The position numbers were made by a program, and so were the translations under genes. Below the pieces are notes generated by a model. That model was not told the DNA's origin. It did not search any database and worked only from the letters and a program-made list of their open reading frames with translations. A DNA stretch of 24,974 bases from Deltaproteobacteria bacterium (GTDB lineage Bacteria; Desulfobacterota; Binatia; UBA9968; CAXXLF01), in assembly GCA_022571535.1 (NCBI GenBank), contig JACZXR010000001.1, positions 1 through 24,974 on the forward strand, in the 5' to 3' direction. Of this stretch, positions 1-24,974 are shown in pieces (positions within the stretch are counted from its first letter, which is position 1; every line of letters starts with the position of its first letter).

Positions 1-1
1 C

Positions 2-721
2 TCCTCCAACCTGCCAGGCTACGTCAACGCTTACGGCATGCACACCCTGCACGGCCGATCGCTGGCGGTCGCCACGGGCGCCCAACTCGCCAATCACAAA
101 ATGAAGATTATAGCCACCGGTGGCGATGGCGATGGCTTCGGCATCGGGGGAAACCACTTCGTCCACAGCATGCGCCGAAACGTCGACCTGACCTACATCG
201 TCATGGACAACCAGATCTACGGGCTGACCACCGGCCAGATCTCCCCCACCAGCACCAAAGGGATGAAGACCAAAAGCACACCCGACGGAAGCGTGGAAAA
301 CCCGATCAATCCGATCCCCCTGGCCCTTGCCGCAGGGGCCACCTATGTGGCTCGAGGATTCACCGGTCAGGTAAAACACCTGGTCGAGCTCATCAAGGGT
401 GGTATCCAGCACAAAGGCTTTGCTTTCATTGACGTCTTTAGTCCGTGCGTGACCTACAACCACGACAACAGCCACGAGTTCTTCAAACAGCGCACCAAGA
501 AGCTGGGAGAGATGGGCCACGATCCAACCGACTTCCATGCAGCCATGGAGAAGGCCTATATGTGGGGTGAGGTCATCCCCATTGGCCTCTTCTGGAAACG
601 TGACGATCTCCCCTCGCTGGACCAGCTGGAGCCGATTTTGGAAGAGAGCGGTCCACTCGCCCGTCGTCCTCTGGGCATCTCTCCCGAGACCGCTAAGGCC
701 CTGATCAAAGAGTTGATGTAG
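2..721 (+). CDS. 2-oxoacid:ferredoxin oxidoreductase beta subunit (TPP-binding), 5'-partial
   Basis: The frame is open from base 2 (SSNLPGYVNAYGMHTLHGR). It has the TPP-binding motif GGDGDGFGIGGNH...MDNQIYGLTTGQ and FSPCVTYN. Confidence 0.93.
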   Translation, partial: SSNLPGYVNAYGMHTLHGRSLAVATGAQLANHKMKIIATGGDGDGFGIGGNHFVHSMRRNVDLTYIVMDNQIYGLTTGQISPTSTKGMKTKSTPDGSVENPINPIPLALAAGATYVARGFTGQVKHLVELIKGGIQHKGFAFIDVFSPCVTYNHDNSHEFFKQRTKKLGEMGHDPTDFHAAMEKAYMWGEVIPIGLFWKRDDLPSLDQLEPILEESGPLARRPLGISPETAKALIKELM

Positions 722-783
722 GGACCCCTCAGAAATTAACCGGCAACCCCAAGCCAGCGAGGTCTCCTCTATCAGCTCGGAAG

Positions 784-1497
784 ATGCCAACTTTACTCTT
801 TAAAGACCTGGGCCAGTTGGAATACCTTACCGCCCTATCTCTCCAGCAAAGACTCCTGGAAGAGAAACAGTGTGGCACAACCATGGACATGCTCCTTCTG
901 GTGGAGCATCCCCATGTCTTCACGAGCGGAAGAGCAGGCAGGGAAAAAAACATGTTGGATCGAGGAGACGTCCCCTTTCATCTCACCACCAGGGGAGGGG
1001 ATATCACCTATCACGGTCCTGGCCAGTTGGTAGCCTACCCCTTGCTGGATCTCAGATCCGCCCTACGAAGGGACGTCCACATCTATTTACGCAATCTGGA
1101 GCGAGTCCTGATTCAGACCGTCAATCTATTTGGCATCACGGCAAAGAGGGTCCCCCCCTGGACAGGGGTCTGGATCGAAAATAGAAAAATTGCCTCCATC
1201 GGCATTGCTGTCAGAAAAGGCATCACCTATCATGGCCTGGCCCTCAACATGTGCCCTGATCTCAGCTATTTTAACCGGATCATCCCTTGCGGGCTTCCCT
1301 GGGCTGAGATCACATCCATGGAGCGTGAGCTGGGAAGAGAGATTGACCCGAGAGAGGTAAAAGAAGCCTTTATCGATTGCTTCGCCAAGCGATTCCAGTA
1401 TACAGAGTTAGAGGAACTATGCCTCGAAGACACCCCGACTGGGTTAAAGTCAGAGCGCCAGGCAGCCCCAATTACCTTCGCCTCAAGCGGATTCTGA
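784..1497 (+). CDS. lipB: Lipoyl(octanoyl) transferase
   Basis: Motifs EHPHVFTSGR, RGGDITYHGPGQLVAYP, RKIASIG, HGLALN and IIPCGL. Confidence 0.95.
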   Translation: MPTLLFKDLGQLEYLTALSLQQRLLEEKQCGTTMDMLLLVEHPHVFTSGRAGREKNMLDRGDVPFHLTTRGGDITYHGPGQLVAYPLLDLRSALRRDVHIYLRNLERVLIQTVNLFGITAKRVPPWTGVWIENRKIASIGIAVRKGITYHGLALNMCPDLSYFNRIIPCGLPWAEITSMERELGREIDPREVKEAFIDCFAKRFQYTELEELCLEDTPTGLKSERQAAPITFASSGF

Positions 1498-2267
1498 GAG
1501 ATCATAGCCTCCATTCGGTCTGCGAAGAGGCGCGCTGCCCCAACATCGCCGAGTGCTGGGAAAATCACACCGCCACCTTCTTGATCCTGGGAGACATCTG
1601 CACGCGAGGCTGCCGCTTCTGTGCGATCAGCAAGGGAAGGCCAGGTCTCCTAGACCCGGAAGAGCCGCGCAATGTGGGCCTAGTAGTCAAAGAACTGGGA
1701 TTGGAACACATTGTGGTCACCTCGGTGGATCGGGACGATCTTCTAGACGGCGGCTCGGCCCACTTTGCCAAGACTGTCTTTTGGATCAAGCTCCTCAATC
1801 CCGGTATTCGTGTGGAGGTCCTCATCCCGGACTTCAAAGGAGACCATAAGGCCTTGGAGACCGTGGTCCAATCCGGCGTTCATATCCTTAACCACAACAT
1901 GGAAACAGTACCGCGGCTTTACAAAAAAGTGAGGCCGGGCTCCGTGTACCAGCGCTCGCTAGATATTCTAAAAACCGCCAAAGAGATACGGGAAAACGTG
2001 CTGACCAAATCAGGGTTGATGCTAGGCGTGGGAGAGACCACGGGCGAGGTGATGGGTACCTTGCAGGACCTAAGGGAAATCAACTGTGATATTGTCACCC
2101 TGGGTCAATATCTCCAACCTTCAACAGACCAGCTTGCGGTTGAGCGTTACGTTTCACCCGCCGAGTTTCAGGAACTCAAAACAGAGGCCCAGAAACTCGG
2201 ATTCCGTCATGTGGAGTCCGGACCTCTGGTTCGTAGCTCCTATCACGCCTGGAGCCACGTGTACTGA
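1419..2267 (+). CDS. lipA: Lipoyl synthase (radical SAM)
   Basis: CX4CX5C (CEEARCPNIAEC), CX3CX2C (CTRGCRFC) and C-terminal RSSY. Start moved from the ORF track's 1377 to ATG 1419, which follows a GAGGA ribosome-binding site and gives MPRRHPDWVKV. Confidence 0.95.
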   Translation: MPRRHPDWVKVRAPGSPNYLRLKRILRDHSLHSVCEEARCPNIAECWENHTATFLILGDICTRGCRFCAISKGRPGLLDPEEPRNVGLVVKELGLEHIVVTSVDRDDLLDGGSAHFAKTVFWIKLLNPGIRVEVLIPDFKGDHKALETVVQSGVHILNHNMETVPRLYKKVRPGSVYQRSLDILKTAKEIRENVLTKSGLMLGVGETTGEVMGTLQDLREINCDIVTLGQYLQPSTDQLAVERYVSPAEFQELKTEAQKLGFRHVESGPLVRSSYHAWSHVY

Positions 2268-2269
2268 AC

Positions 2270-2542
2270 CTAGGCTGTTTTGTTCTTGAAGTAGTCGGCG
2301 TCAATCTGGATGTATTGCTTCCACTTGTCCGGAGTCGCCGCCTCTTCAAAGATCGCCTCTACCGGACAAACCGGTTCACAGGCCCCACAGTCGATACACT
2401 CCTCAGGATCGATATAGAGTTTGTTAACCTTCTCGAATTCCTCAGTCTCATCTTTTGTGGGATGGATGCAATCCACCGGGCACACATCCACGCAGGCAAG
2501 GTCCTTAACATCTATACAGGGTTCAGCAATGATATAGGTCAT
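2270..2542 (-). CDS. 7Fe-type ([3Fe-4S]/[4Fe-4S]) dicluster ferredoxin
   Basis: C-x7-C-x3-CP-x2-C and CIDCGACEPVCP patterns as in FdI/FdxA-like ferredoxins. GAGGAG ribosome-binding site upstream. Confidence 0.92.
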   Translation of the reverse strand: MTYIIAEPCIDVKDLACVDVCPVDCIHPTKDETEEFEKVNKLYIDPEECIDCGACEPVCPVEAIFEEAATPDKWKQYIQIDADYFKNKTA

Positions 2543-2626
2543 CTACACTCCTCCTCTAGAAACTACATTTTAAGCAAATAGCAAACCAAAATGCCGAAGT
2601 CAATTGTCCAGTATTTCTCCTTCTCC

Positions 2627-4096
2627 CTATCCTTTGATAATCCCCACCGGACGGAAACGTGCTACCTTTTTCGAGATGCCCGCCCGCTCCATAGTCTCCA
2701 CCACAGCAGCCACGTCCTTGTAAGAATGAGGCATCTCCTCGGCCATCGTGGCCCTCCCTTGATATCGAGCCACCACGCCACGGCGTGCCATTTCCTGATC
2801 GATGTTGATGCCGCGACTGATCTTCCTGGACTGCGCCCGGCTCATGACTCGACCGGCCCCGTGACAGGTACTACCAAAGGTGGCCTCCATGGCCGTCTCG
2901 GTCCCGACAAGTAGAAAAGAATACCGGCCCATGTCACCCGGGACAAGAACCGGCTGTCCAATCTGTCGGTAGGCCTTTGGGATCAATGGGTGATTCGGGG
3001 GAAAGGCCCGTGTCGCACCTTTGCGATGGACACAAACACGACGGGGTTTTCCCTCTACCACATGCTCCTCTATCTTGGCGATATTGTGGCAGACGTCATA
3101 GATGAGAAAAAAGCCTAGCTCCCGTGGGCTGATCCCCAATACTCTAATGAAAGCCTTTTCTGCCTGGCTCATGATCACCTGTCGATTCGCCCACGCGTAA
3201 TTGGCGGCGCAGGCCATGGCTGCCAAATAATCCTGGCCCTCGGGAGACTTGACCGGGGTGCAGGCGAGCTGGCGGTCGGGAATGTCGATCTGGTATTTCC
3301 CAGTGGCCCGGTTCATAACCTTTAGAAAGTCCTCGCACGTCTGATAACCCAACCCTCGAGAGCCAGTATGGATCAGGACCAACAACTGATCAGGAAAGAG
3401 TCCCAAAATCTCAGCCTCCCGAGTTCGATAGATCTCCTCCACCCTGCCAATTTCAAGGAAGTGGTTTCCCGAGCCCAAGGTACCCACCTGCCTTAGGCCG
3501 CGTTCCAATGCCCTCTCACTGAGTAGATCTGCATCCGCACCCTGGAGTGCCCCCCCCTCTTCCATGTACTCGAGATCCTCCTGCCGGCCATATCCCTCCC
3601 CCACGGCCCAGCGTGCTCCCTCTCGCAGCAGACGCCTCTCGTCTCCCAGAGAAATTTTTGGGATAGCCCCGTGGGCTCCCACGCCAGACGGGATCGAAGA
3701 AAAGAGGGCCTCTACCAGCCGGGGTATCTTCTCCTCAACGTCGCGGAAAACCAAGTTGGTCCTTACCAAACGGACACCGCAATTGATGTCGTAGCCCACG
3801 CCTCCGGGTGAGATAACGCCGTTATCGTAGTCCATCGCCGCCACCCCACCAATGGGAAATCCGTAACCCCAGTGGATATCGGGCATGGCCAGAGAATAAC
3901 CTACAATACCAGGAAGGCAAGCGACGTTCATAACCTGCCTCATGCTGTTATTGTCCTGTAGACTCGGTAAAAGCTCCTCGCTGGCGTAAATTCGTCCGGG
4001 GACCCTCATCCCCCCTTGGCGGGGAATCTCCCAGAGCCACTCAGCGACGCGGCGAAGCTTGATCTCATCTCCTGCCGTTGTGTTTTCTCTAGACAT
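2627..4096 (-). CDS. rtcB: RtcB family RNA ligase (3'-phosphate/2',3'-cyclic phosphate to 5'-OH)
   Basis: Motifs MPDIHWGYGFPIGGV, GVGYDINCGVR, GTLGSGNHFLE, HTGSRG, DVCHN, HRKGATRAF and STCHGAGR. Confidence 0.96.
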   Translation of the reverse strand: MSRENTTAGDEIKLRRVAEWLWEIPRQGGMRVPGRIYASEELLPSLQDNNSMRQVMNVACLPGIVGYSLAMPDIHWGYGFPIGGVAAMDYDNGVISPGGVGYDINCGVRLVRTNLVFRDVEEKIPRLVEALFSSIPSGVGAHGAIPKISLGDERRLLREGARWAVGEGYGRQEDLEYMEEGGALQGADADLLSERALERGLRQVGTLGSGNHFLEIGRVEEIYRTREAEILGLFPDQLLVLIHTGSRGLGYQTCEDFLKVMNRATGKYQIDIPDRQLACTPVKSPEGQDYLAAMACAANYAWANRQVIMSQAEKAFIRVLGISPRELGFFLIYDVCHNIAKIEEHVVEGKPRRVCVHRKGATRAFPPNHPLIPKAYRQIGQPVLVPGDMGRYSFLLVGTETAMEATFGSTCHGAGRVMSRAQSRKISRGINIDQEMARRGVVARYQGRATMAEEMPHSYKDVAAVVETMERAGISKKVARFRPVGIIKG

Positions 4097-4502
4097 CGAA
4101 AATCACCCTGGCACGCCACATGCCGTCCTCCTGCCAAACTTTAAAATCGTGATAGGTGACCCCTTTAATCTCGGTATAAAAGCGATGGCGCTCGAGATCC
4201 AGGCACTCCCCCCAAATCAACCCTTCCACCCGTTCATGCAGGAGACTCACAATCTCGCAACGTTTTCCGCCAAAGCCCTTGAGGTTAAATTGGGCCAGGA
4301 GCTCGCACAGCCAAGCATGGAAAAGCTCCTCCCATCCCTGACCCATTGCCGAAACGGCAATCTTCTCCTTCGGGTTGATGTCGTCGGAATCAGCCACTAG
4401 GCCAAAGAGGGCCTCTGCTGCCTCAGAAAAGAGACCTGACAAATCCGCAGTCTCAATCTCAATGCCCAGATCTGCTGTATGCTCGATCTCCCGAGTAGTC
4501 AT
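4089..4502 (-). CDS. Archease (RtcB activator family)
   Basis: N-terminal IEHTADLGI and C-terminal EIKGVTYHDF. Overlaps the rtcB start by 8 nt. Confidence 0.93.
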   Translation of the reverse strand: MTTREIEHTADLGIEIETADLSGLFSEAAEALFGLVADSDDINPKEKIAVSAMGQGWEELFHAWLCELLAQFNLKGFGGKRCEIVSLLHERVEGLIWGECLDLERHRFYTEIKGVTYHDFKVWQEDGMWRARVIFDV

Positions 4503-4524
4503 CGGTCAGTGATGAAAAACACCC

Positions 4525-5895
4525 TCAGTGTGTTATCAGCTTAACCATGGCGTCACGGATGACCCGCTCGCTCACCTCGCCAAAGCGCTCTTTGAAACGC
4601 TCAAGGGGAATCACTGCTTTAGCCATGGACCGGTGCCCACCGGCGCTGCCGAGATGGTCGAAGATCCGCTTTAATATCTCGCCCGCACTTTTCACGTATC
4701 CTACATTTCGCACCGAGATCACTACCCGATCGCCACAGAGCCCAGAGACAACCCCCCACTCCACCCCTTCAATCTGGAGGCAGAACTCAGCCAGTTGGGG
4801 AATGACATCCTCCCTTTTGATTTCCCCTACATGAATGACCGCAACACCGTTGACCAACTCAAGGCGACTCAGGGCCCTGCCTAGGGCCTCCAGATCCTCC
4901 CGCGGCAGCGCCGGCCGCTCCATCCTGACAATCATGGCCCTGTTACCAAAGGGATACAAAAAGCTAAAGGCCTCCAGATCAGCATGATGACTCCCGCGTT
5001 CCAAAAAGAGCGTATCGCTTTTGATCCCATAGAGGAGCGCTGTGGCAAGTCTCTGGGAAGGCTCCATATTTGCTGCACGGAGATACTCCGTGAATATCGT
5101 CGAGGTCGCACCATAATGCGCCCTGAGATCCGTATAGCGGGCCGAAAAAGAAACTCGCTTGGGGTGATGATCCACGACGAGGTCTATCTTACCCAGAGGG
5201 CGCTTGAAGTACGGAGGCTGTACATCCACCAGAGCCAACTTTGTCCCTTCTTGGTGGAGATCCTCATAAGTGATCCTTTCAATCTGAATCTCCAGCAGCC
5301 TGAGCATGGCGAGATTTTCCGGCCGGGTCACCGCACCAAAAGTGACGATAGGCGTGGTAGCTCGGTTCCGCCCCAAGAGCTCCCGCAAAGCCAGGGCACT
5401 ACCGATCGCATCAGGGTCAGGATCATGCTGCAACAAAATAAGGATCTTGTCTTTTTCCCCGAAAAGAGACCGGATCCGAATAACACGCTGCCGGTTGAGG
5501 GAGCTGAGAATCTGCGGCGCGCAAAATTCCTGGAAGATGTCTTCCAGTAAAACCTCTCGTAATAATGGGTCTTTCCTGTCACGCGATGCCTCCTTGCCGG
5601 AAGAGAGGAACAGGATAGGCAACTCCCTTCTAAAGGTTCTCAGAAGAGTGATGATTCGTTTTCGAAGCTTTGTCTCTCTGACAAAAATGATTGCGTGATG
5701 GATGTCCTCCAGCTTTATTTTCTTGTAAGACCTTTCGTGGTCCAGCGCTCCTGAGAGACATTTCGCCCCCGACCTCCTGACCTTTCTCGCAGCCCCAGAA
5801 TCCTGGATCAGAAAGAGGACCTCGCCCTGCCTAGCGGGAAACCGACGCATGAATCGGAAGAGCAGGTCATCGTTACAAATCGCTAAGTATCCCAC
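4525..5895 (-). CDS. DHH/DHHA1 family phosphoesterase with a degenerate RCK_N/TrkA-N-like N-terminal domain
   Basis: Motifs HDPDPDAIGSA, LVDVQP, VVDHHP, GIKSDT and SAGGHRSMA. The N-terminal ~130 aa look Rossmann-like but lack GxGxxG, so that domain call is an inference. GTG start. Confidence 0.85.
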   Translation of the reverse strand: MGYLAICNDDLLFRFMRRFPARQGEVLFLIQDSGAARKVRRSGAKCLSGALDHERSYKKIKLEDIHHAIIFVRETKLRKRIITLLRTFRRELPILFLSSGKEASRDRKDPLLREVLLEDIFQEFCAPQILSSLNRQRVIRIRSLFGEKDKILILLQHDPDPDAIGSALALRELLGRNRATTPIVTFGAVTRPENLAMLRLLEIQIERITYEDLHQEGTKLALVDVQPPYFKRPLGKIDLVVDHHPKRVSFSARYTDLRAHYGATSTIFTEYLRAANMEPSQRLATALLYGIKSDTLFLERGSHHADLEAFSFLYPFGNRAMIVRMERPALPREDLEALGRALSRLELVNGVAVIHVGEIKREDVIPQLAEFCLQIEGVEWGVVSGLCGDRVVISVRNVGYVKSAGEILKRIFDHLGSAGGHRSMAKAVIPLERFKERFGEVSERVIRDAMVKLITH

Positions 5896-6064
5896 AGGGT
5901 TTTCCCTTGAGAGGGGTAATTTTAGAACTGCAAGGAGAGGGCTTCGTGGGGGGGGGAGGAACTAATGATCATCACAGACACATACACTAACATTAAGCCG
6001 AACTCAATGGAAGGGCAACGCAAGCCTGTGAAGGTTGCATCGCAAACCAAGATAGGCTTGACCT

Positions 6065-6436
6065 TCATCGCACCGGGACGGGTTTCCCATTTCCATCGAC
6101 CGCCACATAAACAACCTCCGCCTCGGTGACCTTAACCCGAACTCCCGGTTGGCCATAGCGCTCGGCCTCAACCTCAACGCGGATCGTGAGAGAGGTTTTC
6201 CCCTCACGTACCTCACGTGCATAGAAGCTAACCACATCGCCGACATAGACGGGCGCGATAAACTCGACCTCACGCATTGCCTTGGTGACAAAATTCCTGG
6301 TGGCACACTGGGAGGCTGCAATGCCGCCCGCCAGGTCGATGTGGCTCAGGATAATTCCCCCAAAAATGGTTCCACCAGCATTGGTATCCCTGGGGAGCAG
6401 GGTCACTCTTAGAGTAGGATCACGTGCTAGGGGCAT
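6065..6436 (-). CDS. Acyl-CoA thioesterase (hotdog fold, YciA-like)
   Basis: [13 protein letters not shown]...IDLAGG and [13 protein letters not shown]. Confidence 0.9.
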
Positions 6437-6467
6437 CGTCTGGACAAGGCCCTTTTCCAGATCAAGC

Positions 6468-7397
6468 TCAGAGGGTGGTCAGCCAGTCCGGGTAGCTTTT
6501 ATCTTTCCCTTTGGTGATGTTAAAAAATGCCTGTTGCAAGTCGTAGGTGACAGGACCTGGACAGCCAGGACCAACCTTGCGGTTATCCACCTCTCGGACT
6601 GGTGTCACCTCCGCAGCGGTCCCAGTAAAAAAAACCTCATCCGCAATGTAAAGCTCGTCACGAGTAAAGCACTCTTCAACCACAGGGTACCCTCTGTCCC
6701 GTGCAATCGTGAGTACGGAATCCCTTGTGATCCCAGGTAGGATTGATGTGTGAGGGGTTGTCTTGACTCGTCCTTGTCGAACAATAAAGATATTCTCACC
6801 GCTGGCCTCTGCCACATAACCTTCGGTATCAAGCATGATAGCCTCATCGTAACCAGCTTCCTTGACCTCATTCTTGGCCAAAACGGAATTGACATAATTA
6901 CCCGTGATCTTGCTCTTGGTCATCATCACGTTGACGTGATGGCGGGTGTAAGAGGAGATCTTCGCCCGTATACCGTTCCTGATCCCTTCCTCCCCTAGAT
7001 AGGCTCCCCACGGCCACGCGGCAATGATCACATGAACTGGATTTTCCGGCGCATATAACCCCATCTCCCCCAACCCCAAGAACGCGAGAGGACGGATATA
7101 ACACTCCTTAAGTCCGTTGGCCCTGATCACCTCCAGGACCGCCTGCTCCATCTGTTCCAGCGTATAAGGAAGAGGAAAACCCAAAATCCGCCCAGAGTCA
7201 AAAAACCTACGGAGGTGCTCCCCCAATCGGAAGACAGCCGAGCGACCATCCTCCATGGCATAGCAGCGGATCCCCTCAAAATACCCGGTCCCATAGTGAA
7301 GCGAATGGGTCAGGACGTGGACCGTGGCCTCTTCCCATCGAACCATCTGGTTGTCCATCCAGATTTTTTCCGTTTTCAATGACGTCGCGATTCCCAT
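6468..7397 (-). CDS. ilvE: Branched-chain amino acid aminotransferase (PLP class IV)
   Basis: [42 protein letters not shown] and [11 protein letters not shown]. Confidence 0.95.
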
Positions 7398-7482
7398 GCG
7401 ATTGAAAGTTCCTCCGCTGAGCCCACGGCACTGCGCCGCGCTATTCTATTTCCCTCTTCAACACCCATCAAGGGCAAGAGAC

Positions 7483-7516
7483 AAAAAAAGGCCACCATGC
7501 CTCACCCATGGTGGCC
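7483..7516 (-). terminator. Rho-independent terminator downstream of HU
   Basis: Perfect 10-bp stem GGCCACCATG/CATGGTGGCC with a 7-nt loop, followed by T7 on the - strand. Confidence 0.85.
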
Positions 7517-7538
7517 ACAAAAAGATTCTGCCTTTGGT

Positions 7539-7808
7539 TTACAGGCCCTTCTTTAAAGCTGGCGCAGGCTTGAACCCTACGGTCCGACTTGCCCTGATAT
7601 TGATCACGGCTCCTGTCTGAGGATTTCTCCCCTTCCTTGCCTTTCGTGACCGTACCGAAAATGTACCAAATCCCGGCACCTGAATCCGCTTGTCTCTCTT
7701 GATCGATCGAGCAATACTTCCAAAGGTTGCATCCACTGCCTCCCCTGCGGCCCTCTTGCTTATCTTAACCGCCTTGGCCACCGCACTGATGAGCTCGGCC
7801 TTGGTCAT
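7539..7808 (-). CDS. hup: HU family histone-like DNA-binding protein
   Basis: MTKAELI start and GFGTFSVRSRKARKGRNPQTG. AGGAGG ribosome-binding site. Confidence 0.95.
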   Translation of the reverse strand: MTKAELISAVAKAVKISKRAAGEAVDATFGSIARSIKRDKRIQVPGFGTFSVRSRKARKGRNPQTGAVINIRASRTVGFKPAPALKKGL

Positions 7809-7950
7809 AATTTTTCTCCTCCTTTTACTAGTTTTTTATTTCTCACCCTATCGGAGCCTCCGCAAAACTATGAAGGTTGCCCCTGCAAGCTTTCCCACCT
7901 TTTGTTACTATCCCCAAATTCGGAGCCAAATGTCAACAAAAAAAGTCAAC

Positions 7951-8994
7951 CTAAACGGGAAAAACAACAAGGTGTGTTGGGCGCACCGTGACCTTCACCC
8001 TGGTTCCTGGGGGGAGGACCCGGTCCGAGGACTGGCTGCTGCGAAGGAGAATTCCTGACGGCAGCGCCAAGGAATAGCGGTTCTCCGAGCCGCGAAATTT
8101 TCTACCCGCAATGAGACCATTACCATCTTGGCTCGGCTCGAAGTCTACATCGTCCGGTCGTATCATCACCTCAATCCTTGTCCCCTTTGGCAGACCAGAC
8201 CCATCATGGAATGTCCCCACCTCGGTCACGATCCCTTCCCTAACCTCCCCGGGCAAGAAATCCGCCTCTCCCACAAAATCGGCAACAAATCGAGTCGCTG
8301 GGGTGTGATAAAGGACCTCCGGAGCGTCCATCTGTTCCAGGGACCCATTGTTCAGAACCCCTACCACGTGGGCCATAGAAAAAGCCACCTCCTGGTCATG
8401 GGTGACCAGAATGGCGCTCATGCCCGAATCCTGAAGGATTCTTTCCACCTCACGCCGCATCTCAGTTCTCATGTCCGCATCCAGATCACTAAAGGGCTCA
8501 TCGAGAAGAATCACGATCGGGCCCCGTGCCAGGGCTCGGGCGAGGGCTACTCGTTGCTGCTGTCCCCCGGAGAGCTCATGCGGATAGCGCTTGGCCATTG
8601 CGCCCATTCCTACCATCTCCAGGACCTCCATGGCCTTCTGCTCTCTTTCACGTTTACCCCGTATCTGAACACCGAACGCTGCATTCTCCAGAAGGGTCAA
8701 ATGAGGGAACAGGGCGTAGTCCTGGAAGACCATACCGATCTCTCTGGACTCTGGAGGAACCCAAATCTCCCCACCTGCCACGGGCATGCCATTCAGCAAA
8801 ATCATACCCTCATCCGGGACTTCGAAACCGGCAATCAAGCGCAAGGCTGTGGTCTTTCCAGACCCACTCGGTCCTAAAAGAGCCAGGATCTCCCCTTTTT
8901 CCAGGTTCAAACTCAAGCGGGAAACTGCAGGAGGTAAACCGGGAGAGTAGCTCTTACTGACCTCTTTGAGGGTTACCAGGCTAGGCCTATCCAT
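7951..8994 (-). CDS. ABC importer ATP-binding subunit (FbpC/PotA-like, TOBE C-terminus)
   Basis: Walker A GPSGSGKT, signature LSGGQQQR, Walker B ILLDEP and H-loop VTHD. Start placed at ATG 8994 (8-nt overlap with the ppx stop); the alternative is 9015. Confidence 0.9.
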   Translation of the reverse strand: MDRPSLVTLKEVSKSYSPGLPPAVSRLSLNLEKGEILALLGPSGSGKTTALRLIAGFEVPDEGMILLNGMPVAGGEIWVPPESREIGMVFQDYALFPHLTLLENAAFGVQIRGKREREQKAMEVLEMVGMGAMAKRYPHELSGGQQQRVALARALARGPIVILLDEPFSDLDADMRTEMRREVERILQDSGMSAILVTHDQEVAFSMAHVVGVLNNGSLEQMDAPEVLYHTPATRFVADFVGEADFLPGEVREGIVTEVGTFHDGSGLPKGTRIEVMIRPDDVDFEPSQDGNGLIAGRKFRGSENRYSLALPSGILLRSSQSSDRVLPPGTRVKVTVRPTHLVVFPV

Positions 8995-9928
8995 TTTTCC
9001 GCTCAAGCCGGTCATAGAGAAACCCGTGTCGAATGCCCTGATCGCTCACCACAACACGATCGATGTGAAAAAGCCCCATAATCCTATCGATCAACAGAGA
9101 CCCGGCAAGGATCACATCCGCCCTCTTTGGCTCCAACCCGGGAATTTCTCTACGCTCGGCGATCGTTCTGCCCTTGAAAATCTGAATCTGCCGCTGAATC
9201 TCTTCTCGATGGAGAAAACTCCCATGAACTTCAGTTGACGAATAGCACACAAGGGCTTTCCCCACCGCTGAAAGAGTCGTAAAGGTTCCTGCCATCCCTA
9301 CCATGGCGCCGAAAACAGCCTCCTCCTTCCAGTCGGCCAGCGATCCCTCTAATGTATCATCAACGGCCTCAGCCAATCGGGACCATTCTTCTTCTCGAAC
9401 TGGATCCGAAAAGAGGAATCTCTCCGTTAGCCTTACCGCTCCCATCTGTAGGCTTGTCCAACGGTGAAGTTCTTTATCCCGGCCCCAAATAAACTCTGTG
9501 CTCCCCCCACCCACATCCACCACTAACAACTCCTTGGCTTCTAGAGATAGCCCTCTCTGAACCGCAAGAAATGAGTAGCGGGCTTCCTCTTCCGGCGATA
9601 AGACACAGAGGTCTAACTTCAACTCCCGCTTGAGACGAACTTTAAAGTCCCCTGCATTGGCGGCATCTCTGAGGGCACTGGTCCCAACAACTTCTATCTC
9701 TTCCACGTTGAGACTCCGACACCTTTCACAATAGCCTCGTAGGACATCCAGGGTTCGGTCCTGACCTCCTTCACCGAGAAACCCGCTACGATCCACTCCC
9801 TCACCCAGTCGGGTAATTTCTGCCCGGTCCTCAATGAAACGGAAGCCCCCCTTTTTGCCGAGCTCAGCAACCAGAAGAAGGATCGTGTTGGTACCCACGT
9901 CGATGGTAGCCAAACGACGTCCGTCCAT
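8987..9928 (-). CDS. ppx: Ppx/GppA family phosphatase (short form)
   Basis: IDVGTNTI, GTSALRDAAN, EEEA, VDVGGGSTE, GMAGT and RADVILAG. Confidence 0.92.
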   Translation of the reverse strand: MDGRRLATIDVGTNTILLLVAELGKKGGFRFIEDRAEITRLGEGVDRSGFLGEGGQDRTLDVLRGYCERCRSLNVEEIEVVGTSALRDAANAGDFKVRLKRELKLDLCVLSPEEEARYSFLAVQRGLSLEAKELLVVDVGGGSTEFIWGRDKELHRWTSLQMGAVRLTERFLFSDPVREEEWSRLAEAVDDTLEGSLADWKEEAVFGAMVGMAGTFTTLSAVGKALVCYSSTEVHGSFLHREEIQRQIQIFKGRTIAERREIPGLEPKRADVILAGSLLIDRIMGLFHIDRVVVSDQGIRHGFLYDRLERKNG

Positions 9929-9937
9929 ATTCCCTCT

Positions 9938-11275
9938 CTATGCCTCTCGAACCAGCTCGAATGCCGTCGTCCGGCCGAACCCTGTCTTCCAATCTTCCAG
10001 ATCCTTCAAGGCCCTCTCTACCATCAGCTCTCTCTTTGCTTTTCCCCGAGCCGGCGTAGGAAGAGGTGGGAGGAGACCGAAATTTACATTCATCGGCTGA
10101 AAGTCCTGCCGCGAGGAATCAGAAATATAGGCCAACAGCGACCCCAAGGCCGTGGTCACAGGCAGCAGAAAAGGTTTCATTCCCTCAACGAGTCTAGCCG
10201 CGTTGATCCCAGCCAGCAGGCCTGAGGCTGCTGACTCAATGTATCCCTCCACACCGGTAATTTGACCAGCGAAGAAGAGATCGGAGCGTCGTCGCCACTG
10301 GAGTGTGGGCAGGAGATGGTGCGGTGAATTAATGTAGGTATTCCGATGAAGGCTTCCGAGGCGGGCAAACTCTACCCTCTCAAGACCAGGGATAAGAGAA
10401 AAAACACGCCTCTGCTCCGGATAGGTCATTTTCGTCTGGAAGCCCACCATATTGTAAAGGGTCCCCTCATGATCCTCCTGTCTCAATTGAACCGCCGCAT
10501 AGGGTCTCTTCCCCGTCCGAGGGTCTATCAGGCCTGTGGGTCTCATGGGGCCAAAGGCTAAAGTTTCCCTGCCCCGTCTGGCTATTTCTTCAATGGGCTG
10601 GCAGCCCTCAAACACAAGCAAGCGCTCAAAGCTCCGGGTGGGGACCACGTTCGCAGCCAGAACCGCGCCCACGAAGCGATCGTATTCCACACGGGTCAGG
10701 GGAAGGTTTAGGTAATCTCCACGGCCCTCTTCATACCGGGAGGCCCTGAAGGCTACCTCCATGTCGATGGACTCAGCGGTTACAATGGGAGAGATCGCAT
10801 CATAGAAATATAGATGACGGGAGCCAAGAAGAGAGGAGAGGTGATCCGAGAGGGCTGGAGATGTCAGTGGACCCGTCGCCAAAATAACCACCCCAGGAGG
10901 GATTTCTTGCACCTCTTCGCGAATGATCCGAACAGCAGGTAAAGACTGGAGTTCAGTCGTAAGGGCCTGCGAAAACCGCTCCCTGTCCACCGCTAGGGCG
11001 GAACCTGCTGGAACCCGATTCCTCTCGCCTACACGAACGATAAGCGAGCCCAACCGCCGCATCTCCTCCTTCAGGAGGCCCGCACCGGCAGTCAAAGACT
11101 GAGAGCGAAAGGAGTTGCTACAGACAAGCTCGGCAAGCCCTCCAGTAGCATGTGCCTCCGTGGTCTTGCGGGGGCGCATCTCGTAAAGCTCTACTGACAC
11201 GTCCCGTTGGGCCAGCTGCCAGGCCGCCTCCGAGCCTGCTAGGCCTCCACCCAGAATCCTTACCACACGTTCCAT
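9938..11275 (-). CDS. trmFO: FAD/folate-dependent tRNA m5U54 methyltransferase
   Basis: GGGLAGSEAAWQ, ELVCSNSF, YFYDAISPIV and FFAGQITGVEGY. Confidence 0.96.
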   Translation of the reverse strand: MERVVRILGGGLAGSEAAWQLAQRDVSVELYEMRPRKTTEAHATGGLAELVCSNSFRSQSLTAGAGLLKEEMRRLGSLIVRVGERNRVPAGSALAVDRERFSQALTTELQSLPAVRIIREEVQEIPPGVVILATGPLTSPALSDHLSSLLGSRHLYFYDAISPIVTAESIDMEVAFRASRYEEGRGDYLNLPLTRVEYDRFVGAVLAANVVPTRSFERLLVFEGCQPIEEIARRGRETLAFGPMRPTGLIDPRTGKRPYAAVQLRQEDHEGTLYNMVGFQTKMTYPEQRRVFSLIPGLERVEFARLGSLHRNTYINSPHHLLPTLQWRRRSDLFFAGQITGVEGYIESAASGLLAGINAARLVEGMKPFLLPVTTALGSLLAYISDSSRQDFQPMNVNFGLLPPLPTPARGKAKRELMVERALKDLEDWKTGFGRTTAFELVREA

Positions 11276-11278
11276 CGT

Positions 11279-13552
11279 TCATTCTACGACCTGGACCGTA
11301 TAGTCGCATTCCTCCTTGTGACAGCGACGAACCCGACCAGCTCTCTTGGTAACCTTCTCAAGCAAAATGCTCTCCCCGCACTTTGGACAGGCCCCCGCCA
11401 CAGGACGATCCCATGTGGCGAAACGACATTGGGGATAGCGCTCGCAGCCGTAGAAGAGTTTGCCCCGCCTGGATTTTCTCTCCAGGAGATTGCCGTCCCC
11501 ACATTCAGGACAACGGATTCCAAGATCGATGGGACTCACCAAAGACCGGATGTTCTTACATTCCGGATAACCACTGCAGCCCAAGAACCGGCCATATTTT
11601 CCCCAGCGGTTTTCCATAGGGCGCCCACACTTCTCGCAGACCTCTCCGGTGTCAGCCTGCTCCGCTAGCTGTACCTCACCCTTCTCATCACGGGTAAAAT
11701 TACTGGTATTCCTACACTCGGGATAACGGGGACAGGCAAGGAACTCACCGTTGCGACCCCACTTCACAACCATCATAGCCCCACACTTTTCGCAGGCGAT
11801 TTCCGTGGGAATCTCCTCCCGTTTTACGTCCCTCATTCCGCTCTCGGCCTTCTTAAGATCTCGCGAAAACGAAGTGTAGAAGCGCTTCATGACCTTGAGC
11901 CAATCCTCTTTCCCCTCCTCGATCTTATCCAACATGCTTTCCATCCCCGCGGTAAATTCTACGTTGAGGATATCTGGGAAGCAGTCTACCAGAAGATCGG
12001 TGACGAGCATGCCGAGCTCTGTTGGATTCAAGCATCTCCTCTCATCAAGAACGATATATTCTTTGACCAGGATATTAGACAGAATGCCGGCATAGGTGGA
12101 GGGCCTCCCAATCCCCTTCTCTTCCAGTTCCTTGATCAAGGTGGCCTGAGTGAAGCGGGGTGGTGGCTGAGTGAAATGCTGACCTGGATTGAGAGAAAGG
12201 AACTTCAAGACATCTCCTGCCTGCAGATCCGGTAGCATGGCCTCCTTCTCCTCAACCTCGTCATCCTTGCCCTCACTGTAAAGCCTCATGAAACCGTCAA
12301 ACTTGAGCTGCTGGCCAGTGGCCCTGAAGACTCCCTCCCCAACCCGCATGTCAAAGGCCGTCTGATCAAATCGGGCCGGGACCATCTGGCTCGCAACAAA
12401 TCGTTCCCAGATCAGGCAGTATAGAGCAAAGTGATCCCTGCGCAGATACCGGCGCACTCGCTCGGGGGTATAATCCACTGAAGTTGGTCTGATCGCCTCA
12501 TGGGCGTCTTGGGCCCCTTTTTTAGAACGGTAAATAACCGGTGTTCCTGGCAGATAATCCCCCCCGAGTTGTGTCTGGATAAAGCCGCGCGCCTCTTGGA
12601 TGGCATCCGTTGAGACACGGGTCGAATCCGTCCGCATGTAAGTAATGAGACCAACCGACCCCTCCGGCCCCAACTCCAGCCCCTCGTAGAGCCTCTGAGC
12701 AATCTGCATGGTCCTCTGCGGCTGAAAACCAAGCTTCCGCGACGCCTCTTGCTGAAGCCTGCTGGTAATAAAAGGAGGGGCAGGAAAACGCCGCCGCTCC
12801 TTCTTTTCCACCTGGCCAATGACCCACGGTGCCCCTTTCAGAGATTTCGTGATCGCCCGGACCTGCGTCTCGCTCTCGATGCGGAACTTCTTGATGTCGA
12901 TCTTTTCTCCTTGCCACTGCACCAACCTCGCTTCAAATGAGGGTCCAACCCGACCTTCCAAAAAAGCGGTAAGGGACCAATATTCCAAGGAAACAAAAGC
13001 ACGGATCTCTTTTTCACGCTCAGATACTATCCGCACAGCCACCGATTGCACCCGCCCCGCGCTCAGACCTCGACGTACTTTTTTCCACAAGAGGGGACTA
13101 ATCTGGTAACCCACCAGCCGGTCCAAGACCCGTCGGGCGACCTGGGCGTCAAATTTCTTCTGATCCAGCTTCTGTGGATGAGCTATCGCCTCTTGAACTG
13201 CCTTGCGGGTAATTTCATTAATTAGCAGTCGATGGAACTGGATACCGTCTCCACCGAGTTGATTCGCAATGTGCCATGCGATGGCCTCACCCTCCCGGTC
13301 CGGATCGGAGGCAAGGTAAATATTATCTTTGCCGCGTGCCGCACGCTTGAGTTCATCAACGATTTTCTTTTTCCCCTGGATTACACGGAAGTCAGGGGCA
13401 AACCCATTTTTGATATCTACCCCTAACTTGCTCTTGGGCAGATCCACCACATGGCCCACTGAGGCCCTGACTTGAAAATTCCGGCCCAGGTACTTTTCCA
13501 AGGTCTTGGCCTTGGCAGGAGATTCAACGATGACTAGATTTTTTGCAGCCAT
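11279..13552 (-). CDS. topA: DNA topoisomerase I (type IA) with C-terminal Zn ribbons
   Basis: IVESPAKAK, DPDREGEAI, catalytic ITYMRTDS, AHEAIRPT and repeated CxxC...CxxYPxC modules. Confidence 0.97.
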   Translation of the reverse strand: MAAKNLVIVESPAKAKTLEKYLGRNFQVRASVGHVVDLPKSKLGVDIKNGFAPDFRVIQGKKKIVDELKRAARGKDNIYLASDPDREGEAIAWHIANQLGGDGIQFHRLLINEITRKAVQEAIAHPQKLDQKKFDAQVARRVLDRLVGYQISPLLWKKVRRGLSAGRVQSVAVRIVSEREKEIRAFVSLEYWSLTAFLEGRVGPSFEARLVQWQGEKIDIKKFRIESETQVRAITKSLKGAPWVIGQVEKKERRRFPAPPFITSRLQQEASRKLGFQPQRTMQIAQRLYEGLELGPEGSVGLITYMRTDSTRVSTDAIQEARGFIQTQLGGDYLPGTPVIYRSKKGAQDAHEAIRPTSVDYTPERVRRYLRRDHFALYCLIWERFVASQMVPARFDQTAFDMRVGEGVFRATGQQLKFDGFMRLYSEGKDDEVEEKEAMLPDLQAGDVLKFLSLNPGQHFTQPPPRFTQATLIKELEEKGIGRPSTYAGILSNILVKEYIVLDERRCLNPTELGMLVTDLLVDCFPDILNVEFTAGMESMLDKIEEGKEDWLKVMKRFYTSFSRDLKKAESGMRDVKREEIPTEIACEKCGAMMVVKWGRNGEFLACPRYPECRNTSNFTRDEKGEVQLAEQADTGEVCEKCGRPMENRWGKYGRFLGCSGYPECKNIRSLVSPIDLGIRCPECGDGNLLERKSRRGKLFYGCERYPQCRFATWDRPVAGACPKCGESILLEKVTKRAGRVRRCHKEECDYTVQVVE

Positions 13553-13630
13553 AATCTCGCTTTCAATTTGTAGTTCTCATATCTTAAGCTCTTAATTCTA
13601 CCACTTGAGAGAGGAAATCTAAAATTCATA

Positions 13631-14773
13631 TTAGTTTATTCTAAATCTCTTGCCCGGCAACTGTCTCAAGTACCCCTTTATTTCCATATCCAGCAGGATC
13701 CCTGAGACCTTCGCCGGAGAGAGGCCGCTGGCTTGGATCACCTCATCGATCTGTATCGGGCCCCGCAATACCAGCTCGAACACCTTCCTCACTTCAGGAC
13801 TCGTGTCGGGCGGTAGAGTTGGCGAAGGGACTTCCTTCAGCCGCCCTGCTTGAGACAGAAACTGAGGGGCGATCTCTTCGATGATGTCTCCAATCCCATC
13901 GACCAGCTTTGCCCCCTGGCGAATCAACCGATGGGTCCCGCGACTGCGGCTCGCTCCTGCCTGGCCAGGTACGGCAAAAACCTCCCTCCCCTGCTCACCC
14001 GCAAGCCGGGCAGTAATTAGCGAACCGCTCCTCTCTGTCGCTTCAACCACCACTACCCCGAGGGAGAGACCGCTAATGATACGATTGCGGGTAGGAAAAT
14101 TATAGGAAAAGGGGGGAGTCCCCATGGGCAATTCAGAAAGGACTGCTCCATGCTGACAAATCGTTTGGTACAGGGCCTTGTGCTCCCCGGGATAGGCTAC
14201 ATCCACCCCTGAACCCAAGACAGCCACCGTCCTACCACCTACCCCTATGGCCTCCTGATGGGCCTCTCCATCTATCCCCAGAGCCATGCCGCTAACCACC
14301 GTAAATCCTAAGGAGGCCAAACCCCGACAGAGATCCCGGGTTATTCTCAACCCGTATTCACTGGCGCTACGCGAACCGACCACGGCCACAGCGTTTTCAT
14401 CCCCACCTCGAATCTCTCCCTTGACATAAAGAAAGGGAGGAGGATCAGGGATCATTCGCAGTCGGGGCGGATAGTTTGCATCGCTGAAAGGGACTATCCT
14501 CACTCCAGCCTCGAAGATGCGACCCATCTCCTCCCTGACCTCATTCCAATTCGAGAAGCTGAGAATCCCTTCGATTGCCTGCCTATCAAGGCCGGGGACC
14601 TGCCCCAGTTCCTTCTCTGACAGCCAAAAGACCTGCCTCGGATCGCTAAGATGGTCCGCCACTCGTTTGAAGCCTGTGCAGCCCAACCCATGGACTCGCG
14701 TGAGCGCAATCCAAGGGAGATGCTCTCTCTCATCCAACGAAGGCGGGGAAATACCCTCTATCATAGTCCTCAT
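13631..14773 (-). CDS. dprA: DNA-processing protein DprA/Smf
   Basis: VAVVGSR, VSGMALGIDG, FPTRNRIISGLS, SGSLITA and a C-terminal winged helix. The exact start is uncertain. Confidence 0.95.
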   Translation of the reverse strand: MRTMIEGISPPSLDEREHLPWIALTRVHGLGCTGFKRVADHLSDPRQVFWLSEKELGQVPGLDRQAIEGILSFSNWNEVREEMGRIFEAGVRIVPFSDANYPPRLRMIPDPPPFLYVKGEIRGGDENAVAVVGSRSASEYGLRITRDLCRGLASLGFTVVSGMALGIDGEAHQEAIGVGGRTVAVLGSGVDVAYPGEHKALYQTICQHGAVLSELPMGTPPFSYNFPTRNRIISGLSLGVVVVEATERSGSLITARLAGEQGREVFAVPGQAGASRSRGTHRLIRQGAKLVDGIGDIIEEIAPQFLSQAGRLKEVPSPTLPPDTSPEVRKVFELVLRGPIQIDEVIQASGLSPAKVSGILLDMEIKGYLRQLPGKRFRIN

Positions 14774-14939
14774 GGGTCAAACATAGTCTTTCGTGGTTTG
14801 TCAAGGAGAAGGTGGCCCTGGTCAAAAAGTGTGGTGAAAAGTTCTTCGCAATCTTAGACCCTCCTTTCTCGGGGGAGAAAGCAGATTAGGCTGGGGTGTT
14901 GGAGGTAGACAGGCATCAGCCCATTGGCTCCCGCTGAGG

Positions 14940-15067
14940 GCTTCGTCGTGAGCTCCCTTCGGTCCGACCTTCGGCTCCGAGCTCCCTTCGGGTCTGAGCC
15001 TCAGGGTCGAAGACAGGTCGAGGAGCACTCAGGGTCGAGGACAGCCGAACGGGCAGGCCCCCTCGAC
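14940..15067. repeat. Nested palindromic REP/MITE-like element cluster
   Basis: Direct repeats GAGCTCCCTTCGG (14950-14962, 14979-14991) and CTCAGGGTCGA (15000-15010, 15028-15038), plus three (G/C)(T/C)GAGC openings and three GTCGARGA closings that fold concentrically. Confidence 0.75.
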
Positions 15068-15116
15068 TTTCTCTAGGCCCTCCCTTTTCGCTAGTGAGCC
15101 TAAGTAAGGTCCCGCA

Positions 15117-15611
15117 TCAGGCAGCGCCTCGAACCCTGCAATGGGATCGCTCCAACTCTAGCAACCTCTCCTTCCAATCCAGGCCAAGGGCATAGCCTCC
15201 AAGGGACCCGTCAGTTCGGACAACACGATGGCAAGGAATGATAATTGGGATTGGGTTTCTAGCCAGGGCATTACCCACAGCCCTAGCGGCCTTAGGGCTT
15301 CCCAGTTGCTCTGCCACCCAGCGGTAGCTCCTCACCTCCCCATAGGGAATCTTAGATGCGATGTTGAGCACAGCCTGAGTAAATGGAGGGAGCCCACGCA
15401 GGTCGCAGGGAGTGGAAAAACGGCACAACTGCCCGGTGAAGTAGGCGTCCAATTCCCCTTTGGCCGTCATCCTCCAGCGCCGGGCAAGCGAACTCTCATC
15501 CTTGGTCCGTCCCCCAATGCCCCGACCTCGGCCACCAAGCCGCACCTGTCCTACCCCATCTTCCGTAGCTCCGATCGTTAGGCCAGATGCCCTAGTCCTT
15601 CTTCCCGTCAT
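15117..15611 (-). CDS. ogt: Methylated-DNA-protein-cysteine methyltransferase
   Basis: IPYGEVRSY, ARAVGNA and active site IIPCHRVV. ATGA overlap with the der stop. Confidence 0.93.
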   Translation of the reverse strand: MTGRRTRASGLTIGATEDGVGQVRLGGRGRGIGGRTKDESSLARRWRMTAKGELDAYFTGQLCRFSTPCDLRGLPPFTQAVLNIASKIPYGEVRSYRWVAEQLGSPKAARAVGNALARNPIPIIIPCHRVVRTDGSLGGYALGLDWKERLLELERSHCRVRGAA

Positions 15612-17023
15612 CTCCTCCCCACACCTCTCCTTTCTCTCCTGGCCCGCAGGACCAAGCTCATCGGAGAAATCTGCATCTCGAGGGTTTCACGTAGCTGATG
15701 GATCAGGTAGCGCTCATAATTGGAGGAGATGCCCTTGAGGTAGTTGACAAAAATGGTGAAAGTCGGGGGACAGATGGCAGTCTGCGTAGCATAATATAAT
15801 TTGACTTCTCGTCCGCGAAAGGGAGCGGGAGGGTGTTTCCGGACAACCTCATGTAGCACCTGGTTTAAGGTTGAAGTTCGAATCCAACGACGCTGGGATA
15901 ACGAGACCTGCAGCACCAGCTTCATCAGCCTTGGGATACCAAGTCCAGTAAGCGCAGAGATAAACACTATTGGGGCAAAATCGATGAACGGAAGCTTCTC
16001 ATAAACCTGCTTGGAATAACCCCTGGTGCCGGCAGGTACCCGGGAAACCGTGTCCCACTTGTTCACTACTAATATAACCCCCTTGCCACGCTTATGGGCA
16101 TAACTCAGGATCTGGGCATCCTGACTGGTTACTCCTTCAGGGGCGTCCAAAAGGTGAATGAGCAGAACCCCTCGATCCACTGAACGAAGGGCTCGGACCA
16201 CACTGTAACGCTCAATGCGATCTGTGATCCTTGCCTTGCGGCGAATCCCTGCTGTGTCCACCAAGGTGTACTGTTCCTTCCCCCAAGTCAATGGACTATC
16301 CAAGGCATCTCGAGTCGTACCCGGGAGAGGATCCACGACACTACGCTCATATCCCAGAAGGCGGTTGACCAAGGTGGACTTCCCTACGTTGGGTCGCCCC
16401 ACAATGGCCAGGCATAGGGATTGTTCCCTACCCTCTCCCCCAGCTCTATTTTCCTTTCTTCTTGGAAAGGCGCCAACAACTCGATCCATCAGTGCAGAAA
16501 GGCCAAGACCATGCTCAGCTGAGAGGGGGAAGATCTCACTCAATCCCAAGGCGAAAAATTCGTAAAGCAGCTTCTCTTTGGGCTTAGTATCTACTTTGTT
16601 GACGGCGAAAAAGACAGGTTTCTTAACCCCCCGCAGCAGTTTCACGGCCTCCCGATCCAAGGGACTCAAGCCTGCATTCGCGTCAAAGAGCATCATAATT
16701 ACGTCTGCCTCTTCTATCGCTAAACGGCTCTGCTCCTGGATCTGTTCTTTGAGCGCCGTTTTCGGATCAGGCTCAAAACCACCTGTATCGATCAGGAGGA
16801 ATCTCCTTCCACGCCACTTCACCTCACTATAGTTGCGATCCCGTGTGACCCCTGGCAACTTATCAACTATTGCCCTCTTTGCCCCCGAGAGCCTGTTGAA
16901 TAGAGTAGACTTCCCCACGTTGGGCAGCCCTACAATGGCCAGAAGGGGGAGCTCACTAAAGCTGTTGGACCTCGCCGGGGGATCCATCACCTCGCTCTCT
17001 ATAGAGTTTACCTGGGCCATCAC
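15608..17023 (-). CDS. der: Ribosome biogenesis double GTPase Der/EngA
   Basis: Two G domains (GLPNVGKS/DTGG/NKVD and GRPNVGKS/DTAG/NKWD) plus a KH-like C-terminus. The start may be a later Met. Confidence 0.96.
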   Translation of the reverse strand: MMAQVNSIESEVMDPPARSNSFSELPLLAIVGLPNVGKSTLFNRLSGAKRAIVDKLPGVTRDRNYSEVKWRGRRFLLIDTGGFEPDPKTALKEQIQEQSRLAIEEADVIMMLFDANAGLSPLDREAVKLLRGVKKPVFFAVNKVDTKPKEKLLYEFFALGLSEIFPLSAEHGLGLSALMDRVVGAFPRRKENRAGGEGREQSLCLAIVGRPNVGKSTLVNRLLGYERSVVDPLPGTTRDALDSPLTWGKEQYTLVDTAGIRRKARITDRIERYSVVRALRSVDRGVLLIHLLDAPEGVTSQDAQILSYAHKRGKGVILVVNKWDTVSRVPAGTRGYSKQVYEKLPFIDFAPIVFISALTGLGIPRLMKLVLQVSLSQRRWIRTSTLNQVLHEVVRKHPPAPFRGREVKLYYATQTAICPPTFTIFVNYLKGISSNYERYLIHQLRETLEMQISPMSLVLRARRERRGVGRR

Positions 17024-17024
17024 C

Positions 17025-17948
17025 CTAGAGACCGAATTCCTTTAATGACCGGGGATCTTGACTCCATCCCCTGGTGACCTTGACAAAAAGCTCCAAAAAG
17101 ATCCTACAGCCGAGTAGGATCTCCAGCTCTTCTCTAGCCTGTTGTCCGATTCCTTTAAGCATCGCCCCTCTTTTGCCGATCAGGATGGCTTTGTGTGATT
17201 CGCGCTCTGTATGGATCGTAGCCTTGATGACAACCAGATTTTTCTGCTCCTTCTCTGTGAATTCATCGATGACGACCGCCGTCAAGTAAGGAATCTCCTC
17301 GCGGGTCAGAAGAAAAATCTTCTCTCGGATAATTTCGGAGGCGATGAAGCGCTCCGTTTGATCTGTAACATCTCCCTCGGGGTAATAGCGCGGACCTTCC
17401 GGAAGCAATTTCAGAATCGCGTCCAAGAGAAGCGGGACGTTATCTCCCTTCAAGGCGCTGATCGGAATGATCTCCCGGTGCGGCAACAGCGAAGAACACC
17501 GGTCCATCAGAGGGAGCAGTCTGTCCTTAGCGATAAGATCTATCTTGTTCAGCAAGATCAGCGTCGTTGCCCGAGATTCTTTGAGGGTCCGAGAAATATC
17601 TTCATCTTCCTTCTGAATCCCATTGCGGACATCGACAATCCAGAGGACCCCATCGACCTCTCTCAAGGTCTTGAGGGCAGTCTCCACCATGCGTCGGTTG
17701 ATCACCGAGCGAGCTCGATGGATCCCAGGAGTATCCATAAAGACGACCTGGCCGTGAGGAGTCGTCCTGATTCCGGTAATTCGATTGCGCGTGGTCTGCG
17801 GCTTTGGGGTAACTATGGCGATTTTCTCCCCCAGGAGCTGATTCAGAAGGGTTGATTTCCCTACATTGGGCCGCCCTACGATCGCCACAAAACCCGAGCG
17901 GTGCCCAGTGGGCTCTTGTGTGGAGCTGCTTCCGATCTCAGTTGACAT
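17025..17948 (-). CDS. era: GTPase Era
   Basis: SGFVAIVGRPNVGKSTL, PQTTR, DTPG, NKID, EEIPY and the KH motif IGKRG. ATG 17948 preferred over the track's GTG 17972. Confidence 0.96.
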   Translation of the reverse strand: MSTEIGSSSTQEPTGHRSGFVAIVGRPNVGKSTLLNQLLGEKIAIVTPKPQTTRNRITGIRTTPHGQVVFMDTPGIHRARSVINRRMVETALKTLREVDGVLWIVDVRNGIQKEDEDISRTLKESRATTLILLNKIDLIAKDRLLPLMDRCSSLLPHREIIPISALKGDNVPLLLDAILKLLPEGPRYYPEGDVTDQTERFIASEIIREKIFLLTREEIPYLTAVVIDEFTEKEQKNLVVIKATIHTERESHKAILIGKRGAMLKGIGQQAREELEILLGCRIFLELFVKVTRGWSQDPRSLKEFGL

Positions 17949-17972
17949 AGTGCCTGCCCGAATTCGAATCAC

Positions 17973-18000
17973 ATTATGCCATGGCTATGGATCGGATCAA
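17973..18000 (-). promoter_or_regulatory. Putative sigma70 promoter of era-der-ogt
   Basis: TTGATC, a 16-nt spacer, then an extended -10 (TG-G-CATAAT), about 25 nt upstream of the era ATG. Motif match only. Confidence 0.4.
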
Positions 18001-18075
18001 GGTTAAAGATATTTTCCGACTGGGTGAGATCAGAACGACGTCGAGAGGGCAACAGTAAACGGGCTGCTGAGCCAT
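17974..18075 (-). pseudogene. Possible truncated remnant of the toxin partner of the addiction-module antitoxin
   Basis: The ATG is coupled to the antitoxin stop (TAATG). The 33-codon ORF MAQQPVY... occupies the usual ParE/RelE position but is far too short and runs into the era promoter region. Confidence 0.35.
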
Positions 18076-18299
18076 TACCAGCCAGAGATTCTACGGCGGG
18101 CTTCAAACCACGGAACAGGCTTCACAGTTCCCGAATCAAGCTCCCTCAGTCGCCGATCTATTTCAGCGTGCCAAGCCGCTTCCGCATCTTCGTCCACCTC
18201 TTGGTCGAGACTGTCAAGAAGAGATCCAGCAAGCGCAGCTCTCGCTTCTGGCGGAAGCTTGAGGGCCTCTTTCAGCAGGTCATTTGGGTCTTGCTTCAT
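18075..18299 (-). CDS. Putative addiction-module antitoxin (TIGR02574-like), cassette gene
   Basis: ALKLPPEARAALAGSLLDSL...AWHAEIDRRLRELDSGTVKPVPW is typical of this family. Confidence 0.85.
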   Translation of the reverse strand: MKQDPNDLLKEALKLPPEARAALAGSLLDSLDQEVDEDAEAAWHAEIDRRLRELDSGTVKPVPWFEARRRISGW

Positions 18300-18306
18300 A
18301 CTGCCA

Positions 18307-18336
18307 ATCCTAGACCCCTAAGGTGGCTTGTATCAA
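18307..18336 (-). promoter_or_regulatory. Putative internal cassette promoter (leaderless transcript)
   Basis: TTGATA-N18-TAGGAT, with the -10 ending 7 nt before the antitoxin ATG and no Shine-Dalgarno sequence. The -35 overlaps the last base of the attC R' box. Confidence 0.45.
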
Positions 18337-18383
18337 TCTAACATCTAGGCTGACCCGCTATGTCGGGTCAAGCCGACTTAGGT
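18336..18383 (-). mobile_element. attC site 1 (degenerate, 48 bp)
   Basis: - strand: ACCTAAG TC GGCT[T]GACCCG ACATAG CGGGTCAGCC TAGAT GTTAGAT. It has a hairpin with an extrahelical base in the left arm and a canonical R', but R'' is damaged. It lies 9 nt after the HNH stop. Confidence 0.75.
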
Positions 18384-18392
18384 TGCTCCGTT

Positions 18393-19070
18393 TCATGCGC
18401 TGCCTGCCACTACACGAATCCTGCAGCGTGTAATGAACTCGACACCTTCGTAGAAGCCGAAGACCCACAGCGAGGAGGGACTGCCAGGCCGGAGATATCC
18501 GGCGTAGCGAAATACATCACCGCCGACCGAGCCGCTCCTGCTGGGCGACGAGAGAAAGGCCTTTCGCTCTGATGGCATGCCGGCCAGATCAGACAGCGAG
18601 GGAGCGACTCTCCACTCGATCTCGCACTCCTGCAAAACGACTCCATTGTCGTGCCACAGAAGGCCTCGCGTCAGGCGTGAGAAAAAACGATCCAGCACGG
18701 GCTGATTGAGGTTGAAGGCCACGCTCCTTCCAACATGCAGGCCGCCGGGTGTCCTGATCTCCACGGGCGTTAGGCTGTCGAGCAAATGCTCGACATGTTT
18801 CCCTCTCCGCTGGTTGACGTCTCTCTCCAACGACCGATCTCTCCGGGCCGCTACGTGACCCAAAACGGCCGGGTGGGACTCCGTAGAGGCAAGCGAGGTC
18901 AGGAGGTTTCGTACTCGCTCGTCATCCCGCCCGTGATTGACGTTGCACTGGCGGCAGCTCGGCACAGTAATAGCGTCGGCAGGCGGCTTCGGAAAGAGAC
19001 AGAGGGGCGGAACGTGGTCATGGTCGGATGCATCAACTCTACCACAATAGACACATGATGGTTTGATCAT
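18393..19070 (-). CDS. HNH endonuclease-like Zn-binding protein with an uncharacterised C-terminal domain, cassette gene
   Basis: N-terminal CVYC...DHDHVPP...VPSCRQCN. Start ATG 19070 (or GTG 19076), directly after the R' remnant. Confidence 0.75.
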   Translation of the reverse strand: MIKPSCVYCGRVDASDHDHVPPLCLFPKPPADAITVPSCRQCNVNHGRDDERVRNLLTSLASTESHPAVLGHVAARRDRSLERDVNQRRGKHVEHLLDSLTPVEIRTPGGLHVGRSVAFNLNQPVLDRFFSRLTRGLLWHDNGVVLQECEIEWRVAPSLSDLAGMPSERKAFLSSPSRSGSVGGDVFRYAGYLRPGSPSSLWVFGFYEGVEFITRCRIRVVAGSA

Positions 19071-19086
19071 ATTCACAGTAACCTAC

Positions 19087-19799
19087 ATGGGGATAGGGAG
19101 GGGCCTCACGGCCTCCCCCCTCCCACACCACCGTACACACAGGTCACGTATACGGCGGTTTCGGCAGATTGGGTCGATGTAATGTGCAGTACCCCAACCG
19201 GAGTGTCTTTGCTCGTATCGCCAGGCGTGGGTTCATCCCAGACGCCGAATCTCAGTCCAACGCCTCGCCGGATGCCATCTCGCACCTCCGCCACAAGTGA
19301 CGACTCCTCTCTTTTGATCCCTTCCGGGAACCGTTCGGGCCTTCGTCTGCAATCGTTACGGCTCGGCCTATCTGTTGCTCCACCTTTCGGCCCGGAGTGC
19401 CTCACTAGCTTCGCCTGCCTGCAGCCTATTATGCCCTCTGCTGACTTCTCCTATGGGGTCAACATCGATTGCTCGATGTTCAGCCAGTTTCCGTCGCACG
19501 TGACTTCCCAGGGCACATAGGAGATCTCCCCGGGTAAGACACAAAACTCTCCGTGCGTAGACGCCGGATTTATAAAGCCCACCCAATGCGCGGATGGAGG
19601 ACTTCGTTGTCACGTGCCAACTCGTCCCGGGGTACCACACCTCCTATCCGGTTCCTGTTCGTCGCCCCGCACTTTTGGATTGGTCTTCCTTCAGACCCCA
19701 CCTCACGATGACGCTCTTGCCCTTCTCCTAGCCTTCGGCTCCGCTTACACCTGGCGTCAGGACTTTCACCCGACTAGTTCTGTGCCATGCCCGGCACAC
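19087..19799 (-). mobile_element. ORF-less class IIC group II intron (713 nt) inserted in attC site 2
   Basis: 5' end GTGTGCCGGGCATGGC. IIC-type domain V ACCGCCGTATACG...GTACGGTGGT (19127-19159) with the CGC triad. Domain VI and 3' end GGGAGGCCGTGAGGCCCCTCCCTATCCCCAT. GAGAAGTCAGCAGAGG and GAAGGCCCGAAC flank DIII. No reverse-transcriptase motifs in any frame. Confidence 0.9.
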
Positions 19800-19856
19800 A
19801 CGCCCAGCATCAGCCGCCGCGCCGCTAGGCGTGGTCGGCTGCATGCAAAGTTAGGA
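19800..19856 (-). mobile_element. attC site 2 (interrupted; the rest of R' lies at 19081-19086)
   Basis: - strand: TCCTAAC TTTG CAT[G]CAGCCG...CGGCTGATG CTGGGC GT | intron | GTAGGT. It begins 15 nt after the stop of the upstream cassette gene. Confidence 0.85.
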
Positions 19857-19871
19857 GGCAGCCTGGCTTAG

Positions 19872-20834
19872 TTAACACGAGAGCACTCTAGCGACCTCGG
19901 TCAAGTCCGAGAAAACCTCAACCCTGTATTTCTCACGCAAACCCGTCTCCTCGGTCACCCTCGCCCAGAATCGCTCGACGACTACGGCGTCACAATATGG
20001 TATCGCCGTCACTAAGTGGCCGATATCGCTGACGTCGTTTGACTTTATGGCCCGCGACCACTGGCGATCGCGGTAGAGTGTCAACTCGCAGTCAACATCG
20101 AGGGACGGTACACGGGACCAGAACTCCATCAAACCGTCTAGCCCAAGACCAAGGAAGTCCTCGAATGTCTTACCAATGGCGGTGAGGGCGGCAGTGATGT
20201 AGTGTTGCAGATCATAAGTGTACCCAGCAAGTTGTGCCCGCCTGTGCACAACCTTGTCGTAGGGTTTTCTCACCGCCCGCACAGATTCTGCGGCCTGAGC
20301 GTTCGGCCTGCCCAGCTCGGAAATATGTTGCTTCTGCCGAATCCGTCCAGGCTCGTTAGGAAACGTCAACAAATCGAATAACGCCTCGGGCTGCGCCGCG
20401 AACCAACTTAAGCGTTTCAGGTCCAGATCGCTCCAATGCGCGGGAAACTCGCTACGTCCCCTCGGACCGACTCCAAATAAGAATCCACGGCCCAACGTTT
20501 CCGGCGGAGGAGGCATTTCCGACGATCCGAAGGTTTGGGACACTGCTCGTGATATCTCGATGGGCAGTATGTCGTTCCAAGCGGCAATGAACCACCGACG
20601 ACTGAACCGTTCAAAGACTTCAGCTAGGCGCTCGCGCCTGCCGGGCTCCTCCGCTCGCAGATGTTCGATCAGATGGATCACGCCGAGAGGCAGCCGAACC
20701 TCATCACGATCGACTCGGCTCAGGAGGTCCTCCGCCACCGACTTGTGAGCAGGCTTGTGGGGCCTACCCCAGAACGCTTTGGCAAGGTAGATCCAATGAT
20801 TCTGATCGAGAAAGATGTATCTCGGATTCGACAC
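19872..20834 (-). CDS. Hypothetical PIN-like domain protein, cassette gene
   Basis: YIFLDQNHW at the N-terminus and NDVSDIGHLVTAIPYCDAVVVE near the C-terminus resemble the PIN acidic tetrad with a large insertion (inference). GTG 20834 follows AGGA. The track's start at 20873 lies inside attC3. Confidence 0.7.
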   Translation of the reverse strand: MSNPRYIFLDQNHWIYLAKAFWGRPHKPAHKSVAEDLLSRVDRDEVRLPLGVIHLIEHLRAEEPGRRERLAEVFERFSRRWFIAAWNDILPIEISRAVSQTFGSSEMPPPPETLGRGFLFGVGPRGRSEFPAHWSDLDLKRLSWFAAQPEALFDLLTFPNEPGRIRQKQHISELGRPNAQAAESVRAVRKPYDKVVHRRAQLAGYTYDLQHYITAALTAIGKTFEDFLGLGLDGLMEFWSRVPSLDVDCELTLYRDRQWSRAIKSNDVSDIGHLVTAIPYCDAVVVERFWARVTEETGLREKYRVEVFSDLTEVARVLSC

Positions 20835-20846
20835 AGTATTCCTGCC

Positions 20847-20900
20847 GCCTAACGTCAAGGCTGAGGAGCGCAAAGCGTCTCCTCAAACCAGTGGTTAGGT
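20847..20900 (-). mobile_element. attC site 3 (intact, 54 bp)
   Basis: - strand: ACCTAAC CACT GGTT[T]GAGGAG [A] CGC TTT GCG CTCCTCAGCC TTGAC GTTAGGC. Canonical R''/R' boxes and two extrahelical bases. Confidence 0.9.
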
Positions 20901-21116
20901 TGGCGTTCCCTCGCCTGTGCTCAGGCCTGCTTTTTGTAGCCACTCACCCATCAGTTTGGTTGCCGCGTCCACGTCATCCTTCAGTTGCTTCAGCCCCTCC
21001 GGATCAGTGAATACGTGCCGCCCATTGTACTCACCTCTCGACAGATCACCTTCCTGAGGGGGAATGCCGTAAGTTGCACCTTTGTGTACCAGTCGTTGGA
21101 GACTATAGGATGTCCC
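20895..21116 (-). pseudogene. 3' fragment of a 5'-truncated cassette gene (73 codons)
   Basis: The frame is open (...LQRLVHKGATYGIPPQEGDLSRGEYNGRHVFTDPEGLKQLKDDVDAATKLMGEWLQKAGLSTGEGTPT*). Its TAA stop lies inside the R'' box (ACC-TAA-C), and there is no start codon after the in-frame TAG at 21117-21119. Missed by the ORF track. Confidence 0.65.
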
Positions 21117-21230
21117 CTATGAAAAAATCATTTTTTACTCGGAACCGTATTGGAAATCTGACATTGACGTTAAGGCCTACAAGAAATTGCAACGCTCAGG
21201 ACAAAGCAGCTGGCTTATTTTTAGTCCTTG

Positions 21231-21521
21231 TTAATCCCGTGCCCGACCGCGGAGTATTTGATACGCTGTCTCTTCATAGATGCTTCTCCGTGGGCCTATA
21301 GCAACGATCTCAGTACCTCCCCCAATAGGACGGTAAATAATTCGGTACCAACCAATTCGCAAACTCCGGTAACCCTCAAGCTCTTTTTTTAGGGGTTTTC
21401 CACAAGCCGGATCTTCAAGGATATCGGTCAGTGCAGAGCGGACTTTACGTTTAAGATTAGGATGTAACTGTCGTATAAGAGCCCGGACCCTGGCTGAGAC
21501 TTTAAGCACCTGAGCCGGCAT
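21231..21521 (-). CDS. RelE/ParE superfamily type II toxin
   Basis: DPACGKPLKKELEGYRSLRIGWYRIIY...IVAIGPRRSIYE. Lies downstream of a Phd antitoxin. Confidence 0.9.
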   Translation of the reverse strand: MPAQVLKVSARVRALIRQLHPNLKRKVRSALTDILEDPACGKPLKKELEGYRSLRIGWYRIIYRPIGGGTEIVAIGPRRSIYEETAYQILRGRARD

Positions 21522-21530
21522 GTGGAGGGG

Positions 21531-21791
21531 CTAGTCAGCGAAGAGTTCTTCAATGGTATAGCGTTTTTTTGTACGCCGGAGCGCCCGTATCCCATCGCGA
21601 ATCTCTTTCATAAACTCAGAATCTTTCAGGATCTCTACCGTTTCCTTCCAACCATCGTACTCGTCTTTACTAACGATGATAGCAATAGGCTTGCCGTTAC
21701 GAGTGATAGTTACCTTCTCATCCCTACGCTCCACAACATCAACAAGCTCGCTAAGTTTAGTTTTAACCTCTGAAAGTGGCAGAACCTTCAT
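21531..21791 (-). CDS. Phd/YefM family antitoxin
   Basis: LSEVKTKLSELVDVV...VTITRNGKPIAIIVS. AGAGGAG ribosome-binding site. Confidence 0.92.
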   Translation of the reverse strand: MKVLPLSEVKTKLSELVDVVERRDEKVTITRNGKPIAIIVSKDEYDGWKETVEILKDSEFMKEIRDGIRALRRTKKRYTIEELFAD

Positions 21792-21812
21792 GCTATCTCC
21801 TCTATCTAATTC

Positions 21813-21830
21813 TGGTCTGAATTACGACCA
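21813..21830. promoter_or_regulatory. Candidate toxin-antitoxin operator palindrome
   Basis: TGGTCTGAATTACGACCA (14 of 18 positions symmetric), about 20 nt upstream of the antitoxin start. Phd-family operons are typically autorepressed at such sites. Confidence 0.5.
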
Positions 21831-21855
21831 ATTCTATCTCGCCCATCTCAGGACG

Positions 21856-24800
21856 TCAAGCTCGCAATACGCCGGGCAGCCTTCTAAGGGCCAAATCGGC
21901 AAGGAAGAAAAAAAGGCCCAGACCAGCGAGTGCCCACCAGGTTTCCTGGGCCGAGCGCCCATAATCTCCCTCAGGCGTAAAGAGTCGCTTGAGCCCTTCT
22001 TCAAAACTTTGTGGATCCAGAATCTCTCCTCCTGTCTCCTCAGCCAAACGGCTGAGGAGAGCCATATTGGGCTTTACCTCACGGTACTCCTTCGGGTAGG
22101 GAGAAATAAAAGGCACCGTCACCGCCGCTGAAGGCTCATTTTCTTTTTCGCCCTGATCGTAGATCGTCAAAAGGTAGATCCCCCGTTGGGGAATAGAAAA
22201 ACGGGCCTCATACCTTCCAGGGGCAACCTGGCGAAATGCCCTCTGCCGAGTGGTCCGGTCGGGTCCCGTCAGAATCCCTCTCAGGCTAAGCTGATTGATA
22301 AAGCGTCCCTGCGCAGAGATAAAATCAACCTGGGCATCCACCTCCTCCCCGACTTGCCGGAACTCGGTCCGTACCCTATTCTCCGAAACCCTCTTCATGA
22401 CGCTCCGAGCAAGTTGACTGACCCACTGAGGGAAGCCTTCCCACCTCACCCAGTCCCTCCCCCATCTCCCGCTCAAGTCCGAGGTGTAGGCAACAACCCT
22501 TCCTAGGCCATAGCGCCAGGAGACCAAGAGGGGATCTTCCTCTACCTTCATGAGAACCTTTGAGAGGGGTTTAGGATGAGTAAGTACATATCCTCGAACT
22601 GTTGGGATCCCCTTTTGCAAAAGGCCCTCCATGGACCCGCCGGTTTGCATCAACTTGGGCTGGACAATTTTCTCCACCAACAAATCCTGTGAGATCAACA
22701 GGGTCTCGGTGGTAAAGATCTGCGGAATGGTCCTGGGATCAACAGTCAGATAACCCCTTCCCTTCCCATCCTTGGCGATCTTTGCCATCAAGGGCAGATC
22801 GGCATCTCGGCCCACCGAGACCGTAGACACCGTAACCCCATCGCTTGTCATCCTCTTAACCAAAGCGGAAAAATCACCCTGATCGGTCAGCCCATCGGAG
22901 AGGACCAACACATGTTTGACGGCTGCGTCTTTTGCAGATAAAGAACGGTACGCCTCAACCATGGCCTTAAAGAGATCTGTCCCCCCGTCTGCCTGAAGGG
23001 ATGAGATACGCTCTGAGATCCATTCTCCCTTGCCCACCCGAGTGAAGGGAACAACCCAATCCCATCCCGCATCAAAGGCTAGCACTCCCACCTGGTCTGA
23101 AGGGCTGAGCAGCTCGGCAGACGCAATGGCTGCCGCCTTGGCCAAGTCCACCTTGGTCGCCCCCCGGGGTCCCTCCCCCATACTCCCTGACTTATCTAGA
23201 ACAAAAAGGAGCGCCACATGGGGAAGTTCAAGGCGCGCAGGGGGTCTCATCTCGACCGGGAGTACCCGCTCCAAGGGGGTTTTATAATACCCCCCTGCTC
23301 CGTAGCTCTTCGGTCCACCAATAACAATCAAGCCACCTCCCAGATCCCTGACATATTTCTCTATAGCCTCCATCTTTGCCTGAGAGAGGCCATACGCCGG
23401 AAGATTGTCGAGAACAAGAAGGTCGAAGGCCGATAGCTCCGGAAGGGACAAAGCGGTCTGTTCCGCAGAGGCCTCAACCACTTCATACCCCTGAACCGAC
23501 AGCACTCGGGCCATCAACCGCTGAGAGTCCTCGAGGGAATGGAGGTAGAGCACCCTTGGAGGACCTTTGACCTTAACCACACCCTTGAGGAGATTGTTCT
23601 CGGCGAGTGTGTCTTGGGGAGACTCTACTAAAAGCTCGATAGTGTGACTCCCTCGATCCACCAGGGTCTCCCTAAAACTAACCAGGTTAGTCCCCGGTCT
23701 TAATACCTTCTGAATCTCTCTCCGGACGACGCCGTCACGCAGCAGTTTTATGCGAGCGGTGGCATCACGGAGGCTTTCGATGACACCCCTCACCTCAAAA
23801 GTCTCCGCGCTGTCCACCTCATGGGGCACAATGAGATCTCTCAGGTAGATCTCGTTTTTACCCTGAAAGAAACTCACCGGGAGCGACCAAACCTGAATGC
23901 CGTGAGACCGGAGAATGGGCAGGACCAGCGAGACCTCACCACGATTCTCGTTGCCGTCGGAAATAAGAAGAACCCTTCCTTCGCGCTCCTCGTTTAGCTG
24001 CGCCATCGCCGCCTGAAGCGCTGCTGCAATATCTGTCTCCCCACGCTCTTCAGGCGGAAAAAAATTTGACAGGGGGAGATCGTCACTGGGGAAAAACTCC
24101 CACGTAGGGCGACGGGCAAAAGAGAGAAGCCCGAACCTGGTCTTTGGACCCTTGAGACGCCGAGCCTTGTCAAGAATTCTTAGTGCACTGTCTTTCCCTT
24201 CCTGCCCCACGCTGCGAGAAAAATCCACCGCAAGCACCACGTCCAATGCGTTGGTAGTCTTAAACACGCTCGGGTTGACAAGGGCGAGAAGGACAGCCAA
24301 AAGGGCAGGGAGACGAAAGAGCAGAGGATAAAAGGATCCACCGCTGCGGAAAACCAAGAACCCTTCAAGAGCCAACAGGGCAAAAACCAAAAGAAGCAAG
24401 AAGGACCAGAGAGGCAATCCCGTCTTGACAACCCCTCCACCCCCTCTCTCTCCCACACCCACGGCCTTCGCCGGGAGCGAGAAGGACGAATTGATCTGGG
24501 ACTCGGCCTCACTGAACAGATTAACGGCGAACTGGCCTTCAATGCTTCCTCCCTTGAACGTATAAAACCCTACCTCCAGGGTGTTGGTAAAAGCCAACAC
24601 CCTGGAGGTCTGTCTCACCTTTTCCTTAAGCCCCGAGGGGGCCTCGATCTGCACCTGGTCATAGACCTCCTTCATGTGAATGGTTTGAAGAGTTCCGGCC
24701 TGAACCTGGGCTGCAGGAAATTCAGCCTTCCCCCGGCCGAACCACTCAAAGGCATTGCTAAAAAGGAGAGGAAAGGAAACTCTAAGCGGTAGGTCGGAAT

Positions 24801-24972
24801 CCAGGAGGTCAAAGCCGAAGACCAGGGCCTTCAGGCTGTCTGTCTCAAGGGCATAGATCAGCGGGGTCTCGCTCGACCGGGCCAGGGTGATCCCCTCGCC
24901 AAGGGGGGAGAGCCGCTGTGCCTCCTTGATATAGAGATTTTCAAGACGAAGCCCTTTAGCCAGAGGATGTCT
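21856..24972 (-). CDS. Large membrane-anchored double-VWA plus GATase1-like domain protein, 5'-partial (continues beyond the window)
   Basis: The frame stays open for 99 codons upstream of the track's ATG 24675, up to the window edge. MIDAS motifs VDFSRS and LDKSGS, SDG motifs, FDLLVLDN...GGGLIVIGG, and internal and C-terminal hydrophobic helices. Confidence 0.88.
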   Translation of the reverse strand, partial: RHPLAKGLRLENLYIKEAQRLSPLGEGITLARSSETPLIYALETDSLKALVFGFDLLDSDLPLRVSFPLLFSNAFEWFGRGKAEFPAAQVQAGTLQTIHMKEVYDQVQIEAPSGLKEKVRQTSRVLAFTNTLEVGFYTFKGGSIEGQFAVNLFSEAESQINSSFSLPAKAVGVGERGGGGVVKTGLPLWSFLLLLVFALLALEGFLVFRSGGSFYPLLFRLPALLAVLLALVNPSVFKTTNALDVVLAVDFSRSVGQEGKDSALRILDKARRLKGPKTRFGLLSFARRPTWEFFPSDDLPLSNFFPPEERGETDIAAALQAAMAQLNEEREGRVLLISDGNENRGEVSLVLPILRSHGIQVWSLPVSFFQGKNEIYLRDLIVPHEVDSAETFEVRGVIESLRDATARIKLLRDGVVRREIQKVLRPGTNLVSFRETLVDRGSHTIELLVESPQDTLAENNLLKGVVKVKGPPRVLYLHSLEDSQRLMARVLSVQGYEVVEASAEQTALSLPELSAFDLLVLDNLPAYGLSQAKMEAIEKYVRDLGGGLIVIGGPKSYGAGGYYKTPLERVLPVEMRPPARLELPHVALLFVLDKSGSMGEGPRGATKVDLAKAAAIASAELLSPSDQVGVLAFDAGWDWVVPFTRVGKGEWISERISSLQADGGTDLFKAMVEAYRSLSAKDAAVKHVLVLSDGLTDQGDFSALVKRMTSDGVTVSTVSVGRDADLPLMAKIAKDGKGRGYLTVDPRTIPQIFTTETLLISQDLLVEKIVQPKLMQTGGSMEGLLQKGIPTVRGYVLTHPKPLSKVLMKVEEDPLLVSWRYGLGRVVAYTSDLSGRWGRDWVRWEGFPQWVSQLARSVMKRVSENRVRTEFRQVGEEVDAQVDFISAQGRFINQLSLRGILTGPDRTTRQRAFRQVAPGRYEARFSIPQRGIYLLTIYDQGEKENEPSAAVTVPFISPYPKEYREVKPNMALLSRLAEETGGEILDPQSFEEGLKRLFTPEGDYGRSAQETWWALAGLGLFFFLADLALRRLPGVLRA

Positions 24973-24974
24973 CT

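Follow-up and report, generated by a model that had tools for sequence, protein, structure and literature searches.

Class C group II introns that target the attC sites of integrons have been characterized as bottom-strand elements, which lie opposite to the direction of cassette transcription and insert at TTGT/T in the R'' box (PMC3001079, PMC7923331). The integron literature views attC-associated group II introns as antisense insertions in the bottom strand, which prevent transcription of the cassettes and provide promoters directed outward. A top-strand, same-orientation IIC intron was reported from Enterobacter cloacae in 2012, as cited in PMC7923331. Group II introns lacking an open reading frame (ORF) are described in reviews as rare in bacteria and as almost invariably sharing a genome with RT-bearing relatives (PMC4424553).

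Two class 1 integrons containing blaIMP-4 (L157 and L160) display the bottom-strand arrangement. The ltrA gene of their intron is antisense to blaIMP-4, qacG2, aacA4, and catB3; its 5' exon ends in TTGT, and its 3' exon reads TAGAAAT and then continues into the blaIMP-4 stop codon in reverse complement, an arrangement that puts the intron in R'' of the bottom strand. We take this intron to be Kl.pn.I3. The literature and these integrons thus agree with the premise of the original prediction for the present locus, namely, that characterized IIC-attC introns do the opposite of what is seen here.

The window analyzed here is an entire contig of 24,974 bases from a metagenome-assembled genome (MAG) that is 81% complete. 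Its intron is a new ORF-less environmental member of an already known intron type, and it is very likely derived from a IIC lineage that retrohomes into the top-strand attC hairpin, between the GT and the T of the R' box (GT/TRRRY, with the slash denoting the insertion point here and below).

Identity, ends, and fold of the intron

A search of the window against Rfam places a group II intron of 713 nucleotides (nt) on the minus strand (19799-19087). Three families contribute to the assignment: RF02001, whose full model is covered (minus strand, 19712-19539; 121.3 bits, E = 9e-25), RF01998 (minus strand, 19482-19338; 45.8 bits), and RF00029, which represents domains V and VI (DV/DVI) and was matched at a laxer threshold (minus strand, 19160-19087; 35.9 bits, E = 3.8e-5), its score falling below the gathering score of 40. 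The first two matches identify the fold of domains I to IV as that of the IIC type. The RNA begins with GUGUGCC (19799) and terminates with CCCCAU (19087), in agreement with the GUGYG...AY rule for class C ends, and these boundaries are set by 19 homologous 5' junctions, 12 homologous 3' junctions, and the intron of plasmid pR148, which is described below.

In the RF00029 alignment, domain V (19158-19128) contains the CGC catalytic triad, and domain VI, which extends to 19087, contains a bulged branch adenosine at 19094. Pairing in the lower stem of domain V is preserved by a two-sided change, from GUG/CAC in pR148 to GUA/UAC in the window, as judged by eye. Domains I to III are 86 to 88% identical to those of relatives. 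Across 17 relatives, the D1d helices are paired in 99.3% of cells and show compensatory changes in 11 of 16 pairs, and the D1d helix of the window intron has one mismatch and one deletion. As in other class C insertions, a stem-loop lies directly 5' of the junction, and a short IBS1 is present without an IBS2; the EBS1 of the window intron has the potential to form 2 to 4 pairs only. On the minus strand, no ORF of more than 99 amino acids (aa) is found within the intron.

The interrupted site and its cassette array

The genes in the intron region of the contig are all situated on the minus strand and comprise a Phd/ParE pair (21791-21231; gene calls and Pfam), a 333-aa ORF, a 227-aa ORF, era, der, ogt, dprA, and topA. 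The cassette ORF upstream of the intron (19872-20873; up to 333 aa) has its stop codon 16 nt 5' of the R'' box of attC2, the interrupted site, and the downstream cassette ORF (18393-19076; 227 aa) has an ATG at 19070, 16 nt 3' of the intron; neither has a Pfam match. Two further sites on the minus strand flank these ORFs: attC1 (20847-20899; CCTAAC ... GTTAGGC; fold z score, -3.7) and attC3 (18336-18382; CCTAAG ... GTTAGAT, with an imperfect R''; fold z score, -3.8). Each of the three attC sites lies downstream of a minus-strand ORF and has R'' and R' boxes around an imperfect palindrome, whose extrahelical bases are in the R''-L'' arm. No integron integrase was found in profile searches of the contig and the MAG (the best TIGR02249 match was 81 bits, against a cutoff of 265), and the array is therefore classed as a CALIN.

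Two of the ORFs in this region have additional features. The N terminus encoded by the 227-aa ORF has a CxxC ... CxxC spacing that resembles an HNH or zinc-ribbon motif. A 74-aa ORF situated 3' of attC3 (18075-18299, minus strand) looks like a small addiction-module antitoxin and may be a fourth cassette; there is no clear attC between this ORF and era.

The 5' exon part of attC2 (19855-19800, minus strand), as delineated by its sequence, its DNA fold, and comparison with its attC family, consists of R'' (CCTAAC, 19855-19850), a bulged L''/L' stem, the spacer TGGGC, and GT (19801-19800), and the remainder of R' (GTAGGT) occupies 19086-19081. The intron thus interrupts attC2 behind GT, at a point one base downstream of the G/TT crossover of IntI, with 7 nt between the end of the hairpin and the intron junction. 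The sequence bears out the original prediction of an intron inside R', one base from the crossover and co-oriented with the cassette ORFs.

The window reading, ...TGGGCGTGTGTGCC..., offers two possible GTGTG intron starts. In pR148 (NC_019380), a relative interrupts the attC of aadA1 as ...CTCAAGCGT/GTGTG...CCCGAT/TAGATGC; the intact aadA1 attC reads ...AAGCGTTAGAT, and the split in pR148 is ...AAGCGT/intron/TAGAT. In relatives inserted at terminators, TT or AT takes the place of GT at the last two exon positions. Both comparisons assign GT (19801-19800) to the exon, where it had been placed originally, and rule out a 5' boundary two bases further upstream (GTGTGTG...).

Joining the window exons produces GCGT-GTAGGT, which is GTTAGGT with one extra G (19086). 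This extra base, which had also been pointed out in the original prediction, is real: T follows ...TGGGCGT in 120 of the 122 listed metagenomic copies of the attC family, and T is the first base of the 3' exon in 11 of 12 related 3' junctions, with G occurring in the window and in one relative. Because of the extra G, exact excision would fail to restore GTTAGGT, and the efficiency of the second splicing step may be reduced. A search for EBS3 in the window intron returned no confident location; the D1d segment 3' of EBS1 hardly differs from its counterpart in relatives whose 3' exon begins with T, indicating that the extra G is not due to a changed EBS3.

The intron is in the top strand of attC2

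attC sites are near-palindromes, in which RYYYAAC...GTTRRRY can be read on both strands, and independent tests of strand are therefore needed. Three such grounds (the directions of ORFs, the unpaired bases of the 5' arm, and a relative in a site of known polarity) establish that the minus strand of the window is the top (coding) strand of attC2, as had been argued from this locus originally.

A scan of metagenomes with a pattern derived from the attC2 stem recovered at least 122 copies on 120 contigs (L163-L282), making the family, GCATGCAGC...GCTGATGCTGGGCGTT, extremely common in metagenomes. Among the 122 listed copies, the consensus is YCTAAC-AACA-stem-TGGGC-GTTRRRY, and 111 have 44 nt between the anchors. 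When read in the direction of the window minus strand, the longest ORF upstream of the listed copies is sense in 61 cases, antisense in 2, and ambiguous in 31, and the sense ORFs stop a median of 29 nt before the attC stem. Downstream of the listed copies, 39 ORFs are sense and 8 are antisense.

The folded DNA gives the same polarity. On the minus strand, attC2 has an unpaired G and two unpaired A residues in its 5' arm, and an unpaired C and A occupy the 5' arm in the top strand of the aadA1 attC, a site of known polarity. Among the loci listed, the excess of unpaired bases falls in the 5' arm of 46 of 57 GT-type target hairpins and in the 3' arm of 4, and 12 of 17 terminator-type targets have no arm asymmetry. 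In pR148, intI1 is divergent, and qacL, blaOXA-10, aadA1, the intron ltrA, qacEdelta1, and sul1 are co-directional; the pR148 intron and the window intron share 79% identity across bases 1 to 278 (domain I). Entry between the GT and the T of a top-strand R' makes the intron co-directional with the cassette genes.

Since attC sites are nearly palindromic and inverted cassettes exist, the same arrangement might be read as a classical bottom-strand IIC-attC intron flanked by cassette ORFs that are inverted relative to their own attC sites. We consider this very improbable, given the 61:2 ratio of ORF directions around the 122 listed copies, the unpaired bases in the 5' arm, an exon that ends in CGT and not TTGT, and the known polarity of the pR148 site. 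Moreover, inversion would have to account for three consecutive ORFs and a toxin-antitoxin pair that are all on the minus strand.

EBS1 and the choice of strand

The last four exon bases, GCGT (19803-19800, minus strand), constitute IBS1. The candidate EBS1, GCGC (19591-19588, minus strand), is in the 3' strand of D1d, between the inner D1d helices and the closing helix, in a stretch that is unpaired in RF02001, and it can form four of four pairs with the exon GCGU, including one G-U pair. In a solved IIC retroelement, EBS1 is a four-base loop at this place and is preceded by the delta nucleotide (PMC10190682). By this analogy, the position assigned to EBS1 in the window intron is probably correct.

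The surrounding structure that had been proposed for EBS1 fared differently. The predicted hairpin loop, GCGCATT (19591-19585), exists, but the stem said to close it, TCCATCC/GGGTGGG, is peculiar to the window copy. This stem was rejected, since no compensatory changes support it and one of its base pairs is possible in just 1 of the 17 sequences. A competing long-range D1d helix has compensatory changes in 6 of 8 pairs and is paired in 99.3% of cells across 17 relatives.

The original prediction went further in proposing a previously unrecognized mirror-image lineage, in which a retuning of EBS1 to the GCGT of the top strand would dictate strand choice. In its favor, the geometry and the lineage are real, GCGC matches GCGU at all four positions, and reviews describe bottom-strand insertion only (PMC3001079, PMC7923331). 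Comparison of 24 relatives, 23 of which are preceded by CGT, nevertheless makes this proposal improbable. EBS1-IBS1 pairs form at positions 1 to 4 in 23, 24, 14, and 4 of the 24 relatives, respectively, and when exons are shuffled among introns, the mean number of pairs is 66, as opposed to the 65 observed, so there is no covariation. In 10 of the 24 relatives, EBS1 is GCA(A), which fails to pair with CGT at its third position and is a better match to the bottom-strand TTGT. The only informative co-change occurs in L046, which combines a TTGT exon with a TCAA EBS1. An ACG or GCG core pairs with CGU and UGU alike, and EBS1 therefore cannot set the strand; the loop-closing stem, as noted, is unconserved, and the top-strand habit itself has the precedents given below. 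The location and the four pairs of the candidate EBS1 consequently stand, but its retuning does not. The strand is more likely to be determined by the geometry of the hairpin, as read by the ribonucleoprotein (RNP), than by EBS1.

Among the introns inserted at CGT, L004, L005, L006, L011, L070, L075, L107, and L119 have GCAA at EBS1, which is the complement of TTGT with one G-U pair.

Lineage and distribution

Of 401 genomes from the same phylum, 72 were matched by the window intron in blastn searches. An 18-base motif from its 5' end fetched at least 120 loci from species-representative genomes, the motif itself selecting for this type of 5' end. Among the loci listed, 98 junctions had enough flanking sequence to be classified: 63 have GT after a hairpin, 17 have the T-rich tail of a terminator, and 18 fall into neither class. 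Also among the loci listed, 38 of 57 GT-type target hairpins have AAC on the 5' side of the stem, and CGT-type junctions are preceded by a sense ORF in 32 cases, an antisense ORF in 8, and an ambiguous one in 18. The listed hosts of GT-type introns include Marinobacter, Methylobacter, Gallionella, Nitrotoga, Halomonadaceae, Desulfobacteraceae, Desulfosarcinaceae, and Syntrophales, as well as members of the Nitrospirota, NC10, Zixibacteria, Verrucomicrobiota, Planctomycetota, and others.

In a tree of 19 RT proteins, the CGT-type introns, including that of pR148, form a clade (ultrafast bootstrap, 94; SH-aLRT, 97). The blaIMP-4 intron, which is the sole representative of the classical IIC-attC lineages in this tree, falls outside the clade, and the terminator-type introns L028 and L161 are its nearest outgroups. 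None of six plasmid matches (H18, H21, H33, H44, H45, and H52) is in an integron, and H45 (L161) lies behind a terminator-like hairpin.

The flanks and the tree also bear on whether a terminator-targeting IIC intron might have made a one-off, ectopic insertion behind a chance hairpin in the window. The same 5' motif is present in many terminator-targeting introns of the Bacillota, and the nearest outgroups in the tree are of the terminator type, as that scenario would have it. However, the recurrence of GT after attC-like hairpins at 63 of the 98 listed junctions, the frequent AAC 5' of the stem, and the same GT/T junction throughout refute it, and we give it almost no credence. As the original prediction had it, the window intron belongs to a lineage and is not an isolated event, and that lineage is apart from the blaIMP-4 intron in the RT tree.

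The claim that the lineage is new was not borne out. The top-strand geometry at the aadA1 attC occurs in pR148 and in seven further plasmid records, and the 2012 E. cloacae intron cited in PMC7923331 was likewise described as a top-strand, same-orientation element. The pR148-type intron is probably the "unusual" E. cloacae intron of Rodriguez-Martinez, Nordmann, and Poirel (2012, J Bacteriol 194:150). Within the searchable literature, we found neither the breadth of the top-strand habit in environmental genomes nor its ORF-less derivatives, and there are moderate odds that the top-strand lineage as a whole is under-described.

ORF-less and miniature derivatives

Full-length relatives of the window intron are 1.77 to 1.91 kb in length (e.g., L107, L126, and L129). 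Of the RT proteins encoded by these elements and their kin, the two that were tested against Pfam, those of the pR148 and blaIMP-4 introns, contain RVT_1 and GIIM domains only. In the window intron, the site of the RT/maturase gene is occupied by a domain IV remnant (19345-19160, minus strand), which was delimited by blastn against the full-length L107 and by alignment of ORF-less copies: the start of domain IV is retained, and about 120 nt replace the ORF. The remnant is colinear with that of L112, a 733-nt intron in a gammaproteobacterial MAG that is approximately 70% identical from end to end, and with that of L009, a 590-nt intron in a second genome of the same phylum as the window. As far as sequence comparison goes, the colinearity of these remnants suggests a nonautonomous, ORF-less sublineage that crosses phyla, as opposed to independent deletions.

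Other ORF-less copies range from 448 to 841 nt. There are also miniatures of 177 nt (L012), 219 nt (L017), and 138 nt (L019), which keep approximately 80 to 114 nt of the 5' end and 45 to 65 nt of the 3' end (DV/DVI); these are still situated at CGT/T behind attC-like hairpins and are like MITE-style deletion remnants.

The window intron is present as a single copy in the MAG, and a profile search of this 81%-complete MAG found no GIIM match. The only RT signal in the MAG is an RVT_1 fragment on another contig (G000:C533:1-1698; L032), where the start of an RT gene is cut by the contig end; it adjoins a group II intron of a different type (RF02005, 71.6 bits).

Taken together, the survey raises the wider prospect that top-strand, sense targeting of attC is characteristic of a widely distributed clade of IIC introns (in Pseudomonadota, Desulfobacterota, Nitrospirota, Planctomycetota, Verrucomicrobiota, Zixibacteria, and others) whose ORF-less and miniature derivatives spread between phyla, such that cassette transcripts are regularly interrupted by spliceable introns and occupancy commonly freezes attC. 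We advance this generalization tentatively, holding it to have slightly less than an even chance of being correct in full.

Occupancy and splicing

The locus around the intron (18900-20100) is present nearly unchanged (0.82 to 0.85 of sampled words) in marine and sediment metagenomes from at least nine studies, indicating that the host or this island is distributed widely in marine sediments. Both intron junctions are crossed by DNA contigs assembled from two marine-sediment metagenomes of separate studies, and no contig that skips 19799-19087, as a spliced or empty site would, was present in two DNA and two RNA-library runs. Occupancy is therefore fixed across the populations sampled. Most of the intron pieces recovered from the RNA libraries come from relatives of 90 to 95% identity, rendering these libraries uninformative on splicing. 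Among the 122 listed metagenomic sites of the attC family, none is occupied by an intron.

The window intron could be an inert relic, mobilized once and no longer able to splice, whose only effects are to block attC2 and to separate the downstream ORF from upstream transcription. The lack of an ORF and of a cognate RT in the MAG, the single copy, the extra G at the 3' splice junction, the mismatch and deletion in D1d, the subthreshold RF00029 score, and the absence of a spliced joint in the RNA runs are all consistent with this possibility. Conversely, domains I to III retain 86 to 88% identity to relatives, a change on both sides of the helix has preserved pairing in domain V, neither the catalytic elements nor the branch A is missing, metagenomes from at least nine studies carry almost the same sequence, and the MAG is only 81% complete. 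On balance, we view an inert relic as quite possible, falling just short of probable.

A model for insertion and its consequences

With respect to how the element arrived, insertion by a lineage that retrohomes into top-strand attC hairpins remains the reading that we favor with high confidence. Counted against it are the extra G, the lack of a spliced or empty site, the absence of EBS1-IBS1 covariation, the single copy, the lack of a cognate RT, the single classical lineage in the RT tree, and the missing intI.

Based on solved structures of IIC retroelements (PMC10190682), the RNP would dock on a stem-loop of single-stranded top-strand attC DNA and on the short spacer that follows it. Pairing would then take place between EBS1 (GCGC, 19591-19588) and GCGU at the end of the 5' exon, and between EBS3 and the base that opens the 3' exon. 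If the general biology of IIC introns applies, reverse splicing would insert the intron RNA at the GT/T boundary, where it would be fixed by cDNA synthesis. Because the window copy has lost its RT/maturase gene, a related RT/maturase is likely to have moved it in trans, and the intron is probably now immobile in this genome.

With R' split, the R''/R' duplex needed by IntI should not be able to form, and attC2 would be inactive. Since attC2 could not fold as a recombination substrate, the 333-aa and 227-aa cassettes would be locked together; attC2 is probably dead, and its flanking cassettes probably behave as one unit. Because the intron is in the sense orientation, its splicing from cassette mRNA is conceivable, and it could leave read-through cassette transcripts if splicing has been retained. 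A sense lineage would differ from the bottom-strand introns of the integron literature in being excisable from cassette mRNA and in traveling on the side of the crossover that belongs to the downstream cassette, although the R box is still split. The survey suggests that this top-strand lineage is common in environmental arrays and has given rise to protein-less derivatives, of a kind said to be rare in bacteria.

Comparison with known systems

The classical IIC-attC introns, S.ma.I2 and the blaIMP-4 intron, share with the window intron a class C ribozyme, an attC hairpin as target, and, in full-length members, an RT that lacks the En domain, and they likewise split an R box one base from GTT. 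They differ in being inserted in the bottom strand at TTGT/T in R'', antisense and between a gene and its own attC, whereas the window intron is sense and lies at GCGT/G(T) in R'; their 5' ends also differ, GTACGCC... in the classical introns versus GTGTGCC in the window. As the class was delineated by Quiroga and Centron and by Leon and Roy, the window intron thus possesses its insertion in attC but neither the bottom-strand, antisense orientation nor the TTGT/T position in R''.

Terminator-targeting IIC introns (B.h.I1, O.i.I1, and the E.r. retroelement of PMC10190682) resemble the window intron in recognizing a hairpin, a short spacer, and an IBS1 of 3 to 4 nt, and in having EBS1 in the unpaired strand of D1d. 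The first 18 intron bases are also common to both, but it was by this motif that the loci were fetched. Unlike the target of the window intron, terminator targets are symmetric hairpins followed by a run of T, with a U-rich IBS1. Bacterial ORF-less group II introns (PMC4424553) are similarly ribozymes without an RT gene and are presumed to depend on an RT acting in trans; these sit with RT-bearing kin, whereas searches of the MAG of the window yielded no IIC RT.

The closest system is the intron in the aadA1 attC of the class 1 integron on the IncC plasmid pR148, which has the same GT/T insertion point in the top-strand R', the same orientation, the same ends, and an EBS1 with the GCG core of the window intron. 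The pR148 intron encodes a 444-aa RT/maturase (RVT_1 and GIIM), has a clean T at position +1, and resides in a mobile integron that includes intI1. In contrast, the window intron lacks an ORF, is followed by an extra G at +1, and resides in the chromosomal CALIN of a marine-sediment MAG.
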